NCBI RefSeq assembly: GCF_963921235.1
Contig: NC_086097.1
Location: 51,648,001 to 51,712,000 of the forward strand
Direction of reading: 5' to 3'
Length of the DNA: 64,000 bases
From: Mobula hypostoma
Lineage: Eukaryota
Shown here: piece by piece, positions 1 through 64,000 of the stretch
Layout: the number at the start of each line of letters is the position of its first letter
How positions within the stretch are numbered: the stretch's first letter is position 1
The notes under the pieces: model-generated
Told to the model about the DNA's origin: nothing
The model's database searches: none
The model's input: the letters and a program-made list of their open reading frames with translations, nothing else
Made by a program: the position numbers and the translations under genes

Positions 1-433
1 TTTCCCAAAATACTAAAATTTTAAACTGGATGAATTTACACTTAGTGGCTACTTTATTAGTAAGTAAATAAATAATAAGTACTGTACGCATAACAAATCC
101 TATGAACAAATAAATAATACAAGGGTTACAAGAATCACTCCCCTGTAATAATGATCAGGGAGGCACAGAGAGAATCTGTAATTACCACCAAGAAATGTTA
201 TTGTTGCAATGGAAGAACATGTGAACTTCACAACCGAATACTTGTGTGCACACCAACTAAGTTTTCCAGACCTTCCATAAACAGTCAAAGAAGAGAAAAG
301 ATAATTTAGTTAAAAAGAAGCTTCTGCTGCTGGCCACGTGTTCCTTGTAGTCCTGTTTCGAATCTCCATGTCTGTGGGACACCTCACATCCATGTTGGTG
401 AATCTCCTACAGAGCCATCTCTATCTTGTACCT

Positions 434-743
434 GAAAACATAGAAACATAGAAAATAGGTGCAGGAGTAGGCCATTCGGCCCTTCGAGCCTGATCATTCA
501 GTATGATCATGGCTGATCATCCAACTCAGAACCCTGAACCAGCCTTCCCTCCATACCCCCGATCCCTTTAGCCACAAGGGCCATATCTAACTCCCTCTTA
601 AATATATCCAAAGAACTGGCCTCAACTGTTTCCTGTGGCAGAGAATTCCACAGATTCACCACTCTCTGTGTGAAGAAGTTTTTCCTCGTTTCGGTCCTAA
701 AGGGCTTCCCCTTTATCCTCAAACTGTGACCCCTCGTTCTGGA
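434..743 (-). mobile_element. CR1 LINE 3' end fragment
   Basis: Encodes the CR1 ORF2 C-terminus (RTRGHSLRIKGKPFRTETRKNFFTQRVVNLWNSLP) and ends in a (TTTCTATG)n tail. Confidence 0.9.
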
Positions 744-855
744 GGGGCAAGGCAAAACACCTTTATACAGGAAACTGTGGGAGGAGCCACAGGGGCAGTC
801 AGCAGAGGGGCGTGTCCAGACGGTTAACCCAGTTACAACATATATATGGTTTACC
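741..855 (-). repeat. Truncated copy of the LTR of the 1264-5777 Gypsy family (U3 half)
   Basis: Nearly identical to about 1374-1488; joined to the CR1 fragment at a GGA microhomology. Confidence 0.9.
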
Positions 856-1263
856 TCTGCTTTTATATCCATTCTTTACCAGCTGAAATGTTACATTCCA
901 GTGCCATTGGCTGTAAGTCATGTGTCTGACATTTACACCTTTTTACTGACTCTACTCCAAACCAGCATCCATTTATTGCCCTCATCCCAGAGAATGACAA
1001 TTGGTAATTAATGGCTCTTTGTTCTCAGTCAGCAACCAGCTCGAATCCCTTAGCGCAGGCATCAACCCTAACAGTCATAAACCTGCATGTTATATCCAAC
1101 CGAAGAACACCTTGTAAATAACTTCTTATTTAGAAATGATCCCTAGTCCAGTAGATTTTCTGAGGCACCGTTGTATCTACTTTAAAACACTGTTCAAGCC
1201 AAGCAAAGTGCAAACAAAATGGAGGACATAAAACAGTTCCACAAAATGGCAGCCCAAGCACGT

Positions 1264-1491
1264 TGAAGCTCCTTCCATAACTCCAAAAGACTGAGGTTAG
1301 GTAAAATACTGAAAGGGTTTTATTCGCTGTACAATACGACCTCCATGGTGAGTGTCTGCCCCCGGACAGAGGGGGAGGGGCAAGGCGAAACACCTTTATA
1401 CAGGAATCTGTGGGAGGAGCCACAGGGACAGTCAGCAGAGGGGCGTGTCCAGACAGTTAACCCAGTTACAACATATATATGGTTTACCACA
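1264..1491 (-). repeat. 3' LTR of Gypsy element 1
   Basis: Minus strand reads TGTGGTAAACC...AGCTTCA; direct repeat of 5551-5777. Confidence 0.97.
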
Positions 1492-1509
1492 TTCACCCCT
1501 CCTTTTTTT
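1492..1509 (-). promoter_or_regulatory. Polypurine tract of Gypsy element 1
   Basis: AAAAAAAGGAGGGGTGAA immediately upstream of the 3' LTR on the minus strand. Confidence 0.9.
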
Positions 1510-1560
1510 AAAAAGAGTCCCGCGGGGTGAAGTGACTGACAATATTTAAAACAAGTATAT

Positions 1561-4281
1561 TTACAGGTCAAGTCTATCGGGCGGTCGAGTCCGTCGCTGT
1601 GATCTACGTAGCACCGGCGGTGATTGCATCAGCGACGGCGGTTGTGCTGGCTCCGGCCTGACTTGAGGTGCCAGCACATTAGGAGTTGGTAATCCCTCGT
1701 GCGTGTGTGTCGCGCCCGGTATGGGAGTGTCGTGTGGTATCTGTGTGGGGCTTGGAGTGCGCGGTGTCTCGTGGGTATATATATCGGTGGTTACGGGGTC
1801 AATAGTCACCACGGAGTGTTCAGGGTAGGGTCTCGGTGCTCCTGCGGGCGCCAGGTCGCGGATGGAGACTGTGTCCTCCCGCCCATCAGGTAAAACCACA
1901 TAGGCATACTGAGGGTTCGCATGAAGTAAATGAACCCTCTTGACCATCGGGGAGTATTTATTGCTCCTCGCATGCTTCCAGAGCAGCACTGTCCCTGGGG
2001 TCATCAGCCAAGTTGGTAGGGTCGTCCCTGTGGTCGACTTTCTGGGAAATGAAAAGAGCTGCTCATGAGGGGTGGCATTGGTGGACGTACATAACAGGGA
2101 GCGGATGGAGTGGAGTGCCTCGGGAAGGACCTCCTGCCAGCGGGAGACCGGCAGCCCCTTTGACCTGAGGGCTAAGAGTGTGGCTTTCCACACCGTGCCA
2201 TTCTCATTCACCACCTGTCCATTCCCCCGGGGATTATAGCTCGTGGTCTTACTCGTTGCAATTCCCCTAGCCAGTAGGTATTGGCGCAGCTCGTCACTCA
2301 TAAACGAGGACCCTCTGTCACTGTGGATATAGCATTGGTATCCGAACAGAGTGAAAAGCTTGTGCAGGGCTTTTATAACTGACGTAGTAGTGGTGTCGGG
2401 GCAGGGGATGGCGAAGGGGAACCGCGAGTACTCGTCGATAACGTTAAGAAAGTACACATTGCGGTCGGTGGAGGGAAGGGGGCCCTTAAAGTCAACACTC
2501 AGTCGCTCAAAGGGGCGGGTGGCCTTGATGAGTGGTGCCTTTTCGGGTCAGTAGAAGTGCGGTTTGCACTCTGCGCAGACTTGGCAGTCCCTGGTCATCA
2601 TCCTGATCTCCTCAAGGGAGTAAGGCAGGTTCCGGGCTTTCACGAAGTGGAAAAGCTGGGTGACCCCCGGGTGGCAAAGATCTACAGGTAGGGCGTATAG
2701 CCGGTCGATCTGTGCGCTGGCGCACATTCCCCAGGATAGGGCATCAGAGGGCTCGTTGAGCTTTCCAGGCCTGTACATGATGTCATAGTTGTAGGTGGAG
2801 AGTTCGATTCTCCACCTCAGAATTTTATCATTTTTGATTTTGCTCCGCTGCTGATTATTAAACATGAATGTGACTGAGCGCTAGTCAGTTAGCAGGGTGA
2901 ACCTTTTGCCGGCGAGATAGTGCCTCCAGTGCCTAATAGCTTCCACTATGGCCTGGGCCTCTTTCTCCATTGCGGAGTGCCGAATTTCAGGGCCTTGAAG
3001 GGTACGGGAGAAGAACGACACTGGTCTTCCCGCCTGGTTGAGGGTAGCAGCCAGCGCAAAGTCGGAGGCGTCACTCTCCACTTGGAAGGGAATGGACTCA
3101 TCCACCGCATGCATTGCTGCTTTGGCAATGTCCCCTTTTATGCGGCTGAAGGTCGCGCGGGCCTTGGCTGAGAGGGGGAATGTGGTGGACTTGACCAGGG
3201 GGCGGGCCTTGTCTGCGTAGTTAGAGACCCATTGAGCGTAATATGAAAAGAAGCCCATTCACCTTTTGAGGGCTCTGTGAGTGTTGGGAAGAGGGAGTTC
3301 CAACAGGGGGTGCATACGGTCAGGGTCAGGGCCAATGACTCCATTCTCCGCGACACACCCAAGGATAGCAAGTCGGGTGGTCCCGAATACACACTTGTCC
3401 TTGTTATAGGTGAGATTGAAAGCTTTGGCCACTTGGAGAAATTTTTGGAGGTTGTTGTCATGATCCTGCCGGTCGTGACCACAGATGGTGATGTTATCCA
3501 GATATGGGAACGAGGCCTTCGGTTGGCACTGGTCCACCATCCGGTCCATCGCCCTCTGGAAGACAGATACACCATTCGTGACACCGAAGGGGATGCGCAG
3601 GAAGTGATAAAGCCTGCTGTCCGCCTCGAAGGCGGTGTAAGGGTGGTCCTCCTGGCGGATGGGGAGCTGAAGGTAAGCGGATTTTAGGTCTATGGTCAAG
3701 TACACCTTGTACTGTGCTATCTGATTGACCATATCTGCGATGCCGGGTAGAGGGTATGCATCGAGCTGCGTGAACCTATTGATGGTCTGGCTATAGTCCA
3801 CGACCATCCTATTCTTCTCCCCGTTCCGAACAACCACCTGCGCCCTCCAAGGACTTGTGCTTGCCTCAATGACCCCTTCCCTGAGCAGCCGCTGCACCTC
3901 CAACTTAATGAAAGCTCTGTCCCCCGCGCTGTACCTCCTGCTTTTAGTTGTCACAGGTTTATAGTCGGGGGTCAGGTTGGCGAACAGCGGTGGGGGAGGG
4001 ATCCTGAGGGTGGAGAGGCCGCGAGTGGCGTCGGTAGTGCGGTAGTTGGCATGATGTTGGGTGGGATGTGCGGGTCGGTGTGTTTGGGTGGTCAGTAGTG
4101 GGGTATGTGACGTATTCCTACAAAACTGGGGATTTATGACAGTAATTGGTGGGAGGGGCCCATCATTCTCCATTGTCACACTTTTCAGGTGGCTCTGGAA
4201 GTCAAGCCCCAATAGCACAGGGGCACACAGTTGAGGCATGACCAGTAATGTAAAGTCTCGATATTCTGTGCCCTGCACCAC
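1561..4281 (-). pseudogene. pol: Gypsy pol (RT, RNase H, integrase) in one frame with premature stops
   Basis: RT motifs IDLKSAY, PFGVTNG, YLDN; RNase H ESDASDFALAA and EKEAQAI; integrase HPG/CQVCAEC, IDEYSRFP, HSDRG, NGQV; in-frame stops near 3259, 2881 and 2548. Confidence 0.95.
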
Positions 4282-4640
4282 TAGTGTCGCTACAAAACGC
4301 CCCCCCAGATGTCTGTTGTATGCGACCCGGAAGCCATGGTGACCTCTGACTTACTGGCCGTATCATGAGTCTGCAATGCTGCACCGTGTCGGGGTGGATA
4401 AAACTCTCTGTGCTGCCTGCATCAAACAGGCAGCTTGTCCTGCGCCCCTCCACCAGGATGTCCATCATTGACCTTGCGAGCTGGTGGGGAGTGCTTTGGT
4501 TGAGGGTCATGGAGGCCAGGGTTGAGTCACTGTCTTGGTCCGGCGCGGTGGGGTGCCCCGTGAGAACTCGTTGGTCGTAGGCGGTGGGAGGTGGCCCGAC
4601 CAAGATGGCCGCGCCCATGTCTCGCACGTGGTGGCGGCGT
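4282..4640 (-). pseudogene. Aspartic protease region of Gypsy element 1 (frameshifted)
   Basis: CLFDAGSTESFI active-site-like motif in ORF 4202..4867. Confidence 0.85.
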
Positions 4641-5525
4641 GCAGGGAAGATGGCGGCCCCATGTCTTGCACGTGGTGGCGGCCTGCAGGCAAGATGGCGA
4701 CCCCCATTTTTGGCACACGGCGCTGCTCGATCCTGCTCGCGGTTTGGACTTACAGACCTTCGCGAAGTGGCCCTTCTTTCCACAGCTGGAGCAGGTAGCT
4801 TCTCGGGCTGGGCAGCGTTTCCGGGGATGTTTCTCCAGTCCGCAGAAGTAGCACTTCGCGGACTCATGACTGGCGGCAGCCGAGGTCGATTCGCCGGCGG
4901 GTTGTGGAGACTTACAACTGGCGGCAGCCGAGGTCGATTTGCAGATGGGTTGCGGGGTCTGCGGCGCCCACGAGGCCATCGGGGGATCGTGTGCCTGGAC
5001 AGCCTCAGAGTTTTGCAGAGCGGCCTCCAGCGTGTCGGCCAGCTCGATCGCTGAACTTAAGGTAAGATCGGCTTTTTTCAACAGCCGCTGGCGCACATAC
5101 ACTGACCTGATCCCGGTGACGAAGGCGTCTCTCACTAGGAGCTCCGCATGCTGCGCCGCAGTCAGCTCCTGGCAATTGCAGGCTCGCACGAGCGTCCGTA
5201 GGGCCTGGATGAACTCAGCACTTGATTCCCCGGGCCGTTGTTGCCATGTCACTAAGCGGTGCCGAGCATAGACGCTATTTATTGGCCGCAGGTATTGTCC
5301 TTTGAGGGCGCTTATCGCGCCATCGTAGCTCGGCTGGTCTCTGATCAGCAAATAGACCCGTGGACTGACCCTGGAGAGCTGAACTCTGCGCTTCACTACG
5401 GGGTCGGTCACTTTAATCTCCTCTAGGTACGCTTCGAAGCGGGCCAGCCAGAGTTCAAAAACATTTCCAGCTTCAGGTGTTTGCGGATTGAAGTCTAATT
5501 TGTCAGGTCTCAGGGCATGTTCCAT
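4641..5525 (-). pseudogene. gag: Gypsy Gag with two zinc knuckles
   Basis: ORF 4527..5525 starts 25 nt after the 5' LTR and contains CYFCGLEKHPRKRC and CSSCGKKGHFAKVC. Confidence 0.92.
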
Positions 5526-5550
5526 GCTTTAAAATGTACAGCGATTAAAT

Positions 5551-5777
5551 TGAAGCTCCTTCAATAACTCCAAAAGACTGAGGTTAGGTAAAATACTGAA
5601 AGGGTTTTATTCGCTGTACAATACGACCTCCATGGTGAGTGTCTGTCCCCAGACTGAGGGGAAGGGGCAAGGCGAAACGCCTTTATACAGGAACTGTGGG
5701 AGGGGCCACAGAGGCAGTCAGCAGAGGGGCGCGTCCAGACAGTTAACCCCATGACAACATATATATGGTTTACCACA
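5551..5777 (-). repeat. 5' LTR of Gypsy element 1, with TATA (5687-5682), Inr-like TCAGT (about 5655) and AATAAA (5611-5606)
   Basis: Direct repeat of 1264-1491; motifs read directly on the minus strand. Confidence 0.95.
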
Positions 5778-6094
5778 CACATGGCAAGGACAACCAGACA
5801 TCCCACCTCTCCCGGAAGTTGTGGGAGTCTCCCGCATATCGATAGTGGCTCCCTGATGCCTGGAAATTATGTACAATATCCCGGAAATAGATTTTTTTGA
5901 GAGGGAGAGGGAAAGGGAGAGCGAGCATCCTGATTAGTCTCTCTTCATGCTAAGAGTGGTTCCCAACCACCAGGCCGCGAGGAAACAATATGATTTGGCG
6001 ATATGAAACAATATGAGTCAGCTGCACCTTTCCTCATTCCCTGTCACAGACTGTTGAAGTTTAACACATGCGAGGTCATCAGTGACCCAAGACG

Positions 6095-6466
6095 TGCAAA
6101 GGAAAGGGTCCGTGACCCATTTGTGAATGTCCCCGGTGAATCATCCATGTCAGCGTGGGAAAAAGATCAACTCCTCGAGCTTGCAAGTGACGGTGGGCTG
6201 AAAAGTATGTTTGACATAACATCTCTGCCGGCACTCTGGATCAAAGTCAAGGCTGAATATCCTGAGATAGCCACGAAAGCACTGAAAACGTTGCTTCCAT
6301 TTCCAACATCATATCTCTGCGAAGCGGAGTTTTCTGCAATGAATGCAACCAAAACTAAATTGCGGAATAGACTGGACATAAGGAACCCCCTTCGAGTATC
6401 GCGGTCTCCCATCACCCCTCGATAGGATTGTGTTGTTGCAGGAAACAAGCCCAGGGCTCCCACTGA
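6095..6466 (+). pseudogene. hAT transposase C-terminal dimerisation-domain fragment (Charlie/Buster type)
   Basis: EYPEIATKALKTLLPFPTSYLCEAEFSAM...KTKLRNRLD. Confidence 0.9.
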
Positions 6467-6592
6467 TTCAGCGATATTGGTGTGTTGCAATGATTTTATA
6501 TGTTCATACGGGGAAAATATGCGCTGTGTGTTTAATATCCAAACGTTACTTAAAATATTATGATGCTATTGACTTATGAGTGACTTATAATT

Positions 6593-6899
6593 CAGTGGTC
6601 CCCACCCCTCTGGGCCGCGAAGAATATAGCAGTGGCCGGAATGCACCCAGCACATCTTTAAGAAAAAAGCCAAAATAAACAAGCTAATTAATTAGGTGCT
6701 GCCCGGCACATAAATGTCGGCCCAGATCAGAGGCGATTGCCGAAAGCGTTGTCTCTGATCCGGGCCGACATTTACGTGCTGAGCGGCACCTAATCAATTA
6801 GCTTGTTTATTTCGGCTTTTTTCTTAAAGATGTGCTGGGTGCATTCGGGCTACCGCTGTACCGCTGCATTCTTCGCGGCTTGGAGGTTTAGGACCACTG
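6593..6899. mobile_element. Palindromic hAT MITE (307 bp)
   Basis: Ends CAGTGGTCC...GGACCACTG; almost the whole element is one inverted repeat; 8-bp TSD TTATAATT/TTACAATT. Confidence 0.92.
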
Positions 6900-7892
6900 T
6901 TACAATTGACTTATCACTATGTGCTGTGTGTTTAATACTAAATTCGTTAGCTAAACCCCTTTAGAAATGAAATTGAGTGTATTAGCCACTTACAAGTGAC
7001 TTATAGTTGACTTATCACCTATATTCTGGTCGCGTTTAACACCCCCACCCCCGCTCCCCGGGTCGGCCGGTCTGCAAGAATATTGTCAATATTAAACCAG
7101 TCCGCGGTGCAAAAAAGGTTGGAGACTCCTGATTTAAACTAGCTGACTAGCTGCCGAGGAGCTACGCTATTGATGTCCTACGTGATGAGGCCAAACTCCC
7201 TGTAGACTTGCTTAAAGTTGTAATAGGATAAACATGATAATATAAGTACATATTTCAATGTTACATTTGCTGCATATACCCAACTTGGTTTACAGATTGG
7301 ACAAAATCACTAAACAAAGTATTACATACACCCTTGGAGATCGATGGGGGGGGAGGTATATGGGGTTGTGGGGGGCGGGGGTGCTACCTCCCTGAAATGA
7401 GTTTTTGCAGGGTGAGATGTCTGAACAACTGATCTGTAGACTATAATTCTTTCTGGGCAAAACAAGGTACATTAGTTTGTGTTACAATAAATTGGGGAAT
7501 ATTTGCACGACTTATGAAAATGTGAATCAGTTTATGGATTTTGCCAATGTAGTGCTTTGCCTCAATAAATTCCTAAATGCAGGAAAGAACTGTAGTGATC
7601 CAAAAGCAAAATAAGATGCAGGAAATTTGTAATATAATTGAAAATGCCAGAAATATTTAACAAGTCTGGCAGCATACAGTATGTGGAGAAAGAAAGAGAA
7701 TTAATATTTGATGATACATTCCATGTGCAATATTAACCTTCTATATATTGGTACTACAAATAAATACTGATGAGTAGTCTAGTTAAAATGTAACTGTCAA
7801 GTTGCTTGCTTCTGCACCATTACCTAATTCTGAACTCTGCCATGAGAAGATTATCAAGCAGAGAGAGGGAAAGATTCAACAATGTCTTTCAA

Positions 7893-8265
7893 AAACACAA
7901 GATACTCTGCAGATGCTGGAAGTCCAGAGTAATGCACAAGATGCTGAAGGAACTAAGCAGGTCAGACAACATGTATGGAAAGGAACAAAGAGTGGACATT
8001 TTGGGCCAAGGCCCTTTATCAGGACTGGAAAGAAGGGGGAAAAACTAGAATAAGAAGGTGGGTAGAGAAGATAGGTTATAAGGGGAAGGGAAGGGAAAGG
8101 GAAGAGTTGCGGTTGGAGGGGTGGACTCTCCACTTTCTGCAGGGGTCGCTCCCTTCATGATTCCCTTGTCCATTCATCCCTCCCCATTTATCTCCCTCCT
8201 GACACTTTTATCCCTCCAAGCGGAAGAAATACAACATCTGCCCATTCACCTGCTCCCTTACCACA
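7893..8265. mobile_element. Old Penelope-like fragments in opposite orientations
   Basis: Similar to the PLE terminal region (CTGCAGATGCTGG...) on minus and to the PLE linker region on plus. Confidence 0.7.
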
Positions 8266-8376
8266 GTATACTCTTCACATTTTAACTTGTCGTAAATGCA
8301 CATTATTATTTGTTAATATATTTGTGATAATATTACTTTGTGTTTTGTGTGAAAGTTATATGTACTCTGTACAAAG

Positions 8377-9090
8377 GTGCAAAAGGACTTGGGAGTCCTT
8401 GTTCAGGCTTCCCTAAAGGTTAATTTGCAACTGGAGTCGGTGGTGAGGAAGGCAAATGCAATGGTAGGATTCATTTTGAAGGGGTTAGAATATAAAAGCA
8501 AAGATGTAATGTTAAGACTTTATAAGGCACTGGTGAGGCTTCATTTGGAGTATTGTGGAGAGTTTTGGGCCCCTTATCTAAGAAAGGATGTGCTGACATT
8601 GGAGAGAGTTCAAAGGAGACTCACGAAAATGGTTTTGAGATTGAAAGGCTTATCATATGAGGAGCATTTGATGGCTCTGGGCCTCTACTCACTGGAATTC
8701 TGAAGAATGAAGGGGGACCTCATTGAAACTATCGAGTGTTGAAAGGCCTTGATGGAATAGATGTGTATAGTGGGGTAAGTCTAAGACCAGAGGACAAAGC
8801 TTCAGAATAGATGGCTGTCCATTAGAATGGAGGTGAGGACGAATTTCTTCAGCCAGAGAGTGGTGAATCTGTGGAACTCATTGTCACAGGGGCTGCTGAG
8901 GCCAGGTCATTGGGTATATTTAAGGCAGGGGTTGATAGATTCTTGATTAGTCAGAGGATGAAGGGATAGGGGAGAAAGCAGGAGACTGGGGCTGAGAGGA
9001 AACATGGATCAGCCATGATGAAATGGCAGGGCAGAGTCGTTGGGTCAAATAGCCTAATTCTGCTCCAATATGTTATGGTGTTATCGTCTT
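8377..9090 (+). mobile_element. CR1 LINE, 5'-truncated
   Basis: LYKALVRLHLEYC...LERVQRRLTKM; CR1 3' UTR hairpin and short tail. Confidence 0.9.
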
Positions 9091-9093
9091 ACC

Positions 9094-9562
9094 AATCAGA
9101 ATCAGGTTTATTATCACTGATATATGCTGTCAAATTCGTTACTTTGCGACAGCAGTCCAATTCAATATATAAACTATACTGTAAGTTACAATGATATATA
9201 ATGCAAAAAGAGAGGAAAATTAGTGTTCATGGGTTCTTGGACCAACTCAGAATTCTGATGGTTATGGGGAAATGCTGTTTCTAAAACATTGAGTTTGTGT
9301 CTTTAGGCTTGTATACCTGCTTCCTGATGGTATGATGAGGAGAGGGCATGTTCTGGATGATGTGAGTCCTTAATAATGGATGCCACCTTTCTGAGGTGTT
9401 ACCTTTTGAAGATATTCTTGATGGTGGGAAGGCGAGTGCCCATGGTGAAGCTAACTGAGTTTACAGCCCCCTTCAGCTTTTTCTGATCCTGTGCATTGAC
9501 CCTTCTGTATTAGACAGTGATGCAACCAGTTAGAATGCTCTCCCCTGTACATCTGTAGAAAT
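9094..9562 (-). mobile_element. Rex1/Babar-like LINE 3' fragment
   Basis: Minus-strand end AATAAACCTGATTCTGATT; similar to the 3' part of the RT-bearing copy at 38570-39760. Confidence 0.75.
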
Positions 9563-9617
9563 TACAACACAAAAAACTGGAATGGAAGCAAAACATCCCA
9601 AAGAACTGCATAAGGGT

Positions 9618-9970
9618 GTCCAGCACCCAGGGCATGCCCTTTACTCTCTGTTACCATCAGGTAGGAGGTACAGAAGCCTGAAGGCACACACTCAGCGATT
9701 CAGGAACAGCTTCTTCCCCTCTGCCATCTGATTCTTAAATGGACATTGAACCTTGGGACTCTACCTCACTTTTTTAATATATAGTATTTCTGTGTTTTGC
9801 ATTTTTTAATCTATTCAATATATGTACACTGTAATTTATTTATTATTATTTTTAATATTTTATTTATTTATTTTTCTCTCTTCTATTATATGTATTACAT
9901 TGAACTGTTGCTGCTAAGTTAACAAATTTCACATCGCATGCCGGTGATAACAAACCTGATTCTGATTCTG
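9618..9970 (+). mobile_element. Rex1/Babar-like LINE 3' fragment
   Basis: LPSGRRYRSL...RFRNSFFP-type coding end and (GATTCT)n tail. Confidence 0.8.
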
Positions 9971-10689
9971 CTAAGAGTTTACTCTGTTATCTGTATTTCA
10001 CCAACACACTTTAACATTCAGATTATGGCTGGGTTTATTTCTCATTTCATACTTTTCACATAAAGATTTAGTAAGAACCGAGAATGCATTCCTGTCTTGT
10101 AATTTTGAATCTCACTGGTAAACTATGTTGCTTTTCGATGGTTCTCATCTGCGCATTTTCCATTTGAAGTGAGCAAATGTGTAATAGCTTCTTACGCAGC
10201 AGCTATCTCAAGCCCTAACCCATAATTTATGCTATTGTTCTATTCTCAAGCCATAGCCAAGGTAACAAGAATAGTTATGCATTTACCTTCATGAATATTA
10301 ACAGAACTGTAACAAATGCTATCTGGCAGCCTATTTGTTTGTATTCATTTTACACATTTTTACACCAGATTCACTAATCTCTCAAACCTAGATCTAATCT
10401 CCCACAGAAGCTACCCGCAAATGTCATGAGTTGCTAAATCTTGGACTTTAGGCATGTTTGATGTGCGTATGCTATGAATGGCAATTAGGAAGTTACAACA
10501 AACACATCATAAGATTGTTTTTAGAACTCTTTATCGTTATTTGTCTTTTTTAAAAGTGTTAAACCCAACCATTCACAGACGGCAGATTCACAGCTGCTGT
10601 ATCATTCACTCACCAATCTGTTGGTAGCTAGAGTGGAATGAGAGAGACTCAGACAATTTGGGGAGGTGAAAATAGGGTTCGTTAATCAT

Positions 10690-10880
10690 AAACACAAGAA
10701 ATTCTGCAAATGTTGGAAATCCGCAGCGACTCACAGAAAATGCTGGAGGAACTCAGTAGGCCAGGCGGCACCTACGGAAATGAACAAACAGTTGATGATT
10801 TGGGCCGAGGCCCTTCTTCTGGACTGGAAAGGAAGGGGTAAAACACCGGAATGAAAAGGTAGGGGGAGGGGAGGAAGGAT
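10690..10880 (-). mobile_element. Penelope-like terminal fragment, degraded
   Basis: Similar to the PLE terminus at 29380-29520. Confidence 0.7.
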
Positions 10881-11224
10881 AACTAAGAGCTGATAGATGC
10901 TGCTAAATGTTGCGTGTGTCTCGTGGACTAGATTTCCTGTCCCATCCCACTGATGGGCCTTCGATTGTTAGTGTCCGAAAACTCCATGATAGGTTGGAAC
11001 TATACTTACAGCAGCGTGCTGGTGCTGCCTTTTCTCCTGAAAATCTCACGAGAAGATTTTTCGAGCATAAAAATAATGCTCTGAGTTGAGAGGAGTTGGG
11101 GAGAGGTGCATCCTCGGCTCACACAAAATTCACTAGTTTCAGCAGAATGTGTTCTTTTTACAGCTACATACATCAAAGTTGCTGGTGAACGCAGCAGGCC
11201 AAGCAGCATCTATAGGAAGAGGCG

Positions 11225-11262
11225 CAGTCGACGTTTCAGGCCGAGACCCTTCGTCAGGACTA
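11225..11262 (-). ncRNA. Minimal type I hammerhead ribozyme motif in the PLE terminal repeat
   Basis: UAGUC-CUGACGA-AGG(GUCUCGG)CCU-GAAA-CG-UC^GACUG: intact core, helix I and helix II. Confidence 0.85.
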
Positions 11263-11553
11263 ACTGAAGGAAGAGTGAGTAAGGGATTTGAAAGCTGGAG
11301 GGGGAGGGGGAGATGCAAAATGATGGGAGAAGACAGGAGGGGGAGGGATAGAGCCGAGAGCTGGACAGGTGATAGGCAAAAGGGGATACGAGAGGATCAT
11401 GGGACAGGAGGCCTAGGGAGAAAGACGGGGGGGGGTGACCCAGAGGATGGGCAAGAGGTATATTCAGAGGGACAGAGGGAGAAAAAGGAGAGTGAGAGAA
11501 AGAATGTGTGCATAAAAATGAATAACAGCTGGGGTACGAGGGGGAGGTGGGGC

Positions 11554-13063
11554 CTAGCGGAAGTTAGAGAAGTCAATGTTCATGCCATCAGGTTGGAGGC
11601 TACCCAGACGGAATATAAGGTGTTGTTCCTCCAACCTGAGTGTGGCTTCATCTTTACAGTAGAGGAGGCCGTGGATAGACATGTCAGAATGGGAATGGGA
11701 TGTGGAATTAAAATGTGTGGCCACTGGGAGATCCTGCTTTCTCTGGCGGACAGTAGATGTTCAGCAAAGCGGTCTCCCAGTCTGCGTCGGGTCTCACCAA
11801 TATATAAAAGGCCACATCGGGAGCACCGGACGCAGTATATCACCCCAGTCGACTCACAGGTGAAGTGATGCCTCACCTGGAAGGACTGTTTGGGGCCCTG
11901 AATGGTGGTAAGGGAGGAAGTGTAAGGGCATGTGTAGCACTTGTTCCGCTTACACGGATAAGTGCCAGGAGGGAGATCAGTGGGGAGGGATGGGGGGGAC
12001 GAATGGACAAGGGAGTTGTGTAGGGAGCGATCCCTGCGGAATGCAGAGAGAGGGGGGGAGGGAAAGATGTGCTTAGTGGTGGGATCCTGTTGGAGGTGGC
12101 GGAAGTTACGGAGAATAATATGTTGGACCCGGAGGCTGGTGGGGTGGTAGGTGAGGACCAGGGGAACCCTATTCCTAGTGGGGTGGTGGGAGGATGGAGT
12201 GAGAGCAGATGTACGTGAAATGGAGGAGATGCGTTTAAGAGCAGAGTTGATAGTGGAGGAAGGGAAGCCCCTTTCTTTAAAAAATGAAGACATCTCCCTC
12301 GTCCTAGAATGAAAAGCCTCATCCTGAGAGCAGATGCGGCGGAGACGGAGGAATTGCGAGAAGGGGATGGCGTTTTTGCAAGAGACAGGGTGAGAAGAGG
12401 AATAGTCCAGATAGCTGTGAGAGTCAGTAGGCTTATAGTAGATATCAGTGGATAAGCTGTCTCCAGAGATAGAGACAGAAAGATCTAGAAAGGGGAGGGA
12501 GGTGTCGGAAATAGACCAGGTAAACTTGAGGGCAGGGTGAAAGTTGGAGGCAAAGTTAATAAAGTCAACGAGTTCTGCATGCGTGCAGGAAGCAGCGCCA
12601 ATGCAGTCGTCGATATAGCGAAGGAAAAGTGGGGGACAGATACCAGAATAGGCACGGAACATAGATTGTTCCACAAACCCAACAAAAAGGCAGGCATAGC
12701 TAGGACCCATACGGGTGCCCATAGCTACACCTTTAGTTTGGAGGAAATGGGAGGAGCAAAAGGAGAAATTATTAAGAGTAAGGACTAATTCCGCTAGACG
12801 GAGCAGAGTGGTGGTAGAGGGGAACTGATTAGGTCTGGAATCCAAAAAGAAGCGTAGAGCTTTGAGACCTTCCTGATGGGGGATGGAAGTATATAAGGAC
12901 TGGACATCCATGGTGAAAATAAAGCGGTGGGGGCCAGGGAACTTAAAATCATCGAAAAGTTTAACAGCGTGAGAAGTGTCACGAACATAGGTCGGAAGGG
13001 ATTGAACAAGGGGTGATAAAACAGTGTCGAGGTATGCAGAAACGAGTTCGGTGGGGCAGGAGC
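11554..13063 (-). pseudogene. PLE reverse transcriptase / GIY-YIG endonuclease (N-terminally truncated, frameshift near 11755)
   Basis: MDVQSLYTSIP, QTKGVAMG, RYIDD, CKRNKCYTC linker, GVIYCVRC...LYIGET; a 4-nt deletion relative to the 26.9-kb copy shifts the C-terminus. Confidence 0.93.
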
Positions 13064-13116
13064 GTCTGTCCATTACCTTCAATACAATGTGCTTGTTTTA
13101 TTATGAATAAATTTTC

Positions 13117-13698
13117 CGAATCCGGTTTATTATCACTGACACAGGTCGTGAAATTTACTGTTTTGCTACAGTGCAGTTCATAAAAATGACCATAAATTAT
13201 AAAAATAAGTAAATAATGTAAAGCACTGCGAGATAGTGCTCATGGATTCATGGACCACTCAGAAATCTGTTCTTCCCCACCACCATCAGATTTCTGGAGC
13301 TATTTGAGTGTGCGTCTTCAAGCTCCTGTACCTCCTCCCTGAAGGTAGTAAAGTGAAGAGGATGCATCTCAGATCCTGGCCCAAAACGTCATCTGTCTAT
13401 CGTTTCCATGGATGCTACCTGACCTGCTGAGTCCCTCCAGCATATTGTGTGTGTTGCTCTGGATTTCCAGTATCTGCAGAACCTCTTGTGTTTAGAAGTT
13501 CCTTAATGATGGATGCCCTCTTCCGGAATACTACTTCTTGAGGATGTTATGAAAGGTGGCGAGGTTTCTGTTCATGCTGGAGACGGCTGAGTCTTTAACC
13601 ATTTGCAGCCACTTGAACATGTGGGTTGGATGCAACCCATCAGACCGTACTCCAGCATGCATCTGTAGAAATTTGCAAGTGTCTTTGGTGAAATGCTC
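13117..13698 (-). mobile_element. Rex1/Babar-like LINE (continues at 18536-18785), with a small PLE fragment at about 13370-13495
   Basis: SPKTLANFYRC motif; the sequence resumes after the Gypsy TSD TGCTC. Confidence 0.75.
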
Positions 13699-13792
13699 TG
13701 TTTCGAAATAGATATTTCAGATAAAAACAACAGCGTATGTGCACCAACTTTAATCATCTGCTTGCGAATGCATGTACAAATATATCATAACA
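13699..13792 (-). repeat. 3' LTR (94 bp) of Gypsy element 2
   Basis: TG...CA; 12 substitutions versus 18442-18535. Confidence 0.95.
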
Positions 13793-14131
13793 TTCCCCTT
13801 TTTATCAAAACAAAGAAAAGGAACAATTGTATTAACAATTAAACTCAATTTCTCTGAAGTCTGCTTTCCAGTGTACGTTCATGGAATGAACTTTCAAAGG
13901 ATTGATTAATCATGCCTGATGTCTCGTATGCCTGTCACAAATACATACCACTCATTATTTTCGTTTGTGTGAGCATATATACAAAATATAAAACATACTA
14001 AAATTTGACTTTAACTTCAAACTACAAACTACACAATCTCAAATAGGACATGGTCCTTCTTTTAGTATAAACATGACATTAAAATGCCAAATAGTGTCAC
14101 AGACTTATTTTTCAATTGTTCATGCAATTAT

Positions 14132-17100
14132 TCAATGTGGGACAAAGTCTTCTAGATATTGTGACCTTTTCGCTGTGCGGCCAGAACGAGTTTTTACTGT
14201 TTTGTCTAAACCCTGTTGTTTGTTATTTGCATGTTTCAACGTTTGTGTTAGTGTTTGTGTTGCGTCATTAGGCTCTGATAGTGTTCGGTTGTGTGCATTT
14301 GATGCGGTAGGCACACTGCGGTCATTGATCTCAGTTGTTTGACCTGGTTTTGCCTGTTCATATGTGATTAGCTTTTCAGGCGGTTCCTCAGCCGTCTTTC
14401 GTAGATGTGTGCGATTACATCGGTAGATCCCAGAAGGGGCTTGAACTACATATGAACGCTCATCAAGGTGCCGACACACAATTGCTTTCTCCCAATTCTT
14501 TTTACCTTGCACCAGGGGTTGTATGCGCACAGTATCCCCTTCGTCGAGTGGGGCAAGATCTTTGGCTGTTTTGTTGTAATTGTCGGCCTGCTGCTGGACG
14601 CGTTGTTTCATACGCTCGCGTTCGCGTACAACTCTGGGTTCCAGTAAACTCGCTGTTGTAGGCAGGAGTGTGCGTGTGTGGCGATTCATCAAATGCCGGG
14701 CAGGACGCGTGCTGAGCCCTTGCGAAGGTGAGTTGCGATGATCTAGAAGTGCGAGGTAGGGATCTGCTCGCGATTTGTTGCTCGTTGTGAGGATCCGCTT
14801 CGCTGTTTTAACTGCTCATTCAGCTTTTCCATTCGCTCTGCTATTTCTGGGGCTGCTACACAAGTGCTCAAAGTCCCATTCTCGTGCAATTCTGTGAAAC
14901 TCCGCTGATGTGTATTGTGGCCCATTATCACTAACCACTTGTGTTGGGCTACCATATCTCTCAAAATGAGCCTTCAATTTGCGAATAATGGCTGCGCTGG
15001 TCGTATCGCAAAGAAGATCTACCTCGAAGAAATTGCTGTAGTGATCAACGGTGACGAGGTACTCTTTTCCTTCGAATGTAAACGGGTCGGTACCTATCTT
15101 TTCCCATGGCCGAGCAGGTACCTCATGACTCGTAAGTGATTCTTCCCGCTGACTCATTTCGTATGTGCGACAAACATCACATGTAGCAATATATTGCTTG
15201 ATGTCGCTGCTCACGCCCGGCCAAAAACGACATCCGCGTGCGCGTCTGAGGCATCCTCTACGCACAAATGTGATGAATGAATTCTTTCCTTCATTTGCTT
15301 TCACTCACTTTGCGGTATGATGACACGCTCACCTTTGAAGATTAAGCTGTCTTGGACTGTGAGCTCATCCCTATAGCTACAGTAAGGTGTGAGTTGCTCT
15401 GGTAGCACGTCACGTTCGCTCGGCCATCCACTGATAATTACGCATTTCAACATCTGTAGTGTGTCATCTTTTGCTGTTTCTATGTGAATCTGCTCTAGAC
15501 GTTCATCACGGATTGGCAGGTGCCATAACATGTTGACTTCGTCGAAGCAATTCTCCTGGCCTGGAGTACCGCTAACTGCTCGCGATAGCGTATCCGCCAG
15601 GTGCATGAGATTTCCTTGACAGTAGGTGATGTCGAAGTCATAGCTCTGCAGACGAAGAAGCATTCCCTGTAGCTGCTTTGCTGCCTTCACCAACGGCTTC
15701 TTAACTATCATTTCAAGCGGCTTGTGATTGCTGAGTACTCTTGTGAAGTGGCCAAAAGTGTATTGATGAAAAAAGCTTAATTGTGAAAATGATTGCGAGC
15801 ATTTCCTTTTCGATCGCTGCTTAGCACGTTTCTGTGTCCGTTAGCGCTCTGCTTGCATATGCGATTTGTTGTCCATTCTGGAGGAGTGCTGCCCCTAGGC
15901 CTTTGTTGCTGGCGTCACATTGGATGGTTAGCTCTTCCTTAGAATTGTAATATGCTAACGCCGGTTTTTGGGATACCATCCGCTTGATCTTGGAGGGAGC
16001 GTTTTGCTGCTCAGCTGACCACTCCCATGCTACATCTGGCTTTGTCAGCTGTCTTATTGGCTCAAGGGTATCTGAGAGACTTGGTAGAAAACGGCTCAGG
16101 TAGTTGACAAATCCGATCAATCGCTGCACTCCCTGCACATCCGTGGGTGCTGTCATGTTGAGAACGTCAGCAACCTTGTCAGGATCAGGCCAAAGTCCCT
16201 CATTTGTGATGAGATGCCCCAAAAAGGGTATCTCTGTCGCTCTGAAGACAGATTTGTTCTTGTTGAGCCTGCTATGCTGCCCTGCACAACGCTGTAATAG
16301 GATCGGCGATTGCCTTTTCCTGCGTTTCCCCTTTTCTGTACACCAGAATATCGTCTACGACGCAGATCACTCCCAGTAGTCCTTCCAGCACCTGATGCAG
16401 CCTGCGCTGGAAGATCTCTGGTGAAACGCTGGTTCCAAACGGGAGTCTGAGCCATCTATACCACCCAAAAGGTGTGTTGAAAGTGGTGTGCACACTTGAT
16501 TCACTGTCCAATTTCACTTGCCAGAATGCAGAACTCATATCAAGCTTGCTGAAAACCATAGCCTGATCAAGATCTGGCAAAATGTCCTCTATCACCAGAA
16601 GGGGGTAGTGTTCTCTCCTCAGCGCTTTGTTCAATGGTCGAGGGTCAATGCATATACGAAGATTGCCGTTCTTCTTCTCTGCAACCACTAACTGGCTAAC
16701 CCACCTTGTAGGTTCATGGACTGCAGCAATCACCTTGCGGTCTACCAGTTGATAAAGCTCAGCTTTCACTTTTCCGCTTCATAGCGTGAGGTAGACGTCG
16801 TGGGGATAACACTGTGGGCTGAACTTCCTCATCGATCTGCAGGTGGGCTGCACCCGGAAGCTCCCCGAGCACATCATCGAACACCTCCGCATAGCGTTCT
16901 TCTGGTGTGCACTGTTTTTCTTTAAGTGTAGATGCACGCACCTTGCAAAAGTTGTCATCGTGGACCATAATCAGCTTCATTTGCTGGCCGGCCCTGCTTC
17001 CCAGCAATGGCGTAAAGTCGTCAGTGACCACAACAAATTCCACAGAATACTTGCGGTTCGTCATGGGGTTACGCAATTTCACTCTGCACATCCCTTCTGC

Positions 17101-17260
17101 ATCCACGGTGGGCTTGTTCCACACCATCAGCTTTTTGTGCATTGTCTTAGTGTGTGGTCTACTCCCTCCAAGTATTTGCGGTGTAAAATGTTAATGCTCA
17201 CCCCGCTGTCGACTTGGAAGTCTGTTGGCTTTCCATCGATGAGCGTCTGTGCGAATTCGT
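14132..17260 (-). pseudogene. pol: Gypsy pol (PR, RT, RNase H, IN) with multiple stops and frameshifts
   Basis: FQVDSGVSINIL; LRICIDPRPLNKAL, LPFG, VVDDILV; QCDASNKGLGA; VDHYSNF, SDNGPQY; C-terminal TRSGR. Confidence 0.93.
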
Positions 17261-18263
17261 CATCCTTTGTCTTCAGACTGTTGGCCACCAGTATGACATT
17301 GTCGATAAACTCGGGGCGGCTGTCCCTGTGGGTTTGGTCATTGCTTTGTGCTTCCACCCCATGCACGGGCTTCTGCTTGCATACCTTTGCAAAGTGATTT
17401 CGAAAGCCACACGCCTTGCACACCTGTCCGTATGCTGGGTACTGTTGCTTGTCTCCTGCATGTTCCGTGCCACAGTACGTGCAAGGGTTCACTTTGCTTC
17501 TGTGGCTGTTCAAGGTGCCTTTGGCTCTGGTTCAATCTCTAGCACTAGCCTTCTGTCCAGGATGCTTTGAACATTTCTTGTTAGTGCGAGGTTTAATCCC
17601 ATGGACAGTAGCTGACCTGCTATCTGCAGCTGTACTGAATGCTTGTAGGTGTGACTCAGCCATTTCTGTGCTTTTACAGATGTCAGTGCAGTCACTGAGC
17701 GATAGCTTTCTCTCTTGTAACAGGCGTTTTCTGGTTTGGGAGTCGTAAATGTCCAGTACGATCTTGTCTCTCAGCAGACTGTCTGACATGCACAAGCAAA
17801 AATTACATGTCTTTGCAAGAGATCTAAGGCTGGCAAGAAACGATTCAAAGGTCTCACCTTGTTCTTGTTGCCGCTTGTCGAACAAGTACCATGCGTATGT
17901 CTCATTTTTCTCACTGATAGCATTTCTGTCAAATGCAGCTAAAATCTTTGTGAGGTCTTGGCCTTCAGCCTCATCTGCAAACACAAAGCTGTTGTAGACC
18001 TCAAGTCCTGACGGTCTAATTGTATGTAAAAACAATGCCATCTGGTATGCTGGATCTTGTTTGTGCAGTTGTGCTACGATGCTGTAGTTAGTCCACATCT
18101 GCCGCCATGTCTTCCATCCGTCTATCAGTCCGTGGTTGACCGTCACGGGTGGGCGGATGCCGCTGACTGGGGAAGGACTTTTGCCCCGACCATGGTTCCC
18201 CGGCACGGGGTCGCCCATGGGTGCTGGGTGCCACTGAGATTCTGCTCTCTCACCTCCAGGCAT
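17261..18263 (-). pseudogene. gag: Gypsy Gag with zinc knuckles, frameshifted
   Basis: WKTWRQMWTNY, RQQEQGETFESF, CTYCGTEH and CKACGFRNHFAKVC. Confidence 0.88.
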
Positions 18264-18425
18264 TGCTACTGCACCCGTCTATATTTGTGGCTGGTTGCTC
18301 ATCTTGGTCGACATTTTTCTCCTCTTACACTCGCCCTCCGATGTTTCAGAGTTGCACTATTATTATGTTGCCAACTGCAAGTTGAAAAAATCAGGCGCTG
18401 CAGTTGAAAAGGCAATTTTCCGAGC

Positions 18426-18441
18426 CCCACCGCTGCCACCA
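18426..18441 (-). promoter_or_regulatory. Primer-binding site complementary to the tRNA-Leu 3' end
   Basis: TGGTGGCAGCGGTGGG abuts the 5' LTR and matches the vertebrate tRNA-Leu(AAG/TAG) end ...CCCACCGCUGCCACCA. Confidence 0.88.
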
Positions 18442-18535
18442 TGTTTCGAGACAGATATTTCAGATAAAAACAACGGCATATGCACACCAACTTTAATCGT
18501 CTGCTCACGAGTACATGTACAAACATATCATAACA
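18442..18535 (-). repeat. 5' LTR (94 bp) of Gypsy element 2
   Basis: Direct repeat of 13699-13792. Confidence 0.95.
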
Positions 18536-19754
18536 TGCTCCCAATGAAGTAGAGTCGCTGGCATGCTTTCTTCATGATTGCATCAATCTGGTTGGCCTAA
18601 GATAGATCTTCTGAGAAGTATCACCTTCCTGAAGTTCACAATCATTTCCTTCATGTTGCTGATGCTGAGTGCAAGGTTATAGTTCTGATACCATTCAACC
18701 AGCTGAGTTATATCATTCCTGTCCACCTCCTCATCACCATCTGAGATTCTGCAAACAGCAGTGGTGAATTTGTAGATGGTGTTTGAACCATTTAAGACTT
18801 TAAAGGTTACAGGTCATTACCTTTTAATCTAATTTCTTTAGTTAAGCAATTGAAATGAGTAGGTTGATAGTCTTGCTGTATGTGGAAAATACCTTTGGCA
18901 AAATGAAACCGGCTCTAGAGCAAAGCATGATGGGAAATGTCGGGTCAGAGCGACTTTGACTAGGAAAGAATGTGGACAATTTAAAATGAATGAAATCGTA
19001 TTTACTATTTATTCACAAAAACAGGTTATTGGTTTGATTTCCAAGGGCAGAACAGACAAACTTGGAGCTCTTTCATTTAAGTATACTAAAGGCCTCGGTG
19101 TACATATGATACTGAAACGGTCTCTGGAAATTATTATTTGCTAAAGATGCTCTTGTTTCTCTTAAGGATAGAAAATCTTTGTCAGATTGAATTTTTCCAT
19201 TTGTAAATCCAGTCATCATCAAAATTTAAGTTAAATAGAAGATCAATCATATTTTTCACCAGCAATTTTTATAAGAAAACATATCTAAAATCTTCATTGA
19301 TATTTTATAAAATAATATCCATGAGCTTTGACATGAACTTGTGTATTCATGGAATGTCTCCCTAGTGCCTACTATTCCCTTTCTATTGAAGCAGAACTTC
19401 ACTCAGAAGTAATCATTTAGTACAGGTTATATACTGCTCAACAGCTTTTAAGTCATAGCTATTAGCAAAGAAAATGAGCACATTTTAATTTGATTCATCA
19501 ATCAAATTAGTTCTTTTGAATATCAAAGTAACAGCTCACTTCACTGAACAGTGCAAAGCGGTGTTATTTAATACCAGGTCACCACTACCTTGCTTCACCC
19601 GAGCTGGAATAATCATAAATAATTGCTTGGGATCTTCGCTGCAATAAGCAATCTCAAAACACTTCTGAGATATCTGCCAAACTAATTTGCTTCTGATGGA
19701 GGACTGCTTAAGAACGAGCCTGTTGGTGGACAGGAAGTACTACAACAAGGAGTC

Positions 19755-20194
19755 AAATCTACCCAGTGCTTCACTGGCACCAGCCTACGGGCCATCAGGG
19801 ACATATATACAGAAAGGGCCAGTAACATCGTGAAGGATCCCACTCGTCCTGCTCATGGACTGTTCGTCCCCCTCCCACTGGGGAGGAGGTTATGTAGCAA
19901 CCATGTCAGGCCATACCAGACTCAAGCTCAGTTACCTTCCCAAAGCAGTAAGGATGATCAACATCTCTACCCACTAACTCCACCACTACTTTATTATGTC
20001 CCGTCAGTCAGCTTACGTACATCACTTTATGTACATACAATCAAACTATGTATATAAGCTATCTTATGTATTTATATATTTTTTATTATTATCGCATTCT
20101 TTATCTTTTGTGTTTTTTTGTGCTGCATCAGATCCGTAGTAAAAATTAGTTCATACTCCTTTACACTAATGCCTTAAACAATCTTGAATCTTGA
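19755..20194 (+). mobile_element. Rex1/Babar-like LINE 3' fragment
   Basis: KDPTRPAHGLFVPLPLGRRL coding end; (ATCTTGA)n tail. Confidence 0.75.
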
Positions 20195-20383
20195 GACAAC
20201 TAAGTTCTAAGTTTTTCTTGTTGTTAGAATCTATGCTAGGAATATATACCTTTGCAAAGTCAGGTGATGCGAATAATATGCTTTCGCTCCTGCTACAGCC
20301 ACAGGTTTGGGTTGATTGCTCAATGGATAATAGGCAAACAAGTCAAATAATATTGCAGTTCCATGATGTTGTTGCCATACCTT

Positions 20384-21463
20384 AAGACACGGGAGCAGAA
20401 TTAGGCCATTCAGCCCATCGGGTCTGCTCCGCCATTCCATCATTGCTGATCCCAGATCCCACTCAACTCCACACACCCACCTTCTCACCATATCCTTCGA
20501 TGCCCTGACCAATCAGGAAATGATCAGCACTGCCTTACATATACGCACGGACTTGGCCTCAACCACAGTCTGTGGCAGTGCATTCCACAGATATACTACT
20601 CTAAAAAAATTCCTCCTTACCTCTGTTCTAAAGGGTTGCCCCTCAATTTTGAGATTGTGACTTCCAATTCTGGATACCCCCACCAGAGGAAACATCCTCT
20701 CCACATCCACCCTATCTAGTCCTTTCAACATTTGGTAGGTTTCAATGAGATCCCCACGCATTCTTCTAAATTCCAGTGAGTAGAGGATCAAAGCTGACAA
20801 ACGCTCCCATTTGTTAACTCCTTCACTCCCAGAATCATCCTCATCAACCTCCTCTGTTCACTCTCCAATGACAACACATCCGTTCTGAGATGTGGTGCCC
20901 AAAACTATTGACAATACACCAAGTGCAGCCTGGCTAGTGTATTATCCCCTTGCTTTTATATTCTATTCCCCTTGAAATAAATGCCAACCTTGTAGTTGCC
21001 TTCTTTACCACAGACTCAAACTGCAAATTAACCTTCTGGGAGAATTGCACGAGGACTCATAAGTCCCTCTGCACCTCTGATGTTTGAACCCTCTCCCCAT
21101 TTAGATAATAGTCCACACTATTGTTCCTTTTACCAAAATGCATTGTCATTTCCCAACACTGTATTCCATCTGCCACTTTTTTTGCCTATTCTTCCAATTT
21201 GTCTAAGTCCTGCTGCAAGTCCTTCCTCAGCACTACCCATCCCTCCCCCTATCTTCGTATCATCTGCAAACTTTGCCGCAAAGCCATCAATTCCATTATC
21301 TGAATTATTGACAAACAATGTGAAAAGTAGCGGTCCCAATACTGACCCCTGTAGAACACCACTAGTCACCGGCAGCCAACCAGAAAAGGCCCCATTTATT
21401 CCCACTCACTGCCTCCTGCCTGTCAGCCATTCCGCTATCCATGCCAGTATCTCTTCTGTAACG
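20384..21463 (-). mobile_element. CR1 LINE 3' part with RT
   Basis: VTSGVLQGSVLGPLLF and KFADDTK; CR1 C-terminus and 3' UTR. Confidence 0.92.
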
Positions 21464-21484
21464 CCATACCAGAGAGTTGATTAA

Positions 21485-22165
21485 GAGGGAGACAGAAATG
21501 GATGCTCATTGTTCCAGGGTTTCAGTGTAGTAGAAAAGATAGAGAGAGAGGTAAAAGTATGGGTGCTGGCTGTGGGGGAGGCAGAAGCTGTGTTATTCAT
21601 CAGGGACAGTATCACAGATGTACTCAGAGGGGACAAAATGGAGGGCTCGTCCACTGACTCTATCTGGGTAGAACTCAAAAAAAGAAGGATGCAATCACTC
21701 ATTGAGATTATACCACAGATTCTGCCCCCCCCCCACCCCCACCCCCAGGACACTGAGAAACAAATATGCAGACAGATTAGGAAAAGTGTGAAAGCAACAG
21801 GATTGTTGTCGTGGGTGACTTCTGAGTGCAATAGGTTTAGACAGGGCCGAAGCTGTTAGATGCACCCAGGAGGATTTCTTAAATCAATATGTGGATAGTC
21901 TAACAAGAGGAGAGATGTTGTGGACCTGGTATTGGGTAATGAACCTGTCCAGGTGACTGACCTCCCAGTGGGAGAACAGTATGGGAACAGTGGGCACAAC
22001 TCCTTAAGTTTTAGGTTCGCTATAGATAAGGATAAGTATAGGCCCTGCTAGAGACTATTAAATTGGAGTGGGTAGGGTCATTTGTGGATAAAGGAGGGAA
22101 TATGTGCTTGGAGATGGAGGATGTGGGTGAGGTCCTAAATGGGTAGGTTGCATCAGTATTGCAGT
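21485..22165 (+). mobile_element. CR1 ORF2 endonuclease fragment, degraded
   Basis: STDSIWVEL and LDLVLGNEP-like AP-endonuclease motifs. Confidence 0.75.
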
Positions 22166-22213
22166 CAGTAGGATGTTGAAGTGTAACATGGAGACAAAAT
22201 CAGAAAGGATGAT

Positions 22214-22968
22214 TGTGGTGATATCACATGTCACGTGTAAGAATGTGATTGGATGGAGCTATGAGCACGCGCAGAAATGACAGAATGATTGAGAAGCTTG
22301 TATGTTAAGACGTGGTTGCTGTTTGCTGTTAAATAAAAGTTCTAGTTATGTTCTTCAAGAGCAACTCAACAATCTGCTCATTACCATTACCTGCAGCTAA
22401 AGACAGAGGGGTCCCTTTGTCATCAGGATCAAAATCAACCAATGCTCCCTTTGCAATTAATTGATCCACTTCTGAGAGATCTGAAGTTGAAGAATTACAG
22501 AGGTCTCGAAGTTTCTCACCAAGTACTTCTGGATCCGATATTTTTCTTCGATTTCTGCAGCTGAACCTCTTTTGGGTGGTTACGACTAGCGGTTGAAGCT
22601 CGTAGCTGCTAGCGTGGTGTCGGGACGCGAACCAGGGACTGGCCTGAGCAACTCGATCGCGCCATGAATGGTCACGTGTTCATAAATGCTCAGAGAGACT
22701 GATCAAGACATGTTAAATTATGCATTTGTTTTGATTAATGTTGTTGATTGTTTTTCTTTTTAAGGAAAGGAAGATGTGGTGATATCACATGTCACGTGTA
22801 AGAATGTGATTGGACAGAGCTATGAGCACGCGCAGAAATGACAGAATGATTGTGAAGCTTGTATATTATGACGTGGTTGCTGTTTGCTGTTAAATAGAAG
22901 TTCTAGTTATGTTCTCCCAGAATATGTGTCTCTATGAGTAACCCATTGTACGTATAAAGAACACAACA
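22214..22968 (+). mobile_element. Internally deleted LTR retrotransposon (755 bp)
   Basis: Partial 5' LTR 22214-22360; complete 3' LTR 22775-22968 (TG...CA); PPT AAGGAAAGGAAGA; integrase-tail-like RVHKCSERLIKTC*. Confidence 0.85.
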
Positions 22969-23025
22969 GAGATGACTACAGAACTGAAGGTGCTATATTT
23001 GAAGGCACACAGTATATGGAATAAG

Positions 23026-23452
23026 ATCCTCAAGACTTTCTTCAGGGGCACCATTGAGAGCAACTTGACTGGCTGTATCACTGCCTGGCATGGGAACTAC
23101 ACCAACCTTGATCACTGGGCACTGCAGATAGTGGTACGGACAGCCCAGTGCATCTATGTATGTGAACTTCCCTCCATCAAGGACATTTACAGCAACAGGT
23201 GCAGGAAGAAGGCCTGGAAGATCATCAGGTCACCAGTCACCCCAACCATAAACTGTTTCAGCTGCTTCTATCTGGCAAACGATATTGGAGCATTAAAGCC
23301 TGGACCAACAGGCTATGGGACAGCTTCTTTCTACAAGCCACTAGACTTTTAAATTCCCATGTCTGCACATTCTGATGGAGTCATAATGCAAAGATTTATA
23401 CTCCCTCAAGTTGTGGGATGGAAGTAAGATTTAAATAAATTCAATTCAAATT
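23026..23452 (+). mobile_element. Rex1/Babar-like LINE 3' fragment inserted in CR1
   Basis: FFRGTIESNLTGCITAWHGN motif; AATAAA plus short tail. Confidence 0.85.
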
Positions 23453-23793
23453 TAGATGATCTTGAAGTGCACTTAGAGATTAGCAGGTATGATGTGGACA
23501 TCTCTGAGTCATGGCTGGAAGAAGATCATAGTTGGGAGCTTAACATCCAAGGATACACATCGTACTAAATGGATAGGCAGGTAGGTAGAGGGGGTGGGGT
23601 GGCTCTGTTGGTAAAAAAATGAAATCAAATCCTTAGAACGAGGTGATATAAGACATGAAGTTGTAGAATCCTTGTGGGTAGACATAGGAAACTGTAAGGG
23701 GAGAAAGGCACTGTTGGGAGTTGTATACAGGTCTCTGAACAGTAGCCAGGATGTAGGCTATAAATTACAACAGGAGATAGAAAAGGCATGTAA

Positions 23794-24637
23794 TGTTCAA
23801 AGTTCAAAATGCATTTATTATCAAAGTCTTTTACATTATACAACCTTGAGATTTGTCTCCTTAGAGTTAGTCACAAAACAAGAAAACCAAAAGAACCCAT
23901 AAAAAAAAGACGAACATCCAACGTGCAGAGAGAAAAAAATACATTACACAAACAATAAAAGTAAGCAAATAGCATTTAGAATGAAAGTGAGTCCTCAGAA
24001 AAAAAGCCTGGAGCCATTGAAGCAGGCCACAGCTTCTTCCTCAGCCTCAGTGCAGTGCAGAGGGGAGCAAACATTTCAGAGCAGCGACATGAACTGTCGC
24101 GACCTTTGCCCCTGGTCCCAACACCCTGCCTTTTCAATCCATCCGGCCTGGCGTTTAAATTGTCCAAACATCAGGTCATTCCTTGCTCTAAGACCCCAGT
24201 TCTGTGGCATCGATACACTCAGGCCTGGACCCTGCTACCATGTTTTGGCCTAAACCTGACCTTTCCAAACTGGCCTGTCACTTAGATTGATCAAACCTTG
24301 CTCTCAGTTTAGGTGAAAAGGCCCTGAATCTGGCTGTCCTCCATTCCGACTTTGCTGTGCTCCGCTCACCCAAATTTCGCCTCAAGTATGTCTCAACCTG
24401 CCACAACTTCTCCTCGAACACGCCTTTACCTTACCCAGACTTTGTCTTGCACCTCCACAATATGACCGTCGACTAAGCCTCACCTTCACTCGCCTCTTCA
24501 TTGTCTGTGGTGATCGTTTGCCATAATTTTCACAGAAAAAGTGTTGTTAATAAAGTATTTAGTTATATTTTTTGTTCTGTTAACTGACAGTAAGTTATTG
24601 CTCACCTTCAGCAGAGCCAACGTAAACTGGGCCATCT
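23794..24637 (-). mobile_element. Non-coding LINE-tailed element inserted in CR1
   Basis: Starts AAGATGGC and ends AATAAA...(TTTGAAC)n on the minus strand; CR1 resumes on both sides. Confidence 0.7.
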
Positions 24638-26374
24638 TAAAAAGGGCAATGTTGCAACAACCATGGAGGATTTCGTATTCAGGTAGATTAGGAAAATCAA
24701 ATTGGTGCCAAATCCCAAGAAAGGGAATTTGTAAATGCCTATGAGATGGCTTTTTAGAGCAGCTTGTGAATCACCCCGCGAGAGGAATGGCAATTCTGGG
24801 TTGGGTGTTCTGTAATAACCCAGGTTTGATTAGGGAGCTTAAGGTAAAAGAACCCTTTGGAGAGAGTGATCATAATATTATAGAATTCATCCTGCAGGTT
24901 GAGAAGGAGAAACTAAAATTGGATGTATCAGTGAAGTAAAGGGAATTGCAGAGGCATGAGAGAGAAGAAATTGATTGGAAAGGGACATTAGCAGGGATGA
25001 TGGTAGAATAGCAAGGCTGGTGTTTCTGGGGGATATTTGAAAAGCACAGGAAAGATATATCGCAAAGATGAAGAAGTATTCTGAAGGGAGGATGCAGCAA
25101 CTGTGGCAGACAAGGGAAGCCAAAGACTGCATAAAAGCTAAAGAGAGGGCATATAATATAGAAAAAAATAGTGAGAAGGTAGACAATTGGGAAGATTTTA
25201 AAAACCAACAGAAGGCAACTAAAAAGGCATAAAGGAAGAAAAGATGAAAAATGATGGTAAGCTAGCCAATAATATAAAAAAGAATACAAAAAACTTTTCA
25301 GATATATAAAGAGTAAAGAAATATGGGAGTGGACAATGAACCAAAGGAAAATTACACTGGAGAGGTAGTAATACGGGACAAAGAAATGGCAAACAAACTG
25401 AATAAGTATTTTGTGTCAGTCTTCACTGAGGAAGACACAAGCAGAATGCCAGAAAGTGAGAATGTCAGGGAGCAGAAGAGAATGTCGTTGCTATTAATAT
25501 GGAGAATGTGCTTGGAAAGCTGAAAGATCTGAAGTTAGATAAATCACCTGGACCAGGTGGACTACACCTCAGGGTTCTGAAAGAGGTAGCTGAAGAGATT
25601 GTGGAGGCATTGGTAATGACCTTTCAAGAAGCAGTAGATTCTCAATTGGTTCCTGTGGTCTGTAAAATTGCAAATGCCTCTCCACTCTTTAAGAAGGGAG
25701 GGAGGCAGAAGAAAGGAAATTATAGTCCAGTTATCCTGCCTTCGTTAGTTGGAAAAGTGTTGGAGTATATTACTAACAATGAGGTATTGGAGTACTTCAA
25801 GGCACAGGATAAAATAGGCCTAAGTCACATGGTTTTTGAAAGGGGAATTCTCGCCTGACAAATCTGTTGGAATTCCTTGAGGAAGTAGCAGGCAGGATAG
25901 ATAAAGGAGAGTCAGTGGGCGTTGTTTACTTGTATATTCAGAAGGCCTTCGACAAGGTGCCACATATGAGGCTGCTTAATACCATGGTATTACTGGGAGG
26001 GTACTAGCATGGACAGAAGAATGGCTGATTGGCAGGAGGCAAAGAGTGGCCAGTGACTAGTGATGTGCTGTAGCGGGGTTGGTCTTGGGACCACTTCTTT
26101 TTACATTATATGACAATGATTTAGATGAAAGAATTGATGGCATTGTGGCCAAGTTTGTGGATGATACGAAGATAGTTTGAGGGGCAAATGGTGTTGAGGA
26201 AGCTGGGTATCTGCAGAAAGGCTAAGAAATCTAGGGAAAGGTGTGCTGATTAATGGAGAGTGTCTGGAGGAGGTTCATGAGAATGATCCAAGAATGAAAG
26301 GGTTAACACATAACAACACACATCAAAGTTGCTGGTGAACGCAGCAGGCCAGGCAGCATCTCTAGGAAGAGGTA

Positions 26375-26412
26375 CAGTCGACGTTTCAGGCCGAGACCCT
26401 TCGTCAGGCCTA
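26375..26412 (-). ncRNA. Minimal hammerhead ribozyme motif (one helix I mismatch)
   Basis: CUGACGA-AGG..CCU-GAAACGUC^GACUG. Confidence 0.7.
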
Positions 26413-27446
26413 ACTGAAGGAAGAGTTAGTAAGAGATTTGAAAGTGGGAGGGAGAGGGGGAGATCCAAAATGATAGGAGAAGACAGGAGGGGGAGGGATG
26501 GAGCCAAGAGCTGGACAGGTGATTGGCAAAGGGGATATGGAGGATCATGGGACAGGAGGCCTGGGGAGAAAGACAAGGGGGGGGAACCCAGAGGATGGGC
26601 AAGGGGTATAGTCAGAGGGACAGAGGGAGAAAAAGGAGAGTGAGAGAAAGAATGTGTGTATAAAAATAAATAACGGATGAGGTATGAGGGGGAGGTGGGG
26701 CATTAGCGGAAGTTAGAGAAGTCCATGTTCATGCCATCAGGTTGGAGGCTACCCAGATGGAATATAAGGTGTTGTTCCTCCAACTTGAGTGTGGCTTCAT
26801 CTTTACAGTAGAGGAGGCCGTGGATAGACATGTCAGAATGGGAATGGGATGTGGAATTATAATGTGTGGCCACTGGGAGATCTTGCTTTCTCTGGCGGAC
26901 AGAGCGTTGGTGTTCAGCAAAGCGGTCTCCCAGTCTGCATCCCACACCTACGCTCTGTCCGCCAGAGAAAGCAGGATCTCCCACTGGCCACACATTTTAA
27001 TTCCACATCCCATTCCCATTCTGACATGTCTATCCACGGCCTCTTCTACTGTAAAGATGAAGCCACACTCAGGTTGGAGGAACAACACCTTATATTCCAT
27101 CTGGGTAGCCTCCAACCTGATGGCATGAACATTGACTTCTCTAACTTCCGCTAATGCCCCACCTCCCCCTCGTACCCCATCTGTTACTTATTTTTATACA
27201 CATATTCTTCCTCTCACTCTCCTTTTTTTCCCTCTGTCCCTCTGACTATACCCTTTGCCCATCCTCTGGGTTCCCCCCCCCTTTTCCTTCTCCCTGGGCC
27301 TCCTGTCCCATGATCCTCTTATATCCCCTTTGCTAATCACCTGTCCAGCTCTTGGTTCCATCCCTCCCCCTCCTGTCTTCTCCTATCATTTCGGATCTCC
27401 CCCTCCCCCTCCCACTTTCAAATCTCTTACTAACTCTTCCTTCAGT

Positions 27447-27484
27447 TAGTCCTGACGAAGAGTCTCGGCCTGAAACGTCGACTG
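27447..27484 (+). ncRNA. Minimal hammerhead ribozyme motif (one helix II mismatch)
   Basis: TAGTC-CTGACGA-AGAGTCTCGGCCT-GAAACGTC-GACTG. Confidence 0.75.
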
Positions 27485-29377
27485 TACCTCTTCCTAGAGA
27501 TGCTGCCTGGCCTGTTGCGTCCACCAGCAACTTTGATGTGTGTTGCTTGAATTTCCAGCATCTGCAGAATTCCTGTTGTTTGCGGGTTAACACAAAAGGA
27601 GTGTTTGATGACTCTCGACCTGTACTTGTTGGAGCTTAGATGAATGGGGGAGGGGGATCTCCTTGAAACCTGTCACATATTGAAAGGCCTAGATAGAGTG
27701 GACGTGGAGAGAATTTTTTATATTACGGGCGAGCATAGGACCAGAGGACACAGCCTCAGAATTGAGGAACATCCACTTAGAACAGAGATGAGGAAAAATA
27801 TCTTTGGCCAGAGGGTGGTGAATTTGTGGAATTCATTGCCACAGATGGCTGTGCAGGCCAAGTCATTGGGTATATAGTTTTTAAGGAGGAGGTTGATAGG
27901 TTCTTGATTAATCAGAGTGTCAAAGTTTATGGAGAGTAGGCAGGAGAACAGGGTCAAGAGGGATAACCACTCAGTCATGATGAAATGGTGGAGCAGACTC
28001 GATGGGCCAAATGGCTTACTTCTGCTCTTATGACTTACGAACAACATTGGATTGTTTTCCTTGGTGTAGTGGGGGCTGATGGCAGATCGGGTGGATTTTA
28101 TAAGATTACAAGAGGCATAGATCAAATAGACAGCTGCCATCATTTCCCCAGCTTTGAATGGTTGACTACCAATGGCATATGTTTAAGTTGAGAGAGGTAA
28201 GTTCAAAGAAGGTGTGCAGGGCAAGTCCACATTCACAGCAACAGAGTAAACAGTTTCAAATATCATATGTAATTTCAGTGAGTTGTAATGGATAGTTATG
28301 ATTTATCATTTCAGGTACACTGAAACAATGTTTATCTTTAAAGTTTAAGGAATTGAATTACTACCTCTGATGAAAAATCATTGACTTGAAAAGTCAACCC
28401 TCTCTTTTCTGCTGGGCATCTATGACATTGTTTATTTTCATTCCGGTTTTCCAGCATCTGCCGTGGTTTGATTTTGCACCTGCCACTTATCCCATTTTCA
28501 TGAGGAGCTATCATGAGTGGTAATTTGAATCGTCTTCATTTTGTGAACACAAGCAATTTCTTGTCGAATATAGTTTCTAACAAGAGGTTGGTAATAACAT
28601 AGATCCAGCTGTGGGTTGCCAATTCTGCAGACTAAGTGGTTAAGTGTTATATAATTAATTGGCATGAATCTTCTTGTATGGCGTAACATAAGCCAGAGAA
28701 AATAGCTCTTGAGAGTTATGTAAGGACCATTTATATTATTTAAGTACCAAAGGTGGGAAGTTTTTTTTTCATAAGCTTCTATTTTCTGAACTGGCACCCC
28801 CTCACCACCCCCCACCAAACACATATGTTTTATTTGGTTTCTGTTCATAATGCCAGCATGAAAATCTAGCTCCTTAAAAGCACCATTTATTTTTAAAGTA
28901 TATTTTACTAAAAATTATCCCATCTCCTTGGTGAGGCCACTTTTGTAACAAAAGGATTTAAACCCCAAAAGTACAATCAGTCATTAGTTTCATGTATGCA
29001 TCTGGAAGTAGATGCAATATTATATAAGTAGGGATTGATAGGAACACAAATGGAGAAGCAGTGATTACTTGGACATTACTAAAAATAGATTCTTAAGTGC
29101 AAAATTATAGCCTTGGGATCAAGAATAGTTTTCTTCCACCCTGGCTTTGTAGTTTCTAAGGTGGCTAATGAGGCCATTGTAGAAATGCAAACTGTTCCAC
29201 AGATGGGATGGGCATGGTACCGGGCTGGTGGATGGGTTATTTCTAAAGTCAGCACTTCTTCCACCAGGCTCCATGCGCTCTTTACATTGGACTCATTGTT
29301 CTCAGTACCATCACAGATGTTCTCTCTCCATCAGAGGTTCCCTGGACTCAGGGGATATTGCATTTCTACAAGGAAGT

Positions 29378-30940
29378 TAAGCAAGAGAATGTCTGCAGAT
29401 GCTGGAAATCCAAAGCACCACACACAAAAGGCTTGAGGAACTCAGCAGGCCAGGCAGCATCTGTGGAAAAGAGTACAATTGACGTTTCAGGCTGAAACAC
29501 TTCTTCAGGACTGGAAAAAAAAGCTGAGGAGTAGATTTAAAAGGTAGGGGGAGGGGAGAGAGAAACGCAAGGTTTTAGATGAAACTGGGGGGTGAGGGGT
29601 GAAGTAAAGAGCTGGGAAGTTGACTGGTGAAAGAAATACAGGGCTGGAGAAGGGAGAGTCTGATAGGAGAGGACAGAAGGCCATGGAAGAAAGAAAAGGA
29701 GCACCAGAGGGAGGTGACAGGCAGGTAAGAAGATAAGGTGAGAAAGAGAAATGGGAATGGCGAATGGTGAAGGGGAGGTGGGTGTCATTACTCGAAGTTT
29801 GAGAAGTCATTGTTCATGCCATCAGGTTGAAGGCTACTCAAACGGAATATAAGGTGTTGTTCCTCCAACCTGAGCGTGGCCTCATCACAACAGTAGAGAA
29901 GACCGTGGACTGACATGTTGGAATGGGAATGGGAAGTGGATCGGAGATCCCACTTTTTCTGGTGGACAGAGCGTAGGTGCTCGGCAAAGAGGTCTCCCAT
30001 TGGGTCTCACCGATATACAGGAAACCAGACCGGGAGCACCGGATACAGTCGATGACCCCAACAGACTCACAGGTGAGGTTTTGGAAGGAAGGTTTGGAGT
30101 TTTGAATGGTAGTGAGGGAGGAGGTGTAGGGGCAGTCGTAGCACTTGTTTCGCTTGCAAGGATAAGTACCAGGAAGGAGATCAGTGGGCAGGGACGAATG
30201 GACAATGGAGCCGTGTAGGGAGCGATCCCTGTGGAAAACAGAAAGTCGGGTAGTGAAAGATGTGTTTGATGGTGGATTCCCACTGGGGATGATGGAAGTT
30301 ACAGAGAATTAAGTGCTGGATGCGGAGGGTGGTAGTGAGGACAAGAGGAACCCTATCCCTGGTGGGGTGGCGGGAGGGTGGGGAGGCAGACGTATGTAAA
30401 ATGGAAGTGATGTGGTTGAGGGAAGTGTTGATGGTGGAGGAAGGGAAGCACCTTTCTTTGAAGAAGGAGGACATCTCCTTAGTTCTGGGATGAAAAGCGT
30501 TATCCTGAGAGCAGGTATCAAATATTGCTGTGATGATTGTACGTTCTAGTATCAATTGTTTTTGGCGACAATAAAGTATAAAGTATAAAGATGCAGCAGA
30601 GAAGGAGGAATTGAGAGAAGGGGCTTGCATCTTTACAAGTAAGAGGGTGTGAAGAGGTACGTTCCAGGTAGCTGTGAGAGTCAGTGGGTTTATAATAGAC
30701 ATCAGTAGATAAGCTGTCTCCTGAGAGAGAGACAGAGAGATTGAGAAAGGGGAGGGAGATGTCAGAAATGGACCAGGTGAATTTGAGGGCAGGGTGGAAG
30801 TTGGAAGCAAAGTTGATGAAGTCGATGAGCTCAGCATGGCTGCAGGAAGCAGCACCAATGCAGTCGTCGAAGTAGCGTCGGAAAGTTGGGAAGAGATACC
30901 AGTGTAGACTTGGAATATAGACTGTTCTACGTAGCTGACA
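29378..30940 (-). mobile_element. Penelope-like element, older subfamily, 5'-truncated
   Basis: RRYFDDCIGA...FHPALKFT...YYKPTDSHSYL and GIY-YIG remnants; many disruptions. Confidence 0.9.
30517..30590 (+). mobile_element. Very short LINE 3' tail inserted in the PLE
   Basis: AATAAA plus (GTATAAA)n tail; the PLE is continuous on both sides. Confidence 0.7.
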
Positions 30941-31164
30941 GACAATCCTTAAATGTTTTCCTCTGTTTTTCTTGCAATCTCTTCCAAAAGCAGCAGTCAG
31001 AATAGAACTACTATTCTGGAAGTTTGGGGTTAGGCACTGGGCATGCAAATAATAGGAAGTTAAGAGGTAAAGAAAGAGGGTTTAGAATAAAGAGGTAGTA
31101 TTAAGTCTCTTGAAGAATGTTAAGGTGTTAAGTCCCTGGGGCCTCATGGGGTGGCAAGTGATGA

Positions 31165-31350
31165 GATTGCTGGTGCCTTCCCACCACTGCCTGTAAGGAG
31201 TTTGTATGTTCTGCCTGTGACTGCATGGATCTCCCCCAATACTCCGATTTCTTCCCACAGTCCAATGATGTACCATTCAGTAGGTTCATTGGCCATTGTA
31301 ATGTATATATATATAGTCAGATGAAAACATGGGTGGGCTAGTAAGTTTGC
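31165..31350 (+). mobile_element. V-SINE-like fragment
   Basis: GGAGTTTGTATGTTCT...TTCTTCCCACAGTCCAA V-domain-like sequence. Confidence 0.65.
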
Positions 31351-31965
31351 AGCTAATAACAAGAATGTTGGTGTGGAGGATAGTACAGAAGATTGCCAAG
31401 GGATTCAGTTGGATATAGGTCAGCTGCAGATATAGTTTGAGGAAAAGCTGATTTTTCAACCCATATATGCAAATATGAGCAGCTATTAGTGTGTGTAGCA
31501 CAGGAACGAGCATCAGCAGGCATGAAGCAAGTATTTTTAGGAACATGTTATATAAGCAAGTCGCAGCACTGATAGGTGCAGTATTATAAAAGCAAGGGAT
31601 AAACATGTACAATACTTGTCAGGAAACGTAGGGGAGACTTGACCCAAAAGCAGTGCAGCAGAGACAATTTTAGCAGTAAACGACTCTTTACGAATAAACT
31701 ACAAAATAACAAGCCACGAAGGACCACAAAACGAGAGAACAGATGCTTAACATGATAAGGCAGCCAGGTAACTGAAGGTTAGGAACAACGTGTTGGGGCT
31801 GGATGGTTCGATGGATGAACAAAGGACTGTGGATGAGAGTTGGGTTTAAAAAGGCTGCAGCTGATGAATTGGAAACGAGAGGCAAGTGACTCGTGTTAGC
31901 CGAGTGGAGTCTAGGAGGTGCCTGTCTGTACCAACCTGACAGCATCCCGCCTCCTAACAGTGACA

Positions 31966-32171
31966 GGGCAGCACAGTAGTGTAGTGCTTAGCAGAACGCT
32001 TACAGTATCAACTCCCCCCACTGTCTGGAAGAAGTTTGTACATTTGGCCTGTGACCGCGTGGGTTTGCTCTCGGTACTCTGGTTTCCTCCCACAGTCCAA
32101 AGATGCATCGGTTAATTGGTCATTGTAAACTGTCCTGTGATTAGGCTAGGGTTAAATCGGGGGTTGCTGGG
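31966..32171 (+). mobile_element. V-SINE-like element
   Basis: tRNA-like head remnant plus GGTTTCCTCCCACAGTCCAAAGA V-domain. Confidence 0.75.
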
Positions 32172-32172
32172 T

Positions 32173-32376
32173 GGTGTTGGGCATGTGGCCAAGCAGATAA
32201 GGCGCTCGTCTAGTGATCTGAAGGTCGCTAGTTCGAGCCTCAGTTATGGCAGTGTGTTTGTGTCCTTGAGCAAGGCACTTAACCACACATTGCTCTAGTG
32301 TCTGTGCGAGGAGATGGTGCCCCCCACAGACTTTCAGTCTGCGCCTGGTAAGGCATGAAAATGCCTGATGCAGGCC
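32173..32376 (+). mobile_element. tRNA-derived CORE-like SINE, 3'-truncated
   Basis: A box TGGCCAAG, B box GTTCGAGCC, TGTGTCCTTGAGCAAGGCACTTAACC; same family as 46806-47037. Confidence 0.85.
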
Positions 32377-35209
32377 CAGAAAGCACTGTAGCTGTTTGAG
32401 GGGGTGCAGCTGGGGCACTCAACTACAGCACATACCGTCTCTGGGTCCTTGGGGAGGAAGAACGTAACTGAGGATGGAGATGACAGGCGTGTGGAGCTGC
32501 CATTTCTTTGACATGCATCTGAGTTGGTTTTCGAGAAGATGCTGCAAGACTGAATGGAAATGACAGAAGTGGTCTTGGGGGTCCTTGGAGAAGATGAGGA
32601 TATTGTTGAGATAGACAAATACATAGCTGTGTAGCATGTTTCAGAGGCTCACGATGGCTTGGAAAATGGCTGGATCATTGGACAGTCTGAAGGGCATCAC
32701 CAGGAATTTGTAGTGGCCAGTGGGTGTTATGAATGTCGTCTTCCACTCATCCCCCTAGCAGATGTGCATCAGGTTGTGCACACTCTGTAGATGCATTTTG
32801 ATGAAGATCTGGGCTCTGCGGAGGGTTTGGAGGGTAGTGGTTCTTCGTGGTGATTTTGATGAGTCCACAGCAGTCGATGCAGGGACGCCATCTTTCTTTT
32901 TGACAATAAAGAAACCTGCAGCAGCTGGGGACTGAGATAGTCGAATGAAGCCGTGCTGTAATGCTTTGGAAATGTCGTCATTCATGGCATGGGCCTCAAG
33001 AAGGGAGAAATAACCTCGGGGCAGGCAGGGGAAGTCTGTGACGTGGCAGGGTGCGGACTTCCCTTTCACTGAAGGCCATGGCTAAGTCGTACTGTTCCTG
33101 TGGGAGCTTGGTGAGGTCGAAACTTTCTCTGTCTCCACGGACTTACGGGGCGAAGTCAGCTGAGGTTGCAGGCAGGTGGGTTCCCAACTCAGCAGAGAAC
33201 CTGATGACCAGGAGAAGTGAGGGTAGTGAATGGAGAGCCAAGGCTAACCCAGGATGCGAGGAGGTTTGGGTGAGTCAGTCAGTTGGAATTGGATGGACTC
33301 GCGGTGCTCTCCGGTGCACATGTGCATAGGCCGTGTGCACGATTTGACCACCCCGGACCCCAATCTGCCGATGGCTGTGATGCAGAAGGCCATTCAGTAG
33401 AGAGTCTGAGCTGCACATACTGAGCCCTGTCCAGAAAGAGGCCTACAGCAAAGGAACCTGTGTGTGTGTAGAGTGAGTGAGGCTGTGGTGCCACAATGTG
33501 AGGCCGGGGGTGGGAACTTACCAGATAGAAGGCCCCTTGTCTCTCCCTGGTGGTACTGTTTACCTGGATGAAGTGGGCACTTGATGCTGGGGGTGATCAC
33601 CGGCTCTACAGTAAAGCACAGGCTGTTTCTCCACCTTCGCTCGCACTAATGGGAGTTTAAGGGGGTGCTTCCTAACTACACAGATTCTGATGATGAGGGT
33701 TCTGCAGTCTGAAATGGTTCTGGGAACAGAACTGGGGTTCTGGCTGATGATTAGGAGGTTTGTTCCAGAAGACTCTTGTCAATTCAGGGTGCCAGAGTGA
33801 TGAGGCTTTCGAGGTTTGTGGGCATCTTCTGGGTAGACCGCTCATCTTTCAAGCAATCCGAGAGGCTGTGATGGTAACGGGACAGCAGTGCTTCCACATT
33901 CCAGCTGCACACCACTGTGAGGGTCCTGAATTCCACTGTGCAATCTGGCACTGAGCGTGAGCCTTACTTAACACAAGCCAAGTATCTGATCTGCTGCCCC
34001 TCTTCCACTTCCTGGATGGTCGAAAGGCCAGCGCATCTCAGCGGTGAATTCTGAATTCCTCATATTTATTGCAAATGAGGTTTTTATTGTCCCAGTTAGC
34101 AGTGGCCCAGGTCAGAGCTCGTCCAGTCAGGAGAGAGATGGTGAAGGCCATCTTGGCTCAGTCCATAGAAAACAGAGATGGCTGGAGCTCAAAGTTTAAG
34201 ACACATTGGGACAGGAAGTTTGTGCATTGGGTTGGGGATCCATTGAAGTGTTCGGGCACCAGAATCCAAGGCTCTTAGGGTGTGGCAGTTGATTCATGTC
34301 AGCTGGTGCAGTGTTGCTGTATTCAGATAGAGAGTTTACTGAGGATGGGGAGCAGATTGCCAAAGGTTTCCTGCTGCTTTGGGATTGTGTGCTCCTGTCG
34401 ATGATAGACAACTTTCTTTAGGCGAGCAAACTTCTTTGCTCGGCCAATCATTGTTCACCCACACTGTAAGGAAATGCAGAGGAGATTTGACCCAAAAGCA
34501 AAGCAGCAGAGACTATTTTAGCAGTAAACAGTACTTTACAAACAAACTGCAAAATAACACACCACCAGGGGGCACAAAACAAGAGATAACAGATACTTAA
34601 CGTGACAAGGTAACCAGGTAACTAAAAGTTGTGGGTGGCTAGTTTGATGGGTGAACAAGGACTGTGGATGAGAGCTGGGTTTAAATAGGCTGCAGGCGAT
34701 GAGTAGGAAATGCATGGCAGTTGACTCCTGTTAGCCAGGCGGAGACTGGCAGGTACTTTTTCTTTTGCTATGAAAACATGGAAAATATTTTTTGCCTTAA
34801 ATGTGTTTCAAAATATGTAGCTTGGTTCCTAGGTTTTTGTGAGAATATGTGGTATTCCAGTGAAAATATGTGAATATTATTCCTGCTGTGTGCAATCAAT
34901 TTATCACATCAGTTCATGCTTAAGCTATATTCAAAATAAAGATGATAAATATTTGTTTTTAAATGTCACTTGGCTTTACACTCCCCCTGCTTGAAATTCA
35001 GGTTGAGCCAACGCTGCTTAAAGTAGAAGAAGCCAATGATAATTAAGCCTGATACTGAAATTCAGAATTAATCACATAACAAATGCATATGGGAGACTAA
35101 GATTGCTACAAGGATATTTAGATTTTGTCACATGATGTGGGTGGGTTGAGAGATTAGGTGAAAATATGGCAAATAGAATTTAATGATGTATATAGCTTTG
35201 ATTAACTTC

Positions 35210-35645
35210 TATTGGTGTGTGCTGGAGAGTATACTGACTGGTTGTATTGCACCCTGGTATGGAACACTAATGCCCTTGAACAGAAAATCCTACAAAAAGT
35301 AGTGGATATGGCCCAGTCCATCACAGGTAATGTCCTCTCCTTCATCGAGCATATCTATACGGAGCTTTGTCACAGGAAAGCAGCATCCTTCATCAGGGAC
35401 GCCCACCACCACCACACAGGACATGCTCTCTTCTCGCTGCTGTCATTAGGCAGAAGGTGTAAGAGCCTCAGGACTCACTCCACCAGATTCAGGCACAGTT
35501 ATTACCCCTCAACGATCAGGCTTCTGAACCAGAAGGGATAATTTCACTCAACTTCAGTTGCTCCATTACTGAACTGTTCCCACAACCTATGGACTCTTCA
35601 TTTCATGTTCTGGATATTTATTGCTTATTTATTATTATTAATATT
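35210..35645 (+). mobile_element. Rex1/Babar-like LINE 3' fragment
   Basis: LQKVVDMAQSITG...HALFSLL..GRR..SLRTHSTRFRHSYYP. Confidence 0.85.
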
Positions 35646-35665
35646 ATAAGGAGATCATATTATAA

Positions 35666-35973
35666 GGTGTTGGCGTGTGGCCAAGTGGTTAAGGCATTCG
35701 TCTAGTGATTTGAAGGTCGCTAGTTCGAGCCTTGGCTGAGGCAGCGTGTGTGTCCTTGAGCAAGGCACTTTACCACACAGTGCTCTGTGACGACACCGGT
35801 GCCAAGCTGTATGGGTCCTAATGCCCTTCCCTTGGACAATGTCGGTGGCGTGGAGAGGGGAGACTTGCAGCATGGGCAACTGCTGGTCTTCCAAACAACC
35901 TTGCCCAGGCCTGCGCCCTGGAAAAACTTCCGAGGCGCAAATCCATCATCTCACAAGACTAACGGATGCCTAT
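35666..35973 (+). mobile_element. tRNA-derived CORE-like SINE with an alternative 3' tail
   Basis: Same head and central domain as 32173 and 46806; different sequence after about 35787. Confidence 0.85.
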
Positions 35974-36221
35974 AGAAAAGGAGATAAAAGGAACCAGAGG
36001 GAAACAGGAATGAGGAATGTTGAAGGGGGAGGGGGACAATTACCAGAAGTTTGAGAAATCGATGTTCATGGAGCAACCCAGATGGAATATAAAGTGTTGC
36101 TCCTCCAACCCGAGTGTGGCCTCATTGTGGCAGCAGAGACGGTGTCAGAGTCGTCATGGACCAGAGGTTCCCTGGATTCAGGGGATATTACACTTCTATA
36201 AGGAAGCTATGAGCACAATCC

Positions 36222-37908
36222 TTAAACAAGAGAATGTCTGCATGTGCTGGAAATCCAAGCAACACACACAAAATGCTGGAGGAACTCAGCAGGCCAGGCG
36301 GCATCTATGGAAAAGAGTACAGTCGATGTATCAGGCTGAGACCTTTCTTCAGGACTGGAAAAAATGCTGAGGAGTACATTTAAAAGGTAGGGGGAGGGGA
36401 GAGAGAAACACAAGGTGATAGGTGAAAGCTGAAGGGGGAGGGATCAAGTAAAGAGCTCGGAAGTTGAATGGTGAAAGAAATACAGGGCTGGAGAAGGGGC
36501 AATCTGATAGAAGAGGACAGGAGTCCATGGAAGAAAGAAAAGGGGAGGAGCACCAGAGGGAGGTGATAGGCAGATAGGAAGATAAGGTGAGAGAGGGAAA
36601 TGGGAATAAGGAACAGAGAAGGGGGAGAGGGGCATAACCAGAAGTTTGAGAAATCGATGTTCATGGTTGCATCTTCAGCCTGAGTGTGGCCTCATCGTGA
36701 CAGCAGAGAAGGTCATGGACTACATGTCGGAATGGGAATGGGAAGTAGAATTGAAATGTGTGGCCATTTGGAGATCCTGCTTTTTATGGCAGATGGAATG
36801 AAGCTGCTTGCCAAAGTGGTCTCCGTATGTTGGGTCTCACCAATAGACAGGAGGCCGTACTGGACACTGTATATGACCCCAACAGACTCACAGGTGAAGT
36901 GTCGCCTCATCTGGAAGGACTGTTTAGGGCCCCGAATGGTAGTGAGGGAGGAGGTGTAGGGGCAGGTGTGTCACTTGTTCCGCTTGCAAGGATAAGTACC
37001 AGGAGGGAGATCAGTGGGCAGGGATGAGTGGAAAATGGAGCGATCCCTGTGGAAAGCAAAAAGTGGGGAGTGGCGGGGGGGGGGAGAGGAAAAGATGTAC
37101 TTGGTAGTACGATCCCGTTGGAGATGATGGAAGTTATGCAGAATCATGCTGCACATGGAGGCTAGTGGGGTGGTAGGTGAGGACAAAAGAAACCCTATCA
37201 CTGGTGTGGCAGTGGGAGGATGGGGTGAGGGCAGATGTGCATGAAATGGAAGAGGTGCGGGAGTGGGCACCGTTGCTGGTGGAGGAAGAGAAGCCCTTTT
37301 CTTTGAAGAAGGAGGACATCTCAGTAGTTCTGAAATGAAAAGCCCCATCCTGAGAGCAGTTGCAGCAGAGACAGAGGCACTAGGAAAAGGGATGGCATTT
37401 TTATAAGTGACAGGGTGTGAAGAGGTATATTCCAGATACCTCTATGTAGCCTTCAGCCTCATGGCATGAACATGGATGTCTTGAACTTCTGGTAATTGCC
37501 CACCCCCCCATCTTCACCATTCACCATTTTTCCTCTCTCACCTTATCTCCTTTCCTCTTCATCACCTCCCTCTGGTGCTCCTTCCCCTTCCCTTTCTTTC
37601 ATGGTCTTTTGTCTTCTTCTATCAGATTCCCCCTTCTCCAGCCCTTCATCTCTTTCACCAATCAACTTTCCAGCTCTTTACTTCACCCTCCCCCTCTCCT
37701 GGTTTTACCTATCACCTACCGTCTTCTTTCTCTCTTCCCTCTACCTTCTTGCTCTGACTTCTCCTCTTCCTTTCCCATCCTGATGAAGGGTGTCGGCCCG
37801 AAACGTCGACTGTAATTTTTTCTGTAGATGCTGCCTGGCCTGTTGAGTTCCTCCAGCATTTTGTGTGTATTGCTTTGGGTTTCCAGCATCTGCAGATTTT
37901 CTCATGTT
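36222..37908. mobile_element. Older Penelope-like element with an inverted terminal segment
   Basis: Minus arm 36222-37440 and plus arm about 37450-37908; hammerhead core CTGATGA-AGGG..CCC-GAAACGTC at 37776-37812. Confidence 0.88.
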
Positions 37909-38569
37909 TATAAAAGTCACTGTTGTTGTGGTGTTTATTGAACATAGGGGGCAATGAAGATTCATATATTAGTGGCTTTGGAGTCACATGTAGATTGGCA
38001 AAGGGTGGGACATTTCCTTCTCTGAAGAGTATTTCCGAACAGGATATGTTTGCAATTGGTTTCTTAGAATCCAACCTGCCCAAGCCCCTTGTAATTTTGG
38101 TAAACTCAACAGGTCCCATGGAAAACAGACACAGCCCAATCTTCTCATTATCTTGTTTTCTTTTCAGTTCAAGGGCAATTAGAATGGGTAATGAATGCTG
38201 ACTTTTCAGTAACTTAACATCCTGTGAAGGACTAATAAAAAATCATTGAATGTGAGAAGGCAGGGAAAGACATTTTAAAAACGGAAAGGGAACTGGTTAA
38301 AGCCTTGTTAAATGTTAATACCGAGGGTTCCTTCAGCATTTTAGAATTGAAAAGGTATGTTAAAAATAAACCCTTTACTTCCAATTAAAGCCAGCATCAA
38401 TGACAATAGAGTAGACAGAAAAGTAAAGAGACATTAAAAATGGTGGCTGACGGCGTGGTGGCCACAGGATGCTGGAGGATATAGAATGATATGGAGGATA
38501 TGGAATGAGAGGTCAATTTGCAGGGTGTCGTAATGTACTTTTATTTATTCTTAGTTAAATATGTGTTGA

Positions 38570-39760
38570 AAATTTGATCATGGCTAGAATCAACTCCTGA
38601 CTAAGTAAGGATCTGGACCCACACTGCAATTTGCCTATTTAGGTCTACAGTGGATGCAATATCATTGGCACTTCACGAGGCCTTGGATCACCTGGACCAA
38701 ACTAATGTTCATTGACTACAGCTCAGCATTCAACACAGTTCTGATCAAAAAGTTCCGATTCCTCACTAGAAGACCACAGTTTGCACTGATTGGAAATAAC
38801 ATCTCCACCTTACTGACGATCAATGCTGGTGCACCTCAAGGATGTGTGCTTAACCTGCTGCTCTACGCTCTCTACACCCATAACTGTGTGGCCACGCACA
38901 ATTCAAACGCCATCTGTAAGTTTGCTGATGGTACAACTATTGTTGGCAGAGCTTCAGATAGTAAAGAGAAGGTGTGCAGGAGCAAGATATATCAGCTAGT
39001 TGGGTGGTGTCACAACAACCACCTTGCACTCAACATCAGTAAGACCAAAAAATTAATTGTGGACCTCAGAAAGGGGAAGACGAGGGAACACACACTGGTC
39101 GTTATTGAGGGATCGGAAGCGGAAAGAATGAGCAATTTCAAATTCCTGGGTGTCAATGTCTCCGAGTATCTATCCTGGACCCAAATATCAATGCAGTTAC
39201 AAAGAAGGTATGACAGCAGCTATATTTCATTAGGAGTTTGAGGAAATTTGGTATGTCACCAAAGAAACTCACAAATTTCTAAAAATGTACCGTGGAGAGC
39301 ATTTTAACTGGCTGCATCACCATCTGGCATGGGGAGTGGGGCACTGCATAGGACTGAAATAAGCTGCAGAAAGTTGTAAACTCAATCAGCTCCATCATTG
39401 GCACTAGCCTCCCAGCATCCAGGAAATCTTCTGGGAGCAATGCCTCAAAATGGCAGTGTCCATCATGGAGGACCCCTATCACCCAGGACATGCCCTCAGG
39501 GAGGATGTACAGGAGCCTGAAAGCACATATTCAACCATTCAGGAATAGCTTCTCCCCTCTGCCATTAGATTTCTGAATGGACATAAACACGACATCACCA
39601 CTATATTTTCTCTTTTTGCACTGCTTATTTAATTTAACTTTTTCTTATATATATGCTTCTTCCTGTAATTACATTTTTATATATTGCAATGTACTACTGC
39701 CACATAACAGCATATTTCACTCCGTATGCCAGTGAGATTAAACCTGATTCTGATGCTGAT
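38570..39760 (+). mobile_element. Rex1/Babar-like LINE with RT, degraded
   Basis: FIDYSSAFNT, GAPQGCVL, KFADGTTIVG, LNISKTKKL; (GATTCT)n tail. Confidence 0.9.
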
Positions 39761-41186
39761 ACTTAGAAATGCTCTGTGCCTTTATAAATATTAATAGTAT
39801 AATTAAGTCTGGGATGTTTAAGAGTTGTTATCCATTTCTGTTGCCCTTTTGGACAGAAGATTAGCCTTTTGTGTCCCAACTTAAGTGCAGTGGAGAGATC
39901 AACCTCAACCAAACTTGCTTGTGGAGATGCGTTATGCAAATACTGAGGAAGGCACTGCATTATGTATAATTTACAGAATAAAAACGTAATCCTTGTTTAT
40001 TGACAAGGTGTGCTCTCACAATTTTCATGCAATAATTTTCATTCCTTGTACTGTTCCCTAAAATCAATCTAATTTATGACAACAAGGAGAAATGGAAAAC
40101 ATTTTTTGTGTTAAATTAAGAATATGTTAGGGACCAGATGACACCATGACTCACAGCATTGTTATTTCACTTCACTGAGCTGGGCTGGAATCCATCTTAG
40201 ATTGGAGGCTTGAAAATCTCCTAAACAGAAAAGCATTGTTGCCAAAATTTTGTACAACCTAAAATGTTGTTTGAGATAGGAAATGGGGATTGAACACATG
40301 CAGTAATATCCTTCCCTTTAGTTTGAGGTTGAAGCCCATTGTAAAAATAGAGGAAGTTTTATTTCCTCTTTACCCTTCTGACGTGGCCACAGAGCACTCA
40401 CTGCTGAGAGAGGGTGAGAAATGATATAGTCTTTCAGGAATCACATAGCTGAGCATCACTTGTTCAAGTAAAACAACACACTCAGTACATTTTTCATTCT
40501 CTTTCTAATGAACAGCAAACTACTTTAATAAGATTCCATTGATTGTTGTGTTAACTTCTGGTATACATTAGAATAAATTGGTTCTTTAGTCTGTTGACAG
40601 GTACATACATTTGATTATGTTAGTTAACTCTTTAAATGTCAGAAATGTTCAAATGAGGAAACACTAAAAACAAGGTTTACTTAATAGAATTTAGTTTCTA
40701 AAAACCTAGTAAATAATAGATGACAAATGAACAAAAGCTGAAAGGATAATTACTTAGCTCGCCTTGCTGATTAATGGCATTGACAAAATAATGGCCGCCC
40801 ACTTCTATTCCTGTTATAATTGGACCTTCATTGCCTTTTTGAACATGTTTTTCAGTTTTAAGATGCTTTCTGCTAATAGGTCAACTCTGTTGGAGGAGGA
40901 TATTAAAGCAACTCCAACCTGCTCTAATTGGTATATTTTCCCAGATGCAAATTACAGTTACATGCATGTTTACATTCACCTACCCCTTGGGATCATCAGA
41001 ATACAATTGAGGTTATATTTATGGTAGAAGAAGTAAATTATAGACTATTAGACAGTAAGAACACTTTGTTTTATTTTAGTGTCCCCTATAACAAGATCAA
41101 TTGATAAGTAACTGATTTTGAATCATCAGCTAGAAAAATACCACTAGCTAAAAAATTCTTCAGCAGATGTAGTGTAAAGGAATTTA

Positions 41187-41482
41187 CAATAGACAATAGG
41201 CAATAGACAATAGGTGCAGGAGTAGGCCATTCAGCCCTTCGAGCCAACACCGCCATTCACTGTGATCATGGCTGATCATCCACAATCAGTATCCAGTTCC
41301 TGCCTTATCCCCATAACCTTTGATTCTGCTATCTTTAAGAGCTTTATCTATCTCTTTCTTGAAAGCATCCAGAGACTTGGCCTCCACAGCCTTCTGGGGC
41401 AGAGCGTTCCATATATCCACCACTCTCTGGGTGAAAAAGTTTCTCCTCAACTCCGTTCTAAATGGCCTACCCCTTATTCTTA
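41187..41482 (-). mobile_element. CR1 LINE 3' end
   Basis: Similar to 434-743; (TTGTCTA)n tail. Confidence 0.88.
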
Positions 41483-41671
41483 ATTTAATCTAAAACCTAA
41501 TCAGAACACAACTGAGGTGGGTTATGCTGCTTCCAGAATTTGTCCAATATTTGTCTTTGGCTCACAGCATGCGGCTTTGTTGTTGAATGGCTGGACATAC
41601 AAGAACTGGTTGTGGGCCCAATGTTCAAATGCCCATTTCACTTGCTTTTTGAGCCCCAAAAATAGTTTTAG

Positions 41672-41767
41672 ACACATAGAAACATAGAAAACCTACAACA
41701 CAATACAGGCACTTCGGCCCACAAAGCTGTGCCGAACATATCCTTACCTTAGAAATTACCTAGAGTT
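41672..41767 (-). mobile_element. CR1 3' tail fragment (continues at 42443-42484)
   Basis: Matches the reverse complement of the CR1 end at 61200-61322. Confidence 0.8.
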
Positions 41768-42442
41768 AGATTATGAGAACACTCAGTCCTCGTTTATTGT
41801 CATTTAGAAATGCATGCATGCATTAAGAAATAATGCAATGTTCCTCCAGAGTGATATCACAGAAAAACAGGACAAACCAAAGACTAACACTGACAGAACC
41901 ACATAATCATAAAATATAGTTGCAGCAGTGCAAAACAATACCATAATTTGATAAAGAACAGACGATGGGCATGGTAAAAAAAAGTCTCAAAGTCCCCGAG
42001 TCGATCGACTCCCGAGTTCCTGATAGCAGGTGGCAAAGGGAGAAACTCCCTGCCATAAACCTCCAGGCATGGACAACTGCCGATGCATTGGAAGCACCCT
42101 ACCACAGCTGACACTGAGTCCGTCCGTCCGAAAACTTCGAGCCTCCGATCAGCCCCTCCGATACAACCTCCTGAGTGCCATCCTATGCTGAGTGCTTTCG
42201 ACCTCGCCCGGCCACCAAAACAAGCAAATCCGAGGATTCGGGCCTTCTCCTCCGGAGATTCCGGACCACACAGTAACAGCGGCAGCGAAGTGGGCATTTC
42301 AGACGTTTCTCTAGATGTGCCTCCATACTCTCATGTCTGTCTCCATCAAATCAGAATTGTGTACGGTCCCCTACTTGACAAATAACGGACATCACCACCG
42401 AATGGCCGTGCGCTGCGTCGCGCCACCATCTTCTCCTCCTCC
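41768..42442 (-). mobile_element. Non-coding, CpG-rich LINE-tailed element
   Basis: Starts GGAGGAGGAGAAGATGGTGGCG and ends AATAAA...CATAATC on the minus strand; interrupts a CR1 tail. Confidence 0.7.
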
Positions 42443-43384
42443 ATAGTCCTCTATTTTTCTAAGATAGCCCTCTATTTTTCTAAGTAACCATATCTAACAC
42501 ATGGAAAACAATCTCACACCTAAGCCCTTTTCTACCTTTATTTACAGGTACATTCAAACAGAATGCTCAAACAAATGTATGCTTCTAGATGAAATACTTA
42601 TAACCTCTAACATGACCAAGTTAGTGTTATTTTGCTGAAATATATCTGGTTACTGGATTATGAAAAAAATGAATTACTTTCAAGAATGAAATAAATATTC
42701 CATGTTAATGCCATCTGTTCATACCCAGCCGGAAAGATGTTCTTTGATTCTATTTCAATGAATTCGTTTTGCATTGCTCTTCTCATACCTTTCCAAATTT
42801 TCCAACATCTCCAACTGGCAATGTTTTTTTTCTGAGAAAGCTGCAGGTTCTGGAAGTCTGAAATTAAAAACAAAATGCAGGTAACTCAGTCAAATCTGTT
42901 TTTCCTTTCCACAAATATTGCCTGAACTGAGTTTGTCCAGCATTTTCTGCTTTATTATGGACCTGTTTTCCTTTCTGTGGAAGGTAGTGTGTGCAGTTTC
43001 AGCGTTAACATGAACACTGAACTTGCAGCTATTGTGTCACAGAAATTTACAAAGCACGAGGCCATTTGACCCATTGTGTCCATACCACCTGTATAAGAAG
43101 CCATTGAGTGAAAAACATTAATATTGATTATTTTAAAAATGTTATCTCTTCTTTTTCTCCAGATACTGATTGGTCTCAGGAGACATTTCCCTAGTTGGCA
43201 ATACTACAAGTGAACCTCAGCTAGTTTGTGAACTTTATGCAAAAGCCTAAATTTGCTGTAATAGCAGTTTTTTTCAATTGTGGAAATGGTTAGAGCTGAG
43301 TCCTCTCCTGCTTTGACATGAACACTTTCAGCAGGGGTCCACGAGAAAAAAAATTTCCTCTCCAGCAGAACATAAAAGACCAGA

Positions 43385-45105
43385 GACCAGGTGATTTAAC
43401 GGGACCTGGACAAGGTCAGTGAGTTAAATAGGTTTGATGAGGAGGCTTCTGCTTACCCCTCTACAACCCATCAAGCCCCCAGCTCCTCCCCTCTCAGCCT
43501 CGTCCTTTGTCTCTCTCCAAGGACACTGGAGAGCCAATGACCACAGGCACATGGACTGTCACCTCTAAGGAGAGAGCTCAGCAGACTTCACCCACTCAAG
43601 GCTGTGGGCCCAGACGGCATCAGCCCAGGGGTACTCAAGTTGCGTGCTACTCCGCTGAGTACAGTCTTTCACTGCATCTTTAATCTGAGCCTGAGCCTGA
43701 AGAGGGCCCCGGTGCTGTAGAAAACATCCTGCCTAGTTCCGGTCTCCAAGAAGACATGTCCCACCACGCCCATTGACTACAGACCAGTGGCACTGGCCTC
43801 ACATGTTATGAAATCATTAGAAAGACTGGTCCTGACACACCTCCAGACCATCATAAATCCATCACTGGACCCCCTGAAGTTTGCTTACCAACCACATATT
43901 GGAGTCAAGGACGCCATTATCATCCTGCTTCAATGGGCTTACACCCATCTGGATGAGCCAGGAGGCACTGTGAGAATCATTTTCTTTGAGTTCCCCAGTG
44001 CTTTTAACACCATACAACCTACTTCACTAGGGAGTAAACTCACAGAGATGCAAGTGGATGCTCCACTAGTGGCCTGGATTAGAGACTACCTGTCCAGGTG
44101 GCCAGTTTGTGAGATTGCAGAGCAGTGTATCAGACACTCTGCTTACAGCACAGGGGCAGCTCAGGGGACTGTCCTGTCTCCTTTCCTGTTCACCATCTAA
44201 ACCTCAGACTTCATGCACAACTCGAAGTCCTGCCACCTGCTGAAGTTTTCGGATGATTTGGCAGTTGTGCGCTGTATTAGCCGAGGTCAAGAGGCTGAGT
44301 ACAGAAGGGTGGTGGACAACTTTGTCGAGGGGTGTGGTCTGAATCACCTGCAGCTCAACATCACTAAGACAAAGGAGCCTGTGGTGGACTTCAGGAAGTG
44401 AAAACACCCTCCATTCCTATCTCCATCAGCAGAAGTTCTCTGGGACTACAAATACCTGGGAACTCACCTGGAAAATAAACTGGAGTGGACTATAAATACA
44501 GGAGCTCTGTACAAGAAGGGATAGAGCTCACTATACTTCCTGAGGAGGCTCCGGTTATTCAACATCTGAAGAACTAGGCTGCAGATGTTCTACGACTCAG
44601 TGGTGGCCAGCATTCTGTTCTACGCTGTAGTCTGCTGGGGCAGCAGGGTGAGAGCAGCTGACACCAGGAAGATTGATAAGCTCATCAGGAAGGCTGCTTC
44701 TGTTCTGGGGGTGGAACTGTATTCCCTGGTGGTTGTGTCTGAAAGGAGGATGCTGCAGAAACTATGGAGCATTATGGACAATCCCTCTCATCCCTTCCAT
44801 GACATACAGGACAATCAGAGGAGCACCTTTAGAAACAGGCTGATTCTACCAGGGTGCACCACTAAATGTCACAGGAGATCCTTTCTCCCCACGGCTATAA
44901 GACTACAACTCCTCCTCCTTAGATTTATAAGTATATGGTTTCATTGCACATCTGTATTTTGCACTATTACTTTTTAATACACATTTTGTATTCTTTTTTG
45001 TACCTCAATGGTTACATTTAGTATTTTAAAGTACAGTATATATTTCTGATTGAGCAACCTTGCAACAATAATTTCCTTTGGGATAAATAAAGTTTTATCT
45101 TATCT
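43385..45105 (+). mobile_element. Rex1/Babar LINE of a different subfamily, degraded RT
   Basis: KAVGPDG, DYRPVAL..HVMKSLERLV, LDPLKFAY, QGTVLSPFLF, KFSDD; tail AATAAAGTTTTATCTTATCTT. Confidence 0.92.
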
Positions 45106-45977
45106 TAAAAACAAGACCATTAATAACTGCTAAAGTGACAGTGATTAAAGTCAGCAGAAATTGGAAACATTTTTAAAATATTTTGATTTTGATGGTATTA
45201 TACAAAACTGAGAGGTACCTCTCCTCACCACTGTACTGGGAAAGTGTGTAATCACCAGGATATATACATATTGCAAACTCATTAAAAAAAAAGCTATTCA
45301 AGTAGTTCTAAAGGGTAAAAAAAAATTTGGAAGTGGCTATTGTCAAAAAGCCTAAATCATCATTCAGCAAAAGAATAACGTATTTCTGAAGACTGAGGAC
45401 AATTGCTATGAGGTTAGACTTTAAATGCTGATTCCTCTAGTCGGAGTTGGCATGGAAACAAACCTTTTCAAATTTATGGGGTTAACTCTTCAAAGGTATA
45501 AATTGCACTTGTATTTTTTCATAGGAACAAAACAATCTGCAGTTTCTTTCCAAAATCTATATATCAAATTGTAAATGAGGGCTTATCTTAAGACAACAGT
45601 GTGGCAAAAATGGGATGTATATTTCCTATGATTATCTGGCCATTTGTAGGCACTGGCTTGTGCTGAGAGCTCCATCTCATAAAATTACTGCTCTCATCTG
45701 CAGTATGCCATTGTTACATCTGATAGCATCTGAAGCTCAGCAAATTTGAAATACTTTATCTATATTGCCTGAGCACACGAAACTCATTCCTCTCATCTCC
45801 GTTTCTGCCCTCCAATGCCCCAAACAGTCCTTTCATGCTTAAAAGGTATACTCCTTTCAACTTTATATAATATGCTTTTGATCCAATCTCTTCTACTCTG
45901 GAGAGGCCAAGCATAGCTAGCGTAATTACTTTGTGGAATGCCTCCTCCGTTAATTCTGAACACAACTTTGAGGAAGG

Positions 45978-47075
45978 TTAGAGTTGGGAGTTTAACATTC
46001 AAGGACGCATGCTGTATCAAAAGGACAGGTAGGCAGGCAGAAGGGCTAGCGTGGCTCTGTTGGTAAAAAATGAAATCAAAACCTTAGACAGAGGTGACAT
46101 AGGATAAGAAGATGTAGAATCCTTGTGGGTAGAATTAAGAAACTGGCAGGGTAAAAAGACCCTGCTGGGAGGCCTCCAAACAGTAGCCAGGATGTGGACT
46201 ACAAATTGCAGGAGGTAGAAGAGGCATGTCAAAAGTGCAACGTTGCAATGGTCATGGGGGATTTCAATATGCAGTAGATTGGGAAAATCAGATTGGTACT
46301 GGATCCCAACAGGGGGAGTTTGTAGAATGCCTGCAAGATGACCTTTTAGAGCAGCTCATGGTTGAGCCCTCTAGGGGATCAGCTATTTTGGACTGGGTAT
46401 TGTGTAATGAAACGGATTTGATTCGGGAGCATAAGGTAAAGAACCCTTAGGAAGTGTTGATCACAATATGATAAAATTCACCCTGCAATCTGAGGGGGAA
46501 AGGCTAGTGTCAATATATCAGTATTACAGTGGAGTAAGGGCAATTACAAAGGCACGAGAGGGGAGCAGGCCAAGGTTGATTTGAAGGGGACACCAGCGGG
46601 GATGACTGCAGATCAGCAATTCTGGGGGGAATTTGAAAGGCACAGGATAAATACATCCCAAAGAAGTATTCTAAAAGCAGGATGACACAAAAGTGGCTAA
46701 CAAGGGAAATCAAAGCCAACATAAAAGCAAAAATTAGTGGGAAGTTAGAGGATTGGGAAGCTTTTAAAAATCAACAAAAGACATCTAAAAAAGCCAAAAG
46801 GAGGAGGAGGGAGGGAACATCAACTCAGACCATGAGAGGCCTGCGTCGGGCATTTTCATGCCTTACAAGGTGCAGATTGGAAGTCTGTGTGGGGCGCCAC
46901 TCCTCACACAGATACTAGAGCAATGTGTGGTTAAGTGCCTTGCTCAAGGACACAAACATGCTGCCACAGCTGAGGCTCAAACTAGCGACCTTCAGATCAC
47001 TAGACGAATGCCTTAACCACTTGGCCACATGCCCAACAAAAGGAGGAAAAAGATGAAATATGAAGGTAAGCTAGA
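45978..47075 (+). mobile_element. CR1 ORF2 endonuclease fragment
   Basis: Paralogous to 23520-25260 (VESLWVEL, MGDFN, ILDWVLCNE). Confidence 0.85.
46806..47037 (-). mobile_element. tRNA-derived CORE-like SINE, full length
   Basis: A and B boxes; (CCT)n tail; TSD AAAAGGAGGA (46796-46805 / 47038-47047). Confidence 0.9.
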
Positions 47076-49400
47076 CCTGCTGCCCAGTAAGTTCCCCATG
47101 ACTCTATCAAGCACATGCACCACAGCACATAAGTTTACTCAACTGCTGAGTGAATTCCTGGACCTCACCAAGTCAATGTTCTCCAGTCACAAGACATAGG
47201 GTTGAGCACCACATTCAAACACACAACTGCCTGTGCACCGAGATTGGACTCAGAAAACCAAGCAACCGCGAAGGCTGAGTTTGCCAACACTCAAGGCCAC
47301 CACTCCTGATCGTTACCTGGTCGTACATATTCAAGACTTTTCATCACATTTAGCCGGAAAGTTAATTTTTTCCTAAGTTGATCTAGTTAGGGTCTACCAT
47401 CAGATGCCTGTATACTCAGAGGACATTCCCAAAACAGCTATGATAACCTTGTTAGGCGTTTTTGAGTTTCTGCACACGTAACTTGGATTGAAAAATGCAG
47501 CACAGACTTTCCAACGGCTGATGGTCTTTGTATTAAAAGACTTTGATTATCTTTTTGTTTACCTGGATGACATACTTGTCACCAGTGTGTCGAAATCTGA
47601 ACACGTATCTCATTTCCACACACTTTTTGAGCACTTAAGCCAACATGGGTTGATTATTAACCCTGCTAAATGCCCGTTTGGGTTGTCAACCATTGACTTT
47701 TTCAGCCATTGCAGAAGGTGTGAAACCCCTCCCATCAAAGGTAGCCACTATTATGGATTTCCCACCACCCTGCACTGCTAAAAAAAAGTACAGGAGTTTT
47801 TAGGCATGGTGAATTTCTATCACCACTTCATTCCGCAAGCTATTGAACTTATGCCCCCGCTGTAGAGTGCCCTTAAAGGCAATGCCCCTAATCAAGTGCT
47901 TGACTGGTCAGCGAACATGATTTAATGATACCAAACAAGCTCTTTCTAATGTGACCCTATTGGCACACCTGCTCCCCAATGCATCCATAGCCATTACTAC
48001 TGACGCCTAAGACTATGCTGTGGGTACTGTGAATGAACAGCTGATCAGAGACGTGTGGCAGCTGCTTAACTTCTTCAGCTGGCAGCTCCGTCCCCTTGAA
48101 ACATTTGACCTTGAGCTTCTTGGTCTCTATCGGCTGTCCGCCATTTTTGTTTTCTTCTAGAGTGTCGCCGTTTCACAGTATTTGTTGGCCATAAACCCCT
48201 CGTGCACACGATGGCCAAAATATCAGACCTTTGGTCTGCACAGCAGCAACATCAACTGAACTACAGATCTGAGTTCACAATGGATATACAATATATCAAG
48301 GGGGAAAAATGACGCTGTGGCTGATTGCCAGCCATTGATGCCATACACGTCGGGGCTGATTATGCCAGTGTGGGAGCCAAGCAAGTTACTGATAAACATC
48401 CAGGCTTACTGAACAGTAGTCACAGGCCTGTAGTTGGCTGCTATTAAGTTCGGGGAAGCTGGGGTTTTTCTCCTGTGTGATGTCTCAATCGGTCATCCTC
48501 ACTAAATTTGTTTAGCACAGCCTCAGAAAGGACGTAAGTGATTGGACTGCAGCCTGCGTGGAGTGCCAGCTGGCAAAAATTAACTGTTATATTCAGGAGC
48601 CATTGGCACCTTTTGAGGTCCCTGAGTGATGGTTTGACTATGTCAATGTCGACATTGTTGGTCCTCTTCCCCACTCCTACAGTTTCACGTACCTTCTTAT
48701 CATGGTGGACTGTACCACCAGGTGACCAGAAGTCATCCCTCTGTCGTTGATTACCAGCCACAGATGTGGCTCAGGCATTCATCGGCATCTGGCTTGCGTG
48801 GTTTGGCATTTCCTCTGACCGCATTCTCCAGTTTACTTCAGACCTCTGTGCTGTGATGGCCCAGAACCTTGGCGTTAGGATACATCACACCATGGCATAT
48901 CACCCACAGTCTAATGGCTTATGTGAGTGGTTTCACCACTCCTTTACGGCTGCTCCGAGGGCTTCCCTGACCCATGTGTGTTGGCATGATCATCTCCCAT
49001 GGGTCCTGCTGAGGCTCAGAACAGCTCCAAAAGATGACCCATAGTCATCGGCTAGATGCACACCAATATCCCGAGGCCCCCTTTTGATGGCCTGTTCTGC
49101 GTTTTGGAATGGGTAGAAAAGACCTTTATCATAGTGTATGCAACACACATCAAAGTTGCTGGTGAACGCAGCAGGCCAGGCAGCATCTCTAGGAAGAGGT
49201 ACAGTCTCGGCCCGAAATGTCGACTGCACCTCTTCCTAGAGATGCTGCCTGGCCTGCTGCGTCCACCAGCAACTTTGATGTGTGTTGCTTGAATTTCCAG
49301 CATCTGCAGAATTCCTCGTGTTTGCGTTATAATAGTGTATTATCACTTTTATCTGAGTGTATTCCAGTAGATCACCTTAAGCTGGCCCAGCAAGATTTGG
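47076..49400 (+). pseudogene. pol: Decayed CsRN1-like Gypsy pol (RT-RH-IN); no LTRs seen
   Basis: HQMPV..EDIPKTA, LKNAAQTFQRLM, VYLDDILV, HVNVDIVGPLP-like, HTMAYHPQSNGLCE, LPWVLL.LRTAPKDD. Confidence 0.85.
49140..49326. mobile_element. Miniature inverted Penelope insertion (187 bp)
   Basis: Two inverted PLE terminal segments; 14-bp TSD TTATCATAGTGTAT / TTATAATAGTGTAT. Confidence 0.9.
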
Positions 49401-50699
49401 AGTATTCCGCTGTCATGCCCCTGGTGTCACAACATGACCATGAGCGCGTCAACGCACCTCTGAATGAGCCAGAAGTACCTGAAGTTCACACACTGGCAGC
49501 AACCAATGCTTTGGGAATCTGTGATTGAAATAACCAGATAATAACAGATAACTTACCTCCAAACAACTCTGATTGTCTTTAAGATGCTTAATCAGCCAGG
49601 ACAATCTATACTGAGACAGATTTTTGCAGTGGCAGGAGTAAAGAATGCAGCACTCCCCACTGTTTAGTCCATTGTTCCAGGTTCCACCAGTGAACAAGGC
49701 TGGCTGATCACCTACCAACAGCACCCTAGTTTATTAAGGTCTTACAGGTATCAGGTTAACAATGCACTGGTTCTAATCAATACTACATGACAGACTTGTT
49801 AAGGTGAGCCCTGAACAAGGCATTTAACTAGCTGCTAAACTGAAACTGAAATAATCCTGCTTACTTCTTCTAAAGTGAGATAGTCATTAAGTGACTGTAA
49901 GACATCATAATGGAAAGCCAAGGAAAGACGTTAGTTCCTTAGATTCTTACTACAATAGTTCCAACATTGTTTTTGTAACTTACTGTTATCTAAAAGAGGG
50001 CAACAGACAGAACCTCACCTATGGTGCTCTTCCATTCTGTTATATGATTGTATTGGTCACTAACGTAATTTAGGTTTCTGGCTCTAGTTGTATGTTTACA
50101 TGAATGGATTGGTGCCAAGATCTGATCTGAAGTCCTTGAAAAGACTTCTGTAAAAATCACTATGCCAGAATAGTGCAGTTTCCATAGCAATGAGAGTTGC
50201 AGCCAATTTGCAGAGCAATATTCTGACATTAAAGCAGCATTAACTCTGCAGCTCTTATCAAACTGTGATTGTTCACTCCCACCTCACACAGAGCTTGTGA
50301 CCAGCGTGAATGTGAACAATGGATAAAGGAAAGGAAAAGATGACCCTCAGTGGAACAATTTCAAGACGTAACTAAGATTGTGAATGCCTACAAGAAAATG
50401 AACCTCAAGGTAGTATACACGACATATATGTACTTTGATAATAAATTTACTTTGAACTTTGTTTATCATGTTACTCAGAGGCCATCGTGATTTATCTCAT
50501 GAGTGGTGGATGTGGCTCACTGATAGGTGGAAAGAAGGCTTTTGCACAGTCATATTGCAGATTATAAATATATCTAATATTCCCAGCTAAAATATATATG
50601 TATAACTGGATTTAGATTGGTAAGAAGAATTTAAATCCTACTTTTGTATTGGATGACTGAGAAGTGACTTGGATCTGCTCCTTTTTGCCTCCTGGACCA

Positions 50700-51745
50700 C
50701 CAGGTCGACAGTAGATGCCATCTCATGGGCTCATCACCCAACCCTGGAACATGCGGATGGCAAAGATTCATACATCAGGATGCTCCTTATTGACTACAGC
50801 TCTGCAGTTAGTACTATCATCCCCTCAAAACTAAGCTTCTAGACTTTGGCCTCAATACCTCCTTGTGCAAATAGATCTTTGATTTTCTCACTTGCAGATG
50901 CCAGTCAGTTTGGATCAGCAATAACATCTCTTTCACAACCTCCTTCGGCACGGGTGCACGATAAGACTGTGTACTTTGCCCCCTGTTCTACTCACTTTAC
51001 ACTTATGACTGTGAGGCTAAGCTCAGCTCCAATGCCATATTCCAGTTTGCTAATGACACCACTGTCGTTGGCTGAATCAAATGTGGTGATGAATCAGCAT
51101 ATAGGCAGGAGATTGAAAATCTGCTGAGTGGAGCCACAACAACAACCTCTTTCTCAATGTCGGCAAGACCAAGGAGCTGATTGTTGTCTTTAGAAGAAGG
51201 AACCAGAGGTCTATGAGGATCTGAGGTGGAGAGGGTCAGCAGCTTTAAATTCCTCAGTGCTATCATTTCAGAAGACCTGTTCTGAGCCTAACACAAAAGT
51301 GCAATTATGAAGAAGGCACAACAGGGCCTCTACTTCCGTCAGAGTTTGCAAAGATTCGGGATGTCATCTAAAACATTAACAAGCTTCTATAGATATGTGG
51401 TGAAGAGTATATTGACTGGTTGCATCACAGCTTGGTATGGACACAACAATGCCTTTGAATGGAAAATCCGACAAAAAGTACTGGATATGGCCCAGTCCAT
51501 CAAGGGTAAAGCCCTCCCTACTACTGAGACCATCTACATAATGTGTTATTGCAGGAAATCAGCATCCATTATCAACAACCCCTACCACTCAAGTCATGCT
51601 CCCTTTTTGCTCCTGCCTTTTGGGAGAAGATACAGGAGCCTCAGGACTCACACCAACAGGTTCAGGAACAGTTGTTACCCCTCAGTCATCAGGTTCTTGA
51701 ACCAAAGGGGGTAACATCACTCAACTTCACTTGCTGCATCACTGG
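50700..51745 (+). mobile_element. Rex1/Babar-like LINE, degraded
   Basis: IRMLLIDYSSA, KAQQGLYF, SILTGCITAWYG, RFRNSCYP. Confidence 0.88.
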
Positions 51746-54397
51746 TTGAATGCCCAAGTTGGTGCTGTCTTACATTGATGTTATTGTGGTTGTTATTCTA
51801 TTATGTATAGAATAATAGAAGAAAATGAATCCCAGTGTTGTATATAGTGACATATAGGATATTTGATAATAAATTTACTTTGTACTTTGAACTTTGCTGA
51901 GATGCATAGATTAGTGACAAATCATTGTGTTTGCTGATGACATGCTCAACTATTCCATGAAGAAAGCAGCTGAAGAAAAATGTGATTTGTTTGACCGAAT
52001 TTTGATAGGTGCACCCCTGAATAAGCAGCTGGAAACTTATTGAGACTCTGAGGTGACGAAAGAAAATGGAGAATTTTCTTGACATGAACACATCAGGAAT
52101 TGATTTAACTCATTGGATAAAATAGAACACTTCCGTATATTCTAAAAGATAGCAGAGGTTTTATATAGACGTTAACAATTACAAACCACATAATTGATGG
52201 AAAATTTTTACTTTCCTGATTCCATGTGGTTCTTATGAATTAATTGTACTGTATAATCGGCGGGGAATCAAAATATCGGCTACACCCTCCAATCCAACTC
52301 CATATGGATATGAATAATGCATGAATGATGCATCCTCGGTGAATAATTCAAGATTAAAAATAACTTTACAATAGTTGCATAACTTCTGAAATTGTCAAGG
52401 CAATTAACTGTTCAAAATTCTCCAAATGCTGTTCACGTATGTACTTATTATCTATTCTCTCCAGAGTTTTGTGAATTGCATTGCATTTTACTCCTTGCTC
52501 CAATGATCACTATTTTCTGTGAAGTCTTTTATGGCTGAATTTTCTCGCTATTTGGCAATAAGGAAGGGCAGCATTTTTGTCCTATTACCCAAGAGAAATT
52601 CTGCAGTTGCCTTAGAATTATAAATGAAGTGTCCAGCAATGTTGTTTTATATGATTGCAAACTTGTCATAGGATGAGTAGAGTTAGAGTGATATTTAGCG
52701 AGGAATTATTTTACTTTCATTCTCATTGCTAGATGTGTTCTGTTTTGCTGAGTTTTGTGTTGTTCTGCTGAGCATTGTGGGTATGCTATGTTGGTGCCAG
52801 ACTGTGTGGTGACACTTGCAGGCTGCCCCTGGCACATCCTTATGACATGCTAGTTGCTATTGCAAACGACACATTTTGCTCTGCTTCAATGTACAAGTGA
52901 TAAATTAATTAATCTAAATCTGTACATCTTCTCTGAGACAGCATAACTCAGATAAAAGAAAGGGTCTTCCAGGCATCTGCTCCCTCAGTACTGTTCAAAT
53001 TGATGTGCTCAAGTCTCTTGCGCAGGACAGGAACTTAAAATCTGCTGACTTGCGGGTGAAAGTACCTCCCACTGAAATAGGAAGGCTAAACATATAGCTG
53101 ACAATCGCTTAATGTCAGATGTTGCTGAAACAGTTCTTCTGTCTATATTTCCCATTCTTGATACAGTTAACCCACTTTACCAGCCTGAATAAGAGAAGGA
53201 ATCCTGTGACTGAAGAAAGACTCTCAGCCTTTAAAACATCCCTGAAAAGTTTTGACAACTGTTTATGCCCCACCTTAATTACTTACATTTAAAAAGTTTA
53301 AAAATAGTTAATCGAAATGCCTAAAACTAGAGAGAAAAAAATCAAAAATATGAACCTGAACTCAAATAATTAAGAAAAAGGATGATGCCTTCTTCTTTGC
53401 CTCCAACACCTTGGTCCTATAATCCCATTGGATTCAATGAAGTCTTGGATCCTGCATCATTCAACCTGACACAGAGTCCAAGAGGTAAAAATTCTACTGC
53501 AGCAGTCAGAGCTCTAAGTTTACCATCAGTAAGTCTAGGAGTTTTGCATGAAGTCCTTCACTTACTGTTATTTAAATATCAAAATGCTGGTGCATCCAAC
53601 AAGACCCAGCCAATATTTCAAACAGGTTAATGTGTCCTTTCAAATGGAGGCATACATGAGATGCTGAAGAATATGGTAAACATTCAGATGCAATACACTT
53701 GTGATAAAAATTCAAAGGATTCAAATTATTTATTGTCAAAGAATGTGTAAATTATACAACTTTGAGACTCGTCTGCTTACAGGCAGCCATAAAGCAAGAA
53801 ACCCGAGAAAACTCTATTTAAAAAAAAGACCAACACCCAAAGCACAGAGAAAGGAAAAAACCCACAAAGAATGCAAACAATAAAAGTAAGCAACAGCACT
53901 TTGAACCAGATTGAGTCCATGGACCTGGAGTCTGGAGCAGCCGGAGTGGGGCCATAGTCTCAGTATGGTTTTCATTTTATGATGTTTTAATGTATTTCAA
54001 CAGAGTGAATAGATACAGAGATAGCTTATCTCGTCAAAATGAAATCTGAATTTATTTAGATGGATGGATGGCAGTATTAGCAATTCATGAGAACCACATT
54101 TTTAGTTTATCCAATTGTTGTTCACGAGGCTGGTCATCTCTTTCTGCTGATAGGATCAACCATTTCAATTATGGTTGGAATAATGAGTAGATAAATGCTG
54201 ATTTTTATTTAAGGACAACTGATTGAAAATATTGTGAGGAATATTTTTAATTTAATTCAGTGCAAATAAATACCAAATAATAAGTTGTCCTTCTTCATAA
54301 ATTAACTTGATTCAGCCATTTCCCCAAGGATGATTCCGTTTTTTTTATATACTGTGTACAGTGTAAATAAAGAAATGGTTGCAAATAGTGCTAAGCA

Positions 54398-55038
54398 GTA
54401 GTGAAGAAGGTGAATGCAATGTTGGCATTCAATTCTAGAGGAATAGAGTATAGGAGCAGGGATGTGATGTTGAGGCTCTATAAGGCGCTGGTGAGACCTC
54501 ACTTGGAGTACTGTGGGCAGTTTTGGTCTCCTTATTTAAGAAAGGATGTGCTGACGTTGGAGAAGGTACAGAGAAGATTCACTAGAATGATTCCGGGAAT
54601 GAGAGGGTTAACATATGAGGAACGTTTGTCTGCTCTTGGACTGTATTCCTTGGAATTTAGAAGAATGAGGGGAGACCTCATAGAAACATATCGAATGTTA
54701 AAAGGCATGGACAGAGTGGATGTGGCAAAGTTGTTTCTCATGATGGGGGAGTCTAGTACAAGAGGGCATGACTTAAGGATTGAAGGGCGCCCATTCAGAA
54801 CAGAAATGCGAAGAAATTTTTTTAGTCAGAGGGTGGTGAATCTATGGAATTTGTTGCCACGGGCAGCAGTGGAGGTCAAGTCATTGGGTATATTTAAGGC
54901 AGAGATTGATAGGTATCTGAGTAGCCAGGGCATCAAAGGTTATGGTGAGAAGGCAGAGGAGTGGGACTAAATAGGAGAATGGATCAGCTCATGATAAAAT
55001 GGCGGAGCAGACTCAATGGACCGAATGGCCTACTTCTG
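54398..55038 (+). mobile_element. Young 5'-truncated CR1 LINE with an open ORF2 C-terminus (54401-54970)
   Basis: LYKALVRPHLEYC...RRMRGDLIETY...FFSQRVVNLWN; 3' UTR hairpin and tail. Confidence 0.95.
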
Positions 55039-55628
55039 CTCCTTTGTCTTATGGTCTAATTTTTGCTCTGTTAGATGCCCTCCCTTTGGCTTTTATGTTT
55101 GCTTTGACCTCTCTTGTTAGCCACGATTGTGTCATCTTTCCTTTAGAATACCTCTTCCTCTTTGGGATGTATATATCCTGTGCATTCCAAATTGCTTCCA
55201 GAAATTCCAGCCATTGCTACTCTGCCGTCATCCTTGTCAGTGTTCTATTCCAGTCGATTCCGGACAGCTCCTCCCACGTGCCTCTGTAATTCCCGTTACT
55301 CCACTGTAGTACTGACACACCTGACTTTTGCTTCTCCTTCTCAAACTTCAGGGTGAATTTGATCATATTATGATCACTTTCCCCTAAGGGTTCTTTTATC
55401 TTAAGTTTTCTAATCAATTCCAGTTCATTGTACAACACCCATTCCAGAATAGCTGGTCCCCTAGTGGGCTCAACCACGAACTGCTGTAACAAACCATCTC
55501 ATAGGCACTTTAGAGATTCCCCCTTCTGGAATCCAGCACCAATCTGATTTTCCCAATCTACCTGAACATTGAAATCCCCCATGACTATTGTAACATTGCC
55601 CTTTTGGCATGCACTTTCATCTCCCATT
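55039..55628 (-). mobile_element. CR1 ORF2 endonuclease fragment
   Basis: VVEPTRGPAILEWVL...EPLGESDHNMI. Confidence 0.88.
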
Positions 55629-55654
55629 GGAATTGCAGGCCATATCTAATGCAA

Positions 55655-56163
55655 TAAAAAGAGCTTTGACCAGTGCCCAGTCCGGACATTGGAGGTTTTG
55701 AGAGGAGGGGACTTCAATCAGGTCCACTCCCAAGGCAGCATTGAGTTGCTACGGTGAAAAAGAGCTTTGACCAGCGACCAGTCAGTGTTTGGGGTTGATT
55801 AGCAAGAGCAAATTAAATGAAGGCGGGGGAAGCACACCGGCAGTTGTCTGAATAGATAGAGTCAGAGTGCAGATCTTGAAGTTTTAGCTCTTCGAGGCTT
55901 CCATGAAGAGAGGCTTCCATCAGAGAAATCAAAGAAAAGAAAAGCTCTATGTTAAGTTTTTTTTCCCCATCCCTTCTTTCTATCTGCTCAGCTTAGACAG
56001 TAGAGGTGCCAGGTAGGACGTTCCTCTTTCAGGATGTGGGAAGACAGGGAGACCTCCAGTGTCCCTGATGACTACACCTGTGAGAAGTGCATCCAGCTGC
56101 AGCTTCTGACACTCCGCACCAAGGAGTTGCAGCTGGAACTGTATCTACTCTGGGTCATTCAGA
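55655..56163 (+). mobile_element. CR1 5' UTR and ORF1 N-terminus
   Basis: MWEDRETSSVPDDYTCEKCIQLQLL..R.KELQLEL (zinc finger / leucine zipper type); duplicated 5' UTR motif with a period of about 101 bp. Confidence 0.75.
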
Positions 56164-57886
56164 TCACAAGTGCAGTGCTTTCTTGCATTGAAGTGAGGCT
56201 TAGCTGTCCTCACTGATGAGTCTCTGGTGCTATCCATACTGCAATGCAACCCTGCTTTTGGATACCAGCTTGAAACTGATTCAGGATCCATAGACACCAA
56301 AGGGTGCAGACTTTAATCCCAAGGATTAGGATCCTAATTTTATCGGCATTGTTTAAACATAGGGCAAAGTAGAAACAATTGAGGTTTGGAGTATCACGTA
56401 GTGGTTGGACACAGCTTGTGGCACAAATGGAAACGGTAAGTGGACCTGACAGACCAGAAAGCCTTTCTTCAATCAACTAATTCAATTGTATCCATCTGAG
56501 CAGATGGATATTGTGCGGTGCGAATATACAATAAGAACTGATAACATGTTTGTACTCTATTGTATGTGAGTGAATTGACCCAGTAAATCAGTTAAGCTTG
56601 AACGTTATCTAGGCAAAAGTCCAAAATCATTGCCAGCTCTTGCCTCAAGGTTGCATATAAGTCACACACAATGTATTTGTTCTTCAGAAACCAGAGTGCA
56701 GATTTCATTCTCTGGTAAGTGTTACTGAGATTCATAGAGATAATGGCTTTGGGGAGGTGCAGGAATTGAAAACTGTGGGAAATTTTACTCTTAGATTTTA
56801 TTTGCATGTACCGTCTTTCATTTGACCTGGTTTGAAGAGTCAGCCAGATGTTGCTTGAGGGGAAAGTCACTCTGAGTAGCAGGAAACTATTACCATCACC
56901 TTCTGGAACATTTGTAACAGTCAGACCGTGATTAAGAGGAATACCTGGAGAGAATTGTGATCTGGGGTTAAGAAAGGACATTCTGCCAGAGGAGGGAAAA
57001 GGTTTTTTTCTGGGGTCTCGAGGAGCATTCTACATTGCTTTCAAAGTCTAACTGATGTTGCAGGATAAAGCAGAGAGAGTAGCAGGCTCAGGTATAGTTA
57101 TGCAAATGTCTTACCAACCAGAGATCGAGACTCAGTATCCAGAGACATGGGATCAAATTCTACCATGGTAGTTGGTGGTATTTCAATTTAATTAATCAAA
57201 TAAATCTAAAGTATAAAAAAGATGTTCATATTAACCATAAAACTACTAGATTGTTGAAGAAATACACCTCATTTATTAATATTCTAAAAGAAATGATATC
57301 TATTACCCATGTGATTGTGTCTTAAGTCCCTCTGCAGTTCAGTAGCCCTTAGAGGAGGACTGCGTCTGACGTGTTCGGACCAGGGAATTGCTCTGGAAGT
57401 AAAATGGAGCTTTAAATTAAGTAAGTAAATGATGGGTCCTAGTGGAACAGAATGTGGAATCCTAAAGAGCAAAGGCAAAGAAGTGGTGCTGGAAAAAGAC
57501 TGGGGCCTGGATAACCCAACTGTTTCAGGCAAATACAGAGTTTCAAATCAAAAGAGTACATTGATGCACAGTGCTCTGGTAAGAAAAAAAAATGATAATA
57601 GGGCAAATAGGACCAAAAAAAAAATGCCTATGAACATTGAAAAGGTGCAGAATATCCAAGGATGAATAGAAGGGAAAGGTGCCCTTAGTAAAAGATGAAA
57701 TCAGATCAAAAGTTGGAAAGAATATTCATTTAGAAAGTCATGATCTGGATTTAGTCTGGATCGAGGTAAGAAGCCCAATGGAGCAGAACAGACTTGTGGT
57801 TGTCTTATCATCACTCAGTGGCCACTTTACTAGGTATACCTGCTTGTTGATGTGTCAACACATTCAGATATGGTCTTACTCTGGGG

Positions 57887-58042
57887 AGCATTTATTGCTT
57901 ATCTTTTCCTTTAAGTTCTGCAGCAGTTCTCATTAAAGTCATTGAGAGAGAGAGAGGGAGAGAGACTGAAGCACGTCAACACTTCACTGACTTTAATGAG
58001 AACTGCTGTAGAACTTAAAGGAAAAGATAAGCAATAAATGCT
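57887..58042. repeat. 59-bp inverted repeat with a 38-nt (GA)-rich loop
   Basis: 57887-57945 versus 57984-58042, 57/59 complementary. Confidence 0.95.
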
Positions 58043-58434
58043 AGGCCAACAGGGCCATTAATTAAAGCTCTCAAGCAGAAAGTTAATGCCAACACTGTGG
58101 CTGGAAACAATAACTAATACGAAATGAATACCACTCCTTGCCAGCACCAGTCTTAACAATAGTCTGCTTTCCTAGACAAGGGTGAGGTTAAGCAGAAAGT
58201 GTAAAGGTTGCTGTGCTTTTGGTCAAGTCTGCACAACACTAGACTGAAAAGAAGGGAGTTAAATACCACCATGATGGAACACTAATTAGCTGGAACGTGC
58301 GTACTGATGAGCGCGATTGTTGAGCCTATTGCTCAGCCTGTCTGCGCGGATGTGTAGACCTTGCAGCAGAGTCCACGTTTGTGACATGAGGCAAATATCC
58401 TTAGAACTCTTTAGAAGTTTATGAAGTTTTGAAA

Positions 58435-59070
58435 TGGCATGTAATACTTTGACAAACTTCTAGAGATGTGTGGTGGAGAGTATATTGACTGGTTGCATCA
58501 CAGTATGGTACGGAAACACCAATGCCAGTGCCCTTCAATGGAAAATTCTATAAAAAGTAGTGGATATGGACCAGTCCATCACATGGCAAGACCTACCCAC
58601 CACTGAGCACATCTGTATGGAGCGTTGCAGCAGGAAAGCAGCCATCATCATCAGGGACTCCTTCCACCCAGGACACACTCTCTTCTTGCTGCTGCCATCA
58701 GGAAGAAGGTACAGGCGTCTCAGGACTCACACAAACAGGTTCAGGAACAGTTATTACCCCTCAAACAACAGGTACTTAAACCATTATTCAACTTCACTTG
58801 CCCTATTATTGAAATGTTCCCACAACCTATGGACTCATTTTCAAGGACTCTTCATCTCATGTTCTCGATATTTACTGTTTATTTATTTATTATTATTTTT
58901 TCTTTTGTATTTTTACAGTTTGTTGTCTTTTGCACATTGGTTGTTTGTCCATCCTGTTAGGTGTGATCTTTCATTGATTTACTGAGTATGCCTGCAAGGA
59001 AATGAATCTCAGGGCTGTATATGGTAAGATAAGTCTTCTTTGTTAATAAATTTACTTTGACTTTGAATTT
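58435..59070 (+). mobile_element. Rex1/Babar-like LINE 3' fragment
   Basis: HPGHTLFLLLPSGRRYRRLRTHTNRFRNSYYP; AATAAA plus (CTTTGA)n tail. Confidence 0.88.
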
Positions 59071-59325
59071 TGATATCTAATCAGCTAATTATGTGGCAGC
59101 AACTCAATGCATAAAAGCATGCAGATATTGTCAAGAGGTTCAGTTTTTGTTAAGATCAAACATCAGAATGGGGAAGAATTGACATCTAAGTCACTTTAAC
59201 AGTGGAATGATTGTTAAGACCAGACAGGGTTGTTTGAGTATCTCAGAAACAGCTGGTCTCCAGGGATGAAATCACATCTGAAGAAACAAAAGATGTTGAG
59301 ACAAGATCCTTCAATGAACAGTTTC

Positions 59326-59779
59326 TGTTGCAATGTGCGGCGACTGGAAATGGAGGAAGCGGACCCAAGTGCAGGACACAGGCACGGAGACTTGACATGG
59401 GGATGGACTTGGACCTGACCTGGACACGAAGCCTTGACTGGGACTCGGAGCCTTCAAAGCAAAGCGACAACAGACCACTCGCATCCAAGCTCGGAGCAGC
59501 GGCAAAACTCAGCTGGACACGAGATGACAAAAACAAACAATAACAGACAATAGGAATCTTGACACGGAGAAGCTCATGAAGATGGTCCCTTATTCTTGGC
59601 GGCTCGGAACATTCATCACTGCCCCGGCTATGGTGGCGGACCAGCCTCGAGTAGCTGTAAGCCGGGGTTTTTATCCTGCCGGTTTGGATGAAGATCAGAT
59701 GTCCTGATCAAGGAGCCCGGTGGAACACGGGGAAAAGGAAATTCACTGAAATGAGTAGTTAACGGACCGGACCATGACA
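59326..59779 (-). mobile_element. Solo LTR (454 bp), Gypsy-type
   Basis: TG...CA ends with a perfect 5-bp TSD GTTTC (59321-59325 / 59780-59784). Confidence 0.88.
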
Positions 59780-59784
59780 GTTTC

Positions 59785-60160
59785 AAGAGACATTTATTAT
59801 TACCAAAGTAAATTTATTATCATAGTACGTACATATCACCATATAGCACCCTGAGATTATTTTCTAGTGGGCATTCATAACAGAACAAAGAAATGCAGAA
59901 AGTTCAATGCAAAACTACACCCAGAGACTGACAACCAACCAATGTGCAAAAGAAGACAACTGTGCAAATCAGTCAATAAATAGATAAATAAATAGCCAGA
60001 TCAACAGACACTTAAATAAATACATATATAAATAAATAATACTGAGAACATGAGCTGTAGAGTCCTAGAAAGTGAGTCTATAGTTTGTAGAATAAGTTCA
60101 GTGTTGACATGAGTGAAGCTATCCATACTGGTTCATGAATCTGATGGTTGAAGGGTAATA
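59785..60160 (-). mobile_element. Rex1/Babar-like LINE 3' UTR fragment
   Basis: Reverse complement resembles 58730-59070. Confidence 0.7.
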
Positions 60161-60546
60161 CCACATGGGAGTTTAGAAAGCAAATTCAGCTACCTGGCTA
60201 TTTTTGGGTTAGGATAGGCAAATATTGGTGAGCTGCCATCTGCTAGCAAGTTTGCCTAGCATACTGCATATTGGATTTGATTAAAGAAAAACTAGCAAAG
60301 AAATACAAAAATTAATGATCAAAAAATGGAAAACACAACATAGATCTTCTAACTATGTATTTTTAAATGTGTTAATATGTCAAGTTAAATGAAACTTAAC
60401 CACACCAAATGCCAAATTAATGCAGATTAATGCATTTGTTAAGACACTGTCAGCAGATTCCTGGTTAGGGGAAGACTTGCCTCAAAATTCCCCCTGGAAA
60501 ATGAGCTCCATCTCTTTTTTTTTAAATAACAATGTCACTTAAACAT

Positions 60547-61386
60547 GGGTGGTGGAGTGGGGATACATCTCTACCAGAGGAGGTGTAAGGTGCTCCTTCC
60601 CTCCGCTAGCCTGAAGATCACCCATGGGTAAGTGTAGCACCTGCGTAGCCCCATTCAGGGTCACATGAAGCCGTGGAAGCAGGGGGTGGATGGTCATATG
60701 AGCAGCTGTTGCATATCACAAGTCCCTGGTTATGCAAACATTGACACCAGGCAGACGATCGCTGAAAAGTATTGATATTGGCTGGCTCACCCGTCTTGTA
60801 GAGGCACTGGCCAGAAGGAGGCACAGGCAAACCACTTCTGTAGAAAACGTTACCAAGAACAAGGGTGTTGCCTGGATTGGGGAGCATGCCTTATGAGAAC
60901 AGGTTGAGTGAACTCGGCCTTTTCTCCTTGGAGTGATGGAGGATAAGAGGTGACCTGATAGAGGTGTTCAAGATAATGAGAGGCATTAATTGTGTGGATA
61001 GTCAGAGGCTTTTCTCCAGGGCTGAAATGGCTAGCATGAGAGGGCACAGTTTTAAGGTGCTTGGAAGTAGGCACAGAGGAGATGTCAGGGGTAAGTTTTT
61101 TAATGCGGAGAGTGGTAAGTGCGTGGAATGGGCTGCCGGCGACGGCGATGGAGGCAGAAATGATAGGGTCTTTTAAGAGACTCCTGGATAGCTACATGGA
61201 GCTTAGAAGAATAGAGGGCTATGGGTAAAGCCTATGTAGTTCTAAAGTAGGGACATGTTCGGCACAGTTTTGTGGGCCGAAGGGCCTGTATTGTGCTGTA
61301 GATTTTCTGTTTCTATGTTTCTAACAATCATGGTCAAGACCATAATTGCCCATGTCATACAACATGGCACTTAATGACGATGATGA
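60547..61386 (+). mobile_element. Probable non-autonomous RTE-derived element, split by CR1
   Basis: GGCAAACCACTTC RTE-like motif and (GAT)n tail; the two halves join across the CR1 insertion. Confidence 0.55.
60863..61322 (+). mobile_element. CR1 LINE 3' fragment
   Basis: RGDLIEVFKIMRGI...RGHSFKV; (TTTCTATG)n tail; flanked by AACAA on both sides. Confidence 0.9.
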
Positions 61387-62702
61387 AGAAGTCATTTAAA
61401 CATTTAATATGATACTTGGAATAAGCATTAACAATGAAAGAAATTTATGAAACTCATTCACTCCATTTAATTTATATTGCATGTTAACTTTCAAAAATAA
61501 AAATAGAAACAAGAATTTTCAAGTTGCCAGTATCAGAATGTGTATTTCTACCCTTCAAATTTCCATTGATGACAAGGAGGGATAGTTTTTATCGTTGAAA
61601 CTCATTGGAATATATTTCAATTACTGTGTCAAAATAAACTGATGGATGCATGTGCTAATCTTTTATCTGAGAGGATAAAATGCATATAGTGCAGTTTTGA
61701 AGCCAGAGAAAGCATTGTTCTGTTCCTGCAATAGCTTCGACAATAGAACTGTGCACTTTAGATGGGACTGGGATTCCACATTATTGTTTTGAAGGATCTG
61801 AATTCATCTTAATATCTTGCTAATCTGTTTTATTTCAATTTAAAGCAAATCTGTTTGAAATTCAAATGCTGCATATTGCTCGAAGTTAGTGGAGAAATAT
61901 AGATTTTTGCTTACCAGCTGAAATAACACAGTTGTTGAGGCAAATTGGACTCTGACTAACACTGTCCAATGCTGATTATTTTTGGTTTCTGTAATCCTCC
62001 CCTCCAGTCCCCATGGTTATGACGTCTGTACATGGCTTACATAAAACTGCTGCACACGTACATGAGGTATGTGCTTGCGCGTAAACCAATAAATTACCAG
62101 GGAAGAAAGGTGACAACTGAATAAAAATTACAAGAGCAGATGGTTTCCTGGAAGGATGCTGTAGTCAGTCTGTGTGGGAGTTGCAAAGGGGAATGTGTTA
62201 AGTACAGAGTGAGATTTGCTCACCAGCCGACTGCTGTACTGTATATATTAGTGTACATTTTAAACTGCCAGAAAGCTAACTCAATGTGTCTAGTTTTGCT
62301 AGGAAATGTAATATTGTAGATATATATAGTGGAGTAAGAATACTAGATCTTGTTTGAATTTGGTATTAATTTCTTCTGTATGATATTTGGCAGAAAAATA
62401 ACTAATCTATTGAACATGAAAGCTGCTTAATGGCCATCACATTATGTTTGTATTGATTACAATAGTAATTTTGGTCAATAGAAATTACTTAGAAACAAGG
62501 AAGGATAGTGGCTTTCCATGATTCATAAGAGCTGCTTATCTCAAGAAGGTAATGAAGAATTGTTATTTCCTGTTTTTTCAGGTCTCAACAAGACTAGTTC
62601 ATGGGCTACTTAAATAAGAATAGAGATGCACAAATGAGATGGCCACCAGCAGAACGTCAAACCAGTTTAAGTTCCTTTCAGATCAAGCTACTGTTGTGAT
62701 CC

Positions 62703-62933
62703 TGAAGCACCTTCAATTATTCCAAAAGACTGAAGTAGGGTAAATACTGAAAGGTTTTTATTCGCGGTAAAATATGACTTCCTGCATGCTGCGTGTCTGC
62801 CCCTGGACTAAGGGGGAAGAGCAGGGCGAAATCACCTTTATTCAGGGGTCTGCGGGAGGAGCCACAGGGGCAGTCAGCAGAGGGGCGTGTCCAGACAGTT
62901 AACCCAGTTACAACATATATATGGTTTACCACA
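62703..62933 (-). mobile_element. Solo LTR related to Gypsy element 1 (diverged subfamily)
   Basis: TG...CA; U3 end nearly identical to about 1410-1491, R-U5 diverged; flanks GATCC/GATAA are only a partial TSD. Confidence 0.92.
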
Positions 62934-63242
62934 GATAAACATCAGGGGACGTGTTGGGCCATTGATCACATGATCACCAGGTAAAAATCAAGGGCTTGAA
63001 CCTGCATGCTGTCATGTCTTGCAATGTCAGGTCATACCACAGGGTAATCTGAAGCCATGTAAATGATGCAATTTGAATTGCATCTTGTAAAGTTTAGGGT
63101 ATAATGTTATTAAAATATTTGAAGTCAAGTTATACATTAATGAATGGAAGTATAGCTGGAATGGCTGAGAGAAACTGTTAAACTATTAACTACATAATGC
63201 AAGAGATGTAATAGTCAAGATAGTCAAATTCTTTACTTAAAA

Positions 63243-63705
63243 GTTTCAAGAGACATTTTTATTATCAAAGTACTTATTTGCCACTATATACAACCCTGAG
63301 ATTATTCTCTCATGGGCATTCACAGTAGAACTCAAGAAGTACAATAGAATCAATGAAAAACGATGCACGAAGACAGAAAACCAACTAATGTGAACAAGGA
63401 GGCAAACTGTGCAAGTACAGAAACAAAACAAGTAATAGTAATAAATAAACAGCAAACAAATAATAATAACAAATAAATAACACTGAAAATTTGAATTGTA
63501 GAGTCTTTGAAAGCGAGTTTATAGCTTGTGAAATCAGATCAGTGTTGAGTGAAGTTAATCACCCTGGTTCAGGAGCCTAATGGTTGGAGCACAATAACTG
63601 TTCCTAAACCTGGTGGTGAGAGTCCTAATGCTCCTTCACCTTCTTTCCAATGGCAGAAGCGAGAAGAGAGCGCAGCCTGGATGGTGGGTGCCATTGATGA
63701 TGGAA
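63243..63705 (-). mobile_element. Rex1/Babar-like LINE 3' fragment
   Basis: Similar to 59785-60160 and the reverse complement of 58640-59070. Confidence 0.72.
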
Positions 63706-64000
63706 GGATGGCCTGGATGGTTTATTGTGGCATAAAAGCATATTCTTTGCTAATTGCAACTCCCGATCTCAGGCACTGTTCACTGTAGGTAAACCATTTT
63801 CTTGGCCATGAGCCTCTGATCTGAACTTTGGTGAAAGTGTCACAACATCCCACAGACCATGATTCTTGTAGAAAATCCACCCTTCTGGTCCCAAACATTG
63901 ATGAAGCCTCGATTTCTCTTGATGAAGATTCCACCTAAAACCTCCTAGTGGTGTTGTTCAGTTCTGATGGATGAGGACTGGGGCCTGGAATTATGTCACC

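Follow-up and report, generated by a model that had tools for sequence, protein, structure and literature searches.

[quoted passage not shown] Self-priming of some kind is highly probable for this family, and we favour, as its likely form, a Tf1-like mode with an internal primer of about 50 nt, released from the 5' end of the element's own RNA, in a family that stands outside the Tf1/sushi group. What is new is thus likely to be a longer variant of Tf1-type self-priming, in a non-chromovirus animal Gypsy family. The sequence-level basis consists of the lack of a site for a tRNA 3' end, self-complementarity, covariation, a fixed geometry and integrated by-products.

Among animal Gypsy elements, the literature that we found describes self-priming only for Tf1/sushi chromoviruses. 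A second widespread lineage independent of tRNA would escape silencing by tRNA fragments at the PBS, and would be missed, or marked as incomplete, by LTR finders that seek a tRNA site. It also bears on the question of whether hairpin priming is ancestral or has been repeatedly re-invented.

Structure of the element

The window (the whole stretch of 64,000 nt that was analysed) carries on its minus strand a decayed copy, 4514 nt (~4.5 kb) in length, of a Ty3/Gypsy LTR retrotransposon (Table 1). TG...CA LTRs, a target duplication, a polypurine tract and the order gag, then PR-RT-RNase H-IN, are all present and support this assignment, and the best PDB match of the element's protein is Ty3 Gag-Pol/RT. 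The two LTRs are ~94% alike (13 mismatches and 1 gap over 228 alignment columns), and the flanks ATGTG and ACGTG form a 5-bp target duplication with one change. The RT active-site motif of this copy reads YLDN. The closest named homologs come from rays, and the host genome that was searched comprises 3.48 Gb; protein searches of this genome for divergent families recovered only the same family and its subfamilies, and no relative was found in the viral contigs searched.

Table 1. Features of the element copy, with positions in the window
Feature	Position	Strand	Basis and remarks
5' LTR	5551..5777	-	227 nt, TG...CA; alignment to 3' LTR; same ends in 30 best family copies
3' LTR	1264..1491	-	228 nt; free copy of partner and poly(A) hexamer
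TATA-like box TATAAA	5682..5687	-	sequence; AATAAA at same place in subfamilies B/C/D; putative function
Initiator-like TCAGTC	5651..5657	-	predicted +1 at 5655 (5654 possible); predicted 5' end of RNA and primer; 32 nt after TATA; three by-product tails end at 5654-5656 (L364, L396, L381)
Unpaired 5' part of predicted primer	5621..5654	-	predicted; 11/15 short tails end within 5656-5623
Partner segment ending AATAAAA	5605..5622	-	predicted paired 3' end of primer; overlaps poly(A) hexamer; pairing and covariation
Predicted cut site, A-run/[GA]CC border	5604..5605	-	window copy reads CCC; RCC directly after partner in 20/24 families; junction clusters at 5611-5599
U5 stem beginning at predicted cut	5558..5604	-	GCCTT...AAGGT in most copies of subfamily; RCCN...NGGY across families
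Alternative terminal hairpin TGAAG-nnn-CTTCA	5551..5563	-	TGATG/CATCA in subfamily B
PBS complementary to own LTR	5533..5549	-	1 nt beyond LTR end
gag	4527..5525	-	two CCHC knuckles; frame broken downstream; homologs found; no Pfam match
pol (protease region, RT, RNase H, integrase)	1561..4526	-	RVT_1, RT_RNaseH, RT_RNaseH_2, rve; broken by frameshifts and in-frame stops
Polypurine tract	1492..1510	-	sequence

Two further fragments of the U3 part of the same LTR lie in the window, at 741-855 and 62816-62930. The 5' LTR adjoins a frame (5994-6425) that we take to resemble the C-terminal dimerisation region of hAT-type transposases, and the flank of this frame (to ~6900) contains an inverted-repeat stretch near 6700-6810. 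Dispersed repeats whose ends are LINE-like or SINE-like (families D1-D20) are numerous in the window between 8000 and 60000.

A primer-binding site complementary to the LTR

The 25 nt between the LTR and the gag ATG at 5525 contain, directly after the terminal CTTCA of the 5' LTR, the sequence ATTTAATCGCTGTACATTTTAAAGC. There is no TGG in it, which bears out the view of the preliminary description that the element has no TGG-initiated tRNA PBS. We reproduced the pairing reported there, in which 15 of 17 positions of 5549-5533 match LTR positions 5622-5606 around a perfect core of 10 bp. The energy of this duplex, -17.9 kcal/mol, was equalled by only 2 of 2000 dinucleotide-shuffled LTRs (mean -9.3, sd 1.7), and the core pairs have a probability of ~1.0 in all 33 choices of start and end that were folded. 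Taken as a whole, the 133-nt leader exceeds its shuffles in stability to a moderate degree only (z -1.86; 11/200 as stable), so the signal resides in the local helix and not in global folding. The self-complementarity of the PBS to the element's own LTR is confirmed as a real feature, beyond chance.

When the PBS was compared with 13 distinct host tRNAs, which represent 4 isotypes only, the best match was 7-8 nt, and a search of Rfam with positions 5400-5900 gave no match. The TATA-like box at 5687 and the initiator-like motif near 5655 named in the preliminary description are present, with the A at 5655 lying 32 nt downstream of TATAAA; the partner segment starts 66 nt after TATAAA and 34 nt after the initiator.

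Covariation within the ray family

In the typical copy (among the 30 best DNA matches and the gag-based matches) the LTR end is followed by one A and then by a perfect 16-nt complement of the LTR segment ending AATAAAA. The window copy is slightly decayed: most family copies, which form a perfect helix of 15-16 bp, add one T and lack the mismatch, giving a perfect helix of 16 bp (equivalent to 5620-5605) that starts 1 nt past the CA of the LTR. We aligned 148 junctions, a set that is not random, being partly picked by DNA similarity or by a PBS-containing pattern, and scored 141 of them, the other 7 being dropped for missing anchors. At least 13 of the first 15 PBS positions are paired in 135 of the 141 copies. 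The preliminary description had considered that other full-length copies might carry a normal TGG site; TGG occurs at this place in 0/141.

Both sides of the helix change together in subfamilies B, C and D, and distant families covary too, which answers in the affirmative the question of covariation raised in the same description. Helix pair 8 is G-C in 78 copies and T-A in 33, pair 9 is C-G in 109 and T-A in 7, and pair 11 is A-T in 97 and T-A in 39; these counts represent few events inherited by many copies. Some copies combine the partner of one subfamily with the PBS of another. The spacing between TATA and initiator is canonical and is retained in all ray subfamilies. The change of the terminal hairpin from TGAAG/CTTCA to TGATG/CATCA in subfamily B is also compensatory, and the inner U5 helix is weaker there (L122-L150), which suggests, as far as sequence can tell, that U5 may adopt two alternative folds. 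Linkage mapping of the strand-transfer point gave no resolution, because linkage is tight among the markers in U3, R, U5 and gag (r2 reaching 0.93 for U3 versus U5; 148 copies).

The same geometry in distant families

Relatives of the gag N-terminus number 2905 at the 50% cluster level, and those that are named come from sharks, rays, corals, an anemone, a sea cucumber, nematodes and arthropods. We also scanned metagenome contigs and obtained 80 loci, among which 51 gag starts with upstream DNA represent 28 families. In several coral families the LTRs are near-identical. A perfect inverted repeat of 11-19 bp is present in 43 of these 51 junctions and in 24 of the 28 families (the best member of each being counted), while only 2 of 462 cross-family pairings, used as a chance control, reach 11 bp. 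The letters of the helix vary freely between families and its geometry is fixed. As the preliminary description had noted in the window copy, the PBS has the position of a primer site at the LTR end: it begins 1 nt beyond CA in most copies of the ray family and in 21 of the 24 distant families with a helix, the LTR end being verified against a 3' LTR for ~10 distant-family loci. The trinucleotide RCC directly follows the partner in 20/24 families, and no TGG occurs in the LTR/gag junctions that were inspected.

A second short stem in U5, formed by RCC and NGGY, accompanies the primer helix: its summed score over 28 rows (25 families and 3 ray subfamilies) is 280 against a null of 194 +/- 11 (maximum 234 in 500), with the peak at offset 0, although it is weak in ray subfamilies B and C and in L251. 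It constitutes an auxiliary duplex beside the primer helix, as in the self-primed class, which does not imply a resemblance to the three-duplex pretzel. A TATA-like box at a fixed distance is not conserved among the distant families, and for this reason the primer length of 50 nt is backed only for the ray family.

The partner ends in AATAAA or ATTAAA in 15 of the 24 families, and in the remaining 9 it lacks a poly(A) hexamer. For example, the partner of L247 ends GAAGA, and L204, L206 and L215 have a separate hexamer in an unpaired loop. These observations bear on the possibility that the helix serves only to mask the 5' poly(A) signal, as the polyA hairpin of HIV-1 does, with a tRNA fragment or another host RNA acting as the primer. 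The overlap with the hexamer in 15/24 families and the restriction of our tRNA comparison to 4 isotypes would allow for such a role, but pairing is retained where the hexamer is missing, the start at CA+1 is fixed, and in every family the letters of the PBS follow the element's own LTR. Moreover, the best tRNA match covers 7-8 nt (4 isotypes), Rfam gave no match, and the tails described below copy LTR and not tRNA. This explanation is largely refuted already by the covariation, and we regard it as highly improbable. Since 9 of the 24 families pair without a hexamer, the invariant is priming and not masking; of the masking proposed in the preliminary description, the overlap with the hexamer stands in 15/24 families, and the role can be secondary at most.

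A candidate 3' splice acceptor upstream of the partner found no support, its mean pyrimidine score being 7.75 compared with 7.54 in shuffles (20 families). Some of the contigs carry rearranged or nested elements. At L213:4094-4456 a Gypsy-like element, whose primer site has a normal TGG, is host to an inserted self-pairing element of the L207 family; in L229 (gag at 2337) an 18-nt stretch of U3 is repeated directly after the PBS; and in L244 (gag at 262) the LTR end and PBS are duplicated around a short inverted-repeat insert.

Proposed mechanism of priming

In the mechanism that we favour for the ray family, transcription would begin at the initiator near 5655. The segment from +35 to +50, which ends in the A-run, is predicted to pair in the folded RNA with the PBS 1 nt past the LTR end, as it does at the level of sequence, and a short RCC/GGY stem is predicted directly 3' of the paired segment. 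Cleavage by RNase H reportedly frees the self-primer of Tf1, which is said to be 11 nt long. By analogy, the RNA of the ray element would be cut between the A-run and RCC (5605/5604), probably by the element's own RNase H, and the capped fragment of ~50 nt left behind would prime minus-strand DNA with its 3'-OH.

The resulting strong-stop DNA would comprise only U5 back to the cut (~55 nt), and would be transferred on a short R overlap of 15-25 nt, which in the 3' R reaches from the cut to the poly(A) site. Judging from the by-products, the primer may often be kept, and plus-strand synthesis would then copy up to 50 nt of it. The tail produced in this way might be integrated unchanged or switch to an internal site. 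It might also land on R and continue through U3, and palindromic and inverted copies would be the outcome. In families whose partner contains the hexamer, the helix would have the added advantage of hiding the 5' poly(A) signal.

Integrated by-products

If the element primes with its own RNA, and this primer reaches further 5' than the paired part, plus-strand synthesis can copy past the PBS, and we therefore sought such a junction genome-wide. Positions in the element are given here as e = 5778 - window position, so that the LTR spans e1-e227, the predicted initiator A is e123, the last A of the partner e173 and the next base e174. Run-on junctions, which continue past the PBS into an antisense copy of the own LTR, were found 54 times (33 exact), against 0 for a reversed-pattern control and 723 normal junctions at the same stringency; palindromic and inverted copies make up ~7% of junctions. 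The matching pattern for subfamilies B/C/D gave 39 more run-on matches, and a looser pattern 3 more loci. From the resulting census of 96 loci we kept 88, in which the LTR end measures 20 nt or more and the run-on 18 nt or more, and dropped 8.

Among the 33 run-on copies of subfamily A with both ends, the target duplication is exact in 21, differs at one position in 3 and is missing in 4; the other 5 run into the polypurine tract. The direct repeats at the att ends indicate that run-on copies are products of integrase, not rearrangements of integrated DNA. Most (73/88) run to the left end of the LTR or beyond. At least nine (L368, L376, L377, L386, L387, L402, L413, L449, L465) remain antisense beyond U3 and enter the polypurine tract and the internal region; two of these reach the PBS and one spans the whole element. 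Palindromic LTR derivatives of ~405 nt with 5-bp target duplications of their own are a recurrent repeat type (L363-L416, L437-L478), which annotation tools might mistake for MITEs; they can be solo derivatives of longer antisense copies or direct fold-backs.

The remaining 15 of the 88 copies have short tails, which end at e19, 113, 119, 119, 122, 124, 124, 139, 141, 145, 146, 146, 146, 153 and 155 (three endpoints were corrected by eye from the sequence, and two of the 15 are internal deletions or insertions). Eleven lie in the pre-specified interval e122-155 (5656-5623), with P 8e-5 under a uniform model, and none of the 15 ends in e20-e112 (5758-5666). Only three end within 1 nt of 5655 (5654-5656), two of them with 8-10 nt of microhomology, and three others end 4-10 nt upstream of the initiator; the short tails could thus reflect early fall-off instead of the end of the template. 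L364 consists of an LTR, a 50-nt tail, a jump to the protease region and a 3' LTR, within a 5-bp duplication of GATGA, and L443 is built in the same way with a tail of 39 nt. Tails are also carried by three solo LTRs (L396, L439 and L455), which are flanked by repeats of their left target sequence. A search for LTRs cut short at the initiator gave only 2 matches genome-wide, one of them already known.

Of 13 aberrant LTR boundaries on the other strand, 7 fall at e167-179 (5611-5599; P 8e-6). Another 10 copies, which represent three or more subfamilies, have an antisense U5 that ends at e170-174 (5608-5604) and folds back to e199; 6 of the 10 have an exact duplication in a scripted comparison. 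Both sets fit a minus-strand strong-stop DNA that ends at the predicted cut, and a double template switch of the plus strand gives the same structure. A genome-wide pattern test for an excess of junctions at the predicted cut showed none, with 5 matches compared with 4 at a control site; L417, a match in this test, was rejected because it is an insertion that arose later and affects the 5' LTR alone.

A DNA fold-back, or a primer from the 3' R, would explain the 73 long run-ons equally well. In the latter case, the 3' end of the genomic RNA would be cut after the A-run of the 3' R and would pair with the PBS of the same or a co-packaged RNA, the primer being the whole RNA. The long run-ons, and among them those that continue through U3 into the internal region, two of which reach the PBS, are as expected, but a 50-nt primer copy that lands on the 3' R yields the same long products. 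Furthermore, the 5' copy of the partner lies 55 nt from the PBS and folds with a probability of ~1, and priming from the 3' R would not lead one to expect tails ending close to the initiator, or minus-strand ends at 5611-5599. We therefore regard it as unlikely.

According to another explanation, a short capped R RNA, polyadenylated in the 5' LTR or in solo LTRs, acts as primer in trans once host 3' exonucleases have trimmed it to the duplex, and the template is not cut by RNase H. Such an RNA would provide the same 50-nt primer and the same tail ends, and the AATAAA or ATTAAA at the end of the partner in 15/24 families agrees with it. We nevertheless find it very unlikely, as 9/24 families have no hexamer there, and both the minus-strand ends at the 3' edge of the partner and the conserved stem that starts at this point would be unexplained.

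Comparison with sushi-like elements of the same genome

Chromoviruses of the same genome (L351-L360, L487-L506), found with PF16297 and presumably sushi-like, a label given on RT motifs, were used as a control, an imperfect one that differs in helix length, age and heterogeneity. They share the self-complementary PBS (10-11 bp, 0-1 nt past the LTR end), but their RT is 28-31% identical to that of the ray family. Their partner, 240-430 nt from the LTR end, begins 31 nt after a TATA-like box (CATAAAA), compared with 66 nt in the ray family; a distance of 31 nt is as expected if the primer is the RNA 5' end. The run-on pattern adapted to these elements gave no exact match and 0 anchored run-ons against 404 normal junctions. 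Its 72 matches with mismatches differ in the LTR-end anchor, and the 20 that were inspected are plain antisense LTRs; if all 72 are of this kind, the contrast with the ray family has a Fisher P of 1e-10.

The control helps in judging whether the ray element could use the plain Tf1 mode, with an RNA that starts at or next to the partner, a primer of 16-17 nt, an unused TATA box and initiator, and run-ons that are all fold-backs of plus-strand DNA. The two arms of a run-on copy are closer to each other than to arms of other copies (median distance 0.058 vs 0.113), and private 11-mers are shared in 13/46, as fold-back predicts; the TATA distance is not fixed in distant families; and metagenome contigs L263 and L230 start at distances of 0 and 2 nt from the partner's 5' end, a weak hint in the same direction. 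Against this, fold-back does not explain why tails are confined to 5665-5623 and why the next 90 nt of U3 contain no tail end; no run-ons were seen in sushi-like elements, whose geometry is that of Tf1; and the canonical TATA-to-initiator spacing is kept in all ray subfamilies. The plain mode thus appears quite unlikely. For the longer, internal primer, tails that stop between partner and initiator, together with the sushi contrast, lend indirect support to the placement of the partner in the preliminary description, at about +34 to +50 of a predicted transcript and not at the RNA 5' end.

Relationship to known self-priming elements

Beyond this family, the by-products offer a general route to primer length and RNA start from genome sequence alone, and the geometry of the helix provides a sharp test of the cutting of an RNA duplex in mid-leader by RNase H (or another nuclease). 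Only tentatively, and with somewhat less than even confidence, do we extend the interpretation to a large Gypsy clade outside the chromoviruses that is spread across animals (corals, anemones, echinoderms, nematodes, arthropods, sharks and rays). This clade would have evolved self-priming independently, with a capped internal primer of ~50 nt whose cut falls at a conserved RCC stem, immediately after the element's own poly(A) hexamer, and the genome would contain dozens of integrated intermediates that map both primer ends.

The place of this clade among Gypsy elements was approached from the RT. In a tree with a midpoint root, one Mag-like row and no named references, a clade of 38 rows stands apart from 5 sushi-like rows (100/100). 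The Mag-like protein, P0023, which we take to be such from its gag, has an RT 29% identical and falls outside the clade. Mag and Cigr-1 are a possible home, being alike in short LTRs, 5-bp duplications and compact size; Mag elements have two CCHC knuckles, and Cigr-1 is said to resemble the ray element in element and ORF size. Mosquito Mag elements use tRNA-Ser/Leu/Arg (PMC3286476). Motif searches in the accessible parts of paper supplements (including PMC2836005, PMC6238403 and PMC8556966) found nothing by which to name the clade.

At the RT active site, Y[LIVM]DN replaces YxDD in 27 of the 38 clade rows (DD in 10, unreadable in 1), intact relatives included; in the window the motif lies at 3496-3507. 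In Ty1 the change to DN reportedly blocks transposition, and given this a naturally DN clade is odd.

We found no account of this clade as self-primed in the literature, our search extending to sources other than subscription journals, Repbase Reports and GyDB. Entries in Repbase reportedly mention self-priming Gypsy families in animals, which lowers our estimate of novelty. Self-priming has also been predicted, from complementarity between PBS and LTR, in the plant Tcn1 (Gypsy) and TAR/Houba/Osr-1 (Copia) lineages, so that this mode arose more than once (PMC6317226); the lineages and hosts concerned are others than those of the ray element.

The closest parallel is the Tf1 group. Self-priming is established for Tf1 and is ascribed to Tf1/sushi chromoviruses, in which the RNA 5' end serves as the primer and three duplexes form (bioRxiv 10.1101/2022.12.06.519325, PMC4600332, PMC5006619). 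Tf1 and Tf2 (Schizosaccharomyces pombe), Tj1, Tosmo1-3 and Tcry1 likewise have a PBS complementary to their own 5' LTR RNA and extra duplexes beside the central one (bioRxiv 10.1101/2022.12.06.519325, PMC4600332, PMC11042837). About half of Tf1 cDNAs retain a single-stranded copy of the self-primer (PMC11042837), which is the counterpart of the tails in the ray family.

In the Tf1 group the self-primer is the RNA 5' end, whereas in the ray element a paired segment of 11-19 nt, usually ending in the poly(A) hexamer, is predicted to lie ~34 nt inside the RNA. Unlike the Tf1 group, the ray element has two CCHC knuckles, an RT in a separate clade and no chromodomain: only rve was detected in the 328-aa integrase frame, and no chromodomain among the Pfam domains listed for 120 relatives. 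The element probably works like Tf1, but is one that stands outside the Tf1/sushi group.
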